From contig CAVWLP010000002.1 of the NCBI GenBank assembly GCA_963755915.1, forward strand, positions 1,056,001 to 1,120,000: 64,000 bases of DNA, in the 5' to 3' direction. Positions within the stretch are counted from its first letter, which is position 1. Each line of letters starts with the position of its first letter. Of this stretch, positions 1 through 64,000 are shown one piece after another. This DNA is from an uncultured Phycisphaerales bacterium (lineage in GTDB: Bacteria > Planctomycetota > Phycisphaerae > Tepidisphaerales > Tepidisphaeraceae). Position numbers and translations under genes: made by a program. The notes beneath the pieces were generated by a model. It was not told the origin of the DNA and ran no database searches. It saw only the letters and a list, made by a program, of their open reading frames with translations.

Positions 1-865
1 CCAAACACGCCCCATGCGGACTGTTAAAGCTGAATATCCGCGGCTCCAATTCCGGCAGCGATACATGCGGATGATCCGGACACGCAAATTTCTCGCTGAA
101 CGTCTGGTCCGACCACCCCTCCCCCTCCTTCTGCACCGTCACCACAACCAACCCCTGCGAAAGCTTCAGCGCCGTCTCAATGCTGTCCGCCAGCCGCGAC
201 CGAACCTCCGGCTTCAGCACGATCCGATCGACAATCGCCTCAATGGTATGAACCTTCGTCTTCGTCAGCGCCGGCGGCTTCATTTCCCGCCAGTTCCAGA
301 ATCTCCCCATCCACCCGCGCTCGCACAAACCCCTGCTTGCTTAATCGCCCCAAACGTCTCCTTGTGTTCCCCCTTCTGCCCCTTGATCAGCGGCGACAGG
401 ATCATCACCTTCGTCCCGGCCGGATACTTCATGACCGCATCCGACAATCTGCGACGGCGACTGACTCGCGATCTCCCTCCCGCAAATCCAGCAATGCGGC
501 GTCCCCGCCCGCGCCAGCAGCACCCGCAAATAATCATAAATCTCCGTCGTCGTCGCGACGATACTCCGCGGATTCGAAGAAGCCGACCTCTGCTCAATCG
601 CAATCGTCGGCGGCAACCCCTCGATCTCATCAATATCCGGCTTCTGAAGCTGCTCCAGAAACTGCCGCGCATATGCCGACAGCGACTCCACATATTTCCT
701 CTGCCCCTCCGCATAAACCGTATCAAACGCCAGCGTCGATTTCCCCGACCCGCTCAGCCCCGTGACGACCACGAGCTGATCGCGCGGAATCTCCACGTTG
801 ATATTCTTAAGATTGTGCTCGCGCGCTCCCTTGATCCGAATGAACTTTTGTTCTGCGTTAGCCAA
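1..865 (-). CDS. uvrA: Excinuclease ABC subunit A, 5' part (runs off window, frameshifted)
   Basis: [14 protein letters not shown], Walker [27 protein letters not shown], Zn-finger CWIC. Continues in other frames ([15 protein letters not shown]). TTG start at 865 is inferred. Confidence 0.95.
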
Positions 866-1140
866 AGTTAAGCCGGAATTCGAACGGGTCATTGTAGGAG
901 AGCAATCGCAGCCGGGCAAAGCGGGCAGCGGGGTGCTTCAAAGCTCGCGGGTCTGACATTCTTTTGCAGTCGCTCGCCATCTTTTTCCCTCCCCTGGCAC
1001 TCCGGGGGAGGGCCGGGGTGGGGGCTCCTTTGTTCTGCTGTCTACTTTCTACTGTTCCTCTCTCGCGCAGCGCCGCTTGCCATCCCCTTCCCCATCGCTA
1101 CAATTCTCCACCCTTGATTTAACTGAACACGGAGCCATTA

Positions 1141-1413
1141 ATGCCCAGAGAAAAGCCCGAACGCCGCGAAAAATCTGAAAAGTTCCAGACCTTTTCCCGC
1201 CCCAAGATAAAGATCGCCCGCACCAGCGCCGCCGGAAAGGTTTACATCGACTACAAGGACACCGAATCCCTCCGCAAGATGGTCAGCGGCAACGGCAAAA
1301 TCCTCGCCCGCAAACGCACCGGCGCCAGCGCCATGGAACAGCGCATGATCGCCCGCGCCGTCAAACGCGCCCGCTACATCGCCCTGTTGCCCTACGTCAC
1401 CACAAGCTTCTAA
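1141..1413 (+). CDS. rpsR: 30S ribosomal protein S18 (Cys-free form)
   Basis: YIDYKD..LRK, GKILARKRTG, QRMIARAVKRARYIALLPY; GGAG RBS upstream. Confidence 0.95.
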   Translation: MPREKPERREKSEKFQTFSRPKIKIARTSAAGKVYIDYKDTESLRKMVSGNGKILARKRTGASAMEQRMIARAVKRARYIALLPYVTTSF

Positions 1414-1755
1414 TCGCATTTATCTCCGAGGGTCGCGAAAAGCCGCGCGAAAGATCCCCGAATCCCCACCACCCTCCCATAACAAAGCCGTGGGTGCTTG
1501 CACCCACGGGAACCAAGCCCCCAAAGCCGTCCCGAACGTCACCAGGGGAGCCGTGTGCCCTCGCAGCGGAACCGCGTGTTACATTCGAGCCACCGCCACT
1601 TCTCGTCACCAAAACCGTAACCGAAAATACTCTTTATCCTCTTCCCCCCGAAACCCCCTTACCAAAAGAAGATTTAGGCAAGAATGAAAATACCAATCTC
1701 CCCGTCCTTTAATCCCCTTGTCCCCATCCCCCCCGACCCGTAGCATCTCGCCAAT

Positions 1756-2817
1756 ATGCCCAACGGTCCCTGGAAAATCGCCATCATCGGCACCGGCGTC
1801 GTCGGCGAAGTCCATCTCCGTTCCCTCCAGAAAGTCCCCAACTGCCAGGTCGTCGCCGTCTGCGACATCGAAGGCCCAAAGGCCAAAAAAGTCATCACTC
1901 AAACCAGCACCGATGTCCCCATCTTCACCAACCTGACGGAGATGCTCAAAACCCAAAAGCTCGACTCCGTCCACGTCTGCACCCCCTCCGGCGAGCACCA
2001 AGGCCCCGCCATCGCCGCCATGCAGCACGGCAAAAACGTCCTCGTCGAAAAGCCGATGGAAATCCTCCCCGACCGCGTCGATGAAATGATCGACGCCGCC
2101 AAAAAGCACGGCGTCCGCCTCGCCGGCATCTTCCAGAACCGCTGGAACGAAGCCAACATCGTCCTCCGCGACGCCGTCAAACAAAACCGCTTCGGACGCC
2201 TCGCCTGGGCCGGAATCTTCACCCCCTGGTATCGCAGCGACGAATACTACGCCACCGCCGGCTGGCGCGGCACCTGGAAGCTCGACGGCGGCGGCGCCGT
2301 CATGAACCAGGGCGTTCACCAGGTCGATCTCGCCCAATGGATCATCGGCCCCATCAAAACCGTCACCGCCTTCGCCTCCAGCCGAATCCACCCGCAAATC
2401 GAAGTCGAAGACACCCTGACTTGTGCTTTACAATTCGAAAACGGCGCCTACGGAACCTTTGTCTCCACCACCGCCATGTGGCCCGGCGGACCCGTCCGCA
2501 TCGAAATCGGCGGCGAGTTCGGCTCCGCCATCAGCGAAAACGGCCTCAAACGATTCGAATTCAAAGACCCCCAACCCACCGATCAGGACCTCCTCAACCG
2601 TCTCGACCCCACCCGAGCCCAAAACTCCGGCGGCGGCAAAGCCGCCACCGACATCGGCCTCGACCTCCACGGCAAAAACATGCACCACGTCTACGAATCC
2701 TGGTCCAAAAACCAGGACGCCGAAACCGCCGGCCCCGAAGCCCGCAAAGCCGTCGCCATCATCCAGGCCATGTATGAAAGCGTCCGCAAAAACGGCGCGC
2801 CAGTCGATGTGAAATAA
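1756..2817 (+). CDS. Gfo/Idh/MocA family oxidoreductase
   Basis: Rossmann IIGTGVVG, VLVEKPM, GGGAVMNQGVHQVD motifs. Confidence 0.9.
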   Translation: MPNGPWKIAIIGTGVVGEVHLRSLQKVPNCQVVAVCDIEGPKAKKVITQTSTDVPIFTNLTEMLKTQKLDSVHVCTPSGEHQGPAIAAMQHGKNVLVEKPMEILPDRVDEMIDAAKKHGVRLAGIFQNRWNEANIVLRDAVKQNRFGRLAWAGIFTPWYRSDEYYATAGWRGTWKLDGGGAVMNQGVHQVDLAQWIIGPIKTVTAFASSRIHPQIEVEDTLTCALQFENGAYGTFVSTTAMWPGGPVRIEIGGEFGSAISENGLKRFEFKDPQPTDQDLLNRLDPTRAQNSGGGKAATDIGLDLHGKNMHHVYESWSKNQDAETAGPEARKAVAIIQAMYESVRKNGAPVDVK

Positions 2818-2819
2818 TT

Positions 2820-2847
2820 GTTTAGCCGCGACCCGAAGGGGAGCGCG
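2820..2847 (+). repeat. REP-like palindrome family A, copy 1
   Basis: GTTTAGCCGCGACCCGAAGGGGAGCGCG; near-identical copies at 5308, 6005, 9497, 29453. Confidence 0.8.
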
Positions 2848-2859
2848 TTCGCACAACGT

Positions 2860-3540
2860 CTAAAACGCCTCAACGCGCTTCGTCCACTTCCTCGCCACCG
2901 CGATCGTCCCCAGCCCAATCAGCGCAACCAGGATCTGCCCCGCCGCCGCCGGCAGCGGCACCGCCGACCCGCCGATCGGAGTCACCGGTGGTGGAATCAC
3001 CGCTTGTGAAAACGTCACGTCAAACACATCTCCACCATTAGTCGTATCGCTGAACGGCCCCATCGTATATGCCGCCGCCTGGTTCTCCATCTCATGCTGG
3101 AAGTAACTCGAGGGCCCCGTGATCTGCGTTGGACTTTCCGTGCTGTCGAACTGGAATCCCGATATCGATTGCCCTGCGTGCAGCAGGCTCCCGCTCCCGG
3201 CCACCCATTGAATCGACGTTCCATCCGTCGAGTTGTCGGCTCCAGTCAGTTTCTCCGTCCAACCCGCCGGCGACGTCACATCCGTCGGCACCGCCTCCAT
3301 ATATTCCTGCCCCGGCGCCCACGAAAACCAGAACGTCCCAACCGTCGTGTCCGCGTTGTCCGCTCCCGATTCATTGAACAGCGTAATCGCATATTGCCAT
3401 TCGCCTCCACCCAGGTTGGTTGGCTTTAAAATTCCCGCCGCCACTTCCATCGTCGCGCCGCGCGCTAATGAAGAACCCCCCATCAACCCCGCCGCAACAA
3501 CCACCGCAAAACCCCCCATTCTCCGCAACATACCGATCAT
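2860..3540 (-). CDS. Secreted protein with VPLPA/PEP-CTERM-like sorting signal
   Basis: N-terminal signal peptide; C-terminal AVPLPAAA + hydrophobic helix + basic tail RKWTKR. Confidence 0.8.
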   Translation of the reverse strand: MIGMLRRMGGFAVVVAAGLMGGSSLARGATMEVAAGILKPTNLGGGEWQYAITLFNESGADNADTTVGTFWFSWAPGQEYMEAVPTDVTSPAGWTEKLTGADNSTDGTSIQWVAGSGSLLHAGQSISGFQFDSTESPTQITGPSSYFQHEMENQAAAYTMGPFSDTTNGGDVFDVTFSQAVIPPPVTPIGGSAVPLPAAAGQILVALIGLGTIAVARKWTKRVEAF

Positions 3541-3661
3541 AAAACATCCTTTCATTTTGACTTCACCTCTAAGACCACTCCCCTCGCCCCCTTATTCCAA
3601 AAAAATCTTAAGGTTCGCCACCACCCCGCGCACGAGCGCTAAATCCCCGTATTGCAGCCGC

Positions 3662-3693
3662 GCTTAACTTCGGCGAGCTCAGTCGAGCCGCGC
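3662..3693 (+). repeat. Short palindromic element ACTTCGGCGAGCTCAGTCGAGCC, copy 1
   Basis: Near-identical to the copy at 35023-35053. Confidence 0.75.
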
Positions 3694-3720
3694 CGCGCGT
3701 TCCATGCCAATACGTGTAGG

Positions 3721-3778
3721 GTAAGCATTCACTTACAAAACCTCAAAAAGTGTAACAAAACGTAACATTCTGTAACAT
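3721..3778. repeat. GTAACA direct-repeat motif (10-bp period) upstream of der
   Basis: tgtaacaaaa cgtaacattc tgtaacat; its reverse complement aligns with the reconstructed empty IS4 target site at 17086/18590/20150. Confidence 0.7.
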
Positions 3779-3789
3779 GCCCCCCTCCA

Positions 3790-5231
3790 ATGCCCTCCCT
3801 CCCCGTCATCGCCATCGTCGGCCGACCCAACGTCGGTAAGAGCTCCCTCCTCAACGCCCTCGCCCAAAAACGCATCAGCATCGTCGAAGACATGCCCGGC
3901 GTCACCCGCGACCGCGTCTCCTTCCCCCTCGAAATCGACGGCCGCTTCGTCGACCTCGTCGACACCGGTGGCTACGGCTTCGTCGACCCCAACAAGCTCA
4001 CTGAACACATCCAGCAGCAAATCGAAATCGCCATGACCCAGGCCTCCCTCGTCCTCTTCATCGTCGATTGCCAGGACGGCCTCACCGGTGGCGACGAAGA
4101 AATCGCTGCCATGCTCCGCAAACGCGGCGTCAAAACCCTCCTCGTCGCCAACAAAGCCGACGGCCCCAACGCCGACGTCGCCCTCGGCGATTTCGCCCGC
4201 CTCGGACTCGGCACCCCCATCGGTGTCTCCGCCCTCAACGAGCGAAACCTCGACCAGCTCCTCATCGCCATCAAAAAAAATATCGACCTCTCTAATGCCC
4301 CGACCGACCTCCCCAAACCCCAGATGATGCTCGCCATCGTCGGCAAGCGCAACGCCGGCAAGAGCACCCTCGTCAACGCCATCGCCCGCCTCTACGAAGG
4401 CGACCCCCAGCGCGTCATCGTCTCCGAAATCCCCGGCACCACCCGCGACAGCATCGACGTCCGCTTCGACAAGGACGGCAAAACCCTCATCGTCATCGAC
4501 ACCGCCGGCGTCCGCAAAAAACGCCGCATCGTCGCCAGCGACATCGAGTTCTACAGCTTCCACCGCGCCCAGCGCTCCATCCGCCGCGCCGATGTGCATC
4601 GTCATGCTCATCGACGGCACCGAGCCCGTCTCCGAGCCCGACAAAAAGCTCGCCCGGTACATCGCCGACCAGTTCAAGCCCGTCATCCTCGCCATCAACA
4701 AGTGGGACCTCACCCGCGAAAAACTCCGCGAAACCCGCAAGGAATTTGCCGACGGCAGAATCGACGAAGACCGCAATCATGCAGGAATTCCGCGAGTACC
4801 TCGATGAGGTACTCCAGAACCTCAACTACGCCCCCATCGCCTTCATCACCGCCAAGGACGGCAAAAACATCCAGACGATCCTCGACGAATCCCAGCACCT
4901 CTTTAAACAAACCACCACCCGCCTGACCACCGGCCAGCTCAATCGCGTCGTCCGCCAGATCCTCGAGGAAAAAAACCCCAGCACCCCCAGCGGCCGCAAG
5001 GCCAGAATCTATTACGCCACCCAAACCGCCGTCGCCCCCCCAACGATTGTCCTTTTCGTCAACAACCCCAAATTCCTCGACGAAGCCTACCGCCGCTTCA
5101 TGATCAACCGCCTCCGCGAATTGCTCCCCTATCCCGAAGTCCCCATCCGCCTCTTAGTCCGCGGCCGCGAAGCCCGCACCGCAGGCCCCTCCCTCGATGA
5201 AGCCTCCGACGAACAAATCGATCAGGAATAA
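3790..5231 (+). CDS. der: Ribosome biogenesis GTPase Der (EngA), two apparent frameshifts
   Basis: Two G domains (GRPNVGKS/DTGG/NKAD and GKRNAGKS/DTAG/NKWD) plus KH-like C-terminus (YYATQ..PPTIVLFVN); frame changes near 4592 and 4760. Confidence 0.95.
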
Positions 5232-5273
5232 AAACCCCAATCTGAAATCTCAAATCTCAAATCCGATCTCCCC

Positions 5274-5334
5274 GTGTAGCCGCCGGGCTTGCCCGGCGCA
5301 GTCCCCCGTTTAGCAGCGACCCGAAGGGAAGCGC
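5274..5334 (+). repeat. GTAG-type REP-like hairpin plus family A REP copy 2
   Basis: GTGTAGC-CGCCGGG-CTTG-CCCGGCG, then GTTTAGCAGCGACCCGAAGGGAAGCGC. Confidence 0.7.
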
Positions 5335-5411
5335 TCTGTATCCGAAATCTGAAATCGGCATTTGTCATTCCTCAATAGTCAACTCCCATCCCCCCCGGTT
5401 ATGATTCCCCC

Positions 5412-5975
5412 ATGCCCCACTACTCCACCCCCGAACTCATCATCTTCGCCTTCGCCGGCGCAGCCCTCCTCCTGATCGGCTATCGCGTCGGCCGCTGGAT
5501 CGGCACCCTCTCCGCCCTCAAGCAGCTCGACGTCAAAGACAAGGAACATTTCACCGCCCAGCGCGGCTTCAAGCAGCTCTACGAATCCGAAACCGCCCAG
5601 CTCAAAGACCAGAACGCCAACCTCATCGCCGAGGTCGAATCCCTCAAAACCCGCGTCGAAGAATACCGCAAAAAAGCCGCCGGCCTCGGCGGCCTCTTCT
5701 CCTCCGGCGGAAAACGCGCCGACGCCATGTACGCCCTCCTCTTAGAAAACGAAGCCCTCGAAGACGCCCTCTATTCCCAAAACGAAAAACTAAAACAGGA
5801 GCGCACCGACTTCCTCAAAGAACAGCTCCGCGCCACCGGCTATCGCCGCGTCCTCATGAGTCAATTACTCAACGACGAGCGCATCAAAGGCTACGTCGCC
5901 GAAGTCCTCGCCGACGACAAACGCCTCCCGCCCCCCTCGGAAGCGAATCATTCCGAAACAAGCCCCACCCGCTGA
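5412..5975 (+). CDS. Hypothetical membrane-anchored coiled-coil protein
   Basis: N-terminal TM helix, then a heptad-rich E/K/L region; codon usage like neighbouring genes. Confidence 0.75.
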   Translation: MPHYSTPELIIFAFAGAALLLIGYRVGRWIGTLSALKQLDVKDKEHFTAQRGFKQLYESETAQLKDQNANLIAEVESLKTRVEEYRKKAAGLGGLFSSGGKRADAMYALLLENEALEDALYSQNEKLKQERTDFLKEQLRATGYRRVLMSQLLNDERIKGYVAEVLADDKRLPPPSEANHSETSPTR

Positions 5976-6004
5976 CCCAATGCGATCACCAAAAACCCCT
6001 CCCC

Positions 6005-6033
6005 GTTTAGCCGCAACCCCGCAGGGGTGCGCG
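6005..6033 (+). repeat. REP-like family A, copy 3
   Basis: GTTTAGCCGCAACCCCGCAGGGGTGCGCG. Confidence 0.7.
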
Positions 6034-6040
6034 TTCCGCC

Positions 6041-6256
6041 TCATCGCTCAACCCGATCCAAGCCGCTGATCGATCGCTTCCGGTAATTCCGCCGCAAAAA
6101 ATGCGCATACCCCACCGGATTCTGCCGCATCACCTCAAACGCCGCCTTCTGCATCTCCCGCATCTCGCGCATGCGCTGCTCCGGCGTCTTCGCCCACGCC
6201 AGCTTCCGCCGATAGCTGTCCCTGATCGCGAGTTGTCGCTCGATTTCTTTGTCCAT
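6041..6256 (-). CDS. Small hypothetical protein
   Basis: 71-aa charged helical ORF (KTPEQRMREM) filling the intergenic gap. Confidence 0.55.
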   Translation of the reverse strand: MDKEIERQLAIRDSYRRKLAWAKTPEQRMREMREMQKAAFEVMRQNPVGYAHFLRRNYRKRSISGLDRVER

Positions 6257-6295
6257 TGATCCACGCTATTCTATCCCCATTCGAGCCCAATTTAA

Positions 6296-7334
6296 GTGAC
6301 CCCCACCTCCTACGCGATCAACCTCCAAAACGTAGTAAAAATATACCGCCGCCGCGTGCACGCCCTTCAGGGCGTCGCCATGCAGGTCCATCGCGGTGAA
6401 ATCTTCGGCCTCCTCGGCCCCAACGGCGCAGGCAAAAGCACCCTCGTCAAAATCATGGTCACCGTCGTCCGCCCGACGCGCGCCGAAGGAATAATCCTCG
6501 ACCGCCCCATCGGTCACAAAGGCACGCTATCGCGCATCGGCTATCTCCCCGAAAATCATCGCTTCCCGAAATATCTCACCGGCCGCCAGGTCATCGAATT
6601 CTTCTCCGCCCTCGCCAAAGTCCCGCGCCAACCACGCCGCGCACCGCGCATCCGAATTACTCCAGCTCGTCGGAATGACCGACTGGGCCGACACAAAAAT
6701 CTCGCAGTATTCCAAAGGCATGCTCCAGCGCATCGGCCTCGCCCAGGCGCTCGGGGCAAATCCCGATCTAGTTATCCTCGACGAGCCCACCGACGGCGTC
6801 GATCCCGCCGGCCGACGCGACATCCGTCAGGCTCTCCTCCACCTCCGCGAAAAAGGCGCCACCATCTTCATCAACAGCCACCTCCTCAGCGAGCTGGAAA
6901 CCGTCTGCGATCGCGTCGCCATCCTCGTCGGCGGAAAAGTCGCCACCCAGGGCTCCGTCGACGAGCTCACCATCGCCAAGCAGTGCTACCTCTTCGAGCT
7001 CGAAAATCCTGCCTGGGACGCCGTCCGCGCCGCCTTGCCGGGCGCTTTCGATTCCCCCACCCCTCCGATGCCCGGCCACCCAACTCCAGCCCACCTCCCC
7101 GACCAAACCTGGTGCGAATTCGACGGCTCAAATCTCCGCATCGGCAAAACCGAACCCGCCGAAGTCCAGCACATCCTCGACGCCCTCCGCCGCGCCGGCC
7201 TCATCGTCCGCCGCATGCAACTCGTTCGCCCCTCCCTCGAGGATCTCTTCTTCGAAGTCGTCACCGATCCCATCACCGGCCAGCGCGTCCTCCCCGGCGC
7301 CATGCCCCCCGCCTTTCCCATCATCCAGAAATGA
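6296..7334 (+). CDS. ABC transporter ATP-binding protein (frameshift near 6640)
   Basis: GPNGAGKS, signature YSKGM, ILDEP, SH switch; motifs split over two frames. Confidence 0.9.
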
Positions 7335-8446
7335 TTCAAACCCTGGCCCTTATCCTCGACGCCTACCGCGACCTGAACTCCAGGCGAATGTTCTGGATCG
7401 TCCTGATCATCTCCACCCTCGTCGCCGCCTCCTTCGCCGGCATCGGCCTCACCCCCGCCGGCTTCGAAATCCTCTGGTGGAAAATCCCCTCCGTTTTCTT
7501 CAACAGCAACGACATCTCCCCCGCCGACTTCTACAAGACCGTCTTCCTCAACTACGGCATCGGCTTCTGGCTCACCTGGATCGCAACCATCCTCGCCCTC
7601 ATCTCCACCGCCAGCCTCTTCCCCGACTTCCTCGCCACCGGCGCCGTCGACCTCTATCTCTCCAAGCCCCTCGGCCGCCTCCGACTCTTTCTCACCAAAT
7701 ACTTCTGCGGCCTCCTCTTCGTCGCCCTCCAGATCGCCTGCTTCTGCGCCGCCAGTTTCCTCGTCATCGGCATCCGTGGCGGCGCCTGGGAACCTGGAAT
7801 CTTCCTCGCCGTCCCCATCGTCGTCCTCTTCTTCAGCTACCTCTATTGCTTCTGCGTCCTCGTCGGTGTCTGGTCTCGCTCCACAATTTCTGCGATCCTG
7901 CTGACCCTCCTCTTCTGGCTCTGCATTTTCGGCGTACACACCACTGAGGTAACCCTACTCACCCTGAAAATCGCCGATGACAATTCCGCCGCCAGGCTCG
8001 ATCGCCAGATCGACGCCACCCAAAACTCCCTTGCCGACGCCAAGCACGCCGCCGCCACCCTCCCCAGCGATCGCAACGCCCGCTACGTAAAAATGTATCA
8101 AAAAGAGCTGGATTCGCGCCAGGCCGAGCGAGCCAACGAGCACAACCCCTTCACCCGTCCTCACGAAATGTTCTACGAAGTGAAAACACTCTTACCCAAA
8201 ACCTCCGAAACCGTCGATCTCCTCCAGCGAATGCTCGTCCAGCGCGCCAACCTCCAGTCCGTCAACGACACCCGCGACGATTCCCCCCAGCAAACCGTAG
8301 ATTTCAACGGAAATCCCGTCGACCCCCGCGAAGTCCAAAAGCAAATGCGCAAGCGAACCGTCGGCTGGATCGTCGGAACCTCCGTAACCTTCGAGCTCGT
8401 CATCCTCACCCTCGCCGCCTGGATCTTCTGCCGCCGCGATTATTAG
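7331..8446 (+). CDS. ABC-2 type transporter permease
   Basis: Multiple TM helices, LYLSKPLGR..LFLTKY motif, C-terminal FCRRDY; ATGA overlap with the ATPase. Confidence 0.85.
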   Translation: MIQTLALILDAYRDLNSRRMFWIVLIISTLVAASFAGIGLTPAGFEILWWKIPSVFFNSNDISPADFYKTVFLNYGIGFWLTWIATILALISTASLFPDFLATGAVDLYLSKPLGRLRLFLTKYFCGLLFVALQIACFCAASFLVIGIRGGAWEPGIFLAVPIVVLFFSYLYCFCVLVGVWSRSTISAILLTLLFWLCIFGVHTTEVTLLTLKIADDNSAARLDRQIDATQNSLADAKHAAATLPSDRNARYVKMYQKELDSRQAERANEHNPFTRPHEMFYEVKTLLPKTSETVDLLQRMLVQRANLQSVNDTRDDSPQQTVDFNGNPVDPREVQKQMRKRTVGWIVGTSVTFELVILTLAAWIFCRRDY

Positions 8447-8503
8447 CCGGTCCCCTCGCTAGTTTAAAATCAGTTCCTATGCTCTTTCAGAAGGAGTTTT
8501 CCC

Positions 8504-9460
8504 ATGCCCAAAGTCCGCAAAGCCGTCATCACCGCCGCCGGCCGAGGCACCCGCCAATACCCCGCCTCCACCGCCGTCCAAAAAGAAATGTTCCCCCTCG
8601 TCGACCGCGACGGTCTCACCAAACCCATCATTCAAATCATCGGCGAAGAAGCCCTCGACTCCGGCATCGAAGAAATCTGCATCGTCACCCAGCCCGGCGA
8701 CGAAAAACAGTACCGCGAATATTTCCGCCGGCTCGACGACGACATGGTCAAAGCCTTCCGCGGCAAGGACTGGGCCATCGTCGAATCCGAAAAGCTCGGC
8801 CGCTTCGGCGAACGCCTCCGCTTCGCCGAGCAGCACAGCCCCGAAGGCTTCGGACACGCCGTCTACCAGGCCAAACATTTCGTCGGCGACGAACCCTTCC
8901 TCCTCCTCCTCGGCGACCACGTCTACATCAGCGACTCCAAAGACCGCTGCGCACGCCAACTTGTCTCCGTCTTCGAAAAAAATTCCCTCGACGCGATCAG
9001 CGCCGTCCAACCCACCCTCGAGCGCCTACTCCATTCCTTCGGCGTAATCCGCGGCCTCCCCCTCGAACCCGAAAAAGGAATCTATAAAGCCGACCTGATT
9101 CTGGAAAAACCCACGATTGAAACCGCCCGCAAGAGCCTGGTAACCCCCGGCCAGCCCGCCGGAAACTACCTCGCCCATTTCGGCATGCACGTCTTCTCCC
9201 CCCAAATATTCGATTCCCTCGAATACCTCATCAAAAACAATCTCAAGGAGAAAAACGAAATCCAGCTCACCTCCGCCCAGGAGCACATGCGCCAAAACAG
9301 CGAAAAATACTGGTGCCTCATCTCCTTCGGCCAGCGCTACGACACCGGAATCCCCTACGGCCTCATGGAAACCCAGTTAGCCCTCGCCCTCGGCGGCATC
9401 CACCGCTCCGAAATCTGCGAAGCCATCGCCCGAATCCTCGCCACCCAGGCGCGAAACTAA
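8504..9460 (+). CDS. galU: UTP-glucose-1-phosphate uridylyltransferase-like nucleotidyltransferase
   Basis: KAVITAAGRGTR, KEMFP, GFGHAV, LLLGD, EKP, EIQLT. Confidence 0.8.
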   Translation: MPKVRKAVITAAGRGTRQYPASTAVQKEMFPLVDRDGLTKPIIQIIGEEALDSGIEEICIVTQPGDEKQYREYFRRLDDDMVKAFRGKDWAIVESEKLGRFGERLRFAEQHSPEGFGHAVYQAKHFVGDEPFLLLLGDHVYISDSKDRCARQLVSVFEKNSLDAISAVQPTLERLLHSFGVIRGLPLEPEKGIYKADLILEKPTIETARKSLVTPGQPAGNYLAHFGMHVFSPQIFDSLEYLIKNNLKEKNEIQLTSAQEHMRQNSEKYWCLISFGQRYDTGIPYGLMETQLALALGGIHRSEICEAIARILATQARN

Positions 9461-9496
9461 CCCGAGCACCACAATTCGACGACGCCCTCTCTCCCC

Positions 9497-9524
9497 GTTT
9501 AGCCGCGACCCGCAGGGGAGCGCG
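9497..9524 (+). repeat. REP-like family A, copy 4
   Basis: GTTTAGCCGCGACCCGCAGGGGAGCGCG. Confidence 0.8.
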
Positions 9525-9647
9525 TTTCGTGCACTACAAACATCCCAAACTCACGCAAAACCCCACTCTTACGCCCCCCATTTCTCCCCCCTCGCGTCTT
9601 GCCCCCGGAGGGCTATAATCCCCTGTTTCGATTGCGGAGTGCCTTAA

Positions 9648-11054
9648 ATGCCGTCCATGACAATCACAGAAAAAATCCTCGCCCGACACGCAGGTCGATC
9701 CTCCGTCTTCCCCGGCGAAAACGTCTGGGTCAACGTCGACATCCTCATGACCCACGACGTCTGCGGCCCCGGCACCATCGGCATCTTCCACGAACAGTTC
9801 GGGAAAGACGCCAAAGTCTGGGATCCCGACCGCGTGGTCATCATCCCCGATCACTACATCTTCACCGCCGACCAGAAGTGCCATCGCAACGTGCAAATCC
9901 TGCGTGATTTCGTCAAACAGCAGGGCCTGAGATATTTCTACGACGCCGAGTTCGTCAAAAATGAACCGACAATGCCCAACCCCTACCGCGACCCGACCAA
10001 GACCAGCTACAAAGGCGTCTGCCACAAGGCCCTCCCCGAAGAGGGCCACGTCCGACCCGGTGAAATCCTCCTCGGCACCGACAGCCACACCTGCACCGCC
10101 GGCGCCTTCGGCCAATTCGCCTCCGGCATCGGAAACACCGACGCCGCCTTCGTCCTCGGCACCGGCAAGCTCTGGTTGAAAGTCCCCCCGACCATGCGCT
10201 TCACCTTCCACGGCGCCATCCCCCCATACCTCACCGCCAAGGACCTCATCCTCGCCGTCATCGGTGAAATCGGCGTCGACGGCGCCACCTACCGCAGCAT
10301 GTACTTCGCCGGCGACGGAATCTCCTCCCTCACCCTCGAAGACCGCATGACCCTCACCAACATGGCCATCGAAGCCGGCGGCAAAAATGGCGTCTGCGAC
10401 GTCGACGAAAAAACCCTCAAATATGTCCGAAATCGCAGCAAAATCCCCACCTGGGAAGTCGTCCGCGACGACCCCGACGCGAAATATTGTTTCGATGCCG
10501 AGTGGGATCTGGCAACGCTCGAGCCGCTGGTCGCCAAGCCCCACAGCCCCGACAACCGCGACACCGTCTTCAACTGCCGCGACGTCAAACTCGACCAGGC
10601 CTACATCGGAAGCTGCACCGGCGGCAAGATCACCGACATGATCTTCGCCGCCAACATCCTCAAGGGGAATCGCGTTAAAATCCCCACCTTCGTCGTCCCC
10701 GGCAGCACCGAAGTCCATGCCGACATGAAACGCCTCAACCTCCGCGGCGTCGAAAAAGGCCCCAACGAAAAAAGCGTCGAAGACGTCCTCCTCGACGCCG
10801 GCTGCAACGTCGGCTCCTCCGGTTGCGCCGCCTGCCTCGGTGGCCCCGGTGACACCTTCGGCCGCCTCCAACGCAGCGAAGTCTGCATCAGCACCACCAA
10901 CCGCAATTTCCCCGGCCGAATGGGCAGCACCAAGAGCGCCGTCTACCTCGCCTCACCCCTCACCGTCGCCGCCAGCGCCCTCACCGGCTATGTCACGGAT
11001 CCACGCGAGTACGTCAGCCAGCCCATTGAAACCGGCACCGCCGGAGTCGCCTAG
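9648..11054 (+). CDS. leuC: 3-isopropylmalate dehydratase large subunit (aconitase family)
   Basis: TITEKILA, PDH, GTDSHTCT, IGSCT, CAACLG, STTNRNFPGRMG. Confidence 0.9.
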   Translation: MPSMTITEKILARHAGRSSVFPGENVWVNVDILMTHDVCGPGTIGIFHEQFGKDAKVWDPDRVVIIPDHYIFTADQKCHRNVQILRDFVKQQGLRYFYDAEFVKNEPTMPNPYRDPTKTSYKGVCHKALPEEGHVRPGEILLGTDSHTCTAGAFGQFASGIGNTDAAFVLGTGKLWLKVPPTMRFTFHGAIPPYLTAKDLILAVIGEIGVDGATYRSMYFAGDGISSLTLEDRMTLTNMAIEAGGKNGVCDVDEKTLKYVRNRSKIPTWEVVRDDPDAKYCFDAEWDLATLEPLVAKPHSPDNRDTVFNCRDVKLDQAYIGSCTGGKITDMIFAANILKGNRVKIPTFVVPGSTEVHADMKRLNLRGVEKGPNEKSVEDVLLDAGCNVGSSGCAACLGGPGDTFGRLQRSEVCISTTNRNFPGRMGSTKSAVYLASPLTVAASALTGYVTDPREYVSQPIETGTAGVA

Positions 11055-11088
11055 GGGAAACAAGATATAAGCCTATTCGGGAAGGGAC

Positions 11089-12403
11089 ATGGCATCAGAA
11101 AAAGGCACAGATGATCCCGCCCGCATCATCCGGCGCGCTGCTTCCGCCGACCCCGAGATCAAAAACTATCAACCCGTCGACCTGAGCGAAAAACGCAAGG
11201 GCCTGGCCGATCTAGTCTATTGCATTGCCGAAGCGGCCGAGGAGCCCGGTCGCGTGTTCGATCGTCTCCGCTGGGGTGGCCAGGCGATCGTCATTTGTCC
11301 GTCACATAACGAAGCGGTTCGGCTCAGCGAGGGCTTTGAAAAGTCTGGGTTCGATCTCACCGACCGCCCTTCCCAATTGCGCCGCAAATTTCTGGGCATC
11401 CCTTTCCCGCTGTTTTCCAAAATAATCCACTATTTCATCGCGCAAAAATTGAACTCGTTCCACCCGGCGAAACGACGGATCGGTTCACTTATAATGTTCA
11501 TCTCACGCGCGGCCCCCAAAAAGGCCAATATATTGTCGTAAAAGAGGTCCCCACCCTCGAAATGGTGATGCGGCGGCTACGCAATAAGTGGCCCGATCTT
11601 GCCCCCGAAATCATCGAAAAACGCGCCCGCAAATTCTCCGACAAAATCTTCCCGATATTCCTGACCCGCGAGGCGGCAATCCTCAAAATCGTCAACCGCG
11701 ACCTGCCTCCAGAGTATAGCGATCGCGTCCCCAGCCTCCTCGACATGGAGACGGACGAAAAAGGATTCGCCAAACGCCTCCACCTCAGTTGGCTGCGCAA
11801 CGGCGGCAAACGCCTCGGTCAGATCGAATTCGCCCGCCAAAGCGCCGATTTACTGCGGGCGCTGCATGATGATGCTGGCGTGATGCACCTTGATTTGCGA
11901 CTGGACAATTTTGTAATTACCCCCGCTGGCGTCGGCTTTGTTGACTTCGGGTCGGCTGTCCGCGTCGATGAAAATCTCAAGCAAAGCGTCTCTTGTCCAG
12001 CCTCTTTGAAGAGTTGATGAAAACCAGCGAAATCCAGCGCATGCTCCTCCGCATGACACGAACTGGAGAAGTGACCAGCGAAGCGATTAGCGGAGGACTC
12101 CACAAAGTCGACAAGGCCGTCGACTGCTTTTATCTGGCCATGCAGATCAGCTCGCCGCACGCCAATCCCGACCTGAGCGATCTGATAGAATTTGACAAGA
12201 ATAGCCCTGAAGCGCAGATGCTGTCTGCACTTACAGACCAAATCCTCCGCCCAAAAGACCCCGCAAAACCCGCCTTCCGCTCCGCCGCCGACATCCTCCG
12301 CGGCATTGCTGACTTGAAGCCGGTCCAGATCCCCGATCCCACTCCATCCGCTCCAATGCAAACCTTCGACATGGAAGTGTCGAAAACCCTGCCCCGTCCT
12401 TGA
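11089..12403 (+). CDS. Atypical protein-kinase-like protein (frameshifts near 11450 and 11990)
   Basis: Joined frames give YIVVKE (beta3 Lys), TREAAIL (alphaC Glu), HLDLRLDN (catalytic loop) and VDFG. Confidence 0.7.
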
Positions 12404-12524
12404 CCCCAATTGTGAAATAAAGTAAACGGTAGGCTACGGATGAAGTATTAAACGCGGCCAGAAAAACGCCGTTGGGGAAGAGCATCGGCGCACCGCGTTC
12501 ACAAATGAAAGGGACGCCTATTAA

Positions 12525-12782
12525 CTAAGACTTCTTTTTCCCGTCCGATCCAATCCGCTTCAGGATCATCTCCACGACCTCAGAACGAATGTCGTGCGGA
12601 TAGAGCCCAAGGATAGCGGCCTGAACAACGTCCGATTGGGTCGTGAACCATTCGATGATCCGGCTTGTCGCCGCGATCTGCGTCATTCCCAACCGATCGC
12701 AAAGATCGGCGAGCCCTTTCTTGGACTCGGGGTAAAGTTCGATCCGCATGATCACGCGGCGGGTTTGATTAGCAGCAGCCAT
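12525..12782 (-). CDS. Small ribbon-helix-helix-like protein, paralogue 1
   Basis: Beta-strand VIMRIEL, then helices K..L..LC.R.GMTQIA..SRIIEWF; similar to 12904-13143. Confidence 0.7.
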   Translation of the reverse strand: MAAANQTRRVIMRIELYPESKKGLADLCDRLGMTQIAATSRIIEWFTTQSDVVQAAILGLYPHDIRSEVVEMILKRIGSDGKKKS

Positions 12783-12903
12783 TGTAGTTTCCTTACGCTA
12801 AAGGACTTAGAAGACAATAGTGGTATATACTAACTAAATTTCACTATGATGGAATAGCCCGGAAACGCTCCGGTCTTCATTCCCTGCCCCTTAAGCCTTC
12901 CCT

Positions 12904-13143
12904 TTAATCCTTACCTCGGGACGCCATCTGCTTCAGCATCTGTTTCGCAAGCTTCCCAAGGGCCGCTTCCGAAAGTGAGGTCATCACCGCCGTTTGAATG
13001 ACTTCGTCCTGTTTTACAAACCAGCCCACCAGACGCGACATCATCGCGATCTGGGTCATCCCCCTCTTCTCACAAAGCTGGTCCAACGCGTTTTTCGCAT
13101 GTGCGTCCAGTTGGATACGCATTATTGCTCGCCGGTCTGCCAT
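12904..13143 (-). CDS. Small ribbon-helix-helix-like protein, paralogue 2
   Basis: AIMRIQL..AK..L..LC.KRGMTQIAMMSRLVGWF; GGAG RBS upstream of the ATG at 13143. Confidence 0.7.
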   Translation of the reverse strand: MADRRAIMRIQLDAHAKNALDQLCEKRGMTQIAMMSRLVGWFVKQDEVIQTAVMTSLSEAALGKLAKQMLKQMASRGKD

Positions 13144-13413
13144 AAAACTTCGCTCCGTTGTGTTGTGCGCCCCGACCCCATACACCTTCGACGCGCACTT
13201 CCTTTTTGGTCTCAAACACATTTAGATTAAAAGTACACCGCTTCAAAATTTACTCTGGCCGAATATATTACTACGTAGATTCCAGGCAAATCATCTCACA
13301 AAATTTTAAGATTATTTTTGTAGTACGCCGCAAAATCTGGTGAATCACTTCCGATTCTGCGAACTTTTCCTCTTGGCGCGGCTTGCAATCCTTTCTACCC
13401 ATACCCAAAAAAC

Positions 13414-13695
13414 TCATTTCCCCAGATTCCGACCCGTCAATGCTCGCGCTATCGTTGTCGGGGAATTCGGCACAGATAACGGACCGTGGTCGTCGATCAA
13501 TTGCGCGCTCAGCCGCCGATTCCCTTCCACCAGGGGCTTCCCAATCACTTGCGCGATCTGATTTACCTCTTCCTGCTTCTGCGCCAGAAGCTTCTCCAAC
13601 TCCAGCACCTTCGCGTCGAGCTCCTCGTATTCTTTTAGTGCGTTCTGGTAGAGTTCCTCCCCCTCCCGCATCCATTCTTCAATAGACTTGGCCAC
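13414..13695 (-). CDS. Hypothetical coiled-coil protein
   Basis: GGAGG RBS plus GTG start; E/L heptad-rich, 93 aa. Confidence 0.7.
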   Translation of the reverse strand: MAKSIEEWMREGEELYQNALKEYEELDAKVLELEKLLAQKQEEVNQIAQVIGKPLVEGNRRLSAQLIDDHGPLSVPNSPTTIARALTGRNLGK

Positions 13696-14192
13696 TACCC
13701 GAACCTCCCACAGGATCTCATCGAGAATCTGTTCACGCTTTACATTCCGCGCCGCCCGTACCGCCTTACTCCACCCAGCATTTCGATCGATGCTATAACG
13801 CGCGATCACCCATTCACATTTCATTCAAATTCGAAGCTGCTTCAGTTCAATTCGCGCCATCATTTCCGGCGCTGGTATTGGAAGGGCACCCAATCTAACG
13901 CTGCCTTCCATGTTAGCACAAACAACACAAGTTCAGCGAATATTAATTATCGGTTTAGCCCGGCAACGCAAATTTTCCCGAACTTTGCGCAACACAACTC
14001 CTCCGCATTGCGCGAAGCCAAAAGCAGTTCAACAATTGAACATTTCTCCTTCATCGTAGAATATTGGTTCGTTTTGGTATAAATTGGGTCCCCTCCCGCC
14101 GCCCAAACCCCGCCCCAGACCCGTCTCGCGCACCGCCAATGACGTTCCATCCCCCCGGCGATAAAATGCCCGGCTACTTTTCAAAAGGAACC

Positions 14193-15410
14193 ATGGCCAG
14201 CAACCAATCCAGCGACCCCTTTAAAGAAAAATTCCGCCCCGATCTCGACGCCAAACTCGACGCCCAGATCGACGCCGCCATGGACGGAATCTCCATCGAC
14301 GACCTCTACGGATTCAACAAGTCCAAAGCCACCGAACCCCACACCGAAAAAGGCGTCCGCCGCGGAAAAATCGTCTCCATCGAAAAGGACGACGTCTTCG
14401 TCGATTTCGGTGGCAAGAGCCAGGGCGTCGTCCCCGCGCTCCAATTCGAAGAGCCCCCCCAGGTCGGCCAGGAAATGGAGTTCAACGTAGAACGATACGA
14501 CTCCTCCGAAGGCTTGCTGATCCTCTCCCGAAAAGGCGCCGCCGCCGGAAACGTCACCTGGGAAACCCTCGAAGTCGGCCAAATCGTCGAGGGAACCGTC
14601 ACCGCCGTCAACAAAGGTGGCCTCGAACTAACAGTCAAAACCATGCGCGCCTTCATGCCCGCCGGTCAGGTCGATCTCTATCACGTCCCCGATCTCTCCC
14701 AGTTCATCAATCAGAAAATCACCGCCGAAGTCACCGCCTTCGAGCGCGAAGGCCGCAACATCGTCCTCTCGCGCCGAAACATCCTCGAACGCCAGCGCGA
14801 AGAGCAAAAGCAAAAGCTCATGGAAGAACTCGCCGTCGGCCAGATCCGCCGCGGAACCGTCCGCAGCATCATGGACTTCGGCGCCTTCGTCGATCTCGGT
14901 GGCGTCGACGGCCTCCTCCACGTCAGCGAAATGAGCTTCCGCCGCGTCCGCAATCCCGGCGAAATCGTCAAAGAGGGCGATGTCCTCGACGTCAAAATCC
15001 TCAAGATCGACCGCGAAGCCGGAAAGCTCAGCCTCAGCCTCAAGCAAGCCCGCGGCGTAGACCCCTGGCTCGACGCCCAAACCCGCTACTCCGTCGGCTC
15101 CCAAATCACCGGCCGCGTCACGAAGATCGAAACCTTCGGCGCCTTCATCGAAGTCGAGGAAGGCATCGAAGGACTTCTCCCCATCAGCGAAATCAGCCAT
15201 CGCCGCATCAAATCCCCCAGCGAGGTCGTCAAGGAGGGCGACACCCTCCGCCTCGTCGTCCTCTCCGTCGATCCCATCGCCCGCAGAATGTCCTTCAGTC
15301 TCAAACAGGCCATGCTCCCCGAAGAACCACCCCCCGAAAAAGCCGCCGACACAGCCCCCGCCAAACCAAAGAAAAAGCGCCCCCAACTCCGCGGCGGACT
15401 GGATTTTTGA
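14193..15410 (+). CDS. S1 RNA-binding domain protein (RpsA-like, 4 S1 repeats)
   Basis: Repeated S1 motifs (FGAFVDLGGVDGLLHVSE, FGAFIEVEEGIEGLLPISE); ends LRGGLDF. Confidence 0.9.
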   Translation: MASNQSSDPFKEKFRPDLDAKLDAQIDAAMDGISIDDLYGFNKSKATEPHTEKGVRRGKIVSIEKDDVFVDFGGKSQGVVPALQFEEPPQVGQEMEFNVERYDSSEGLLILSRKGAAAGNVTWETLEVGQIVEGTVTAVNKGGLELTVKTMRAFMPAGQVDLYHVPDLSQFINQKITAEVTAFEREGRNIVLSRRNILERQREEQKQKLMEELAVGQIRRGTVRSIMDFGAFVDLGGVDGLLHVSEMSFRRVRNPGEIVKEGDVLDVKILKIDREAGKLSLSLKQARGVDPWLDAQTRYSVGSQITGRVTKIETFGAFIEVEEGIEGLLPISEISHRRIKSPSEVVKEGDTLRLVVLSVDPIARRMSFSLKQAMLPEEPPPEKAADTAPAKPKKKRPQLRGGLDF

Positions 15411-17053
15411 AAATCTCCTCTTTCATCGCCGCCATCGCCCTCCTTGCCGCCGTTTGCAACGGCGCCGATGCCCCGCAATCCGTCGAGCCCCAGCTCGCCC
15501 CCAATGTCGCCGACCGCTGGGCTCTCACCTTCCCGCGCGACCAGGACGGATTCACCATCTTCCCCCTCGGCGAAGGCTCACGCATCGTCCTCGTCAGCAG
15601 CTCCGACGGCAGTGACTTCTACGACGGCATGATCCAGCCCGTCCGAACCCTGAAAAAAGCCCTCACCCTCGTTCGCAACGGATACCCCGATCGCATCCTC
15701 TTCAAGCGCGGCGACGTCTTCCGCGAGGCAGGCCTCGACGTCAACATCGAAAAACAGGGCCGCAGCGCCCTCGAGCCCTTCATCATCGGCGCCTACGGCA
15801 GTACCCGCCTCCCGCGCCCCATCCTCTATTCCCACATCAGCCTCGGCGCCAAGATCGAGCCCCGATATCTCGTCCTCCAAAGCCTCGACCTCTTCGCCGA
15901 CACCCGCGATCCCTCCCAGCGCGCCACCTTCAGCGTCAAAAAAATGAGCGACCACCAGACCTTCGGCATCGGCCTGATATGCCCGGGCAGATTCCTCTGG
16001 ATCGAAGACTGCCGCATCCGCGATTTCGGCATGGGCCTCGTCCTCGAAGCCCCCCTCACCAACTATTTCGATACCCTCATCCTCCGCCGCTGCGAAGTCC
16101 TCGATTCCTGGGCCTTCGGCATGTCCTCAGGAATCTACCTGGAGAATTTTGAAAACGTCCTCATCGACGAAAACGTTTTCGACCACAACGGCTGGGCCGA
16201 CCTCCCCGGCGCCGGCAAAACGATGTTCAACCACGACATGTACCTCCAGCACGGCCACATGGGCGAAGACCGCCACATCACCGTCCGCGGCAACATCATC
16301 GCCCGCGCCGCCAGCCACGGCTGCCAGCTCCGCCCCGGCGGATTGCTGGAAGGCAATCTATTTCTAAAAAATCCCCTCGGCGCCTTCATGAGCTTCTCCC
16401 CCTCCATCGCCAGAAACAACGTCGTGCTGGACGGCGATTCCATCGCCCCGGGTTTGGAGCGCGGCCAGGGCCTCGAATTTTTGAACTGCTATCAAGCCCT
16501 CGCCGAGGGAAACATCATCGCCCACAAGCCCGACAAACGAAACGGCCAGGAAGGCCTCGCCTTCTACCCCGAAGGCCGCCAGGGAATCCCCGCCCCCACT
16601 GTCGGCATTTTCCGCCACAACATCGTCTACGACTGGGCCGGCCCCGCCTTCTTCATGGTCTCCGAGCCCGCCGGCCTCGTCGCCACCGACAACTTCTTCG
16701 AACAAACCGACAACCCCGACATTTTTCTCCACGACTGGCAGAGCAAATTCGTCTTCCAGAACAACCACTACACGTCCCAGCTCTCCCAACCCTTCCGCAT
16801 CGGCGAGAAATACCTGGACCTCGCCGGTTGGATCGCTCAGACAGGCGAGAAGCCCAACACCGCCGCCGCGAAGTTTGTCGATCCCTCCCGCGACATCGCC
16901 AGTTATGCCAAGTCCATCGGCCTCGAGGATCATTCGCTGGAAGGCTTCCTCACCGCCGCCCGCGAGCAGCGCCGCGGGCACTGGGATAATCGCCTCACCG
17001 CCGAGGCGGTGAACCAATACATCCGCGCCGGGTTTGCGATTCGATCGCCGTGA
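15407..17053 (+). CDS. Secreted right-handed beta-helix (pectin-lyase-like) protein
   Basis: Signal peptide; ILFKRGDVF, IGAYG, repeated N-rich strands (ENVFDHNG, GNIIA, NNVVL). Confidence 0.75.
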   Translation: MKISSFIAAIALLAAVCNGADAPQSVEPQLAPNVADRWALTFPRDQDGFTIFPLGEGSRIVLVSSSDGSDFYDGMIQPVRTLKKALTLVRNGYPDRILFKRGDVFREAGLDVNIEKQGRSALEPFIIGAYGSTRLPRPILYSHISLGAKIEPRYLVLQSLDLFADTRDPSQRATFSVKKMSDHQTFGIGLICPGRFLWIEDCRIRDFGMGLVLEAPLTNYFDTLILRRCEVLDSWAFGMSSGIYLENFENVLIDENVFDHNGWADLPGAGKTMFNHDMYLQHGHMGEDRHITVRGNIIARAASHGCQLRPGGLLEGNLFLKNPLGAFMSFSPSIARNNVVLDGDSIAPGLERGQGLEFLNCYQALAEGNIIAHKPDKRNGQEGLAFYPEGRQGIPAPTVGIFRHNIVYDWAGPAFFMVSEPAGLVATDNFFEQTDNPDIFLHDWQSKFVFQNNHYTSQLSQPFRIGEKYLDLAGWIAQTGEKPNTAAAKFVDPSRDIASYAKSIGLEDHSLEGFLTAAREQRRGHWDNRLTAEAVNQYIRAGFAIRSP

Positions 17054-17099
17054 GGGGACGCGGTTTTTGAGCTGAAAACGCGGAAATGTTACATAATTT

Positions 17100-18588
17100 T
17101 AATCCCGTTCGGCACGGGGTTCGCGCAAGCAGCAAGATATTGAGATTGCGCCTTTGATCTTTTTATGGCATGCTGCCGGACGTGCAGGCAAGACTGAAGG
17201 AAAAAGAGATCCTGTGCCTCGGACATCTGCGGCGCGTCTTCGCGCTGCTGCCCACGCTGCGGGATGTGGGCTGTGAGCGGGATCGAGCCGGGAACCGCCA
17301 GCTTCACTTCGACGATTATTGCAAGCTGGTTTTGCTTTACACCTGGAATCCGCTGATCCAATCCCTGCGGGATCTTCAGGAGGTTGCTGAAATGCCCAAG
17401 GTGGCCAAGGCGCTGGGAATTAAGCGTTTTTCCGTGGGCAGTTTCTCTGAATCGGTTCGGGTGTTCGAGCCGGGGCGTTTGACGCCGCTGATTGAGGAAT
17501 TGGCGGGGGAACTGCCCCAGGCGCCCGATCCGCGTCTTGCGGACTTTGGGCAGGCGATCACGCTGGTCGACGGGACGGTGCTGACGGCGCTGAGTCGGCT
17601 GGCCAAATCCGCTTGCGGCATCGATGCGCGCTACAACACCTCCCGGGACGGGAAAGCGGTCTATGGCTGGCGTTTGCACGTTCAATTCGATCTGGAGACG
17701 TTCAAAGTCCATCGCCTCGACCGCACTGGCGCTCGCAACGCGGGGGCCAACCGTGAAAACAACGTCCTGCGGCGCAGCCTGGAAGCAGGACGGTGCTATG
17801 TAGGAGACGGCGGCTACGCCGACCGGAGCCTCTTTGCGGACATCGCCGCGGCGCAAAGCTCCTTTGTGATGCGGGCCGCGGAAAACTCGGTGTTTGAGCT
17901 GTTTGAAGAACGATTGCTTTCACAGGAAGCATTGGACGGCGGCGTGGTGCGAGACGCGCTGGTGAAACTCGACGGCCTGGAGACGGCGGCGGATAGGGTG
18001 GTGCGACGGGTGGAAGTGCAGGTGAAACCCCATCCGCGCCGCACGCGCAGCGGCAACAAGCCGACGGACCTGATCATCCTGTACACGAACCTGCTGGACC
18101 TGCCGGCGGAATTGATCGCCCTGATTTATCTGTACCGCTACACCGTTGAGTTGTTCTTCCGGATCTTCAAGCAACTGCTGGGCATGCGTCACCTGCTGAG
18201 CCAACGCCAGGAGGGGATCGACATCCAAATCCACTGCGCGCTGATCGTCTGCGTGCTGATTCAGCTGATCAGCGGCAGGAAGCCGAACAAGGCGATGCGG
18301 AACATGATCGGCTGGTATCTGCTGGGGCTGGCCGAGGAACAGGACGTGCTTCGATTCCTGAACAAGCCGGATAACACCGGGATTAAGCTGAGGGCAAGAG
18401 CGGAGGCCTTGAAAAAACTGGGAGTAAACTGAAGGGGAATCCGTCGCCGCGGAGACCTCGCGGTTGATGCTGCGTCTTGCGGACGCCGGCGTGCAGCAGG
18501 GGAAAGTAAAAGTATCTAAGCTTCAATTGTTTCGCGTCCTCCACAGCTTTGGAATGCTCCGATGAAGCCTGCGTGCCGAACGGGATTA
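17100..18588 (+). mobile_element. IS4-family insertion sequence A (complete)
   Basis: Perfect 17-bp IRs TAATCCCGTTCGGCACG (17100-17116 / 18572-18588); 9-bp TSD ACATAATTT (17091-17099 / 18589-18597). Confidence 0.95.
17170..18432 (+). CDS. IS4-family DDE transposase
   Basis: LVDGT, GDGGY, Y-x2-R-x3-E-x6-K signature YLYRYTVELFFRIFK. Confidence 0.95.
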   Translation: MLPDVQARLKEKEILCLGHLRRVFALLPTLRDVGCERDRAGNRQLHFDDYCKLVLLYTWNPLIQSLRDLQEVAEMPKVAKALGIKRFSVGSFSESVRVFEPGRLTPLIEELAGELPQAPDPRLADFGQAITLVDGTVLTALSRLAKSACGIDARYNTSRDGKAVYGWRLHVQFDLETFKVHRLDRTGARNAGANRENNVLRRSLEAGRCYVGDGGYADRSLFADIAAAQSSFVMRAAENSVFELFEERLLSQEALDGGVVRDALVKLDGLETAADRVVRRVEVQVKPHPRRTRSGNKPTDLIILYTNLLDLPAELIALIYLYRYTVELFFRIFKQLLGMRHLLSQRQEGIDIQIHCALIVCVLIQLISGRKPNKAMRNMIGWYLLGLAEEQDVLRFLNKPDNTGIKLRARAEALKKLGVN

Positions 18589-18618
18589 ACATAATTTTAC
18601 GTTTTGTTACGTTTTTGG

Positions 18619-20141
18619 CAATAGTGTCCGGAACGCGGGCTCACCAATGACACAATCTTGCGCCTGCGCGAAGCAGCGTTTTGTGGTTCACTGCCGCCAC
18701 GTGCACGCGGACCTTTGCCCAGCTTCTGGATTGCCCGCCAAGCCGGGACGAAAGCCGCGGCCGGCGGTGCGGGGGGAGGATTTGTTCGGCGGCAAGTACG
18801 TCGGTATTTTGCAGGATCATCTGGCCCGCCTGCGGGCGGCGCATCCCCACCCCAATCGCACGCTTTTTTATGACGATGTGACCCTTGCCTATCTGCTGGC
18901 GTTTTTCACGCCGGCGATTCGCAGCCTGCGGACGATGGAGGATTTCAGCCAGACCGAGCAGATGCAGGAGCAGCTTTCGGTCGATCGCCTGCCGCGTTCC
19001 ACGCTTTCCGATGCCAACGCCCTGTTCGATCCGACGCTGCTGGAGCCGATCATCGAGGAGTTGCGGGCGCGGCTGCCGCACCTGCGTCACGGCGATCCGA
19101 AGCTGGCGGAGTTGACCGAGCGGGTACGGGTGGTGGATGGGTCGCTGTTCACCGTTGCCGCCGACGTGGCCTGGGCGCTGCATCAAAGTCGACCCAACGG
19201 AAAGCCCATGGACACGATTCGCCTGAATCTTCAATGGGCGGCGGGCGTGGGGGTTCCCGAGGGAGTGACGATCAGCGGCGCGGGATGCTCCGAGGCGCAG
19301 GCGCTGATGCAGTCCCTGGAGCCGGGACAGATTTACGTCATGGACCGCGGCTACGTCTGTTTCGAGCTGCTGGAGCGGATCGTACATGCCTGCAGCGATT
19401 TTGTGCTCCGGCTCAAGTCAAACAACTATTTCATTCCCATCGAAAACAATGACTTGACCCCCAAGTCCCTGCCGCTGAGCGATGAAGACCGCGCTGCCGG
19501 CATTCTCAGCGACCGGATCGGATACCTGGGCTCAGAAGGGCCACGCTTTGCTCCTCCGGCGGGAAAATGGCTTCGGGAAGTGACGATCTTCGACCCGGAC
19601 AAACCCGACAGGCCCCTGCGGCTGCTGACCAATCTTCTTAACATTCCCGCCCATGTCATCGGTCTGCTCTACCGCTGGCGATGGAAGATCGAGCTGTTTT
19701 TCCGCTGGCTGAAAGTGCACGCCCACTTCCGCCATCTCACCAGCCACAGCAAAAACGGCGTCACCACCGGGTTCTACATCGCGGTCATCGGGGTGCTGTT
19801 GATCTATCTGCACACGCAGCGTCCGGTGAGCAAATATGCCTACGCGATGCTGAGCCTGGTCGCCGCGGGAGGGGCCACGTTGCAAGAGATTATTCCCATC
19901 CTGCAGCGCCGAGAACGGGAATGCGAGCTGCAGCGTCAGCGTGTGGCACGGAAGAAGGCTGAAAAAATCGTCAAGTAAGTCACCGGGGGTTTTTGTTGTC
20001 CGGCCGCCGGTGAACGCCGCGGCATGCGCTGCAGGAGCAGCGCTGAACCTTCCACGCCGTTGCCCATCGAGGCAACGCAGCCTTTCGAGTGAAAACCCGA
20101 AAAATCCCAGCTTTAAGACGCGGAAGTCCCGGACAATATTG
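18619..20141 (+). mobile_element. IS4-family insertion sequence B (complete)
   Basis: IRs CAATAGTGTCCGGAAC / GTCCCGGACAATATTG (14/16 match); 9-bp TSD CGTTTTTGG (18610-18618 / 20142-20150). Confidence 0.93.
18647..19978 (+). CDS. IS4-family DDE transposase
   Basis: VVDGS, MDRGY, YRWRWKIELFFRWLK; true start may be downstream (TTG at 18731). Confidence 0.95.
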   Translation: MTQSCACAKQRFVVHCRHVHADLCPASGLPAKPGRKPRPAVRGEDLFGGKYVGILQDHLARLRAAHPHPNRTLFYDDVTLAYLLAFFTPAIRSLRTMEDFSQTEQMQEQLSVDRLPRSTLSDANALFDPTLLEPIIEELRARLPHLRHGDPKLAELTERVRVVDGSLFTVAADVAWALHQSRPNGKPMDTIRLNLQWAAGVGVPEGVTISGAGCSEAQALMQSLEPGQIYVMDRGYVCFELLERIVHACSDFVLRLKSNNYFIPIENNDLTPKSLPLSDEDRAAGILSDRIGYLGSEGPRFAPPAGKWLREVTIFDPDKPDRPLRLLTNLLNIPAHVIGLLYRWRWKIELFFRWLKVHAHFRHLTSHSKNGVTTGFYIAVIGVLLIYLHTQRPVSKYAYAMLSLVAAGGATLQEIIPILQRRERECELQRQRVARKKAEKIVK

Positions 20142-20309
20142 CGTTTTTGGCGAATTAGTAAGTATATGCTAACTTATTTTGATTTAAGTCTGTGTGTGGG
20201 AGATGGTTGCGCGGGGTTTGGTTAATTTTCAATAAACGAGGGATGTAACAATTGCGGGGCCCTGGGCGAGGTCGATGCAGGCCGAAAAGAAAACGCATTG
20301 CCGATTTCG

Positions 20310-20690
20310 TCAAAACTCAGCCTCGGGGTCGATGAGCGAAAGCGAGCGAATGGTGACCTCGTCCAAAATGCCGCGCGGGCATTTGGCGATCAGGCTCATC
20401 GAACGCTCTCGGTAATCGAGTTGACGCAGGGCATCGGAAAGAACTACCGAATCAACCTCACCCACGCCCGCTTTGGGCGGCAAGACGCCCTTCGGCAAAA
20501 GCACCTCAAACGGACCGCCTCGAATCCGCGACGTAATCGCGGCACACACGGCAAGCCCAGTCGCCTGGCTGTACGATTTAGAGCTCAGAACCAGCGCGTA
20601 ATGCGGGCCGGTCAATTCACGGCCAGCGGAGGGGCTCAAATTGACGTGCACTAAATCGCCGCGGTCCGGCACATACGTGAGTCTGGCCAT
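20310..20690 (-). CDS. mazF: MazF/PemK family toxin
   Basis: YVPDRGDLVHVNLSPSAGRE..GPHYALVLS, AITSR, DALRQLDYRER. Confidence 0.88.
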   Translation of the reverse strand: MARLTYVPDRGDLVHVNLSPSAGRELTGPHYALVLSSKSYSQATGLAVCAAITSRIRGGPFEVLLPKGVLPPKAGVGEVDSVVLSDALRQLDYRERSMSLIAKCPRGILDEVTIRSLSLIDPEAEF

Positions 20691-20712
20691 CGCGGATTCC
20701 TACCCGATTTTC

Positions 20713-20949
20713 CTACCAGACTTCCTTACCAACCGCATCACCGATGTCCCATTCTCCGTGCCGATGCTTCGGCCTGAACCGCGCCACGAGCTCAGATAAC
20801 TTGATACGCTGCCGCCGTGATTTAACCACGCGCACAGGTTCAAGGTCAATCACGCTGCCAACGTCGATATCCCGCATCTTCGCAAACTGGCTGGGAATCA
20901 GCACGGCCATGCTGCTTCCCCATTTTTTGACTTTGACGGGCGTCGCCAT
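20713..20949 (-). CDS. mazE: MazE/AbrB family antitoxin
   Basis: VKKWGSSMAVLIP, LSELV, EWDIGDAVGKEVW; lies directly upstream of mazF; GGAGG RBS. Confidence 0.88.
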   Translation of the reverse strand: MATPVKVKKWGSSMAVLIPSQFAKMRDIDVGSVIDLEPVRVVKSRRQRIKLSELVARFRPKHRHGEWDIGDAVGKEVW

Positions 20950-21079
20950 GTGGCCTCCAAAGAGTGATACAAAATGATATATCGTCATTCTGCGATATTC
21001 AATTGATCTGCAACTCCAGCAATGGGGGGGAGAAAGCGGCTGGCAGAATCAGCGGAAATGGTCAGAGGCGACGTTACGC

Positions 21080-22626
21080 CTACCATGTATACCTAACGGT
21101 ATAAGTCACCGTCTTCTCCCCATCCTTCGGCACATCCACCGGAAACTCAATCGTCCGAAAATCCTTCTTCTCCCAAGTATCGCTCGAAGCCGTGATCTCC
21201 CAGTTCGCCCAGCGATATAGATTCTCCCGCACGATCACATGAACCGCATCCGCCTTATGATTCCGCACCTTGATTTCGAATGATTCCGTCGACTCATGTC
21301 CGTTTGAATTGACGTTGAAATCCGTCTGCCGCCGGTCGCCGACGATGTCGAACGCGCTGCCGAGCTTCATCATCACATCCTCATCCTTCGGCGTATGCTG
21401 AACCACATCTTCGCCAATGAATTCGCTCGACCCATCCGCCTCATCGCGCTTATACGCCCGAATCCTCCCCGCCGGCAGCGGAATCCCCAACCCGTTTTTC
21501 TCGCTGTTCTTGAGGGTAAGATAAACGTCCACCTTCTTATTCGCCTGCGTCCCCAAACCAGAATCCAAATTGGGCGATCCCCCATAATTCCAGTTCCGCA
21601 TTTCCTCCCCCGCCCCGAAATAAACATAAGTCTTCGTCACCGGCACACCCAGCTTCGGATCAAAGAGTTCAATCTGCTTCGTACTGTTATTCGAAACCGA
21701 CGTCGTCCTCCCCAGCGTATAAAGGTGATATTCAAAAAACGGCTTTTCCACAAACCCCTGCTCCGTGCGCCGGCCAATCCCGCGACCGACCGCGCCATCT
21801 GAAACACCGGCCGCGGCGGCTGGATCCTCTGCACATCCCCCGCCACCAGCTTCAATCGCGCATCCGGATAACTCGCCCCGCTCTCGTTCATGATCGTCAC
21901 CCACGCCCCCAGATCCGCCGCATCCTCCGCAGCGTCGAGCGTCAGGTTGTAATCCGCCCGCCACGTCAGCGAAGAAGTCTGATACGTCACCTGCGCCAAC
22001 TGATCCTGCGCCTTATCGCTGTGAATCCTCCACACCAGCGTTGGCTTGGTAATCAGCCCCGTATCCGATTTCGCAAGCTGAATCCCCATCAAATCATTCC
22101 CGCGCGGAATCACCTGCACATCCCCGGACGCCTGCTGAATCACCAGGTTCGAATCATCAAACGAAAGCAGGTCTCCCTGAATCGTTTCAGCCCCGGTGGG
22201 GTTGCGGCGCATGATCGACACGCCCTGCCCCAGATACTTCCCCAGAATCTTATCCGCACTGACGAGGTCATATTCATAATTCTGCTCCAGCACGCTCGCC
22301 GATCCCGGCGAAGTCAGCGCCTGAAACGAAACCGTGGTCGGATCGATCTGCTGCGCCACATCCGTAAACCGCAGCGTATTATCCCCCGCCTCCAGATGAA
22401 TATTGCGATTCTCCCGCACCACCCCAAACCCCGGCAGCGGATTCTGCAAAAAGTAGTACGCATTCTGCGCCTGCTGCCGCGCATAATCCTGCGGATCGAA
22501 ACTGGCCGGATCAGCTGTACTATATATCGTCAGCGAAAACCCGCTCTGCGGCGCATCCGCGCCCGCCACCGCCGACACAGCCCCAAACACAAACGCCGCA
22601 ACAATCGCAAGTCCCGTCTTATTCAT
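21080..22626 (-). CDS. DUF4139-type secreted protein (frameshift near 21760)
   Basis: Signal peptide; SLTIYS, IDPTTV, EQNYEYDL, WRADY, EYHLYTL, PLPAGRIR, FIGED..HTPKDE. Confidence 0.85.
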
Positions 22627-22751
22627 GGAGAACGCTCCCAATTGGATGTTTCTGGCCCCGACAATCCTTTTGGATGCGTCAGCAGCCCTGAAGTTTCACC
22701 ATTCAGAGTAAATCCTTTGTTTCCCCACAGGAAGCAGCTACAGTTAATTTA

Positions 22752-23258
22752 ATGCCCCAGTTCGTCGTTACCGCTGTTGGCCCCGATCGCCCCGGAATCG
22801 TCGGCGAGCTCACCTCCCACATCCACGCCGGGGGCGGAAACATCCTCGATTCCCGCATGGTCAACCTCCGCGGCGAATTCGCCATGCTCATCCTCCTGGA
22901 AGGGGCCCCGGCCCTGACCGCACAACTCCCACCCCTCGGCGAAAAAATCGGCCTGCGCCTCACCATCTCACACGTCCACGGCGCCAAGCCCGTGCGCGGC
23001 ACAGCCTATCGCCTCAAAACCTACGCCCTCGATCAACCCGGCATCGTCGCCCGCCTCACCCAGGTCCTGCGCGAATTCGCCGTCAACATCGAAGAGCTCA
23101 CCGCCCGCCAAGAATCCGCACCCTTCGACGGCTCCCCACTCTTCGTAACCGAGATGCGCCTCACCATCCCCGAAAACGTCCCCATCCCCAAATTACGCTC
23201 CGAGCTCCAATCCGTCGCCGCCACCCTCAATTGCGACCTCGATCTGGACCCCGCGTGA
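22752..23258 (+). CDS. GcvR-like tandem ACT domain protein
   Basis: GPDRPGIV, NILDSRM, DQPGIVARLT. Confidence 0.85.
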   Translation: MPQFVVTAVGPDRPGIVGELTSHIHAGGGNILDSRMVNLRGEFAMLILLEGAPALTAQLPPLGEKIGLRLTISHVHGAKPVRGTAYRLKTYALDQPGIVARLTQVLREFAVNIEELTARQESAPFDGSPLFVTEMRLTIPENVPIPKLRSELQSVAATLNCDLDLDPA

Positions 23259-24409
23259 AACCGATCCGCTACGAGCCCCTTGCCAAAGACCCCCATACCG
23301 CCGCCCGCCTCGGCCGCGTCCACACCCCCCACGGTTCCTTCGACACTCCCGCCTTCATGCCCGTAGGCACCCAAGGCACCATCAAAGGCGTCCTCCCCGA
23401 CCAAATCCAAAAAACGGGGACGCAGCTAGTTTTGGCCAACACCTACCACCTCATGCTCCGCCCCGGCGAAAAAGCCGTCGCCGCCCTCGGCGATCTCCAC
23501 AAGTTCATGGCGTGGCCCGGACCCATCCTCACCGACAGCGGTGGATTCCAAATCTTCTCCCTCGCCGATCTCAACGAAATCTCCGACGCCGGTGTCAAAT
23601 TCAAATCCCACATCGACGGCTCCGAAGTCTTCCTCGACCCGCGGCGCAGCATCCACGTACAGAACGACCTCGGCTCCGACATCATGATGGCCCTCGACGA
23701 ATTCCCCCCCGGCGACGCCCCCCCCGAAATCCACCGCCGCGCCGTCGACAGAACCCTCCGCTGGGCAGAGCAATCCCTCGCCGCCCACCAGCGCCGCGAC
23801 CAGCAAGGCCTCTTCGGAATCGTTCAAGGCGGTATCGACGTCCAGCTCCGCCTCGACTGCGCCAAAGCCCTCTCCGCCATGGATTTCGACGGTTACGCCC
23901 TCGGCGGCCTCGCCGTCGGTGAAGGCTTCGAGGGCATGTCCCTCATCCTCCGCGAAATCACCCCCTCCCTCCCCGACGATAAACCCCGCTACCTCATGGG
24001 CGTAGGATTTCCACGCGATATTGCTATCGCCGTCGCCGCCGGCATCGATATGTTCGATTGCGTCCTCCCCACCCGCAACGGCCGCAACGCCTACGCCTTC
24101 ACCGCCGACGGCCCACTCCGCCTCCGCAACAGCAAATTCCACCGCGATCCCGCCCCCATCGAGCCCGGCTGCGACTGCTTTGCCTGCCAAAATTTCACCC
24201 GCGGCGCCATCCGCCACTTTTTTTTCGCCGCCGAGATGCTTGGCCCCATCCTACTTTCCGTGCATAATATGCGGTTCTACCAGCGGTTGATGGCGGATAT
24301 GCGCCGCTCGATCGGCGAAGGAACCTTCGCCTCCTTTATTTCGAGCGACATCCGCTGCAAGCTGGGCCCGGCCCCAGAAGCCGATCCTGCGGCCGGGCCT
24401 GAAGATTGA
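23255..24409 (+). CDS. tgt: Queuine tRNA-ribosyltransferase
   Basis: TPAFMPVGT, NTYHL, LTDSGGFQ, GIVQGG, DMFDCVLPTRNGRN, CDCFAC. Confidence 0.97.
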   Translation: MKPIRYEPLAKDPHTAARLGRVHTPHGSFDTPAFMPVGTQGTIKGVLPDQIQKTGTQLVLANTYHLMLRPGEKAVAALGDLHKFMAWPGPILTDSGGFQIFSLADLNEISDAGVKFKSHIDGSEVFLDPRRSIHVQNDLGSDIMMALDEFPPGDAPPEIHRRAVDRTLRWAEQSLAAHQRRDQQGLFGIVQGGIDVQLRLDCAKALSAMDFDGYALGGLAVGEGFEGMSLILREITPSLPDDKPRYLMGVGFPRDIAIAVAAGIDMFDCVLPTRNGRNAYAFTADGPLRLRNSKFHRDPAPIEPGCDCFACQNFTRGAIRHFFFAAEMLGPILLSVHNMRFYQRLMADMRRSIGEGTFASFISSDIRCKLGPAPEADPAAGPED

Positions 24410-24440
24410 TCGGCATCGCGGTTTTTCGAAGGAGACCTTC

Positions 24441-24800
24441 TTGAGCATCCTGCATCTGTTGTCCGACGGCGCCACCACCCAGCCCACCCAGGCCATGCCC
24501 TTCTGGGCCAACCCCCAGGACATGTTCCTGATCGTCATCTTCGGCATGCTCATGTTCTTCCTCTTCAGCTCCTCAAGAACCAAGAAGCAGGAACAAAAAC
24601 AACGCGACGAAATGCTCAAGAACATGAAACGCGGCGACCGCGTAATGACTGCCGGGGGAATCCTCGGCAGCGTCGTCGAAGTCCGCGACACCGAGGTCGT
24701 CCTCAAAGTTGACGAAAGCTCCAACACCAAGATCAAATTCACCCGCGACGCCATCAAGCGCGTCCTAACGGAGGACGAGGCCGCCGGCTCGGCCAAGTAA
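24441..24800 (+). CDS. yajC: Preprotein translocase subunit YajC
   Basis: TM helix plus KRGDRVMTAGGILG; tgt-yajC-secD synteny. Confidence 0.93.
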   Translation: MSILHLLSDGATTQPTQAMPFWANPQDMFLIVIFGMLMFFLFSSSRTKKQEQKQRDEMLKNMKRGDRVMTAGGILGSVVEVRDTEVVLKVDESSNTKIKFTRDAIKRVLTEDEAAGSAK

Positions 24801-24829
24801 AATAAAAAAAAGACCGCAACCCGCTCCCA

Positions 24830-24854
24830 GTGTAGCCGGCGAGCTTGCTCGCCG
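24830..24854 (+). repeat. GTAG-type REP-like hairpin
   Basis: GTGTAGC-CGGCGAG-CTTG-CTCGCCG; same architecture as the copy at 5274. Confidence 0.65.
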
Positions 24855-24912
24855 TTTCTGCCCAAAAGGAGCCCCGATAACGTAGAACTATTCCCAGCCG
24901 CACAGGAACTCC

Positions 24913-27900
24913 ATGCCAACCAATTATTCCGGAAGAGTCACGCTCACACTCACGGTGCTCATCGTAGCCCTCCTCGCGATTTTCTGGGGCCCCCCCTCGC
25001 GCCTCGTCAACCCCCATCTCTCGTTGATCCAAAAAACCGACCTCCGCCCCGGCATCGACATGGTCGGCGGCGTCAGCCTCGTCTACGCCATCCAGGCCCC
25101 CAACAATTCCGACCCCGATCTCTCCGAGCACGTCATGGAAGCGCTGAAAAAGCGCGTCGACCCGACGGGCTTGCGTAACCTCGTCTGGCGTCCCCAGGGC
25201 GCCAACCGCATCGAAATCGAAATGCCCCTCTCCCCCGAGGCCACCGAAGCCACCCCCATCAAGCAAGCTTATGAGCGGGCCACTCAACTCCTCGATTCCA
25301 CCAAGATCACCCAGGAAGCCGTCGTCAACGCCGTCGAAAATTCCACCGGCCCCCAGCGCACCAAAGCCCTGCAAGACCTCGCCTCCGACAGCCAAACCCG
25401 CGCCGATCTCTTCAAGCAGATGGTCGCCACCTTCGACCAGATCCAAACCCTCCAGAAAAATCCCGACAAGCTCTCCCCCGCCGCCCTCGCCGTAAAGCTT
25501 TATCCCCTCAAAACCGCCTACGACGATCTCAAAGCCCAGGTCGAGGACACCAATCTCCCCTCCTCCGATCTCGCCTCCATCCTCGACCAGGTCTATTCCG
25601 ACGACCCCGACCAGCAAAAAGCCGGCAAGGACAAGCTCGACCAGCTCCACAAAAAATTCGCCGACTTCCCCTCCATCCTCAGCGCGATGCAAAATTTCGA
25701 GGCGAAGTATAAGGACTTCGACTCCGTCAAAAACGCCATCACCAGCGCCGACGAACTGAAGCGCCTCCTCCAGGGCTCCGGCGTCCTCGAATTCCACATC
25801 CTCGCCGACGAAGTCACCGCCAATCCCGCCGACCTCAAAGCCATGGAAGCCCGCATGCAGCCCGGTGGCCGCGGCCCCATCCCCCAGCCCGGCGACACCA
25901 TCCAATGGATGGAAGTCGACAAACCCTCCGAATTCGAACGCCCACCCGCCCCCCCCGAATACACCGTCTGGAACGGCAAGGACTACATGCCCGTCCTCGT
26001 CACTCCCGACGCCTCCATGACCAAATCCAGCGCCGAAAAATGGGGCCTCGAAAAAGCCGGCCCCGAGCAGACCCAAAGCGGTTCCTACGAAGTCGCATTT
26101 AGCTTCGACACCACCGGCGGAAACCTCTTCGGCGACCTCACCTCCGATTGGTATAACCGCGCCAAGCAGCGAACCGACCTTCCCGATCCCCACGCCAAAC
26201 TCGCCATCGTCCTCGATAACAAGATCATCAGCGCCCCCAATCTCAACAGCCCCATCACCGGCGGCAGCGGTGTCATCGAAGGCGGTGGCGCAGGTGGCTT
26301 CACCACCAACGACCTCGATTACCTCATCAACACCCTCAACGCCGGCTCTCTCCCCGCACAGCTTTCCGATGAGCCCCTCAGCGAACAGCAGATTGGACCA
26401 ACCCTCGGCGCCGACAACCTCCACCGCGGACTCGTCGCCTGCGGATTCGGCCTTCTCGTTGTCGGGGTCTTCCTCATCAGCTACTACTACGTCGGCGGCA
26501 TGGTCGCCTTCGTCGCCGTCTGCATGAACCTCGTCATCACCCTCGGCGTGATGTCCGCCCTCAACGCAACCTTCACACTCCCCAGCATCGCCGGAATCGT
26601 CCTCTCCATCGGCACCGCCGTCGACGCCAACGTCCTTATCTTCGAACGCCTCCGCGAAGAACAGCACAAAGGCCTCCCCCTCCGCATGGCCCTCCGCAAC
26701 AGCTACGCCCAGGCACAAAGCGCCATCATCGACTCCAACATGACCAGCATCATCACCTCGCTGTGTCTATATGCTTTTGGTTCTGAAGAAGTGAAAGGTT
26801 TCGGGCTCACCCTCATCATCGGCATCGGCGCCAGCCTCTTCACCGCCCTCTACGTCACCAAAACCATTTTCGGAATCATGATCGACAAGTACGGCATGAC
26901 GCGAGCTCGGCAGCCTCCCTCTCACCTTCCCCAAGTGGGACAAGCTCCTCAAGCCCAACATCGACTGGATGGGCCTCGCCTGGATCTTCTACGCCTTCAG
27001 CTCCGTCGCGCTCATCATCGGCCTGAGCCTGTTTGTCATAAAGGTGAAAGAGGGCCGCATGATGGACATCGAATTCGCCACCGGCACCTCCCTCCAGCTC
27101 CAGCTCAATGAGCCGATGAACCAGGACGACGTGCGCACCCTCATCGAAGCCGAAAGCCAGAAAGACCCCGTCGCCCTCCCCAGCCCCAGCGTCGTCGCCG
27201 TCGGCACCGACCGCCTCAGCTACCAGATCGTCTGCCCCAACGACAACCGCGTGCAGGTCCGCAACGCCGTCCTCGACGCCATGAAGGGCAAGCTCCAGAT
27301 CACCCTCCCCTCTGATTTTGACGGCGCACTCCCAGCCCTACAACGACATCGCAACCAAACTCGCCCTCCCCATCACCGGAAAAGATTTCTCCGTCAACGG
27401 ATATACCCCTCCCGCCGCCGCCGCCCAGCCCGGTGGCGTCGTCCTCGTCCTCAAAAACATCTCTCCTCCCCTCTCCGTCGAAGAGATCACCAAGCGCCTC
27501 GACGACCAGCGCAGCTCCAGCTCTTCCGACACCATCGGAAACCTCCAATACGTCGTCCAGGCCCCCGGCGACCCGACCAAGCCAACCAATTTCGCCGTCA
27601 TCGTCGGCTGGAACTCCTCCGTCTCCTATCAAGCCGACGCCGGCAAATGGGCCGACGCTCTCGCCTCACCTCTCTGGGGCCTCGCCAAGGATGCCATCAA
27701 CCACCCCCCGTCATTCGAGCAGGAAACCAATTTCGATCCCCAGGTCGCCGGCGAAATGCAGCGCGACGCCTTCCTCGCCCTCACCTTCTCCGTCATCGCC
27801 ATCATGATTTACATCTGGGTCCGCTTCGGCAACCTCAAGTACGGCACCGCCACCGTCGTCGCCCTCCTCCACGACACCCTCTTCACCCTCGCCGCACTCG

Positions 27901-28385
27901 GTTTCGCCCACTACATCACCCAGTACTGGCCCCACAACTTCCTCGAGATCGAACCTTTCCGAATTAACCTCACCGTCGTCGCCGGAATCCTCACCATCAT
28001 GGGCTACTCCATGATCGACACCATCGTCGTCTTCGACCGCATCCGCGAAAACCGCGGCCGCTACGGCCACCTCGACCGCAAAGTCATCAACGACGCCATC
28101 AATCAGACCCTCTCCCGCACCGTCCTCACCTGCGGCACCACCATCATGACCGTCTCTTTCATGTATTTCCTTGGTGGTGCAGGCATCCACGGCTTTACTT
28201 TCGTCCTTCTCATTGGCATATTGGTGGGAACATATTCGTCGGTAGCCATTGCCGCCCCCATGCTTCTCTGGGGCAAAGAAAAAAGTTCAGGCACCGGCGT
28301 TGTGCGGCCGCCAATGGCGCCAAAGGATTCAGGATCGGGAATCGTTAGACCCGGCCTGGCACCTGCAGCCCGGGCGAGCCTCTGA
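24913..28385 (+). CDS. secDF: Fused SecD/SecF protein translocase subunit (frameshifts near 26900 and 27320)
   Basis: GIDMVGG, LAIVLD, AGSLPA, GTAVDANVLIFERLREE, DIEFATG, GYSMIDTIVVFDRIREN, QTLSRT; no separate secF start evident. Confidence 0.9.
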
Positions 28386-28419
28386 CAATTCGATTGATTT
28401 TGGGAAAGGAGTCCCACCT

Positions 28420-29445
28420 ATGCGCAAGGATGTGAAATTCGGATTGACCATCGGGGCAATCCTCGTCGTTACCCTCGTTATCTACGTGATCGTGCTCTCC
28501 CGTGGCCCGGCTCTGCCTCCCCACATCAGCACCATCGCCGCCCAGAATCCCGCGGATCAATCCGCCGATTCCGACAACCCCATCCCCCCGGCCAATAATT
28601 CCGCCGCCGCCCCCAAGGACGGAACGGATGATCAGCAGGATGTGGCCGCCATCCCCCCGCCCGATGAGTCCACCACGACACCACCCCCGGCCGCTGTAAA
28701 CCAAAATGCCCCCGCCACCCAGCCAACACCCAATCCCCAGACCTCCGCCGCCGATTGGCAGAAGGTCCTCGATAACGGCCTCGCCCCCGGCGCCTCCTCC
28801 CCGCAGCACACCGTCACCCCCACCATCGACCCCAATGCATCGACTGCCATGAATCACCCCGGCATCGCCCCCACCCCCAACACCCCCATGATCGACCCGA
28901 TTCCGGCAACCCAGCCCTCCCGCTTCCTCATGAGCAATCTCCCCCCCATGTACGCCACCGATCCCGCCCCGGCACCAGCCCCGGCAATAACCACCCCATC
29001 CATTCCCGCGCCCACCATCGACCCCTCTCCCACCGCCTCAACCCCGCGCACCCACCGCGTCGCCGCCGGCGAATCCCCATATTCGATCTCCCAGCTCGTC
29101 TACGGCAGCGGCCGCTACTACAAAAAAATCCTCGCCGCCAATCCCAACATCGATCCCCACCGCCTGAAGATCGGCCAAATCCTTGTGATCCCCGAGCTTA
29201 GCGACACCGACCGCCCGGCCATAGTAAATCGATCCGCCGCCACACCGGTCGATTCCTCAACCTCCTACGTCGTCGTCTCCGGCGACACCCTCGAAACCAT
29301 CTCCCGCAAGCTCTACGGCGGCCCATCCATGATCGAAGACCTCTACAAGGCCAACAAAACCCTCATCGGCCCCGACGAAAACGTCCTCAAGATCGGCTGG
29401 GTCCTCAAACTCCCCGCTCCACCAACCGTTGCCGCACAGCGTTAG
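28420..29445 (+). CDS. Membrane-anchored protein with Pro-rich linker and two LysM domains
   Basis: N-terminal TM helix; HRVAAGES..ISQLVYG..I..ANP and YVVVSGDTL..ISRKLYG; AGGAG RBS. Confidence 0.88.
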   Translation: MRKDVKFGLTIGAILVVTLVIYVIVLSRGPALPPHISTIAAQNPADQSADSDNPIPPANNSAAAPKDGTDDQQDVAAIPPPDESTTTPPPAAVNQNAPATQPTPNPQTSAADWQKVLDNGLAPGASSPQHTVTPTIDPNASTAMNHPGIAPTPNTPMIDPIPATQPSRFLMSNLPPMYATDPAPAPAPAITTPSIPAPTIDPSPTASTPRTHRVAAGESPYSISQLVYGSGRYYKKILAANPNIDPHRLKIGQILVIPELSDTDRPAIVNRSAATPVDSSTSYVVVSGDTLETISRKLYGGPSMIEDLYKANKTLIGPDENVLKIGWVLKLPAPPTVAAQR

Positions 29446-29452
29446 CATCCTC

Positions 29453-29479
29453 GTTTAGCCGCGACCAGAAGGGGAGCGC
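29453..29479 (+). repeat. REP-like family A, copy 5
   Basis: GTTTAGCCGCGACCAGAAGGGGAGCGC. Confidence 0.75.
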
Positions 29480-29565
29480 TTTCCGGCCGCCGTAACTTAG
29501 CGGCCCCTATATATGACCGATTTCAGTAAATCCCCCAATTTTCGCCTGTTTTGCGCATTTTTTTG

Positions 29566-29594
29566 TTGCCAGTATTCCATCTCACCGCTAATCT
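29566..29594 (+). promoter_or_regulatory. Sigma70-type promoter
   Basis: TTGCCA-N17-TAATCT with a T-rich upstream tract. Confidence 0.65.
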
Positions 29595-29597
29595 CTG

Positions 29598-29892
29598 GAC
29601 TTGTCGCCTTTCGCCTTCCGCTCGGAGCACGGCAGGCCAATCGCGAGGTCAAATTCGCATCGTCAGCATTTGCTCTGCTTGTCTCTCTCGGCCGAAAAGT
29701 AGTCTTTTGAAGGATTGGGCGTCTTCCGGAGTTTCTGGGGCGATCTTTTTCTCGCCGTCAGAATGGAAACCAGGGCGCCGGACGCCAGTGTCCTCCACGG
29801 ACACCGGCCAAACCGGGCAGCGGCTGATCCGCTCGGGAGGAAATGGAGAGAAGGGAAAGGATAAAGGGCGGGCTGCGGAGCCCGCCCTTTTT
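29598..29892 (+). ncRNA. Candidate structured non-coding RNA, family unassigned
   Basis: Promoter and terminator with no credible ORF between them; 5'/3' ends complementary; nested helices visible by eye. Confidence 0.6.
29863..29892 (+). terminator. Intrinsic terminator (probably bidirectional)
   Basis: AAAGGGCGGGCT-GCGG-AGCCCGCCCTTT-TT. Confidence 0.85.
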
Positions 29893-29901
29893 GTCTGCGC
29901 A

Positions 29902-30420
29902 CTATTTGTGCCCAAAACCCGATGGACAAATCACCGTGTAGACCACGGGATGATTCTCATCCGGAAGGGGCTCCGACTCTGTCCTCTTATCGCCATAGTA
30001 AAAGTTCCACTTTCGGGGCGGCATGTACGGTTTGTACAGCGGAACCCCCAGATACTGCGCCCCCAGTTTGAAATGCTCAACCATTAAAACATCCCCGTCC
30101 TCCCCCTCAACTGAAAAATTCCCGTCTGCACCCGTTACTCTGTCAACCCGTTTGAAGCACCCCGATCCCCTGTCCTGAATCAATGGAGGGATAAGCGGGT
30201 TGAATCTGACCTCAATTTGAACCATCACCCCGGCGACCGGCTCCCCCCGTTCGTCAACCAGCCGGCCATAAAAATCGATCTCCCCGTTTCCCCTCGAATA
30301 ATCCCACCAGCGATACACCGAATATCCCCCCACGCTCAGGAAGCCAAATGCGAACAGAATCGCCAGCCAGATTGCCCTGTGGACACCCCCCTTGATTGGC
30401 GTTGCTTTGACTTCCGTCAT
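29902..30420 (-). CDS. Hypothetical membrane-anchored protein with carboxypeptidase-regulatory-like beta domain
   Basis: TM helix, then FYGRLVDERGEPVAGV..., TGADGNFSV. Confidence 0.7.
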   Translation of the reverse strand: MTEVKATPIKGGVHRAIWLAILFAFGFLSVGGYSVYRWWDYSRGNGEIDFYGRLVDERGEPVAGVMVQIEVRFNPLIPPLIQDRGSGCFKRVDRVTGADGNFSVEGEDGDVLMVEHFKLGAQYLGVPLYKPYMPPRKWNFYYGDKRTESEPLPDENHPVVYTVICPSGFGHK

Positions 30421-30486
30421 CGATCCTCTCGTCATGGAAATATCGGCTCCACATCACGACGGCTCCAGTGAATTGGAAGCACCTGA

Positions 30487-30757
30487 TCACGTCGGTGCGC
30501 TTCCGGTAATGCTCTGCGTTTTTCTCAATAAAGCTCCGCCACTGCTCCGGCAAATCCTCCTCCGGAAAAATGGCTTTCACCGGACATTCGTCCTGGCACA
30601 AATGGCAGTCGATACACCTCGCCGGGTCGATATAAAGCATCGGGCTCTCCGCAAATCCTGTTTCGTCCTTCGTGGGATGGATACAGTCCACGGGGCAGAC
30701 CGCCACGCAGGCGGTGTCCTTTACCCCGATGCACGGCTCAGCAATCACGTATGCCAT
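30487..30757 (-). CDS. Ferredoxin (FdxA-like dicluster)
   Basis: YVIAEPCIGVKDTACVAVCPVDCIH, CIDCHLCQDECPVKAI; the stop is out of frame (probable indel), so the 3' end is approximate. Confidence 0.9.
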
Positions 30758-30807
30758 TGAAAACTCCTTTCGGGCGATGAACCGGCGGGAGCATAGTGAT
30801 TGCAGCG

Positions 30808-30859
30808 ACATAAATAAAATACATAATATCTTAGATAATCATAGATTTTAGTTATATCG
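30808..30859. promoter_or_regulatory. AT-rich LysR-type operator region between divergent ferredoxin and LysR genes
   Basis: ATAA-TCATAGATTTTAG-TTAT dyad and other T-N11-A spacings immediately before the LysR ATG. Confidence 0.5.
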
Positions 30860-31785
30860 ATGAACCTCAATCACCTGGCCATTTTCCACGCCGTCGCTCA
30901 GGAAAAGAGCGTCACCGCCGCCTCGCGCCGCCTGCTGATCAGCCAGCCCGCGATTTCCAAGCAGCTTCGCCAATTTGAGAAAAGTCTCGGCGTGACGCTG
31001 TTCGACCGCCAGCCGCGCGGCGTCCGCGCCACCGAGGCGGGCGACGTCCTCGCCTCCTACGCCGCACGCCTGTTTTCCGTGGCCGACGAAGCCGAGCACG
31101 CCATCAGCGAACTGCGCGGCCTGCGCCGCGGCCGCCTGCGCATGGGCGCGAGCACCACCATAGGCGTCTACCTGCTTCCGGAAATCTTTGTCCGCTTCCG
31201 CGCCGCCCATCGAGGCGTCCAGCTCGAATTGCAGATCGCCTCCAGCGCGGTTTTGGCCGAGCGATTGACCAATGGATCGCTCGACATCGCTTTCACAGAA
31301 GGCGTCCTGGCCAGCGAATTTCTCGAGTCAAAAGTGTTCATGTTCGACCATCTCGTTGCCATCGCCCCGCGAAATCATCCGCTGCGCGCAAGCGATCGGT
31401 CAGTGCCGCCGTCCTTTCCCGCCAACCTTTCGTCGTTCGCGAAACCGGCTCCGAGTCACGATCATTGGTCGAGCGTTCCCTGGCGGCGCACGGTCTGAGC
31501 CTTCGGCCGGTCATGTCTCTGGGCAGCACCGAGGCAATCAAACATGCCGTTATCTCCGGCGTCGGCATCGCGGTCGTCTCCAGCCTTGCCGTTTCCCTGG
31601 AAGTTCAGGCGAAGAAGCTCGCGATCTTGCGCATCAAGGACTTGAACATTCGCCGACCGCTTCATCGCGTCACGCTGGAAGGTTCGCATCGAAGCAATAG
31701 TCTCGAAGCATTCATTGAGATGCTGAATTTGGAGGGATCAGGGACGTCTCGACGCCAGCGATGGGATCCACTTTTTCAAAAATAA
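30860..31785 (+). CDS. LysR family transcriptional regulator (frameshift near 31400)
   Basis: MNLNHLAIF..VA...SVTAA..L.ISQPAIS HTH; GASTT; STEAIKHAV..G.GIA. Confidence 0.92.
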
Positions 31786-31902
31786 TAAAGAAAAATCCCG
31801 CCCCCGATCCAAAATAGGTACAAAACGTACACCTTTCGGACCTATATATAGGGCAATAATATACTTGACAAAACAGAGCAAATTCGCAAGATATATGGCG
31901 GC

Positions 31903-32970
31903 GTGGCGTATGCGAAACCGGCCTTTTCCCGCCGACAGTTCGACGACGCTGGAAGTGCGCTCATTGAACTTGCCAAGGACGATCCGCGACGCAATGAGGC
32001 AATCGACCGTATAGGAAACTGGCGAGCATCGCATGCGTTTCTGATGGATATCGCGAACCGGCAGGTCGTGCAGAGCGCAAACGTAATCGACAAGCAAGCG
32101 ATCACCGCCCAGCGCCTCAAGCGACTGGAATCAATAGAACTGAAATTGAGGCAGACGAAAATGCGCCTCACCCAAATGCAGGACATCGGAGGCTGCCGGG
32201 CCGTGGTTCACAGGGCGCAAAGGGCTCGCGACCTTGCACCGCTGATAGCGACCGCACTTCCGGTTGCCGCGCCGGATCAATTCTCTGTTGTGAGGACGAC
32301 AGATTATTTGACTACTCCCAAGCCGGATGGATACCGGGGCATTCACATTGTTGTGGAGTACGACGGCGTTGATGAGGACTATAAAAAATTAAAAGTCGAA
32401 ATTCAGGTCAGAAGCAGGCTGCAACACGTCTGGGCAACCTCAGTGGAGATATGCCAATTCTTCACCCAACAACGATTCAAGACGGCCAAAAAAACCGCCG
32501 ACGAAAAATGGCTGCGATATTTCGCTCTGGCCTCGTCCTATATGGCACTGCTTGAAAGGCTGCCGACGGTTCCGAATACGCCGGAGGTATTCGAGGACAT
32601 CATGGCAGAGATGAAGGCCATAGATTCCGAGACGGGAATCGTCGCGGCTCTTGGGAATTGGAGTCAGCTTGTGCAACCGGGCTTTACCGTTCCGGACGCG
32701 TACTTCTACGTTCTGGACCTGAACGGCAAGGATCGCACGATGCGGCTGGAGTCATTTCGGAAAGACGAGCTGAAGCAAGCCGAGGATAAATATCTGGAAC
32801 TTGAAAAACACACCGAAGGCAATTTAAGCCGTCAGATTGTTCTTGTTTCCGTTGAATCCATCGACTCTCTGAGGGGCGCGTACCCGAACTATTTTTTCGA
32901 CGCAATCCAATTCACGTCTGCCGTTTCCGCATTTAAGACCCCGCGCCTTGTTTCTTCGTACTACGCGTAG
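31903..32970 (+). CDS. RelA/SpoT synthetase-domain protein, fused CapRel-like toxin-antitoxin
   Basis: QRLKR..SI..KL, MQDIGGCR, DY..PKPDGYRGIH, EIQVRS.LQH.WA..VE; no hydrolase/TGS/ACT domain; C-terminal IVLV...L..AYPNYF. Confidence 0.8.
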   Translation: MAYAKPAFSRRQFDDAGSALIELAKDDPRRNEAIDRIGNWRASHAFLMDIANRQVVQSANVIDKQAITAQRLKRLESIELKLRQTKMRLTQMQDIGGCRAVVHRAQRARDLAPLIATALPVAAPDQFSVVRTTDYLTTPKPDGYRGIHIVVEYDGVDEDYKKLKVEIQVRSRLQHVWATSVEICQFFTQQRFKTAKKTADEKWLRYFALASSYMALLERLPTVPNTPEVFEDIMAEMKAIDSETGIVAALGNWSQLVQPGFTVPDAYFYVLDLNGKDRTMRLESFRKDELKQAEDKYLELEKHTEGNLSRQIVLVSVESIDSLRGAYPNYFFDAIQFTSAVSAFKTPRLVSSYYA

Positions 32971-33130
32971 CCGCTGAGCGTTTCCGCCGCCTTTCGTCCG
33001 CAAGGGCTTTATCAATTTTGGCTTTTGGGACCGCCATTATCCGCCGCGTGAAGTCTTCCATTTTGTGAAACGCAGCTTCGGGGTCGGCAACGCGGATATC
33101 GGGGATTTCTTGGGGTTTTGGTTTGGGCAT
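32933..33130 (-). CDS. Small basic hypothetical protein (IS1595 passenger)
   Basis: GAAGGA RBS; F..F.RRIMAVPK.. pattern; its 3' end overlaps the 3' end of the RelA gene. Confidence 0.55.
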   Translation of the reverse strand: MPKPKPQEIPDIRVADPEAAFHKMEDFTRRIMAVPKAKIDKALADERRRKRSAATRSTKKQGAGS

Positions 33131-33217
33131 TCCTTCATTGTATCACGAAAGGGAACCGGATTTTGAAAAACGCACGCAACACAAATGGCTGTGACCTAAA
33201 CACCGGCCCGCGCCCCC

Positions 33218-33637
33218 TTACGCCTCGAATTCAGATGAATCTTCAATGTGAAGTATTCGCTCTGCCAGAAGATTCCCGGAAGGCTCGGTTACGGATACGG
33301 GAAATTCTCCGGCACCCGGAAAGCTCACCGATGAGAAAGACGCTACGTACGTCTGGAGCCCCGACGGATAGTGTCCGCCGGGGGTCACCGTAGATTTATA
33401 AAAATGGCTTCCGGCTTGCATCGACACTATCAGTTGCATGGGTTCAAAGAGGTTCTCTAGTTCAATTAGAATGTCGATGCGGGGATATGTCGCCGGGAAC
33501 TTCGGAAAATTGAGGACGCTGAAGACCGCTCGCAGCGAATAGAAGTCGAACCTACCATCCCTTACCGCCTCTTTGCACATGACCATAGCCGCTACGCGAG
33601 GTCGATCTTTACTCATTGGTTCACCCTTGCGAATCAT
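33218..33637 (-). CDS. DUF6941-like beta-sandwich protein (IS1595 passenger)
   Basis: MVMCKEAVRD...SLRAVF.....FP, and FPGAGEF.V pattern; abuts the transposase stop. Confidence 0.6.
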   Translation of the reverse strand: MIRKGEPMSKDRPRVAAMVMCKEAVRDGRFDFYSLRAVFSVLNFPKFPATYPRIDILIELENLFEPMQLIVSMQAGSHFYKSTVTPGGHYPSGLQTYVASFSSVSFPGAGEFPVSVTEPSGNLLAERILHIEDSSEFEA

Positions 33638-34663
33638 TCAATTTGGCAGATTTTCTTTTCCCGCGCCGCTCTCGCCGTTTCCGGTAACGGGAGCACCCTC
33701 CAATGCCCCGATGAGGGCCTTGTAGGTCAACCGTTTTCCGTGATAGCGGCTTGCGGCAATCCGGAAACGGTCTGCGTCTTCAACCTCACGATGATTGAAG
33801 CGGAATGCTTCGGAATCGACATATGCGGCAAGGTGGAACGGCTCGACGCTAACGTGTGTTCCCTTGATGCAGCGTTTGAACAGCGCCCAGAAGTTTTCCA
33901 GCCCGTTGGTGTGGACCACTTTGTCCTTTACGTATGCCTCAGTATGATCCACAAAATCATGGTTGAACGTACCGGCGATACTTACGTCGCGATAGTTTTT
34001 CAGGGCGTCGGTATAGAGGGTCGTTCCCGGCTCCACGTTCTTGTGAATGACAGTGAGGAGCGATTCCTTTTTGCGATCCGCCACGACCGCCGTCCGGACG
34101 GTGCTATGTTTCTTGCCATCGTGGCGGTTGAGCAAACCCATGACGTTTGTCATATGAGCGCCACCGCGATTTTTTCCGACCTTACGTTCGCGGACCTTCT
34201 TGTGCATGTTGGCCGCAAGGCCGCCGACCATCGTTTCGTCGGCCTCGACGATACCTTTCATTTTGGAATCGAACGATCCGACGTGGATGGCATGGCGAAC
34301 GCGATGGAGCATGAACCACGCGGATTTTTGGGTAATGCCGAGCGCCCGATGAATCTCGTAACTGCTGATTGAGTTCTTGGCGTTTACTTCGAGCCAAAAC
34401 GCCGCTGCCCATTTGTCCAAGCCAAGTGGAGAGTCTTCCATGACCGATCCTGTTTTCACGGTGAACTGGCGGCTATCGTGGTTTTTGGCACAAGAATACC
34501 GGCGATATTTCGGCATGTAGTGGACTTGCGTTGACCCGCATCGCGGACAGACCGGACCACTCGGCCATCGCATCTTGGCGAAGAAATCGTGGGCAACATC
34601 CAGATCGGAAAAGTGCTTAATGGCTTCTAAAAGCGTTTCCGGAAAGTGGTTTTCAGTGTTCAT
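33638..34663 (-). CDS. IS1595-family transposase
   Basis: N-terminal RWP..P.CPRC Zn ribbon, VEADET, YTD, HTNGLENFW..FKR, HL..Y..E..FRFN. Confidence 0.95.
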   Translation of the reverse strand: MNTENHFPETLLEAIKHFSDLDVAHDFFAKMRWPSGPVCPRCGSTQVHYMPKYRRYSCAKNHDSRQFTVKTGSVMEDSPLGLDKWAAAFWLEVNAKNSISSYEIHRALGITQKSAWFMLHRVRHAIHVGSFDSKMKGIVEADETMVGGLAANMHKKVRERKVGKNRGGAHMTNVMGLLNRHDGKKHSTVRTAVVADRKKESLLTVIHKNVEPGTTLYTDALKNYRDVSIAGTFNHDFVDHTEAYVKDKVVHTNGLENFWALFKRCIKGTHVSVEPFHLAAYVDSEAFRFNHREVEDADRFRIAASRYHGKRLTYKALIGALEGAPVTGNGESGAGKENLPN

Positions 34664-35008
34664 GCCGGTATCTTAGGGTCCGGACGTTGTTTTGTCAAGT
34701 ATATTATTACCATATATAGAGCAACCCTAAAACACCATGAACCAACGACCCAACCACGCCCAATCCGCGCCGCACCGCGCCGCAATACCAGCGGCCGGGC
34801 CGCGCCAACCAACCAACAAAACCGCTAAACTCCCCCCGTCGCAATCCCCGAAAAATCACGTACACCCCCACCCCCGATTTTTAAAATTCCTCCAACCCGT
34901 CAACGGTAACAAAACCCCCCGCCACAGCGCCCAATCAAAGAGTTCGCCCCCACTAACTTCTTCTGAATTTCACTCCGCTATATACGTTGTCGCAATTAAG
35001 GAATCCCC

Positions 35009-35060
35009 GTGTAGCCGCCCCCGCTTGACTTCGGCGAGCTCAGTCGAGCCGCGGAGCGCG
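35009..35060 (+). repeat. GTAG-type REP containing nested ACTTCGGCGAGCTCAGTCGAGCC, copy 2
   Basis: GTGTAGC-CGCCCCCGCTTG[ACTTCGGCGAGCTCAGTCGAGCC]GCGGAGCG. Confidence 0.7.
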
Positions 35061-35108
35061 TCTTCGCTCACCCCAAGATCCCCGCTCCTTGTCCAGGCCG
35101 CGATACCC

Positions 35109-36683
35109 TCACACCCGCGCCCGACTATGCTCTTCCAGCCGTTGCAGCAGCTCGCAAGCCTCTTCCTGATGTTCCCCCACGCTGCTCGTCCAGATCAGCG
35201 GCTCATTCCGCAGCACCGCCCGTTCGATCCGCCGGCAGGCGCTGATCACCGTGCTGTGATTCCGCTTCCCCATCCGCATCCCGATTTCCGGAAAGCTCAG
35301 CTTCGCCGTCTTACGCACCAGGAACATCGCCACGCTCCGCGCCAGGCTGATCGTCCTCTGCCGCCGGCCCGACATCAGGTCCTTGTTTTCCAGCCCGAAA
35401 TATTCGCAGACCGATTGAAGGATGTTGTCCGGCCGCACCGGCGCGACCATCTGCCGATCCAGGTCCCCCAGCGCCGCCTGAACCAGCGCCACATCCGGCA
35501 TCTGCCCCGTCACTTTCAAATACGCCGCGATCCGTGTGACCGCCCCTTCCAGCTCCCGAACGTTCTGCGTCACCCGCCGGGCGATCCACCCGATCACTTC
35601 TTCCCCCAGCGAGAGTTCGGCCCGATCCGAAAGGCTGCGCAGAATATCGCACCGCATCGCGAAGTTCGGCGGATCGATCCGGACCACCATCCCGCTCACG
35701 AACCGGTTGATCAGCGATTCCCCGAACGATTCGATCATCTTCGGATGGTTATCGCTCGCCATCACCACCTGCCGCCCCATCGCCTCGATCGCGTTGAACG
35801 TATGCAGGAATTCCTCCTGCGTCGCTTTCTTGCCGCCGAGGAAATGCACGTCGTCGATCACCAGCAGGTCCAGCTCGCGCATCTTCCGCCGGAAAACGTC
35901 GATCTTGCTCGTGCGCAGCGCCGTCAGAAATTCGTTGGTGAATTCCTCCCCGGTCAGATACGACCACCGCCGCGTTGGATGATGCGCTACGAACCGCTTG
36001 CAAAGCCCCTGCAGCAGATGCGTCTTCCCCAGCCCGCACCCGCCGTGGATGAACAGCGGGTTGTACTGAGCCCCGGGAAATTCCGCCACGTGCGTCGCCG
36101 CCGTGAAGGCAAGCTGATTGCTCTGCCCCACGACGAATGTTTCGATGTCATGCCGGAAGCGCGGCCGCCCCGTTTGCGCGGCAATGCCGCTCTCCACCGG
36201 CGGCGAAAATCGCTGCGGCGCTATCGCTGCCGCCGCGCCGAACCGCGGCTCGGGCCCCATCTCTCTTGCCACCAGCGCGGGCGACGAATCATCGGCGCCC
36301 GGCGCCAGACGCGCGCCCAGCTCCGGCGCCGCAATCGCGCGCACCACCGCTTTGGCGCTCTGATTCTGCTTCCCCCCATTCACCGGTTTCGCGGGGGCGC
36401 TGTCGCTGGTTTGAACTTCGAAAAGCTGCGGCACCACGCTGAAGCGAACCGCCAGCGAGCACCCCAGAACTTCATTGGCCGCTTCCTGGATCGGCCGGCT
36501 GAAGTGCGACCCGATCCATTCGCTGATGAAATCGTTCGGGACGGCAATCTCCAGCCCGTCCTGTTTCAGATCCAAACGCGTGGAATTATTGAACCAGACA
36601 TGAAATCGTTGTTGCCCGACTCTTTGTGCGATCGCGCTGGCCAACTTCGCCAGTTGCGGATCATGTGCGCTGATACAGCTCAA
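35109..36683 (-). CDS. dnaA: Chromosomal replication initiator DnaA
   Basis: Domain I (WF..., VPNDF..EWI), YNPLFIHGGCGLGKTHLL, LLVIDDVHF, TQEEFLHTFN, NVRELEG, HSTVISA; AAGGAG RBS plus TTG start. Confidence 0.96.
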   Translation of the reverse strand: MSCISAHDPQLAKLASAIAQRVGQQRFHVWFNNSTRLDLKQDGLEIAVPNDFISEWIGSHFSRPIQEAANEVLGCSLAVRFSVVPQLFEVQTSDSAPAKPVNGGKQNQSAKAVVRAIAAPELGARLAPGADDSSPALVAREMGPEPRFGAAAAIAPQRFSPPVESGIAAQTGRPRFRHDIETFVVGQSNQLAFTAATHVAEFPGAQYNPLFIHGGCGLGKTHLLQGLCKRFVAHHPTRRWSYLTGEEFTNEFLTALRTSKIDVFRRKMRELDLLVIDDVHFLGGKKATQEEFLHTFNAIEAMGRQVVMASDNHPKMIESFGESLINRFVSGMVVRIDPPNFAMRCDILRSLSDRAELSLGEEVIGWIARRVTQNVRELEGAVTRIAAYLKVTGQMPDVALVQAALGDLDRQMVAPVRPDNILQSVCEYFGLENKDLMSGRRQRTISLARSVAMFLVRKTAKLSFPEIGMRMGKRNHSTVISACRRIERAVLRNEPLIWTSSVGEHQEEACELLQRLEEHSRARV

Positions 36684-36951
36684 ACCGACTCCTTCCCGTA
36701 AACCCGGCCCAATCGATGCAGCCCGCACAAACGTCATAAAGTGCCCGGCGGGCGCAGCATCACCCATCTCCTTTGCCGGCATCCTGCCTGACAGGGCGAA
36801 AACGCAATACTAATCATCCGTGAATTGAACGAGAAAATAAGCTACGCGAACCCTGCTGGCAAGATAATCTTTGCTGGTTTTTCCATGCACAGCGCCGAAA
36901 CCAGCGGTAGGACCTGTACCGTTTGACGTTAAAAAAACTTCTATCAACTTC

Positions 36952-36992
36952 CTTTCCACATTTTTATCGGACCGTGAAAAACTTGTGGAAAA
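36952..36992. promoter_or_regulatory. Pair of inverted DnaA-box-like 9-mers upstream of dnaA
   Basis: CTTTCCACA (36952-36960) and TGTGGAAAA (36984-36992, = TTTTCCACA) in an AT-rich tract. Confidence 0.55.
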
Positions 36993-37059
36993 AAGCGCCG
37001 GGGAAGGAAATTTCGTGCCCCATCGGCCTCCCCCCCTCGACCCGTTTTGTCGGCCCGTT

Positions 37060-38013
37060 TCAGATGCCGACCCGCAGGTCGCGGATCATCGCCCAGCGGG
37101 TCGCGACCTGCTGCATCCCGAAACGATAATACAACCGCAGCGCCGGATTATTGCGCGAATCCACCGCCAGCGACAGCCTCCGCCGCTGATCGTTGTGGAT
37201 CATGTGCATGGCATGCTGCATCAAGACGATCCCCAGCCCGCGATGCCGCGCCTCTGGGGCGAGCCCAAGGTAAACCAGTTCCATCGCGTCGGATTTTGGA
37301 ATTCGGCTCAAAAGCACCACGCCCAGCGGCCGCGTTCCATCAGCCAAAACCTGCCAGAAATGCGGCTCAAAATGACCGGTAGCCCGGTGGCCCACAATGA
37401 CATCCTCGATATCCCGCAATCCGCTCAGCAAGGGGCAATCGAGGCTTTCGATATACGTCTTCTGAATCGCCTGGGCGAAAAGAGCGTGCGTGGATTCCGA
37501 ATATTCCACCCATCGCATCGATGGCTCAATTTCCGGGGCCTTTGCATTTCGCGGAACCGAGCCCTGCAGATAGATCAACTCCGCGATTTCCTGGAACCCC
37601 AATGCCACAAAGAATCGGCGGGCATATTCATGCTGGGGTTCCATCAGAACCTGCGAGAGATGTACCCCCTGCCGCGCGTAATGCGAGCAGATTTCTCCCA
37701 CCAGACGCGAGGCCGCCGGCTCAGTCGAAGCATCAACCTGCGCGGATGTAAGCAGAAGCAGCGTTCGCCCGGGATTGACGATCGGCAGCACCGCCCAGGC
37801 GATCACGCCGGGCCGATGGGCAATCCACGTCGAGGCTACGTCGATATGTCGCTCAGACGCCGAGGTGATGAAATCGGTAACCTGCGCCGGTGGCGCCGGG
37901 CGGTGGGGGCCCCCCAGAACCAGCGCGATCGCCGGGCGAAGCTCATGCGACTGGACCGGCCGACAAACCAGCGATTCGTCCCCTTTCAGGGCCGCAAACG
38001 TCGAATTTGACAT
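37060..38013 (-). CDS. Tandem GNAT acetyltransferase
   Basis: VYLGLAPEARHRGLG, LAVD..N.PALRLYYRFG. Confidence 0.85.
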   Translation of the reverse strand: MSNSTFAALKGDESLVCRPVQSHELRPAIALVLGGPHRPAPPAQVTDFITSASERHIDVASTWIAHRPGVIAWAVLPIVNPGRTLLLLTSAQVDASTEPAASRLVGEICSHYARQGVHLSQVLMEPQHEYARRFFVALGFQEIAELIYLQGSVPRNAKAPEIEPSMRWVEYSESTHALFAQAIQKTYIESLDCPLLSGLRDIEDVIVGHRATGHFEPHFWQVLADGTRPLGVVLLSRIPKSDAMELVYLGLAPEARHRGLGIVLMQHAMHMIHNDQRRRLSLAVDSRNNPALRLYYRFGMQQVATRWAMIRDLRVGI

Positions 38014-38121
38014 CACCGCCATCGAACGTAAGAATAACCACAGCCGCGTGGAAGGGCCAATCCTCCCCACGCAAAAGCTCGTATCCCGCCCCTGATTTCA
38101 TCTGGTTGCGAGGATTTCATC

Positions 38122-38739
38122 ATGCATCGTGGTATATTTTTAGCACTGGCTGGTCTTTCGCTCGTCGCCGCGGCAGCCTTGCCGCTGTGCGCCGACTACC
38201 CCCAGCCCAGCCCCTACCCAATCTCATGGGAATTGACCAGCGACTTTTCCGCCCCCAAGCGGATCGTCGTCCAGGGTCCCGGCGATGTAAATCCAAACGC
38301 CTATTGGTATATCACCTATCACGTTTCCAATAACACCGATCAGGATACCGTCCTCTTCTACCCCAACTTTCAGATGCTGATGGAGGACGGGCAGATCATC
38401 CACAGCGACATCGGCGTCGCACCCGCCGTCTTCGATGCCATCAAGAAAAAAGAGGGCCTGAAATTCCTTCAAAGCGACGACCTCATCGGTGGCGACCTCC
38501 GGCAGGGCGAAGATCAGTCCAAAGACGGCGTCGCCATCTGGCCCGAGCCCCGGCTGCGAATGGGAACCTTCACCATCTTCATCGCCGGGTACTGGGGCGA
38601 AGCCGCCACAGTGACCGTCAATGGCAAAGACATCACCCTTCATAAAACCATGCAGATAACCTATTCGTCAGACTCCGATGAGCAGCACCCGGGCGGCGGA
38701 GATCTCGTTGAAAAGAGCCGGCAGTTCGTAATGAGGTAA
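38122..38739 (+). CDS. Hypothetical secreted protein
   Basis: Signal peptide; WELT....[19 protein letters not shown]. Confidence 0.75.
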
Positions 38740-38744
38740 ATTTC

Positions 38745-39002
38745 ATGGCACATAAAAAAGGTCAAGGTTCCACCCGAAACGGACGCGACAGCAATGCCCA
38801 GTATCTGGGCGTAAAGGCGTATGGCGGGCAGTTTATCTCCGCCGGGTCGATCATCGTCCGCCAGCGCGGGACGAAGTTCATGCCCGGATTTAACGTGGCG
38901 ATCGGCACCGACGATACGCTGTTTGCACTCAAGGATGGAAAGGTGGAGTTTCAGGGCAGGAAGGTTCATGTGCGCCAGGCGGAGGGAGCGGCGACGGCGT
39001 GA
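38745..39002 (+). CDS. rpmA: 50S ribosomal protein L27
   Basis: [30 protein letters not shown]. Confidence 0.98.
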
Positions 39003-39020
39003 GCAGATTGATGGGCTTGT

Positions 39021-39245
39021 ATGGAAGCGGTTCATCTCAAAATTCAGGGTCATATTGACGCAGATGGGCACCTTCGGCTCGATTTACCAACGGGCCTGCC
39101 CACCGGCGAAGCGGAAATTGCAGTGACGATCGCTCCCAGAAATGGAAAAGAGGGGGGCGGGTATGATTTTTCGCAACTCGCGGGCCGGCTGAAGTGGGTG
39201 GGAAACGCCGTTGAAGAGCAGCGCGGGATGCGCAATGAGTGGTGA
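39021..39245 (+). CDS. Putative antitoxin of the downstream VapC
   Basis: Small ORF ending EEQRGMRNEW that overlaps the PIN gene start. Confidence 0.7.
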   Translation: MEAVHLKIQGHIDADGHLRLDLPTGLPTGEAEIAVTIAPRNGKEGGGYDFSQLAGRLKWVGNAVEEQRGMRNEW

Positions 39246-39612
39246 TCGGCTGCTGTTCGATACCAACGCAATCGTCGCTCTACTCGGCGGCAATCAACAG
39301 GTAGTTCAACTCACACGCAACGCACAGTGGATCGGAATTTCGATTATCAGTGAGATCGAATTCCTTTGTTTTGGCGGTTTGACTCAAGCGGACTGCGACC
39401 TGTTCGGGCAGTTTCGCGAAAAAGTGGATGTTGTGGGCCTTAGTCGGGGCGAAGCAGGTTTAATTGATCGTGTGATCGATATTCGCCGGCGATTCGGCGT
39501 AAAATTGCCGGATGCGATCATTGCCGCGACGGCGTTGGTCCGTTCAGCGCGATTGGTGACGGCCGATCGACAACTCGCGAATATAAAAGACGTGTCCATC
39601 GCGTCGTTTTAG
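39235..39612 (+). CDS. vapC: VapC PIN-domain toxin
   Basis: LFDTNAIV, SEIE, KLPDAIIAATA, LVTAD. Confidence 0.9.
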   Translation: MSGDRLLFDTNAIVALLGGNQQVVQLTRNAQWIGISIISEIEFLCFGGLTQADCDLFGQFREKVDVVGLSRGEAGLIDRVIDIRRRFGVKLPDAIIAATALVRSARLVTADRQLANIKDVSIASF

Positions 39613-39621
39613 CGGTCATGA

Positions 39622-40668
<1,047 letters not shown>

Positions 40669-40673
40669 GGCCT

Positions 40674-41249
40674 ATGGCGCTGCCCAACGATTTCCCCCGC
40701 GATCTTAAGGTTGGGCTCAAGGAGTGGGCGACGCTCTGCTCGGCGCTGGGCGAGGGACGGCAAATCATTCTGCTGCGAAAGGGGGGCATCTACGAATCAG
40801 GCGGCGAATTTGAAATTGAGCATCGGCAATTTCTGCTTTTTCCGACCTATCTGCATCAGAATGCGGAAATGCTGAAGGAGCCACATCGTGCCGGGCTGGC
40901 TCGCGTAAGCGCCGAGCCGGAAAAAATTCAGATTTCCCTCGCAGGCGAAATCACCGACATCGCCGCGATGAAGAGCCGCGACGTGATGGATCGGCTGAGT
41001 GACGAGCATATCTGGTCGCCGAAATTGATCGACATGCGGTTTAATTATCGCCCCGAGAATCCATTGTATCTCCTGCTGGTGCGGGTGTTTCGATTGGGTG
41101 AGGCAGTGACGATTGCAAATACGCCCGCCTACGCGGGGTGCAAGAGCTGGGTGCCGCTGGAGGAAAAGATCGGCCTCGGCGATTCGAAAGTCGTGCTGGG
41201 GGACGCGCAATATTCGCAGCGGCGCGAGGCGATTTTAACGTGCCTGTAG
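40674..41249 (+). CDS. DUF1802 family protein
   Basis: LKEW....AL..G.Q..LLRKGGI, FPTYLHQ, YAGCKSWV. Confidence 0.85.
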   Translation: MALPNDFPRDLKVGLKEWATLCSALGEGRQIILLRKGGIYESGGEFEIEHRQFLLFPTYLHQNAEMLKEPHRAGLARVSAEPEKIQISLAGEITDIAAMKSRDVMDRLSDEHIWSPKLIDMRFNYRPENPLYLLLVRVFRLGEAVTIANTPAYAGCKSWVPLEEKIGLGDSKVVLGDAQYSQRREAILTCL

Positions 41250-41276
41250 TGAAGGCAACCAGAATCGGCGCGGTGG

Positions 41277-42398
41277 TCAGTTTGCCTTCATGAACGCGGT
41301 GAGGACTTCTTCATCGACGGGGGTCACCGCGACGTCCTTGATATGGATCGGGTCGCCCGGCTCGTCGGTCGGTTTTGATTCATAAGCGACCTTGCAGACA
41401 TATACCTCGAGCGTTCCCGCGTTTTTTTCCGTCCGCCGGCGCCAAAATTCGGCTTCGTTATCGATGAGATAACGGCCCAGGGCCTCCGTGCCGCTTCCAG
41501 ACAGGCCCAGGATGGCAAGGGTGCACCCCTTCTTGATGCGGCGGTGGGTTGAGACGATGACCAGGCCGCACTCCTGCCTTTTGTCGATCCAGGGGACGCA
41601 GGCCCATTTTCCGTCCGGCGCGAGATAGTGGATGCCGGGCACGAATTTTCCCTCGTCGCCCGGGGGCTTGGTCAGACCACCGAAGCAACTTTCGACGGGG
41701 CGGAGAGGGTTTTGGTAGGCCAGGTAAAATGGGACACATATTCGCTTTCGCTCGTTGACGAAGGGAGTGCAGCCGAAGAGGTCAGCAACGAGCATTTCAA
41801 CCAGCCGGTTAATTCGCTGCGAGCCGATGAAGACCCGGCTGGATTTTTTCAGTTCATCGCTGCTCTGGGCGTATCTCTCCTGAGCGATTTTGTAATCGCG
41901 TTTTAAGCTCTTTTTGATGCTCGACTTATCTTTGGTTCGGGGAGACGACCCCTCGTCCACTTCGAAGGGAAGATAGCGGTTATCGAACGAGAGTTTCTGC
42001 GAACCCCTGATACCCGGTGTGGAGAGCCATCGGATCAGGTTGGACGCCACCGAAGCATCCCGGCGCGAGATCCACGGGATGCAGGCGTTGCCCAGCGACT
42101 GGCGATATTCACCGAGGTAGATGGTTACCGCCCCGGCTTCCGCCACTTTGTCGCGCAGCCCGCTGGCGCCCGTGCCGAAGAGGCCCTGGGGAAGCGTTTC
42201 GGGCGGCACGCTGTTACACACCAGCCAGTCGCAGACGCTGCCCAGCACTTCCAGTGAGGGGTTGCTGTGCTGGTTGTTATATAGCTTGCGTATGGTGTGG
42301 CGGTGAAGTTTCAGGTCGGCGGCGATTTTTTGGATGACGCCGTGATCGTCGAGTTTGTAGTGCTCGAGCAACTCCTGGAGCTTGATTTGAATGTGCAT
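41277..42398 (-). CDS. XRE/Cro-type HTH regulator with large uncharacterised C-terminal domain
   Basis: N-terminal IKLQELL..IAADLKLHRHTIRKLYNN...SLEVL..VC HTH followed by a ~300-aa tail. Confidence 0.75.
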   Translation of the reverse strand: MHIQIKLQELLEHYKLDDHGVIQKIAADLKLHRHTIRKLYNNQHSNPSLEVLGSVCDWLVCNSVPPETLPQGLFGTGASGLRDKVAEAGAVTIYLGEYRQSLGNACIPWISRRDASVASNLIRWLSTPGIRGSQKLSFDNRYLPFEVDEGSSPRTKDKSSIKKSLKRDYKIAQERYAQSSDELKKSSRVFIGSQRINRLVEMLVADLFGCTPFVNERKRICVPFYLAYQNPLRPVESCFGGLTKPPGDEGKFVPGIHYLAPDGKWACVPWIDKRQECGLVIVSTHRRIKKGCTLAILGLSGSGTEALGRYLIDNEAEFWRRRTEKNAGTLEVYVCKVAYESKPTDEPGDPIHIKDVAVTPVDEEVLTAFMKAN

Positions 42399-42981
42399 TT
42401 TCTTTCTCCCGGAAAAATTCTTTTCGTTTTTTTTCGATGGTGTCGAGCCGGTCTCAGTATAGGCCTCGCGCCGATTGGAGCACAATCGCGGGACGATTTT
42501 TCCCCATCGGCGGCCTCCTCCGGGGCGCGCATGCCCCCGGAAGTGCAGAAAAGGCCTTTCTTCAAATGTATACGCTTTGCGCCCGCGGATGGTGATTTGT
42601 GCCGCTTAAGCTACGTTGCGCCCGGAAAAAAACTTAAAAAACCTATTGACTTCGCACGCCGCTAATATTTATTCTTCCCGGCCCTTTTGCTCCGTAATGG
42701 ATCACGGTGCAATTTGTAATGCGGTAACCAGGCAGCAACGGAGTGCACGAGCAACTCTTTTGCGTGCTCGGACCCGCCTCGTGTTCACATCCAAAGACAC
42801 GAGAGGTTCGAAAAGGCGTACGTCCAGGGCACATTATACATGTTTCACGGAATTCCGTGGCGGGAAATGAGGTTTTCGGCGGCAGATTTTTGCCGCCGGC
42901 GCATGATCCGCACCCTGGGCACATCCCGTAGACCCGGCGGAGGTATGAAGCGTCCGCTGCGAACACGGAAGGGAGAAAGTG

Positions 42982-43760
42982 ATGTCCACGTCCAGCTTTT
43001 CCGACTTCGATTCATCGAACCATCCGCAGGGAGGCCCGCGTAAAAAGGGGGATCTGCGACGCCTGAAAAAGAAAATCGACAAGGCGATCCTGACCCACGA
43101 AAAATGGATCGAGGATCTCGAAGACATCGGGTGGAAATTGAAACTGATGGAGGATCAAGGCGCGTCGGAACCGCCCACAAACGGGCCAACCACCGCAGCC
43201 TCGGATCATCCGAATGATCCTCGGCCGATCATTTCTCGGATTTCGATAGATTTTCTGGAGAACGGCAAGGCGCGGGTAAAAATCGACGATCATCGGCCTT
43301 TTGAAGCCCCCAAGTATGAGGCGCAACTCCTTTGTGAGCTTGTAAAAAACGACAGTCTGGACCCGCAGGATCGCGCCTGAGAGACGGCCTGGTGGATTTG
43401 AAGTCGCTGAAAGCACATTTACTCCCTGCGGCGCGAAGCGGCGACCAGGAGTGCAGCGAACGTGCGATGATCCAGAGAATCTGCCGGTTGCGAACGATTC
43501 TCTTGAAGGCGGGCTTTGATGGTCGATTGATCGAGCGGCAGGCCCGATCTTACCGGCTGCGGCTTCGCCGCCAGCCACCCATGCTTTTCGCCCAGATCGG
43601 CCAGCCGCCGATCGAAGGGGCGCAACCGGCGCTGCCGGGGTCCCAAGCCCGGTTCATTGAAAGCCCGGCAAGCCGGCGCGCCAGGGCCGGGCGCCTGGTC
43701 TTTGCGGATTTGGGCATTTTTCTCCGCTTTTTCGTCAGCCGGACATATCCTTTCGGCTGA
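42982..43760 (+). CDS. Hypothetical protein with OmpR-like winged-helix C-terminus (frameshift near 43360)
   Basis: Joined frames read ...EAQLLCEL..DGLVDLKSL...RAMIQRICRLR..L..AG....LIE.Q..SYRL. Confidence 0.55.
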
Positions 43761-43767
43761 CGAAGTA

Positions 43768-45000
43768 ATGCCTATCGGCGATGACCAGCTTCTGCGGGAG
43801 TATGCGCTCACACGCTCGGAAACCGCATTTGCGGAGCTGGCCGCGCGTCATCTCAATTGGGTGCACTCGGCGGCGGCGAGAATGCTCGGCGACTCGCACG
43901 AGGCCCAGGACGTCACCCAGGCCGTTTTTCTGCTGCTCGCCCAGCAGCCGCGCAAGGCCATCGATAAGCCGCTGGCAAGCTGGCTGTTTCAGGTCCTGCG
44001 CTACAACGTGGCCAACGCCCGCCGCGCCCAGGGACGCCGAAAGAAGCATGAGCAGGAGGCCGCAATCATGGGGCCGTTATCTTTCGATCAGGGGGAGGAG
44101 CGGCTTTGGGAACACTTGGCCCCACAGCTCGATGAGCTGATTGCCCGCCTCCGATCGGGGCAGCGAGAGGCACTTCTGATGCGTTTCTATCAAGGCAAGT
44201 CGATGGCGGAAATTGGGGAGTCTCTAAAAATTACGGAAGATGCCGCAAGAAAACGCGTTTCCGGCGCGGTGGACCAGCTCCGAAAGATGTTCCGCGTCCA
44301 GGGCACTGCGGCACCGGCGGCGGCGCTCAGCGCGGTCCTCCTGGCCCAAACCACCAAAACCGCCCCGGCAGCGCTGGGGGCCGCGGTTGCCCAGCTTAGC
44401 ACCTCGCCCCCCGCTTCGATCATCAGCCTCGCGAACATGGTGCGGCGGATGATGCTTCTCAGCAAAATAAAAATCACGGGGCTTATCGTGCTCCTGGCCG
44501 CCCTGATTCCCGCGGCCGCGACGGTTTCCCTCGATTTGGCCATGAAAACGCCCAGCGAGAGTGCATCGCCCCCGCCCTCAATTCCCGCGTCAATCCCCCC
44601 GGTGGCTGCTCCAACAGGTCTGGAAGTTCCATTCCAGCTCGGCTACACGGAGTTTCTTCAGGGCGATGCGATAACCATCACCAGCGTGCGCGGCACCAAC
44701 AGCGCAATCGCTCCGGGAAATATCTACACCGTTACGGGAACCTATGAGCTGAATTCCCAACCACGGGCGATGGTGGCGATCTATACCTCCTCGTTTCCAG
44801 GCCAAAGCCCGGTAAGCTCCGGACCCTTTGGGAATAACAGTGTCACGATCAATGCGGGAAAAGGAACATTCTCGCTGGAATTGCTCATGCGAACCGACGG
44901 ATATCCGCATGTGAGTTTTTATCCGGCGGGTGGAGGATCATCATTCGGGGGCACGTACTTCGGAACCGGAAAATATCTTTATGCCCCAACGGCTCATTAG
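43768..45000 (+). CDS. ECF sigma factor with TM helix and extracytoplasmic C-terminal domain
   Basis: Sigma2 (AFAELAARH..WV..AA.R, AQDVTQAVF) and sigma4 (REALLMRFYQG.S..EIG..L.ITEDAARKRV), then a TM helix and a beta-rich domain. Confidence 0.9.
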   Translation: MPIGDDQLLREYALTRSETAFAELAARHLNWVHSAAARMLGDSHEAQDVTQAVFLLLAQQPRKAIDKPLASWLFQVLRYNVANARRAQGRRKKHEQEAAIMGPLSFDQGEERLWEHLAPQLDELIARLRSGQREALLMRFYQGKSMAEIGESLKITEDAARKRVSGAVDQLRKMFRVQGTAAPAAALSAVLLAQTTKTAPAALGAAVAQLSTSPPASIISLANMVRRMMLLSKIKITGLIVLLAALIPAAATVSLDLAMKTPSESASPPPSIPASIPPVAAPTGLEVPFQLGYTEFLQGDAITITSVRGTNSAIAPGNIYTVTGTYELNSQPRAMVAIYTSSFPGQSPVSSGPFGNNSVTINAGKGTFSLELLMRTDGYPHVSFYPAGGGSSFGGTYFGTGKYLYAPTAH

Positions 45001-45012
45001 CGGAGGTAAACG

Positions 45013-46421
45013 ATGTCACAGCTCAATGTGCGATTCGGAATCTGCCTGGCGCTTCTCATTTTGTGCGCCTCGCTGGCCAGGGCGGATGACGCGGCGTTTC
45101 CCTATCTCGTAAATGCCGCCGAAGGCGCAGGCGTCTTCCGCAGCGGCGATCAGATCGCCCTCACCTCGGTGCGCGGCACCTCCGCCCAGTTTGCCGCCGG
45201 CAACACGTACGAAATTCAGGGCAAATACCGCCTGCTGTCCAATCAGCAGGCGACCCTGAGCGCCGACGTCGTCGCCCCCAACGGCAATGCTCCGACGCTA
45301 ACCGCCCAGCAGTCGATCAACCTGAACCAGGGCTCGGGCGATTTCACGCTCGTTCTTCCCTATGCTTTTGACGGCCGGCCCCGAATTCGCCTCACGACCG
45401 CCGACGCCGGCTCCGACGCCATCGGCTCTGTCCAGCTCATCGCCGGCAAATTCCCCTACTCCATCGATTTCAAGGGCGATGCGCCCCAGTTCAACCCCGG
45501 CGATAATCTCGCCATCTCCGAAATCCGCTGCTCGACCCCGACCATCCGGCCTGGAAGCGTGCTTCAAATCACCGGCATGTTCAATCTCGCTTCCGCCGAC
45601 CAGGCCCGGCTCGCCCCCGTCCTTTCCGACTTCCCCCCGCAAAACCCGCAGAGTCCCGATCAGTTTGTGAATATCCAGCGGGGCCGGGGCAGCTTCGTCC
45701 TGGTTCTGCCTGTCTCCTCCCTCGGCAAACTGCATCTGCTCATTTGGCCCAGCGGCGGCGGCGAAGTGATCGGCAGCCTGACGCTGCGGCTGGGCCGATC
45801 CAAGCTCGGGGCACCCGCCCATCCCACGCCCGCGGCGGCGATCGAATCCCCAAGCTCCAATGTCATCAACCTGAACATGGGCACGAACGTCAGTATCGAC
45901 AGCAACGGATGGGTGCAGGTCCCAAGCGGGCCGCCGCTTCCCAATTTCAATTACAAGGTTCCGTTTCAACTCGGCTGGAGTTATTTCCCCCCGGGCGACG
46001 GCATTAAAATCGCCCAGGTATTTGGCACCAAGCCGACGATCCAGATCGGTGGCATGTACCTCATCCGTGGCACTTACACCCTGAAATCCGCTTCGCAGGC
46101 CCTGCTCGCTACGTGGGTGACAGTTGATAATTATTCCAAATCATGGGCGCGAGTGCCATTCCCCAGCAGTGCTACACCGTGAACGCGGGTACGGCCAATT
46201 ACATCCTCGTCCTCCCCGTGAACCAGCCCGGCTGGCCGCATGTCGCCTTTTACCCCGCGCCCGGCGGCGGCGAGGTTTTCGGCACCCAGTATTTCGGCAC
46301 GGGAGACACCGTGATGCAGTCCCCCGACCCGAACAATCCGCCGGAAGACATCTGCGTGAACAACACGATCTCAATCACGCAAACCATGTCCGCCAGCCCC
46401 ATACCGCCGGCGCGGCATTAG
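45013..46421 (+). CDS. Secreted protein with three copies of a ~115-aa beta domain (frameshift near 46150)
   Basis: Signal peptide; repeats of F..GD.I.I..V.GT......G..Y.I.G.Y.L.S; GGAGG RBS. Confidence 0.75.
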
Positions 46422-47119
46422 TCGGAAAGCGCGAACACCCGGAATTCGCGGATCTGCATGTGGTTCTTCGTCGTGCGGAAGGCGAACCAGCCGGAGGTGT
46501 AAGGCTGCGAATCGTTGAAATCGAAGATGAGCTTTCCATCGTGGTAATATTGGATGGTTGAGCCGTCCGCGATGAGCTGAATGAGCTGCGTCTTGTTCGG
46601 CTGAATCATGTCGGATGGATCGCGCAGGTCAAATCGCGGCAAAAGGGGGCGCTGGACGGGGTCGCCGATGTAGCGGCGAAAACGCGTGGTCGTGTTGCCG
46701 TTGCCGCCGAGACCGACGTAGTAGGTGAGGAGCTGGTTGTAATCCGCAAATTTTCCCGATCGATGCACGGCGAAAATGCTTTGCGGGTTTCGCGAATCGC
46801 GGGCCATCCAGAAGCAGTTGAGATCGCTGACGCGATCATTGGGCCCGCCGGCGGAGATCACCGTGGCTTCGTACTGAATCATCAGCGGGCCGTGGAGAAG
46901 GGACTTGAACCAGACGCTTGCCCCGGCGGGAACGTCGATCTCCATTTTGCCGTTTTGTTCCGTGACGCTGCCGCCGTTTTCCAGTTCGGGGAGCCACTGG
47001 CCGGAGGGGCTGTTGAAATCGTCGCTATAGAGAAGATTGCCCCGGTGGAATTGGGCGGAGGGCGCCGCGCAGGTGCAGCCAAGCAGTGCCGTCATCAGAA
47101 CGAGCCCGAGAATCCGCAT
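46418..47119 (-). CDS. DUF6250-like lipoprotein (ConA-like beta sandwich)
   Basis: Lipobox-like LLGC; LYSDDF, RVSDLNCFWMA, YYVG.GGN.NTTTRFRRY, GWFAFRT. Confidence 0.75.
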   Translation of the reverse strand: MRILGLVLMTALLGCTCAAPSAQFHRGNLLYSDDFNSPSGQWLPELENGGSVTEQNGKMEIDVPAGASVWFKSLLHGPLMIQYEATVISAGGPNDRVSDLNCFWMARDSRNPQSIFAVHRSGKFADYNQLLTYYVGLGGNGNTTTRFRRYIGDPVQRPLLPRFDLRDPSDMIQPNKTQLIQLIADGSTIQYYHDGKLIFDFNDSQPYTSGWFAFRTTKNHMQIREFRVFALSD

Positions 47120-47129
47120 CTAACGTCTT

Positions 47130-48008
47130 TTACTGCCCATCGGAATCTGTTTCCAATTGCTTGAGCACCTGGTCAAACCGCTGCCAACCGCTGGCGCCCA
47201 GGCCGCCCTGGGCTTTGTTCCAATAGCCGTTCAGCAACTGCCAGGTCGCGCTGCTGCGGGTGCTGCAAACATGGCCGTCGGGATAGAGCATGTTAAACAC
47301 CGGCGTACCGGGGTGGCTCGGATCGGTGTGGGCGGTCCACTGGATGCTCTTGAGCTGCTCGACCGCGAGGACAGGCCGGCGGCCGGTGAAATCGGTATAT
47401 CCGGTTTCGGTGGGGTAAACATTGGTCGGTACGGTCCCGCGAATGTCCACAAGCTTGTGGTAGAGCACATCGGGATACAGAATCGCGGGGTTGGTCAGAT
47501 CGGTATGGTGCGGATTGAACATGTATGACACGTAGTAATCGTCGTTTGGGTTGGAAAGAAATGGCTGGGGGTAGGCGGTGAAATTGAAGCCGTTGTCGCG
47601 CTGGGCGGGGCAATAAAAAACCCTGGGGTCCCGGATGTAACTTTGGGAGTAGAGGAGCCCGATGGCATAGGTGGGATGGACAATGGTGGTCCCGTCTATT
47701 GTGGCCACGCCGCCTGGGATGGGGGGGCCACTGTGATCCCAGACATAGAAAGTGTCGCCGTAGTAGCCGTAGTTGGCACTCGCGGAGAGGGGTTGGTCGC
47801 CGTCGAGTCGGATGGGAAGATATCCGGCGTAATCGTTGGAATAGTTGATGGTGGCGGTTCCGATTTGCCGCATATTGCTGGCGCACTGGACTAAGATCGC
47901 CTGCTGGCGGGCGCGGGTGAGGGCGGGGAGCAAAATTCCGACCAAAACGGCGATAATTCCAATAACGACCAAGAGCTCGACCAATGTGAACCCACGATGG
48001 TTTTTCAT
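47130..48008 (-). CDS. Prepilin-type N-methylation domain protein (DUF1559-like, H-X9-DG tail)
   Basis: [45 protein letters not shown]. Confidence 0.9.
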
Positions 48009-48261
48009 TTTACGTGACTCCTTCGGAGCAAAGCGGCTTTGGTCCCTGTAAATGGGAACCCGATTGCGTACTGATTGAAGTTTCGAGAACCCCGAAAAAC
48101 AGCGGCTCAAACCGCGTTTCGTGACAGTCGCCCGCAACAACAAAAGCAGCGATATCTGAAGCGAAAGCTATACATCTCTAATTACGGTAGGATTTGTAGG
48201 AATAGCCGTCAATCGGATTTTAAAAGTTGTCCAACCAATTGTGCGCCAGAGGCTTATATAT

Positions 48262-50198
48262 TTATGCGGCGACGCTGACGCCGCTGGGGGTCTCGAACAG
48301 ATCGAGGGCGGGGCATGGGCCGTTCATACACCATTGGTCGCGACGAATGATCGAATGAACCGGGGAAATGTTGGTGAGAATCGCCGCGTCGAATTGGAGT
48401 TCTCGGGCGGCCGAGTCATCAATGACGGGGATACCTTGATACCTTCGTCCGGGTTTGGCCAGATTGGCGTCGGCGACGGCGACGATTTGCAGATTCAAAG
48501 CCCGGGCGGCACGCCAGAAGGCATAAATATTTTTGCCGACATCCACAAGGAGAACGCGGTGAAGGTTTCGATCGCGGGCGACGGTCGCCATGCGACATTG
48601 GATTTCGTCGATCATCGCAAACTTCTCAAACGCGCCCTGTGAGATCTCGCGGCGCTTGCCGGGGAGGAGGGATTTGGCGATTCCTTCAACGAGCCCTTGC
48701 CAGAATGCAAAGCGGTGTGGCCAGGGTTTGGTTTGCGCCATCCAGTGATATCGGCGCATCCAGTCGACGGCATAGGCCCGCCGATATTCGCGCGGAAACC
48801 GGCGGGAGACGACCAGGAAATTGTTCCGGGCGTCAAGGCGCGTGGTGCGCGTGGGCTGGCGGGCGCTGGGGGTTTTCAGGTGGGTGACGCGAAGGTCTTC
48901 GAACCGCCCGATGTTCCACCCGGCGTCGAGAAGGCGAAGGGAAAGGTCGTATTCCTCGGCCTGCATGAAAAAATCGTCGGGCAGGCCGCCAGTTTGGATA
49001 AGCGCCTCGCGGCGGAAGCCCGTCCCGCAGCCGATGAATACGGCCGGAAACGCGCTGCATTCGCGCGAGCCATCCGGGAGATGCACGTTGAAGATGGCGG
49101 CGCCCAGCGAAGGATCGCCTCGGAAATGATCGATCATTTTTCCGATCGACGCGGCGTCGGGATAGGAGTCGTCGTCGAGGAAGACGACGTACTGCCCGGT
49201 GGTCATCGCGAGGGCAAGATTTTTGCGCACGCGCCGAGATTCTTCGGGAGGCGTTTGAGCGTTACTTCGGGATATTCATGCTGGACGATTTCGGCGGTTC
49301 CATCCGTGCTGGCGTTATCGACGACGATCGTTTCGGTCGTGAACTGCTGGCTTTGGATGTTTCGTAGCTTGTCGAGCGTATTGAGCAGCGCGGTTTTCCG
49401 ATTGTAGCTTGAGATGAGAAACGAGACCTTCGGCGGCTGTAGCCGCAGGCCATTCAGCGTGCAGGGGCGATTGGGTTCGAAATCATTTCGGAGATGGTTT
49501 TTTTCGGGAAGATTCCACTTTGCAAAGAGCTTTGCGTTGTCTTCCCGGCCGCGGGCGGTGTCCTCGGCCCGGCGATCGTCTTCGTGCTGGTCGTGATCGA
49601 TAAAGCACCCGTGGGCAGGCTCGATTCGCAGGCCGGCATTCCAGGCCTTCAGGGAAAGGTCGGGGTCGGCGGCGTAAAAGTAGAATCGCTCGTCGAAATA
49701 CCCCAGCTTTTCGTAAGTTTCGCGCCGGCCGATCGGGAAATTGGCGTACAGTGTTCCGCGCACGTGGCAGAGGCGAAAGACCCGCCCGTCGTGCGTCGTT
49801 TCGCAGGCGACGTTTCGCTCGCCCGCGAAGCGATGGAACATGGCCAGGAATGCCACGTCCGGCGAAACGGAATCGATCTGCCGAACGGCTTCGTCAAGCG
49901 TCCCGGGCAGCGGCCGCGCATCGTCGTTCAGCCAGATCATGTTACGCCCGGTGGCGGCGCGGAAGCCTTTGTTCGCGGCGCGAACGAACCCTTCCCGCCG
50001 CGTTTCGCGGATGACGATGAGTTGGCCGCCGAAGAGCCTGCCAAATTCATCCAGCACCTGCGGCGTGCCGTCTGTGCTCGCCCCGTCGACGACGATAATT
50101 TCCATCTCGCAGCACACGTCCTCATGCAAACGCTGGAGAAGGTCCCGAAGCATTTCGCAGCGGTTGCAGGTGGGGATGACGATGGAGAGGTCTGTCAT
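48262..50198 (-). CDS. Double-domain GT2 glycosyltransferase (frameshift near 49230)
   Basis: Two GT2 units: SIVIPTCNR..VVDGASTDGT..LNDD and SFLISSYNR..VVDNASTDGT..LDDD. Confidence 0.88.
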
Positions 50199-50199
50199 T

Positions 50200-51333
50200 T
50201 CACGCCGCCTTTTTGGCCGCGAAGCAGCGCACCGCGTAGCCGTAGGCACGGGTAATCGTCTTGAGAAAGTTGTCCGGCGTAAGTTGCCGGACGCGATATC
50301 TGCCCCGGCTGACAAGCGTTTGCCGCAGGCGATCGTCCTCCGCCAGATGGCGCATCGCCCGGGCCATCTCCGGAACGCTGGTCGGGTCGAAGAGAAGCCC
50401 GGCGTTGCCGACCTGCTCCGCCAGGCTCGTCGCGATGGAGCTCGCAACCGGGCAGTCGCAGGCCATCGCTTCCATGATGGGGATGCTCCAGGCTTCGTAT
50501 TCGCTCGGGAAAACCAGTGCCGTAGCCAGGTGATACAGGGCGATAAGGTCTTCCGTGCTGACGCGGCCGAGATGGCGCACGCCGGGAGCGAGCTCGAGCG
50601 ATTCCGAGCCGCCTCCGGTGAGGACCAGCTGCGCCCCGGGAATCCCTGCCAGCGTGAACGCTTCGATCAGCCGGCGATGATTCTTATGCGGCCAAACCGC
50701 GGCGGGATAGAGGAAAAAAGTCGGCGGGAGCTCAAATCGCCCACGGATTTCCTCCAAATTATTCGGCCACCCGAAAAAGGCAGACTCGAAAATATCCGGG
50801 GTCACAAAAATCTTTGACGCCTCAACGTCGAGCTGTTCGCACAAGTCGTCGCGGATGAAATTGCTGCCGGCGATCAGTGCATCCGCCCGCCGGCCGGACG
50901 CAACCCACCATTTTTCCCGGCCGGCAATTTCTTCCGCCGAGAAATATTGCGGGAAGCGGCGATGCTGGAGATCGTGAAGATTCAGCACCACCGGCAGGTC
51001 CAGATCGATCGGATTGATCGTGTTACCGGGGAAATGAACCACATCGACGCCGCGGCAATGCAGCGCCTCGGCCTTCCGCCGCTGAAAATCGCCCAGGGCG
51101 GTTTGATCGCCGGATGGTGACCACGCGCCAATCGGCCTCTCGATCAGCACCAATTCGGTCTTCGCATCGCCAAATCGCTCGAAAACCGAGCGGTTTTCCG
51201 CGCGGACGAGAAGAATCAGCTTCTCCGCCGGAGATTGCGGCAGCTTCAGCGCCTCAACCAACCCCAGTGTGTAATTTTCGATTCCCCCAACCTTGCCGGG
51301 CAGAATGCAGTGCGTATCGACGGCGATGATCAT
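50200..51333 (-). CDS. GT4 glycosyltransferase
   Basis: HDLQH, YPA..WPHKNH, FPSEYEAWSIPIMEAMAC. Confidence 0.9.
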   Translation of the reverse strand: MIIAVDTHCILPGKVGGIENYTLGLVEALKLPQSPAEKLILLVRAENRSVFERFGDAKTELVLIERPIGAWSPSGDQTALGDFQRRKAEALHCRGVDVVHFPGNTINPIDLDLPVVLNLHDLQHRRFPQYFSAEEIAGREKWWVASGRRADALIAGSNFIRDDLCEQLDVEASKIFVTPDIFESAFFGWPNNLEEIRGRFELPPTFFLYPAAVWPHKNHRRLIEAFTLAGIPGAQLVLTGGGSESLELAPGVRHLGRVSTEDLIALYHLATALVFPSEYEAWSIPIMEAMACDCPVASSIATSLAEQVGNAGLLFDPTSVPEMARAMRHLAEDDRLRQTLVSRGRYRVRQLTPDNFLKTITRAYGYAVRCFAAKKAA

Positions 51334-51343
51334 GGCAAAGCTC

Positions 51344-52463
51344 TTAAGCCGCGGAGCGCGCCTGCTGCTGCGCCGCGTCCGCAAGTTCGTCGATCACCCG
51401 CTGCTGCTGCGCGGAGGTCATTCCAAAGAAGATCGGCAGGTCCAAAACCTGCGCAAGCCTCTTCGGCGATGGTACACGGGTCCGCGTCGAACTGCTGCAT
51501 GATCGGCTGCGAATAAAGCGGAATCGGATAGCACACGCGCGTTTCGATCCCGCGCTCTTTCAGCCGGGCCGCGACGTAATCGCGATCATTCAGCAGGATC
51601 GGAATCAGAAAATAGCTGCTGACTCCCCCCGGAATGCCCGGGGGCATGGCCAGGCCGATCTGGCGCAGGCTCACTTCATATCGCGCCACCAGTTGGCATC
51701 GCTGCTCCAAGATCGAATCAATCTTACGAAGCTGCGCGATTCCGATGGCAGCCTGGAGCTCTGTCATGCGCGAATTATTGCCAAGCTCGATGTGATAATA
51801 CTTCCGCTTCGGGTCTTCGCCCTGCGAGCGGATCATTCTCATGCGCCGGGCCAGAGCTTCGTCATCCGTGAAAACCATCCCCCCTTCGACGGTCGTCAGG
51901 GTTTTCGCAGCGTGAAAGCTGGCGGTGGAAACCTGCCCATAAGAAAGCGACGGCCGCCCGCGGAACTGAGTGCCGAAGCTTTGCGCGCCGTCGAGAATCA
52001 AGGGGATTTTGTGCCGCTGTGTGAGGCGTTCCAATTCCGTGAAATCGCACGGAAAACCGCCGTAATCCGTGCAGATGATTCCCGCCGTGCGCGGCGTGAT
52101 CGCCGCCGCGGCCATCATCGGGTCGAGCCCAAGGTTCCGTCGGTCGATATCGCAGAAAACCGGCGTCGCCCCCTGCATCGCGACCGAAGAGGCCGTGGCA
52201 ATGTACGAAAACGCCGGGACGATCACCTCGTCTCCCCGCCCAATGCGAAGGCTCTTCAGCGCCACGTCGAGCGCCGAAGTGCCGTTGGTGACGGCGACCG
52301 CGAATTTCCTGCCGGCACGGATCGCCATCGCCTCTTCAAACTGGGCGACGCGCGGCCCGCTGCTCAGCCAGCCGCTGGCCATGCAGGCGATCACTTCCTT
52401 CATTTCTTCATCGTCGATCGCCGGCCGCGCCCAGGGGATGGGCTCGGGGTTGGTTTCCATCAT
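51344..52463 (-). CDS. DegT/DnrJ/EryC1/StrS sugar aminotransferase (frameshift near the 3' end)
   Basis: G.RV..FE, NGTSAL, DGAQS, SFHAAKTLTTVEGG, N.RMTELQAAIG. Confidence 0.92.
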
Positions 52464-54585
52464 GCCGCCGCTTTCTGCCGGACGCGTCCGGCCAAATCGT
52501 CGGCGATAAACTTCAGCAGTCTTTTGGTCGTTGCCAGATAGGTGAATCGTTCCAGAACGACTTCGCGCATGGATTCGGCGAGGCGCAGTGCAAAGCGCCG
52601 TCAGCCAAAAATCGCTGCAATTTCTGCGCAAATTCCCCCGCGCTCTCGAACGAAACCGCGTCGTAATCCCCTCCCCAAACCATCGCAGCCGAGCGGATGT
52701 AGCCGCACTGGGCGCTGGATTGCAGCGTCTCCAGCAGCGACGGCTTAAGCGTGAACGGATCGAGCCGAAGCGACTCTGCCGTGTGCGCCAGCTCGGCGGT
52801 TATTTCCGGATCCGTGCATTTCCTTAATTGCGAATCGGACGAGATATCGTTGGACACGCACCAGTTCCAGATCATTTCAAAGTGGCGTTCCAGCAGATCG
52901 CCCGGGCAACGCCGGATCATAAAGAACCCCCCGCAGGCCAGGCCTTCCATCAGGCGCTGATGCACGGCGCCGTGCGGGCTGGCGTGCAGGGAAACCAGAC
53001 TGGCGCGATAAATCGCCGAAAGCTGGCTGTTGTTGTCCGCCACGCCGCGGGCATAACGCGCCAGCGTGGGATGGTTCTCCCATCCGCGGCCATAAAGTCG
53101 CAAATCTGCCCCCGAATCCGCCACCCACTTGAGGGTTTGATGCCGAAAGAGCGCGTTGTTGATCCGCTGGCTGAAAATGTCCATCAGCTTGGGGATTTCG
53201 CTCCCGGGAACCGAGAGCTTCGTATCCACGAGAGCCTGGTCGATCATCTGCCGGATGTCCGTCGGCTCGGTGATGAATTTCCCCGCCTGGTAAACAGCGC
53301 GCAACTGCTCGAACACGCGGGAAAGCAGCGGGCCGGCCGCAGCGCAGCGCTCGATCTCGGCCTTGAGAAGCGTCTCCGCGGTCGCCGAGGCATGGCTCAC
53401 AAAAGAGACATCGCACTTATATTTCGCCAGGTCTTCCGACGAGAGCCGTTCGCGCACGAACCGCCGCTCGTCGCACCCCACGACGGCCGGCATATATCGA
53501 TCGGCCGGGTAGCCGTATTCATAGAGCATCTTCATCCGCGCGAACCCCAGAACATAATCCAGCGGCCCCTGCGCAGCCCCCGCCTCGGGCCGGAACATAT
53601 TCGGCAGCGCATCCTGCACCCACATCACGGTCGGCACCTGCGGCGGAATCCCTGACAGTTCCGACCGGTAATGATCGATGACGACAACCAAATCCGGCTG
53701 GAATTCCGCACACGCCGCCGCGATTCCAAGCCCATTGCAGATTTCGTGGTCATGGTCCTCGATGAATAGCCGCGTGCGATGCCCCAGCCGCGAAAAAGCG
53801 GCCAGCCAGTCGCGCATCGAATGCTGAAGGAAGGTCGTAAACCGCGAAGTCACGCCCAGCACTTTCAGCGGCAGACCGGATGAGAGCATCGCCGAAATCG
53901 ATTCGGCCGTTGTGCCGGAATAAGAGAGCCGGAATTGCTCCTGGTGCCCGCGGAAGATTTCGTTGGATTGAGCGCCGGCTTCGGTGAGAACCTGGTCGAG
54001 CGTTGGCTCGCCGCTCCAGAGCGTTGGATCGACCCGCACGGAGATCTTCGGCCAGGGCGTCCCAGTGTCGGTCACGAGGCTCTGACGGAAATGGTCGAAA
54101 GCATCAGGCCCAACGCTGAGCCGAACGCGTCCGTCAGCCAAAAGATCGCGCCAATCGTGAATGTGCAGCATGACCCAGAGCCGCTCGATGTCGCCAATCA
54201 GGAAAAACAGCGGGGGCCGATGCCCGGGCGCGGCAGGGGTCTGGCAGGGCAGCCGATAGATCCCGTTCCACAGCCACCCCATGTCCTCGCCGACGATCAG
54301 GACCGGCTGACTGCAGACCCCCGCCGGATAAAGTTTTCGGATCACATCCCGCGCGGCCGCCGGGGAAAGTGTGTGTGGCAGGGGGGTGGCGCCCAAACCG
54401 TTGCCTGTCCCCAGTTGAATCGATTCCCCGCTGGGCATGATCTGATACGGCTGCCGGGAGTCTAAATCGCTAAGTTGTTGTGCCAACTGTGGATATCGCG
54501 ATTCCATCGCGTCCAGGTTAGCCGTCAATCGAGATTTGAGGAGCTTGAGAGGGGTCCAGAGACTTGTGGGCGCAGAGCCATCCAT
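52460..54585 (-). CDS. Large glycosyltransferase (Maf-like N-terminus, CgeB/Glyco_trans_1_2-like C-terminus), frameshift near 52590
   Basis: NL.A...RYP.LA N-terminus; DVSFV, LYGRGW, IY....L, R..E..ACGGF. Confidence 0.65.
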
Positions 54586-54687
54586 GGCGATATGAAACCG
54601 TTCATCGGCGGTATCAGTCTCAAAACTTTAATAATTATCGGGCGTGCGAAAAATATTTTCACCCCCTCCCCGATCACCCCCACCCGA

Positions 54688-55620
54688 TCACCCCGGCACG
54701 AGCTGCATCTGATCGCGCATCTGGCGGAACTTGGCGAGCAGGCTGGTTCGCCTCGCGTCGAGATCGAGCAGCGCCTGGACGAATCGCCCGCCAGTTGTCC
54801 CGCAAAGGGCCGCCGATTGTTCCTCGGCATCGAATTGCCGCAGCGGCGCCGCGCTGGCGACCACCGACATGTCATAAAACGGGAACATCGCCGGGACGAA
54901 CTCGATATTCCCCACGCCGATATTGCGGAAAAGCGACCGCATCGACGATTTGCTGAACAGATGCAGATGCTCATTACGATCCAGCATCATGCTGAACTTA
55001 TGCCCCGTTTCGCTGATCTGCTGGAGGGTCATCCCTTCGGGATAAGCCGGGGTTTGAAGGAGCATGATGCCGTCGGATTTGAGTAATTCGAAACATTTTT
55101 CAAGGGTTTCTGTCGGGTTTGGCAGGTGCTCCAGGACGTCCATCATTACGATGGCGTCGAGAGATCTCGCCGGCAGGTTCTGGTCCTCCACCGGGCCGGT
55201 GAGCACATCGATTCCAAAGGTTTTCTTGGCAAATTTCACGATCGAAGGGCTCAATTCCAGCCCCGTCGCGTCAAAGCCCGCCTGTCGGAGCATCGCCACA
55301 AAGCCCCCGTGACCGCAGCCAATCTCCAGAACCTTCGCCGGCGGAAGCTTGAAGGGAAGGATCGAAGCCATCCAGTGGACGCACCGCTCTGAAAGGTCGC
55401 TCCGGGACCGCGAAACGATGTCCGGGCACCCCAGGTCGATTGTCTGGTGGCCGAACCAGTAATTTTTGCCGTAATAGTCTGCCGAATCGTCGGTTACGCG
55501 CGTGATCGGCTGGGCCGGATCGAACTGGGCGACCAGCGTCTGGCACTGATCGCAGCGCAGATACCCCTGCCCCCATTGCGAAAGGTCGCTATTGCCGCAC
55601 CAGCAATGCACCGCAGTCAT
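54688..55620 (-). CDS. Class I SAM-dependent methyltransferase with N-terminal Zn-finger
   Basis: CWCG..CDQC, VLEIGCGHG, DVLEHLPNP, EHLHLF. Confidence 0.9.
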   Translation of the reverse strand: MTAVHCWCGNSDLSQWGQGYLRCDQCQTLVAQFDPAQPITRVTDDSADYYGKNYWFGHQTIDLGCPDIVSRSRSDLSERCVHWMASILPFKLPPAKVLEIGCGHGGFVAMLRQAGFDATGLELSPSIVKFAKKTFGIDVLTGPVEDQNLPARSLDAIVMMDVLEHLPNPTETLEKCFELLKSDGIMLLQTPAYPEGMTLQQISETGHKFSMMLDRNEHLHLFSKSSMRSLFRNIGVGNIEFVPAMFPFYDMSVVASAAPLRQFDAEEQSAALCGTTGGRFVQALLDLDARRTSLLAKFRQMRDQMQLVPG

Positions 55621-55687
55621 ATCGACTCGCCGGCAGGTTCCAATAAACTTTTAACCAGTCCTGTTTTGACAAGCCGATGGGGATTCA

Positions 55688-56512
55688 GTGGCCAGCGACG
55701 TCTTGAGCACGATTTCCTCATCCCACGGATTGCGGCAATACGACCATTCCGCTTTCTATCCCACGGTTCGGGCCGGGGATGTATTTCTGTGCGCCTATCC
55801 CAAGTCCGGCACGACCTGGCTGGCGTTTCTGCTCGCGCACATTCTCCAGAAAGACCGCGGCCAAACGATCAATCTGAAATCGGTCGACGGCTACGTTCCG
55901 GACGTAAATCTCGCCTATACGAAGCGCGGTTCGCTGGCTCAGTACGACCGGCACGCAGACCCGCGTTTCTTCCGCTGCCATGCGACCTATGATCCGAACC
56001 TTCAGTGGGTGATTTACGTGCTGCGCGACCCGCGGGACGTGCTGCTGTCTTATTGGCACTACAAGAAATTCCTGAGCCGCGATTTTTCGCTTTCCCTGAC
56101 GGATTATTTGCAAAGCGACGATCACTGGCCCTGCCGGTGGGACGAGCATGTAGCGAGCTGGCTGTCTCCCCCGATGCAATCAAATCGCCATCCGAATCTT
56201 CTGGTCGTGAAATATGAGCAGTTGCACGCCCAGACCCGCGAAGTGCTGCGCGAAGTCCTCGAATTCGCCGGATCGAAATTCAGCGACGATCAGATCGACT
56301 ATGCCGTCGCGCAGTGCACCTTCGACCGCATGCAGGCGGCCGAGCGCCGCTTTGGCGTTCATGGCAAAAATGGCGATCAATCCGAATCGTTCGTCCGAAA
56401 AGGCAAAACCGGCTCCTGGCGGGAAGAAATGAGCGAGCTGGATGTGCAGATAATCACCGAAAAATATGGGGCGGTGATGGGGCAGGTTGGATATTCGCCG
56501 AGCGGCGAGTAA
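55688..56512 (+). CDS. PAPS-dependent sulfotransferase
   Basis: 5'-PSB YPKSGTTW, 3'-PB RDPRDVLLS, KYE, FVRKGKTGSW. Confidence 0.92.
   Translation: MASDVLSTISSSHGLRQYDHSAFYPTVRAGDVFLCAYPKSGTTWLAFLLAHILQKDRGQTINLKSVDGYVPDVNLAYTKRGSLAQYDRHADPRFFRCHATYDPNLQWVIYVLRDPRDVLLSYWHYKKFLSRDFSLSLTDYLQSDDHWPCRWDEHVASWLSPPMQSNRHPNLLVVKYEQLHAQTREVLREVLEFAGSKFSDDQIDYAVAQCTFDRMQAAERRFGVHGKNGDQSESFVRKGKTGSWREEMSELDVQIITEKYGAVMGQVGYSPSGE
56401..56509 (+). repeat. Direct repeat copy 1 (sulfotransferase 3' end)
   Basis: Aligns without gaps to 58300-58408, including the identical core TCCTGGCGGGAAGAAATGAGCGAGCTGGATGTGC. Confidence 0.9.
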
Positions 56513-56530
56513 AAAACGAGTCAGAATATA

Positions 56531-56582
56531 AAAAAAGGGGTCAGGTTCTGCTCGCTAATGAGCTGAACCTGACCCCTTTTTT
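56531..56582. terminator. Long inverted repeat (terminator or REP-like)
   Basis: Perfect 18-bp arms AAAAAAGGGGTCAGGTTC / GAACCTGACCCCTTTTTT. Confidence 0.75.
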
Positions 56583-56617
56583 GCCAGAATTACGCCATTC
56601 GGAGCCGCGCAGGGCTT

Positions 56618-58331
56618 ATGGGTATCGTCCAAATAGAAGCCATTGAAGCAAACGCCGGCGTCGGCGCCCAAAAACGCGGGCGCGAGCTTTCGATTTGCTC
56701 CTCGTGCTGGCCGTCGGGCTTTTTGTGAATTGCGTCTACCTGGGAAGCGGCCCGCTCGCGGGCACGGAGGCGCATTGCGCGCTTGTCGGACATCAGATGG
56801 CAATGGGGGGAAGTTGGCTTCTCCCGAAATTGTACGATCAGGTCTATCTCGCCAAGCCGCCCCTCGATTACTGGATCCTGGCCACGCTCGAAAAACTGAC
56901 CGGAATGGCCAACGAACGGATCTGGAGGCTGCCCTCGGCGATCGCCGGAAGCCTCATGGCGGTTTTCCTCTGCTGGATCGGCGGTCGTTGGTTCGGACGA
57001 TTGGGTGGACTCGCCGCCGGAATCAGTTGTTGCGGCCTGGTCACATTGTGGGGGCAAAATCACACCGCCGAAATTGATGCGCTCCATTGCCTCGCCTGCG
57101 TTGTCACCACCTGTCTGATCATTGATCTGGGATTCTTCGCCCAGCGCCGCCGCGCCCTCATCGCATTGGCTGCCGGATTGGCATTCGGAGCCGCCCTGCT
57201 GATCAAGGGGCCGGTCGGATTGACGGGGATCAGCGCCGCCCTCATCGGACCGGCGATTTTCAATCGCACCGGCAGGGCCCTCAAACAGCCCTGGCCGTGG
57301 ATTTCGTTTGCGATCGGAGGCGGCTTATTCGGTGTTTATGTCCTGGCCGCCCTGCGGGAGTTTCGTATCCTCGGATTGCCGCTGGAGACGTCGGGCGTGA
57401 ATGAAGTCATGGTCCACCTCTGGAATGAGCCGGACCGCATCACCTTTCTGATTCCCACGCTGCTTTTGCCGGTGGTCTTGTTCGTCTACGCGATGCCGGT
57501 TTCATTTTTCTTTCCCTTGGCATTCTATGGCCCGCTCTGGAATGCCCCCACAAATTCGCAGGACAAATTTTCCGACCGCCGCCGGCAACTGCTGGCGCCG
57601 TGGTGGGCACGATGGCGGTCGCCTGCGTGATCTCGATGCTTTGTGGATTCAGCTATCCGCGCTATAGCTTTACCTGGCTGCCGTTGATTTGCCTGGTGAC
57701 CGGCGCCGTGATTGAGGCTTGGGCGCTGGATATTTATCCCCGCAAAATCACCGATTGGCTCCACGTCATGCTGGTGGCCGCGGGCATTGGGTTCACCGGG
57801 ATCATGGTGGTGCTGACCGTCCTTTGCATCAAAGAACACGCGGGCGGCACGGCAGTATTGTTCAGTTCCGTCGCCCTGGGATTGATCTTAAATGTCCTGA
57901 TCATTCGATGGACGCTGCAAAGTCATCCCTCCTGGGTCGTGGGCGGACTGATCGCCCTGCTGCTGCTGACGGGTCCGCTTTTTGGCATAAGGGAAGCCGC
58001 CGACCGCTGGCGTCGATCGGCGGCGCAGTTCGCCGCTATCGTCCGCTCCCGCGTTCCCGCCGGCCAAACCGTGACCACCGGGCATCTGCTGCTCGATCAG
58101 CCGGAGATTTTTTATTATTCGCACGTCAATGTGGAATCGCACCCCTTGACGATGTGGATCCCGCGCGAATTTCCCACCAGCCGGTGGATGCTGCTGGAAA
58201 CATTGGAATATGACTACTGGCAAACGAAAATGCCGGGACGGCTGACCGATGTTCAACCCCTGCAGAACCGCGGGATTTCAGCGGTATTGGCGTGGTATGA
58301 GGCAAAACCCGATCCTGGCGGGAAGAAATGA
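56618..58331 (+). CDS. ArnT/GT39-like membrane glycosyltransferase (frameshifts near 56690 and 57595)
   Basis: TE......QM...G.WLLP, KPPL.YW, RLPSA, AE.D, L.KGPVG; many TM helices. Confidence 0.85.
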
Positions 58332-58408
58332 GCGAGCTGGATGTGCGGATCTTCACCGAAAAGTATGGGGCCGCGATGGGACGGGTCGGATATTTGCCTA
58401 GCGGGGGA
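58300..58408 (+). repeat. Direct repeat copy 2 (diverged sulfotransferase 3' fragment)
   Basis: Encodes SWREEMSELDVRIFTEKYGAAMGRVGYLPSG in a frame different from the ArnT-like gene. Confidence 0.9.
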
Positions 58409-58515
58409 CTTGAGTACAAAAGATGATACACCCCGGGGCATTACGCGAAAAACACTTTCTGGCCCAAAGGCCGAGATGGCAGCCTGAATCATTCGCCAAT
58501 AAATCGGCGAGCGTC

Positions 58516-58740
58516 CTAGTTCGGCGTTTCCCCTTTTTCCGAGTCGATGAGGTCAGACAACATCCTTTCCAGCTCGGCAGTTAGCCTTCCGAACCTTGAA
58601 GCGCCGACCGCGAAAGGGTAACGAGGGTCGCGGCAGGACATTGTGACGCCCACTTTCGCCCCTTTCTTGCCTCCCCGGAAAACATAAAACGGCACGAGTA
58701 ACGACGATTTTCCCACTACAGTGACCCGGTTCTTTGGCAA
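58516..58740 (-). CDS. Small hypothetical protein
   Basis: 74-aa ORF with AGGTGA RBS-like element, directly after 58750-59265. Confidence 0.45.
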   Translation of the reverse strand: MPKNRVTVVGKSSLLVPFYVFRGGKKGAKVGVTMSCRDPRYPFAVGASRFGRLTAELERMLSDLIDSEKGETPN

Positions 58741-58749
58741 ACGATCACC

Positions 58750-59265
58750 TTACCTTTTCGTAGAGATTTGCTGCTCCATTTTAACCATCCCGGCTCGGAA
58801 TGCGTCGGCGTTTGAAGTTCCTAGCAAATCGCTTAACAGACCCGTACTGGACAATCCACTATTCGATGTCGAAAGACATCCTGAGATGAGGCGCATAGTC
58901 GAACTATCCGGGAAGTCTAGCGGAATCTCTTGGGTGCGACCCGCATGGCTGGCGTGGTCAATCAGAAAAACGCAATTTATCCCTCCCGTTGAAGACGCGA
59001 CAAAGCAGAGCGGGTGCTGATCCATTTGATCATTGTCCTTGCGATACAGGTTCAGGAGTGCGTATGTCGTGTCGTTGTCACCAGTCGAGGTCATAAGCAA
59101 CCCAGCAACGCATTTCTCTCTTAGCCGTCCTGGAATGACTTCTGGCAAGTCACCTTGGCTCAGGAAAACGTAGCCGGGAGATTGCTGGACGCTATTAATC
59201 ATCCCCACAAGCTGCGCAGCTTGGGTTGACGTTGGCGTCAATGGGTTAATGGTAGGCATGGCCAC
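58750..59265 (-). CDS. Hypothetical protein
   Basis: 171-aa ORF in a lower-GC islet; no recognisable motif. Confidence 0.6.
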   Translation of the reverse strand: MAMPTINPLTPTSTQAAQLVGMINSVQQSPGYVFLSQGDLPEVIPGRLREKCVAGLLMTSTGDNDTTYALLNLYRKDNDQMDQHPLCFVASSTGGINCVFLIDHASHAGRTQEIPLDFPDSSTMRLISGCLSTSNSGLSSTGLLSDLLGTSNADAFRAGMVKMEQQISTKR

Positions 59266-59280
59266 TAATTAGGGAATAAG

Positions 59281-60315
59281 TTATATCCCCTTATCCGTTT
59301 TCCCTGTTATCCGTTTCGATGATGCATCAGGTTCCTCCCGCACCTCGTCCTTACCCTGCGCTTCCGCTTCGGCCACTTTTTTTATGAATCGTGCCACTCT
59401 CTCTGGTGATATCCATCCGCATCGCTCACAAAAAGCTACATAAGGCGGATCGATACCGAGATCGTCCCGATATTCCGTGGAAATGCGGTAAGAACTGCAC
59501 TTCGGGCATCGATCCGGCGCTCCCGACTCAAATCGTTCGATTGCGTGCCAATACGAGCTAAGCACGCTCTGGACGGCGTCGAGCGCTATTTGTCCATCCT
59601 GTCGAACGGCGCCCTTAGCATGAGTTAGCCAATTAACGAGTTGCCATGCCGACTTCGCCAGCATTTTTAGGTGTGCTCTCACCTCGGTAGAGCTTGGGCC
59701 TCGTGCAACGTGATTTGCGATGATCTCTGACCAATGAACGACGTCGGCTCTTTTCGGAGTTTCAGTCCCGGCGGGCACCATGTGGGCTGCACCTATTTCT
59801 GCGACGAATTCAACTAGGCATTCTCGAAGCCGCATTCCAACGGATTGAATTTCTTCCGCTTCGTCCGCAGCCTCGAGCGCATTGGCGGCGCCTTCCCAAC
59901 GCGTTAGTGCGGCGATCAATCGCCGCCTTTGGGAATCGTTTCTGGAGGTGGGATCTCGCGAAAGCATTCGCTCCATCAATCCGAGGTGGAAAGTCAACGT
60001 GTAATCGAGGCTGGGGAACAACTCTTGTGAATAGAGATTGGTGGGGTTCGTAATAACCCACCAGCGATGTTTATTCGTTCGCACGTCCCAAACGCCTACT
60101 TTGCGGCCCATCACGCTTTCTGATTTTATCTTCTCAAGGTGGACGATTTTTTCATCAGGAGCCTCACACTCAACGTACTGCCGCACCGAACGTCGCTCAT
60201 GCGGCGGCTGCCCGAATGTGAGTTGCGGTAGAAGTGTCTCAGCCACGGGCGGAGGAATGACGCATTCCTCACGATCGATGCCGAGCTTTTTTGGCCTTGG
60301 TCGTCGTGATGCCAC
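59281..60315 (-). CDS. Hypothetical protein with helical NWLTH domain and C-terminal Zn ribbon
   Basis: WDV.T...RWWVITNPTNLY; QSVGMRLRECL; AWQLVNWLTH; CPKC...CERC. Confidence 0.75.
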   Translation of the reverse strand: MASRRPRPKKLGIDREECVIPPPVAETLLPQLTFGQPPHERRSVRQYVECEAPDEKIVHLEKIKSESVMGRKVGVWDVRTNKHRWWVITNPTNLYSQELFPSLDYTLTFHLGLMERMLSRDPTSRNDSQRRRLIAALTRWEGAANALEAADEAEEIQSVGMRLRECLVEFVAEIGAAHMVPAGTETPKRADVVHWSEIIANHVARGPSSTEVRAHLKMLAKSAWQLVNWLTHAKGAVRQDGQIALDAVQSVLSSYWHAIERFESGAPDRCPKCSSYRISTEYRDDLGIDPPYVAFCERCGWISPERVARFIKKVAEAEAQGKDEVREEPDASSKRITGKTDKGI

Positions 60316-60562
60316 GATAGTCCTTTGCTTACACCGGTAGAGTGCTCATTGTGACCCATCCTATCCAAGACTGGGATTGGGGACATTCACGTATTTCCGG
60401 GAACTCACTAAACGGGATGAACCATCGATGTGCGACCCGAGCCATAACGCGGGTCTCCCCTCCCTCTCGCTCATTTCCCCCACCCCTCCGGCTCCCCGAG
60501 ATTCATGGCCGTTCGGACGGTGTTTTGCAGTTCCAAAACACATACACAACCGAAGTTCCGAG

Positions 60563-60598
60563 TGATATCAACGATACCAATGATATCATTGATATCAC
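60563..60598. repeat. Four tandem 9-bp repeats with GATATC core
   Basis: TGATATCAA CGATACCAA TGATATCAT TGATATCAC. Confidence 0.75.
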
Positions 60599-60685
60599 GA
60601 AAACTGGCTACCCATATTACCCAGCCCACCCAGTGCGTTGCGGACTGTAAAGTTTTGTACTCGATGGGCGTAAGGCAGAAAAATT

Positions 60686-62184
60686 TTAGGCGGGCTTATT
60701 CACCTGCTCCGCCAGCACCCACTTCATCACCTTCCCCGTCGGCGATCGCGGCAAATCCGGCGGGAAAATAAATTCCTTGGGAATCTTCCACTGCGCCAAC
60801 CCCCGATCCCGGCAGAAATCGCGAAGCGCCGCGGCAGAAGCCTCCTGCCCCGGCTTGACGATCACAAAAGCGACCACCATCTCCCCCCGCCCCTCGTCCT
60901 TCTTGCCCACCACCGCCGCCTCGGCCACCGAGGGATGCTGCACGAGGATCTCTTCCACCTCGCGGAGCGACCTTTTCCCCGGCGACGATGATCAGATCCT
61001 TTTTTCGCCCGGTGATGTAAAGGAATCCATCGGCGTCGACTTTCCCCAGGTCGCCGGTCTTGAAGAATTTGTCAGGCGTGAGCGCGGTCTCGGTCTCTTT
61101 GACCAGATTGTGATACCCCTTCATGATCATCGGTCCGCGCAGCCAGATTTCGCCGCTTTGATCGACGGAAAGCGCTTTGCCCTCTTCATCGGCGATTTTC
61201 ACTTCCACGCCGGGCAAGGGAATCCCCACGCTGCCCTCGCGATGTTTCTGCGGCGTGTTCAGGGAGACCACCGGACTGGTCTCGGTCAATCCGTACCCTT
61301 CGTAAAGGGTGACGTTGAACCGTTCCTGAAAGACCTGGCGAACCTGCGCCGGCAGCGGCTCGCCGCCGCTGATCATCGCGTAAATCGTCTTGAAGTCGTC
61401 GGCGACCGCGCTCTTCAGATGCGCGATTGCCGCCAGCATGCTCGGCACGCCGAACATGAGCGAGACGCCATGCTCGCGCACCGCATTGAGGGCAGCGACG
61501 GCGCTGAAGCGGGCCATGTAGATCACTTCCGCACCGAGCTGGATCGGCGCGAGCATCATCGCGGTCATTCCGAAGGAATGGAACAGCGGAATGACGCCGA
61601 GGAATTTGTGCTTCGTATTCCAGTTGCGCATGCTCGATGCAGGCGTCGACATCGCTCTGCAGGTTGCCGAAGGTGAGCATCACGCCCTTGGGCAGTCCGC
61701 TGGTGCCGCTGGTGTACATGAGGACGGCGATGTCGTCCGGCTTGGGATTCGGCAGGCGCGATTTGAGATCCGCCATCACTTTTTCCGGCGGCGGGCGCAG
61801 CGCGGCGGGGATTTTCGCCAGCTCGGCCAGATCGACGACCTTGATGGCGTCCGTCTTCACTTTTCGGCGCAATTGGGGGATGGTGACGACGGTATCGATC
61901 CCGCTGTCGGCGATCACATGGGCGATCTCATTGTCGCTGAGGAGAAAATTGATCGGGACCACGCACTTGCCAGCCAGCAGGGTTCCGTAGAAACTCGCGA
62001 CAAATCCCGCGCCCGCGGGGAGCATGAGTCCGACGTAGCCGCGCGTTGTGGTCCGGGCGAGATAGCCCGACAGTGCGCCGGCGGCGGCGGCCAGCTCGGA
62101 AAACGTGCGGGCGCCGCTTTCGTCACGCAGGGCAATCGTTTGGGGAGAACGGGCGGCGTGGTCCAGAAGCGGCTCGAATAGCAT
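60686..62184 (-). CDS. Long-chain acyl-CoA synthetase / AMP-binding enzyme (two frameshifts)
   Basis: YTSGTSGLPKGV, PLFHSFG, EGYGLTETSP, TGDLG, GRKKDLI, LPRSPTGKV. Confidence 0.92.
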
Positions 62185-62228
62185 AGAGCAGCTTAATATA
62201 TCTCGTGGAGGCAAGGATGCGAAACGGT

Positions 62229-62379
62229 AAACCAGAAACCCGAAACCAGAAATCCGTCTTCGACCCTGAGGCTCAGACCCGAAGGGAATCAATGACGAAT
62301 GAACAAACCAGAAATGATGCTCGATTCGTCATTCGGGTTTCGGATTTGATTCGGATTTCTGGTTTCGGATTTCTGATTT
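62229..62379. repeat. Inverted heptamer-repeat element with a nested 30-bp palindrome
   Basis: Left arm CCAGAAA/CCCGAAA units mirror right-arm TTTCGGA/TTTCTGG units; AATGACGAAT pairs with ATTCGTCATT. Confidence 0.7.
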
Positions 62380-63118
62380 GTCTCCTCGCCGCCTGCACCG
62401 GAAACGCCCAGTCGCGCCAATCGCTGGACGCGGCCAACCAATCGCTGAATGCGAGTCAGTACGACCAGGCGATTCGCGATACCGACTCGGTGCTGAGCAG
62501 TTCGGATTCCGCGGCTTATGCCGAGGCATGGTATATCCGCGGGTATGCGATCGAGAAGCGGCCGAAGCCGGACAATCCGGCGGCGCAGCGCGACCTGTCG
62601 CTGGCGGCGGATTCGTATAACCGCGGGCTGGCCAGCAACCCGCGCCCTCGCTTGCGGCCCGGCTGCATGCGCAGCTTGGGAACGTGGCGTATTACCAGCA
62701 GGATTACTCCACGGCCGTTCGCGAGATGACGGCGGCGTTTGACACGCTGGATAATTCTCAGCCGAAGGACCTGGTTCTCTATCGCATCGGCATCGGCCAG
62801 CAGCGGCTGGGACGATTTGAAGATGCCGATCGGACATTCACCCGGCTTCAGCAGATTTATCCCACGAGCCCCTACGCGGCCCGCGCCCGGGATCACCAGG
62901 GGGTTCGCGGGTTTTATGTGCAGCTTGGCGAATATTCGCAGCCCGCCGACATCAATCGAGCCGCGGGGGCGATTGGCGCCGCGGGGTCGGTGCCGCTGCA
63001 GACGAGCAGAGGCGGGCTGACCGTCATTCGAACTGCGGATGTGCCGTCGTTTGCACAGGCGGAGGAGCTGAGGTCGCGTTTGGCGGGGCAATATCCGGAT
63101 GCGCGGGTGATGCCGTGA
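62292..63118 (+). CDS. TPR plus SPOR-like domain lipoprotein (frameshift near 62650)
   Basis: Lipobox LLAAC; TPR helices (AEAWYIRG, LYRIG...QRLGRF..A...F..L...YP.S); FYVQLG SPOR-like tail. Confidence 0.75.
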
Positions 63119-63137
63119 AGCGAGAAGCTGTGATGAT

Positions 63138-63581
63138 TCACTGCTGCGTGGTGGCAGGATGGGCGTTCTTCCACCAGCTCTCCCACCCATTCACATCGTT
63201 GCCAAACGGCATTCCCGTGAACTGCTTCAACTGCTGCACAATCTGAATCCCCTGATCCAGATCCGCCTGCGGCAGGGCTTTGACCAGGTAGGGGACGGCA
63301 TCCGATTTTCCCAAAGCTCCGAGATAAACTGCGGCATTAATCCAGATTTGCGGGTTGTCGTTTTTGACCAGATTCTCGGCCTTATCGACGCCGGCGGGGT
63401 CAGAACGGTCTTTGAGAATCATCAGGGCGTAGGAGACGGTGTCGGGGTCGTTGGAGTCGAGGTGGCGGACATATTCGGCGCTTGAGACGTGGATGACTTT
63501 TGTCAAAAGAATTGCGATGACGATCGCGGAAACGACGATTGCGATGACAACGATCGGGCCGCGGCGGGAATCATTGGCCAT
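63138..63581 (-). CDS. Membrane-anchored HEAT-repeat protein
   Basis: TM helix; AA..LG.LG...AVPYL..AL; TG..FG.D...W..WW. Confidence 0.75.
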
Positions 63582-64000
63582 AGTCGCTCGCGGGCGGGCA
63601 GGTGCAGATCAGGTGGCGGTCGCCAAAGGGGTTGTCAATGCGGCCGACGGCCGGCCAGAATTTGGATTGTTTCACCCAATCGAGCGGGAAGACGGCCCGC
63701 TGCCGGGAATAGGGATGGCGCCAGTCTTCGCGGGAGATTTCGGCGGTGGTATGCGGGGCGTTTTTCAGGGGGTTGTCTTCGCGGCTCATTTTGCCGGATT
63801 CGATTTCGGCGATCTCCTGGCGGATTGAAATCATCGCCTCGCAAAAGCGGTCGAGCTCGGGTTTGGATTCGCTTTCGGTGGGCTCGATCATGAGCGTTCC
63901 CGGCTCGGGCCAGGACATCGTGGGGGCGTGGAAGCCATAATCCATCAGCCGTTTGGCGATGTCTTCGACTTTCACGCCGCTGGTTGCTTCGAACTGCTTG
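63571..64000 (-). CDS. gcvP: Glycine dehydrogenase (P protein), 3' part
   Basis: [50 protein letters not shown]. Confidence 0.97.

Follow-up and report, generated by a model that had tools for sequence, protein, structure and literature searches.

A putative non-coding RNA descended from the mRNA of a small-protein gene in one genus of Tepidisphaeraceae

SgrS/SgrT and RNAIII/hld are dual-function RNAs, CpxQ and SroC are sRNAs derived from 3' UTRs, and we know of few cases that show the birth of bacterial regulatory RNAs. The gene of the sRNA OxyS is reported to have arisen from a fragment of a peroxidase mRNA (Krieger et al. 2022, PMC8825220). The unit analyzed in this work lies in a 64,000-nucleotide stretch of DNA (hereafter the window) from an uncultured Phycisphaerales bacterium. 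It resembles an origin of this type in that a non-coding transcript occurs where relatives have a protein gene, with the promoter and pieces of the mRNA kept and the ORF gone (PMC8825220). A sequence-only reading of the window had described the unit as a non-coding RNA, which our analysis retained, but it had missed the origin of the unit as the remnant of a protein gene, an origin revealed by an intact ORF at the same position in relatives.

Thirteen sister species share the unit; its reading frame is intact, frameshifted or lost depending on the species, whereas the RNA motifs are fixed. If the ORF-less RNA is functional, these species would represent a natural time series from mRNA to non-coding RNA. 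They would, in addition, hint at regulation by RNA in the class Phycisphaerae, on whose sRNAs our literature search found no work. If it is only the transcript of a pseudogene, the case would be an ordinary one, and a warning that a structured RNA does not follow from a promoter, a terminator, a missing ORF and numerous helices. We lean towards the former and consider it somewhat probable that the unit yields a non-coding RNA of mRNA origin that is maintained for a function at the RNA level, probably as a regulatory RNA.

A small-protein gene and its remnants

The genome of the window (G000) belongs to a genus of 13 genomes within Tepidisphaeraceae, class Phycisphaerae. A DNA search of 40 relatives matched nine genomes, eight of them among the 12 other genus members; only G001 was matched in full length (87% identity), the others just over the last ~75 nt, and the genus members G004, G005 and G012, all of which carry the unit with an ORF, were missed. 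Gathering homologues downstream of the LysM gene, a check proposed along with the earlier reading, recovered the unit at this position in all 13 genus genomes, with further loci contributed by metagenome contigs reached through the LysM protein. In a pattern search with the invariant blocks, the unit was detected in 8 of 141 family genomes, all within one of 76 genera. Within G000, nhmmer found the 3' element at this locus only, and tblastn with five intact proteins returned nothing better than E 0.02 as a paralogue of the protein.

At the same position, several congeners and metagenome contigs carry a protein gene of 130-169 codons whose promoter, leader, 3' UTR and terminator are those of the unit. 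Four of the 13 genomes have an intact ORF (134-169 aa; G004, G007, G009, G012); it is begun in one whose contig ends within it (G005), frameshifted in two (G006, G011) and lost in six (G000, G001, G002, G003, G008, G010). The two frameshifts may be assembly errors, as both genomes are assemblies of few contigs. Low marker completeness was also noted for G006 (locus L042) and G011 (L004), and G001 shares both properties; the LysM protein of G001 (locus L002/L041) has a very long tree branch and an odd composition. Single-base indel errors in these three assemblies are a possible cause of both the LysM oddity and the frameshifts. The encoded protein begins with a signal peptide and ends in a hydrophobic C-terminal helix and a basic tail, with a variable middle in between, and is predicted to be secreted or anchored when intact. 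Its dN/dS of 0.32-0.49 in five pairs indicates that the intact protein is under purifying selection. The intact proteins have no Pfam or NCBIfam match, and a search of 5.8 billion proteins returned just 12 unnamed relatives.

In the window, the position of the start codon (29648-29650) reads GTC, where relatives have ATG or GTG. The following codons, beginning VKFASSAFALLVSLG, are still signal-peptide-like when compared by eye, and with no score, with the pattern MKxxAxxxxGLxxxLSG of the intact N-termini. No ATG, GTG or TTG occurs in the frame of this remnant between the inferred 5' end and the stop codon. The part coding for the mature protein is gone, leaving a transcript of ~290 nt compared with ~500-630 nt in the ORF-bearing forms (~200-330 nt shorter), and the C-terminal remnant is out of frame. 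Upstream of the coding part, ORF-bearing relatives present GAGCAYGUCAG 10-15 nt 5' of the start codon, and leader blocks of the same kind are found in the window (Table 1). The lesions of the window are common to G001 and the Illumina RNA contigs described below and are therefore no assembly artefact. As judged from these sequence comparisons, the unit is the decayed remnant of a putative small secreted-protein gene that is intact in sister species.

Table 1 Features of the unit and of its neighbours in window coordinates
Feature	Coordinates	Strand	Basis
LysM-domain gene	28249-29445	+	Pfam LysM match; upstream neighbour of the unit
Seven-T run, UP-element-like	29558-29564	+	Just 5' of the -35 hexamer; T-run at the equivalent place in homologues
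Promoter-like TTGCCA (29566-29571), N17, TAATCT (29589-29594)	29566-29594	+	Motif, kept in relatives
Inferred transcript, ~292 nt	29601-29892	+	Ends inferred from the -10 box (5') and the terminator (3')
5' UTR relic with blocks GUCGCCUUUCG (29603-29613) and GGAGCACGGCAGG (29624-29636)	29603-29647	+	Same blocks in leaders of ORF-bearing relatives
Dead start codon and signal-peptide remnant VKFASSAFALLVSLGRKVVF, up to TGA at 29708-29710	29648-29710	+	Likeness to intact N-termini read by eye, no score
C-terminal coding remnant (SSG...AGW region)	29711-29832	+	Alignments; frames broken, deletion in the former membrane-helix segment
Invariant block UCUUCCGG, 5' strand of the proposed long-range helix P1	29722-29729	+	Invariance, RNAalifold
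Invariant block UCGGGAGG, consensus YCGGGAGR, 3' strand of P1	29833-29840	+	In the 3' UTR of ORF-bearing forms; RNAalifold
Purine-rich tail AAAU..AGGGA..AGGA, between P1 and terminator	29841-29865	+	Conserved in all homologues
Intrinsic terminator, stem 29866-29874/29879-29887, loop GCGG, five T	29866-29892	+	Fold, conservation; block GCGGAGC invariant
Neighbour ORF downstream, 177 aa	29902-30435	-	No Pfam or NCBIfam match

Open frames do exist in the remnant, and a small peptide might still be encoded, for example by a 49-aa ORF (29715-29864) or by the frame 29601-29700, the latter staying open in G001 despite a 15-nt in-frame insertion. We nevertheless regard this as very improbable. In both G001 and the RNA contigs, 1-nt insertions near 29754-29758 throw the 49-aa ORF out of frame, and the upstream frame offers just a TTG at its extreme 5' end, which is TTA in G001 and is preceded by no Shine-Dalgarno sequence, while no frame is common with the sister clade. 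The earlier statement that the unit contains no credible ORF agrees with this result, in that none of the frames is conserved.

In the sister ORF-less clade, which comprises G002, G003, G008, G010 and metagenome alleles, the ATG is kept and followed by a stop at codon 3, and the signal peptide is deleted, unlike in the window clade, in which the ATG was lost and the signal peptide kept. On the LysM tree, both ORF-less clades are sisters (support 90/89), whereas an ORF-less allele with a separate large deletion, the metagenome locus L020, is placed among ORF-bearing ones. Together, these positions indicate at least two losses of the ORF, and possibly more occurred. The recurrent ORF decay in the genus (six lost and two frameshifted of 13), the separate deletion of L020 inside an ORF-bearing clade and the different lesions of the two clades, each of which may reflect a fairly recent loss, also favor the serious and main rival of our reading. 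In this rival, the unit would be an expressed pseudogene, a dead gene in which decay has yet to reach the strong promoter and terminator and whose RNA has no function. We regard it as possible, albeit not probable; the unit is deleted in none of the 13 genomes, and further observations against it follow from the sequence comparisons presented below.

Transcription signals and RNA contigs

The unit sits between two convergent genes, the LysM gene (+) and the ORF at 29902-30435 (-). The promoter-like motif TTGCCA-N17-TAATCT put forward by the sequence-only reading is present and is conserved in relatives together with the T-run upstream of it. TTGCCA agrees with the sigma-70 hexamer at five of six positions and TAATCT at just three of six, with GCTAAT at 29587-29592 as an alternative -10, and a generic promoter scan called no promoter at the unit; the longest RNA contig begins at 29606, although contigs cannot fix a 5' end. 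The arrangement is the sole match in the window, and 12 of 100 shuffled sequences gave at least one match at no more than one mismatch. The motif by itself is thus weak, and its conservation is what counts. The promoter reads TTGCCA...GCTAAT in the ORF-less clades and TTGCTT/TTCCCT...GATAAT in ORF-bearing relatives, and its identity between the window and G001 is 0.91, compared with 0.68 for the upstream spacer.

The strong terminator of the earlier reading was corroborated by its folding energy of -26.5 kcal/mol (z -5.19), which none of 200 shuffled sequences equaled. With a stem of 9 bp G+C (12 bp including flanking A-U pairs) followed by five U, it has the features of an intrinsic (Rho-independent) terminator, although it is absent from the list returned by a generic terminator scan. 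The alignment of this element contains one compensatory pair, G-C to A-U, and U.G variants that fit the + strand only. Some reservation applies to its conservation, which may in part be caused by a convergent dnaA, as the terminator appears to stand 27 nt behind this gene in most of the genus. In G008 (locus L036), for instance, dnaA was identified by Pfam as convergent with the unit, its stop codon lying 27 nt past the common hairpin.

Several side observations concern the surroundings of the unit. Other loci of the clades concerned (L007, L008 and others) have a similar reverse-strand shadow ORF downstream, which suggests the same dnaA arrangement as in G008. G000 and G001 carry a ferredoxin gene in place of dnaA downstream of the unit (window 29900-30811), from which we conclude that the locus has been rearranged. 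The ~600 nt after the terminator (29893-30530), which include the 177-aa ORF, have no counterpart in G001, and the alignment with G001 resumes near 30533 at the ferredoxin gene. Directly after the LysM stop codon, a dispersed repeat of ~32 nt is located (29451-29483), for which 71 matches on both strands of the genome were obtained (blastn-short, E<=1); among the 40 rows inspected, 37 showed an identity of 90% or more over 27-38 nt. Unrelated RNA contigs from runs X2 and X3 contain it as well, and it may be a REP-like intergenic element.

Metatranscriptomes were represented by one run per study, and the 24 RNA runs of 24 studies contain 0.05-0.10 of the sampled words of the stretch. The four runs that were aligned to the locus each contain RNA contigs of 176-274 nt, which share ~90% identity with it and cover 29606-29861, 29618-29849, 29631-29849 and 29630-29789. 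One of them shows exactly the differences of G001 over the covered part, including the 15-nt insertion, while the others represent further alleles. The LysM 3' end and the region past 29861 had no contig cover in the four studies, which is not evidence of absence. Assembled RNA contigs carry no information on strand, ends or abundance, and DNA carry-over is possible; bounded as they are by the predicted start and the terminator hairpin, these contigs fit a discrete, fairly abundant RNA. The conserved promoter and terminator of its own, together with RNA contigs from four studies that lie within the predicted transcript only, support the independent transcription that had been claimed for the unit.

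Sequence constraint and predicted fold

Comparison of the window with G001 revealed 24 substitutions in the 292 nt of RNA (0.92 identity), compared with 52 of 65 identical four-fold sites in the LysM gene (0.80; Fisher p 0.011 versus the RNA). Third codon positions are identical at 0.83 (LysM) and 0.61 (ferredoxin), and first and second positions at 0.91-0.97. For this pair of genomes, divergence is slower in the RNA than at four-fold or third codon positions, which argues against a functionless pseudogene transcript, as does the presence of a conserved island (29513-29872 versus G001) between flanks that are barely alignable on either side.

Between clades, identity amounts to 0.38-0.55 at four-fold sites, 0.51-0.61 in the spacer and the middle, 0.58-0.72 in the promoter and 0.73-0.81 in the last 85 nt. 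Within the ORF-less clades, the 3' end is identical at 0.87-0.99 and the promoter at 0.85-0.91, and this retention of the promoter after the loss of the ORF in both clades is another point against the pseudogene explanation. The parental promoter and transcript ends were retained after ORF loss, as in an origin of the OxyS type. The 16 unique homologues have in common the invariant blocks CTTCCGG, CGGGAG and GCGGAGC. CTTCCGG is unchanged in 16 of 16, also at synonymous sites where it codes for Ser-Ser-Gly. This invariance indicates a constraint at the RNA or DNA level even in the coding forms and is likewise a point against the pseudogene explanation. In the sister clade without an ORF, on the other hand, the middle of the RNA evolves at about the four-fold rate (0.80 versus 0.77 at four-fold sites), with ~50 nt of it missing in one member, as would be expected for a decaying gene.

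The pseudogene explanation is also favored by the predicted fold, which for the + strand is at chance level. The multi-branched minimum-energy fold reaches -123 kcal/mol (z -1.32), and 20 of 200 shuffled sequences were as stable. Of the earlier description of a highly structured RNA with nested helices and hairpins, the listed helices do exist in the sequence, but the structure as a whole does not exceed chance. The proposed pairing of the 5' and 3' ends did not hold either, since its closing stem (-19.7 kcal/mol) has a z of only -0.36 against shuffled 5' ends. Values across 17 homologues range from -1.67 to +1.73, and the stem can be attributed to composition, because the 5' end is rich in CU and the 3' end opposite it in GA. 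In the five sequences of the sister clade, RNAalifold predicted 25 varying pairs, of which 11 are kept and 14 broken in at least one sequence, with no double compensatory change.

Although the minus strand folds better (z -3.54), a minus-strand RNA was tried and rejected. The G.U pairs, the U.G pairs of P1, the conserved promoter and the terminator variants are compatible with the + strand only, and no sign of a minus-strand promoter was found.

The long-range helix P1, proposed from RNAalifold (29722-29729 with 29833-29840), is paired in 99.2% of alignment cells, with six of its eight pairs never varying and two varying on one side; no double compensatory change in P1 was found in the homologue alignment. 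Minimum-energy folds join the two blocks in 9 of 17 homologues, five in the same register and four shifted by one, whereas in the window's own minimum-energy fold CUUCCGG is paired with a nearer UGGAA instead of its P1 partner. By a rough estimate, not a computation, two such blocks would be complementary by chance in about 1 of 100 cases. The predicted helix P1 is consistent with these data, though unproven.

Candidate functions and comparison with known systems

The sequence-only reading had noted no hallmarks of RNase P, tmRNA, SRP, tRNA or common riboswitches, and no Rfam family reached its gathering score in the window or in any of seven related loci. In E-value mode, nine matches at E<=10 were obtained for 29400-30000, and most of those shown comprise the terminator hairpin alone. 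The same reading had raised the possibility of a divergent 6S RNA, which would act by sequestering RNA polymerase. Like 6S RNA (RF00013), the unit would be a non-coding RNA that stands alone, measures a few hundred nt and is possibly abundant; its length differs from that of 6S by no more than twofold, its recovery in metatranscriptome assemblies suggests sufficient abundance, and RF00013 gave no 6S RNA in G000 (none in the genome at E<=1; gathering score 46.4 bits). We nevertheless abandoned this identification as extremely improbable. Unlike a 6S RNA, the sequence has mRNA ancestry and no RF00013 match at E<=10 in 29400-30000. Its predicted fold contains no rod of ~180-200 nt with closing stem, large central bubble and terminal stem, and the unit was detected in just one of the 76 genera of the family, where a 6S RNA would show broad conservation across the phylum or class.

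Moreover, a separate 6S-like locus occurs in the genus and the class. With RF00013, matches at E<=0.01 were obtained in 19 of 41 related genomes, six of them above cut-off, and five congeners have full-length, sub-threshold matches of 29.5-41.4 bits at other loci. A side observation concerns their homologue in G000, locus L066 (C3:1118615-1118894, minus strand), which is 75-78% identical to these five sequences and for which RNAalifold gives, together with them, a long closing stem that encloses a large internal region. L066 alone has no Rfam match at E<=1; we consider it a candidate 6S RNA of G000.

A specific form of our preferred explanation would be a protein-titrating RNA for CsrA, in which a CsrA paralogue would be bound by GGA motifs located in the leader loop, in the tail and in the loop of the terminator. 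Like the Csr/Rsm sponge RNAs (clan CL00106), the unit has a GGA-rich 3' part ending in a terminator, and its best sub-threshold Rfam match in a 601-nt search is PrrB_RsmZ (29774-29892, 19.5 bits, E 0.027). The 292 nt contain 12 GGA, compared with 7.3 +/- 1.9 in dinucleotide shuffles, of which 36 of 2000 reach 12, and the density of 41 per kb compares with a genome mean of ~19 per kb. G000 encodes three CsrA proteins (PF02599 matches above cut-off at C3:636292-636961, C2:925132-925290 and C2:1451469-1451642), only one of which is adjoined by the single FliW, leaving two without a FliW partner in the assembly. Hfq was not found in this 81% complete genome.

In contrast to genuine sponge RNAs, however, the PrrB_RsmZ score is far below the gathering score of 44, and no model of the clan reaches its gathering score at the unit. 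The GGA enrichment is modest, at only ~1.6-fold over shuffles, and the prediction places the best-conserved GGA, that of CGGGAGG, in the P1 stem, while some others lie in predicted loops. To our knowledge, no Csr-type sponge RNA has been described in this phylum, and a literature search found none. We therefore judge a CsrA sponge to be quite unlikely.

Our preferred reading, an mRNA-derived RNA kept for its function, can be summarized as follows. A non-coding RNA (29601-29892, + strand) with its own promoter would have descended from the mRNA of a genus-specific small protein. The window lineage has no start codon left, has undergone a deletion of the ORF middle and retains only broken frames, while the RNA-level parts of the old mRNA, namely the promoter, the leader blocks, UCUUCCGG/YCGGGAGR, the purine-rich tail and the terminator, were kept. 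The parent mRNA would already have had an RNA-level function in its UTRs, selection would now preserve this function, and the transcript would thereby survive as a regulatory RNA. The two invariant blocks could close a domain of ~110-145 nt, and the GGA-rich 3' module may bind or titrate an RNA-binding regulator or control transcript stability, which is the weakest step of the proposal. The confinement of the unit to a single genus is a reservation to be kept in mind.

Going one step further, we tentatively suggest, as a speculation to which we assign a low probability, that the parent was a dual-function mRNA whose UTR module, consisting of the UCUUCCGG/YCGGGAGR clamp, the tail rich in GGA and the terminator loop GCGGAGC, has a global regulator such as a CsrA paralogue without FliW as its binding partner. 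Its RNA activity would have outlived the ORF in at least two lineages, and a single genus would present several stages of the conversion.

Among known systems, the dual-function RNAs SgrS/SgrT and RNAIII/hld likewise combine an ORF and conserved RNA elements in one transcript, represented here by CTTCCGG at synonymous sites and by the 3' UTR as the most conserved segment; they differ in that an RNA-level activity of the ORF-bearing forms is here inferred from conservation only. As for CpxQ and SroC, the most conserved segment corresponds to an mRNA 3' UTR with its intrinsic terminator, but no sign of processing was seen here, and the RNA contigs span most of the transcript and not just its 3' end. 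Compared with the OxyS-type origin, both UTRs and a C-terminal remnant were kept instead of one fragment (PMC8825220), and intact, frameshifted and ORF-less stages occur here within one genus, with a regulatory role that is putative. The closest known kind is an sRNA born from the mRNA of a protein gene, of which the unit described here would be a new, genus-restricted example with an unusually complete series of stages.

Follow-up and report, generated by a model that had tools for sequence, protein, structure and literature searches.

CapRelSJ46 of Salmonella phage SJ46 (Zhang et al. 2022) is a fused toxin-antitoxin made as one polypeptide of about 373 amino acids (aa), in which a helical N-terminus, a synthetase (toxSYNTH) domain, anchor helices, a pseudo-zinc-finger, the motif YPNY and a C-terminal helix follow each other; its PDB entries (7ZTB and 9ERV) are titled tRNA pyrophosphokinase. 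As reported in PMC9712102, the substitution Y155A abolishes defence by CapRelSJ46, and Y352A, Y355A, A77K, R116A, V338A, L339A, A341K and A351K each render it constitutively toxic. The same paper relates the C-terminal domain of fused CapRel to the separate antitoxin ATphRel. The bicistronic toxSAS modules (PhRel/ATphRel, FaRel2/ATfaRel2 and CapRel/ATcapRel) have a toxic synthetase fold in common with the protein described here but, unlike the gene in our window, are accompanied by a separate antitoxin gene.

Surveys of the cargo of Tn7 transposons have recorded immunity genes among it. The IS1595 family of insertion sequences (ISs) has subgroups named ISNwi1 and 'ISNwi1+', each with an end consensus. 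Transporter ISs (tIS) of this family (Siguier, Gagnevin & Chandler 2009, as cited in PMC3129680 and PMC9330008) have a single DDE transposase with a zinc ribbon, short inverted repeats (IRs) starting with GG, an 8-bp target-site duplication (TSD) and passenger genes within the IRs. PMC8832971 mentions that toxin-antitoxin genes are associated with transposons of the Tn3 family. Our literature search found no paper linking IS1595 elements with CapRel-type or defence cargo.

We found that positions 31852-34711 of the window (the whole stretch of 64,000 nucleotides analysed) are an intact tIS of the IS1595 family, with all the above features of such elements. Both halves of this combination, a transporter IS of the IS1595 family and a fused immune sensor of the CapRel type, are of known kinds, and we consider it quite probable that the element is an intact tIS whose cargo works as a CapRel-type single-gene fused toxin-antitoxin immune sensor. 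Compared with described tISs, it differs in having an anti-phage-type sensor as cargo and in belonging to a lineage with a conserved basic ORF of 53-67 aa adjoining the transposase gene. Tn7-like and Tn3-family transposons are likewise mobile elements with immunity or toxin-antitoxin cargo, whereas the vehicle here is a minimal IS with one transposase, 2.2-4.3 kb long, which has space for just one compact system. The carrier of the CapRel-like gene is a 2.9-kb IS in the chromosome of a soil planctomycete, as against an enterobacterial prophage for CapRelSJ46. The planctomycete-like host proposed in the initial annotation agrees with the nearest named relatives, which are labelled Tepidisphaeraceae, Planctomycetota.

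Element boundaries and insertion history

The element is 2860 bp long and ends in 24-bp terminal IRs, located at 31852..31875 (+ strand) on the side of the CapRel-like gene and at 34688..34711 (- strand) on the side of the transposase gene. The left IR and the reverse complement of the right IR are identical at 23 of 24 positions, the sole mismatch being at position 3, and the core GG[CT]AA..ATA[CT]TTGAC is common to the window element and its sibling elements. Copies of the 8-bp sequence ATATATAG, to which no strand is assigned, directly adjoin the element at 31844..31851 and 34712..34719. In a same-genus genome (G001), the dnaA gene of which is 95% identical in DNA, a single ATATATAG (locus L013, reverse strand 882-889) forms both the end of the left flank and the start of the right flank, the flank alignments having 71/79, 65/74 and 173/188 identities. 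This locus is the orthologous empty site. Since the flanks meet there on one ATATATAG, the duplication is no chance repeat, and the insertion must postdate the split from this congener. The IS1595 unit enclosed by 24-bp IRs and an 8-bp TSD, as initially annotated, is therefore real, and its supposed recent mobilisation is borne out to the extent that it was inserted after that split; the suggested search of related genomes yielded this one empty site. No other copy was found in the element's own assembly (6.6 Mb, 3 contigs). The G+C content is 52.8% within the element and 59% in the 5 kb on either side.

Four ORFs lie within the element, all of them open. The 341-aa transposase (33638..34663, - strand) is intact, with matches to Pfam DDE_Tnp_IS1595 (8.7e-34, 2-153 of 153) and, at its N-terminus, Zn_ribbon_IS1595 (3.5e-10), and to NCBIfam transpos_IS1595 (1e-47, 3-215 of 215). 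The genes within the IRs that are unrelated to transposition are the CapRel-like gene and a DUF6941-like ORF. This zinc-ribbon DDE transposase would recognise the 24-bp ends and insert the 2.86-kb unit with duplication of 8 bp, and the element may still be mobile at present. It might instead be a dead relic that was mobile once but has become fixed and is decaying, its cargo being either domesticated or silent. The single copy in the genome and the one IR mismatch are in keeping with such a state, and at loci L059 and L077, where the CapRel-like genes have no transposase, solo IR-like sequences about 70 nt upstream of them show that elements do decay in this way. However, the four ORFs have stayed open, the transposase matches its family models from end to end, the two TSD copies are identical and the close congener keeps an empty site, so that a relic appears rather unlikely.

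Sibling elements and their cargo

Among 31 sibling loci examined in Tepidisphaeraceae, 24 were elements bounded by IRs and TSDs, with the same kind of IR and perfect 8-bp duplications at different sites, indicating that this IS1595 lineage has transposed repeatedly with cargo. Cargo was present in all 24, and in 11 of these it matched defence, restriction or toxin-antitoxin models; for example, restriction, PD-Lambda-5 and GmrSD-type genes were found in the cargo position. Three elements in Tepidisphaeraceae carry a CapRel-like gene, namely the window element and those at L022 and L041. Looked at from the cargo side, 14 of the best 80 CapRel-like loci in named genomes had an IS1595 transposase at a distance of 59-1030 bp, a fraction that gives no family-wide rate, as the loci were chosen as the most similar to an IS-borne query. 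In 13 of these 14, both genes were inside one IR/TSD unit; two of the units (L055 and L056) repeat L022 and L041, leaving 11 further CapRel-carrying elements. CapRel-type cargo on IS1595 elements was observed in Planctomycetota, Acidobacteriota, Nitrospirota, Bacteroidota, Pseudomonadota and Actinomycetota.

Minimal one-transposase ISs of 2.2-4.3 kb repeatedly carry what appear to be complete small defence systems, and their movement would explain the spread of a single-gene sensor outside prophages and defence islands. We give about an even chance to the broader proposal that IS1595 transporter ISs are a cross-phylum shuttle for compact immune genes, with a swappable slot read from the IR promoter, and that CapRel-type toxSAS recur as their cargo and are ancestral as such in some lineages. 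If so, the unassigned cargo of the siblings would form a short list of new single- or two-gene defence systems, the candidates including a 316-325-aa protein (L021 and L024), weakly HEPN-like proteins of 180-192 aa, DUF3800 proteins, DUF6941-like proteins and DUF1828 pairs, and the conserved basic ORF of 53-67 aa would encode a novel accessory factor of such transposons. The window element may serve as a natural minimal 'mobile immunity cassette', with base-precise limits and an empty site for comparison.

Alternatively, it could be the transposon, and not the host, that benefits from the CapRel-like gene: the gene would then be no phage sensor but would stabilise the element or act as an addiction module, or would link growth arrest to transposition as a stress switch. 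Toxin-antitoxin pairs on transposons are read as addiction modules in PMC8832971, and in several elements (the window element, L022/L055, L056, L057 and L072) the CapRel-like gene is packed tightly against the IR, starting 51-54 nt inside it. Classical post-segregational killing, however, needs a separately degradable antitoxin, which a fused toxin-antitoxin lacks; the variable part of the protein is its sensor domain, as in phage-driven CapRel; and the restriction, PD-Lambda-5 and GmrSD-type genes of the siblings fit defence better. We therefore consider a transposon-serving role improbable.

The CapRel-like protein

The CapRel-like gene (31903..32970, + strand) begins with GTG 51 nt inside the IR and encodes 355 aa. 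The database gene call, with 308 aa, starts too late, because homology begins at residue 8. In the Pfam search, RelA_SpoT (3e-15) was the sole match above cut-off, with none listed for a hydrolase, TGS or ACT domain, as had been noted from the sequence motifs at the outset. Phmmer aligned residues 8-339 with residues 15-364 of 7ZTB/9ERV (E 4.4e-33), and the protein is 28% identical to CapRelSJ46. The PADLOC computational candidate family PDC-S33 (model PDLC04999) matched it at full length (E 4e-98, 1-344 on 1-341 of 349), as it did the homologue at L022 (7.5e-88); on this evidence, PDC-S33 appears to correspond to fused CapRel-like proteins. The gene is sporadic, being present at E<=1e-20 in 6 of 401 genomes of the class.

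The toxSYNTH core spans approximately aa 66-190 (32098..32472, + strand) and contains, by alignment to CapRelSJ46, the ATP arginines R71 and R99 (R79 and R116 in CapRelSJ46) and the G-loop tyrosine Y144 (Y155). The autoinhibitory interface is also kept, with A69, V313, L314 and A326 corresponding to A77, V338, L339 and A351, and the sole departure is S316 in place of A341. The YPNY of aa 327-330 (32881..32892, + strand), corresponding to the YxxY autoinhibitory switch, aligns with Y352-P-N-Y355, so that Y327 and Y330 are the two switch tyrosines; the C-terminus of the protein consists of the stretch IVLVSVESIDSLRGAYPNYFFD followed by 21 residues. In an alignment of 50 sequences, R71, R99, Y144, V313, L314, A326 and P328 were invariant, and Y327, N329 and Y330 were each present in at least 90%. 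Residues 241-300 were the least conserved part, with a column identity of 0.43-0.54 versus 0.72 in the synthetase core, a variability of the sensor region that is shared with CapRelSJ46.

The AF2 model (pLDDT 92.2, pTM 0.90) shows the same domain order as CapRelSJ46, from the helical N-terminus to the C-terminal helix. A pseudo-zinc-finger-like sensor domain was recognised from the modelled secondary structure at approximately aa 263-316 (32689..32850, + strand), with strands at 268-274, 279-285 and 310-316 and a helix at 287-303; this beta-beta-alpha-beta topology agrees with the description of CapRelSJ46 in PMC9712102. The first part of the domain is poorly conserved. Block pLDDT in the C-terminal sensor part was mostly 86-93, with 78 for residues 251-260. 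In Foldseek, the top match was 7ztb_B (E 2.6e-21, TM 0.67/0.69), and 7ZTB was also the top match in VIA-align (Z 25.9, rmsd 3.4 over 276 residues), the alignment extending over model residues 5-347 and residues 12-372 of chain 7ztb_B. The protein is thus homologous to CapRelSJ46 and has the CapRel-type fold. The fused architecture with a YxxY switch postulated in the initial annotation is confirmed by the alignment, the model and both fold searches, its C-terminus modelling as anchor helices plus pseudo-zinc-finger, and the sensor region that it had placed at about aa 255-320 coincides with these modelled parts and with the least conserved residues. Being only distantly related to CapRelSJ46 and differing from it in the sensor domain, the planctomycete protein may be useful for asking what such sensors recognise.

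By analogy with CapRelSJ46, the C-terminal pseudo-zinc-finger of the resting protein would fold back, such that the YPNY turn lodges in the ATP site, between R71 and R99, and plugs it. Binding of a phage protein to the variable C-terminal domain would keep the enzyme open, and the open enzyme would pyrophosphorylate the 3' CCA ends of tRNA, thereby stopping translation and aborting the infection. Toxicity, tRNA modification and phage triggering are predictions from homology. The enzyme may instead make (pp)pApp and deplete ATP, like FaRel or Tas1, with no tRNA modification and with regulation as just proposed. Both activities occur among toxSAS enzymes (PMC11782079), and structures of Tas1 and FaRel2 matched the fold more weakly (Z 9.8 and 7.0), but CapRelSJ46, with PDB titles naming a tRNA pyrophosphokinase, is far ahead of all other matches in both sequence and fold, and we accordingly assign (pp)pApp synthesis a low probability.

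That the gene encodes an ordinary small alarmone synthetase (SAS; RelP/RelQ-like), making (p)ppGpp for the stringent response of the host and lying in the IS by accident, is highly improbable, since what speaks for it, the RelA_SpoT domain found with Pfam and weak hits on YjbM/YwaC structures (E 2e-9 to 3e-6), is outweighed by a score of 46.1 bits against a cut-off of 320 for NCBIfam GTPPhKinYjbM (NF053588), by SAS structures covering about 180 residues at Z of about 14 (best 14.8) versus the 276 residues of the CapRel alignment, by the sporadic occurrence of the gene and by its position inside an IR/TSD unit in 13 independent elements. A housekeeping SAS of about 200-230 aa was likewise rejected: besides falling short of the equivalog score, the protein has about 165 extra C-terminal residues that were matched only by CapRel structures, SAS and Rel synthetase domains matching the fold in the N-terminal half.

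Small ORFs and promoter-like sites

The 65-aa basic ORF (32933..33130, - strand) overlaps the 3' end of the CapRel-like gene by 38 nt at its own 3' end and had no match in Pfam, PADLOC or NCBIfam. Homologues were detected by tblastn in 12 of the 31 sibling loci (6/11 and 6/20), whatever the cargo and usually right behind the transposase gene; this ORF is therefore a transposase companion belonging to the transposon backbone and not to the cargo. Nine aligned sequences have a common core, AAF..(x)..RRI(L/M)xVPK, and a lysine/arginine tail. The three passenger genes initially counted are thereby reduced to two, the CapRel-like gene and a 139-aa ORF (33218..33637, - strand). The latter starts with an ATG directly 3' of the transposase stop codon and is probably 122-132 aa in true length, starting from an internal ATG. 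It is a rare DUF6941-like protein: the Pfam match to DUF6941 (E 0.014) was below the family cut-off, and in the ESM Atlas 28 of the 30 nearest clusters were in the DUF6941 family set (score 0.93). Only six representative clusters among 1.84 billion proteins contained relatives, namely its own, four of small proteins (25-48% identity) and one of a 3251-aa repeat protein; tblastn and blastp detected no homologue in the sibling elements.

A two-gene toxSAS toxin-antitoxin was considered and rejected, there being no conserved adjacent antitoxin gene and the 65-aa ORF occurring also in elements without CapRel. The 139-aa ORF was rejected as an antitoxin partner, as it is absent from the CapRel-carrying elements L022, L041 and L072. 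The last of these, at 2248 bp, has room for the CapRel-like and transposase genes only, and the small ORFs are thus dispensable for the CapRel-like gene.

The IR next to the transposase gene contains a promoter-like site (34670..34698, - strand; TTGACA, 17 nt, TAAGAT) that agrees with the consensus at 10 of 12 positions, ends 6 nt before the transposase ATG and is a consensus match only; the promoter scan listed no more sites in the region than in shuffles. The scan listed no site at the IR on the side of the CapRel-like gene. This IR also contains an inward-facing TTGACA (31865-31870). As both IRs carry the hexamer facing inward and the CapRel-like gene starts so close to its IR, the transposon end probably supplies the promoter of this gene.

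Limits of the element and its empty site

The unit at window positions 31852-34711 is a real IS1595-family transposon carrying a CapRel-like gene, and the initial annotation, which had described a complete IS1595 element enclosed by 24-bp inverted repeats (IRs) and an 8-bp target-site duplication, proved essentially right. Sequence reading and a repeat search delimited a unit of 2860 bp with a complete transposase gene, the ends of which are 24-nt IRs differing at one position (GGCAATAATATACTTGACAAAACA versus GGTAATAATATACTTGACAAAACA) and which is directly flanked on both sides by ATATATAG (31844-31851 and 34712-34719). The G+C content of the element is 52.8%, as against 59% in its flanks. Empty sites and further copies in related genomes had been suggested as a check, and a DNA search of 30 such genomes showed that the genes flanking the element are adjacent in G001, a genome of the same genus (81% identity for the LysR-type gene and 95% for dnaA). 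At this locus (L013, reverse strand), the left flank runs as far as 889 and the right flank begins at 882, with a single ATATATAG common to both. L013 is an orthologous empty site, indicating that the insertion and its 8-bp duplication are real and that the insertion postdates the divergence of the two species. As for other copies, siblings were found in related genomes, but the 6.6-Mb assembly containing the window has the element and its transposase just once each.

The element combines two kinds already known. The IS1595 family served in 2009 to define "transporter ISs", insertion sequences that carry passenger genes (cited in PMC3129680 and PMC9330008), and the fused CapRel and its mechanism are established (PMC9712102). 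What may be new is that minimal IS1595 transposons repeatedly team up with CapRel-type genes and with other immune genes of compact size, a pattern that merits a systematic survey; in a literature search by title and text passages, we found no report linking IS1595 elements with CapRel or defence cargo. All functional statements on the element and its cargo rest on homology.

The CapRel-like protein

The CapRel-like gene (31903-32970, + strand) encodes 355 aa from a GTG start located 51 nt inside the left-hand repeat. The gene call of the collection gives 308 aa from a later ATG; homology to CapRelSJ46, the fused toxSAS toxin-antitoxin of Salmonella phage SJ46, starts at residue 8 of the 355-aa protein, and the gene of a sibling element (L022) begins likewise, indicating that the longer reading is right. 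The repeat ahead of this gene has the same inward-facing TTGACA as the transposase-side repeat and may be used as a promoter, although a promoter scan listed no site at the CapRel-side repeat.

Consistent with the RelA/SpoT synthetase motifs first noted in this passenger, Pfam detected RelA_SpoT as its only domain, and PDC-S33, a PADLOC candidate family, matched it from end to end (E 4e-98). The best sequence matches among solved structures were 7ZTB and 9ERV, both of CapRelSJ46 (E 4.4e-33, residues 8-339 versus 15-364), whereas structures of ordinary small alarmone synthetases (SASs) matched at E 2e-9 or worse and only in the N-terminal half. An AlphaFold2 model computed from A1, an alignment of 50 sequences of the protein and its homologues, had a mean pLDDT of 92.2 and a pTM of 0.90. 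Behind the synthetase, the model contains strands 268-274 and 279-285, helix 287-303 and strand 310-316, followed by short helices surrounding YPNY (327-330); this order of two strands, a helix and a strand is that of the pseudo-zinc-finger antitoxin domain described in PMC9712102, and the C-terminus is thus modelled with the kind of fold that the initial annotation had expected for it. Foldseek placed 7ztb_B first (E 2.6e-21, TM 0.67/0.69 over 362 columns), with an rmsd of 9.9 that may reflect a different relative placement of the two domains, and VIA-align to CapRelSJ46 gave Z 25.9 and an rmsd of 3.4 over 276 residues, the best SAS reaching Z 14.8.

In the alignment with CapRelSJ46, the counterparts of its residues R79, R116 and Y155 in the window's protein are R71, R99 and Y144, and those of A77, V338, L339, A351, Y352 and Y355 are A69, V313, L314, A326, Y327 and Y330; the sole departure among the mapped residues is A341, which is replaced by S316. 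Within A1, R71, R99, Y144, V313, L314, A326 and P328 are invariant, whereas residues 241-300 are the least conserved (column identity 0.43-0.54 versus 0.72 in the synthetase core). Published CapRels likewise have a variable pseudo-zinc-finger, and the variable stretch fits the sensor region proposed at about aa 255-320. The CapRel-like family is large, with 3786 proteins at E<=0.001 out of 8000 scored candidates, the nearest being 45-49% identical. The gene is sporadic in the host's class, with matches at E<=1e-20 in 6 of 401 genomes, the window's genome included.

Transposase and the two small ORFs

The transposase (33638-34663, - strand, 341 aa) is a complete IS1595-family protein with a zinc ribbon. 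The repeat adjoining its gene contains a consensus promoter match (TTGACA, 17 nt, TAAGAT) that ends 6 nt before the ATG.

Three passenger genes had been proposed; the CapRel-like gene and a 139-aa ORF retain this status, but a 65-aa ORF is better assigned to the transposon itself. Among the sibling loci, tblastn detected homologues of the 65-aa ORF in 6 of one set of 11 and in 6 of the other 20; they occur regardless of cargo, mostly immediately after the transposase gene. An alignment of nine sequences has a shared core and a basic tail, and the ORF belongs to the backbone of this transposon lineage. The first base of the 139-aa ORF directly follows the stop codon of the transposase gene. This ORF is a member of a genuine but rare family, comprising six representative clusters among 1.84 billion proteins, including the window's own and one repeat protein of 3251 aa. 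The ORF appears to be DUF6941-like: no match exceeded the cut-off in Pfam, where DUF6941 reached E 0.014, and none was obtained with PADLOC or NCBIfam, but 28 of its 30 nearest Atlas clusters are DUF6941-like. Residues 107-135 of the ORF are matched 28 times over by separate stretches of the 3251-aa protein (P0123), indicating that a short C-terminal motif of the DUF6941-like protein also exists elsewhere as a long tandem repeat.

Both small ORFs were weighed as possible antitoxin or partner genes of the CapRel-like gene and rejected, since the 65-aa ORF is independent of cargo and the other CapRel-carrying elements lack the 139-aa ORF; no homologue of the latter was found in the 31 sibling loci or among ORFs at the same position. 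The CapRel-like gene thus has no partner gene, as expected of a fused system.

Sibling elements in the same bacterial family

A survey of 121 genomes of the family identified 24 with relatives of the transposase at E<=1e-60, a tally that includes the window's genome and a related one, G014. We sampled 11 sibling loci from DNA matches and 20 from the 33 protein matches outside the window's genome, leaving out G014, loci already taken and most short or stop-containing matches. A repeat pair of the same kind with a perfect 8-bp duplication, at a different site each time, was found in nine loci of the first set and 15 of the second; among the other seven, one stops at a contig end, one showed a single repeat and five yielded no pair. 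Since the 24 complete elements measure 2179-4282 bp, all carry cargo beyond the transposase gene of about 1 kb.

Cargo was matched in 11 of these 24. Two elements, L022 and L041, carry CapRel-like genes; their proteins and that of the window are mutually 38-40% identical, the transposases being 61-62% identical, and L041 has the gene order of the window's element at a near-equal size (2856 bp). Other cargo comprised PD-Lambda-5 A and B in L017 (3.5e-120 and 4.5e-107), an Mrr_cat and N6_N4 methylase fusion in L020, a DUF4411 and Peptidase_M78/RmrA-like pair in L050, a GmrSD_N/NsnA-like protein in L039 (1.2e-40), GmrSD_N with HNH in L043 and L052, a DNA methylase in L047, a PIN-domain gene in L036 and DUF1828/PDC-M24B in L038. 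The elements of L017 (3444-7063), L020 (3357-7232) and L050 (103-3017) thereby carry complete compact systems. In addition, L037 and, weakly, L019 carry a DUF3800 protein, and L049 gave a kinase-type (APH/RIO) match. No confident match was obtained for the main cargo ORFs scanned in L015, L016, L018, L021, L023, L035, L053 and L054, nor for the single ORF scanned in L046; that in L040 gave a weak HEPN match below the cut-off. Four siblings have cargo proteins of similar size, 180-192 aa (L016 4963-5526, L022 5332-5910, L023 5609-6184 and L040 7683-8225), with weak HEPN-like matches below the cut-off in L022 (E 0.011) and L040 (E 0.0014) and no match in L016 and L023. Four different elements of this lineage occur in a single related genome, G004.

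In three siblings, a degenerate inner repeat is located just upstream of the transposase gene (L021 3981, L022 3892 and L024 3897), and about 1 kb of cargo lies between it and the intact outer repeat. In L022 this cargo encodes the CapRel-like protein, in L021 and L024 a protein of 316-325 aa. This arrangement looks like a footprint of cargo capture.

CapRel-like genes on IS1595 elements beyond the family

A pattern scan with A1 over one genome per species revealed at least 599 stretches, 595 of which were confirmed. Among the best 80 of these 595 loci, 14 had an IS1595-family transposase homologue (25-63% identity), separated from the CapRel-like gene by 59-1030 bp; farther out in the flanks, no such homologue was found. 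Two of the 14, L055 and L056, are the Tepidisphaeraceae siblings L022 and L041 already counted; the other 12 belong to Acidobacteriota (six), Nitrospira, Chitinophagaceae, Caulobacterales, Xanthobacteraceae, Solirubrobacterales and another actinomycete. Both genes are enclosed by an IR pair and an identical 8-bp duplication in 13 of the 14, the exception being a 3.4-kb contig. The minimal form, L072, is 2248 bp long, and its 20-nt repeats, which are perfect, have nearly the sequence of those in the window's element.

In a quick maximum-likelihood tree of 80 CapRel-like proteins, from which one short sequence (L120) was dropped, the 15 IS-borne proteins required 12 label changes, at least seven of them forced by well-supported branches. 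These proteins were weakly clustered, 40 of 500 shuffles giving a count as low, and none fell in a 25-member clade of mostly archaeal and candidate-phyla proteins. L055 and the window's protein are sisters (support 99) in a six-member clade (support 95) that contains four IS-borne proteins and L059. Because the tree is quick and its sample biased to relatives of the IS-borne query, we read it only as a recurrent association between IS1595 elements and CapRel-like genes, by repeated capture or frequent transposase loss.

L059 and L077 have a solo repeat-like sequence about 70 nt upstream of a CapRel-like gene without a transposase. In two actinobacterial loci (L093 4876-7758 and L128 4874-8889), a CapRel-like gene and a distant IS1595-type transposase lie within a different perfect 20-nt repeat pair, and a repeat like those of ISNwi1, an IS1595 subgroup, also occurs directly after the CapRel-like gene, possibly representing a nested or recombined element.

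Surroundings of the insertion

The element landed within repeated intergenic sequence (31778-31856 and 34832-35003), and the window's genome and G001 both contain many paired copies of its two flanks, at 75-93% identity. Paralogues of this flanking repeat (L025-L028) were not useful as additional empty sites, as they lack the motif adjoining the insertion point, and an Rfam search of the empty-site region of G001 gave only a chance-level match (E 0.61, 18 bits versus a cut-off of 100). Contigs from three public runs begin exactly at window position 31841. The public runs listed comprised four DNA runs of one soil study and none of RNA. None of the low-depth contigs from these runs has at least 31 letters on both sides of either junction, and no joint was seen; they are therefore silent on expression, excision and presence or absence in the population.

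The LysR-type regulator gene adjoining the element (30860-31785) is split by a frameshift into overlapping ORFs (30860-31498 and 31465-31785), the tail of the first appearing out of frame, and is either a pseudogene or the product of an assembly indel error. On the other side, about 400 bp separate dnaA (35109-36782, - strand) from the element's right end, which places the insertion in a dnaA-adjacent intergenic region.
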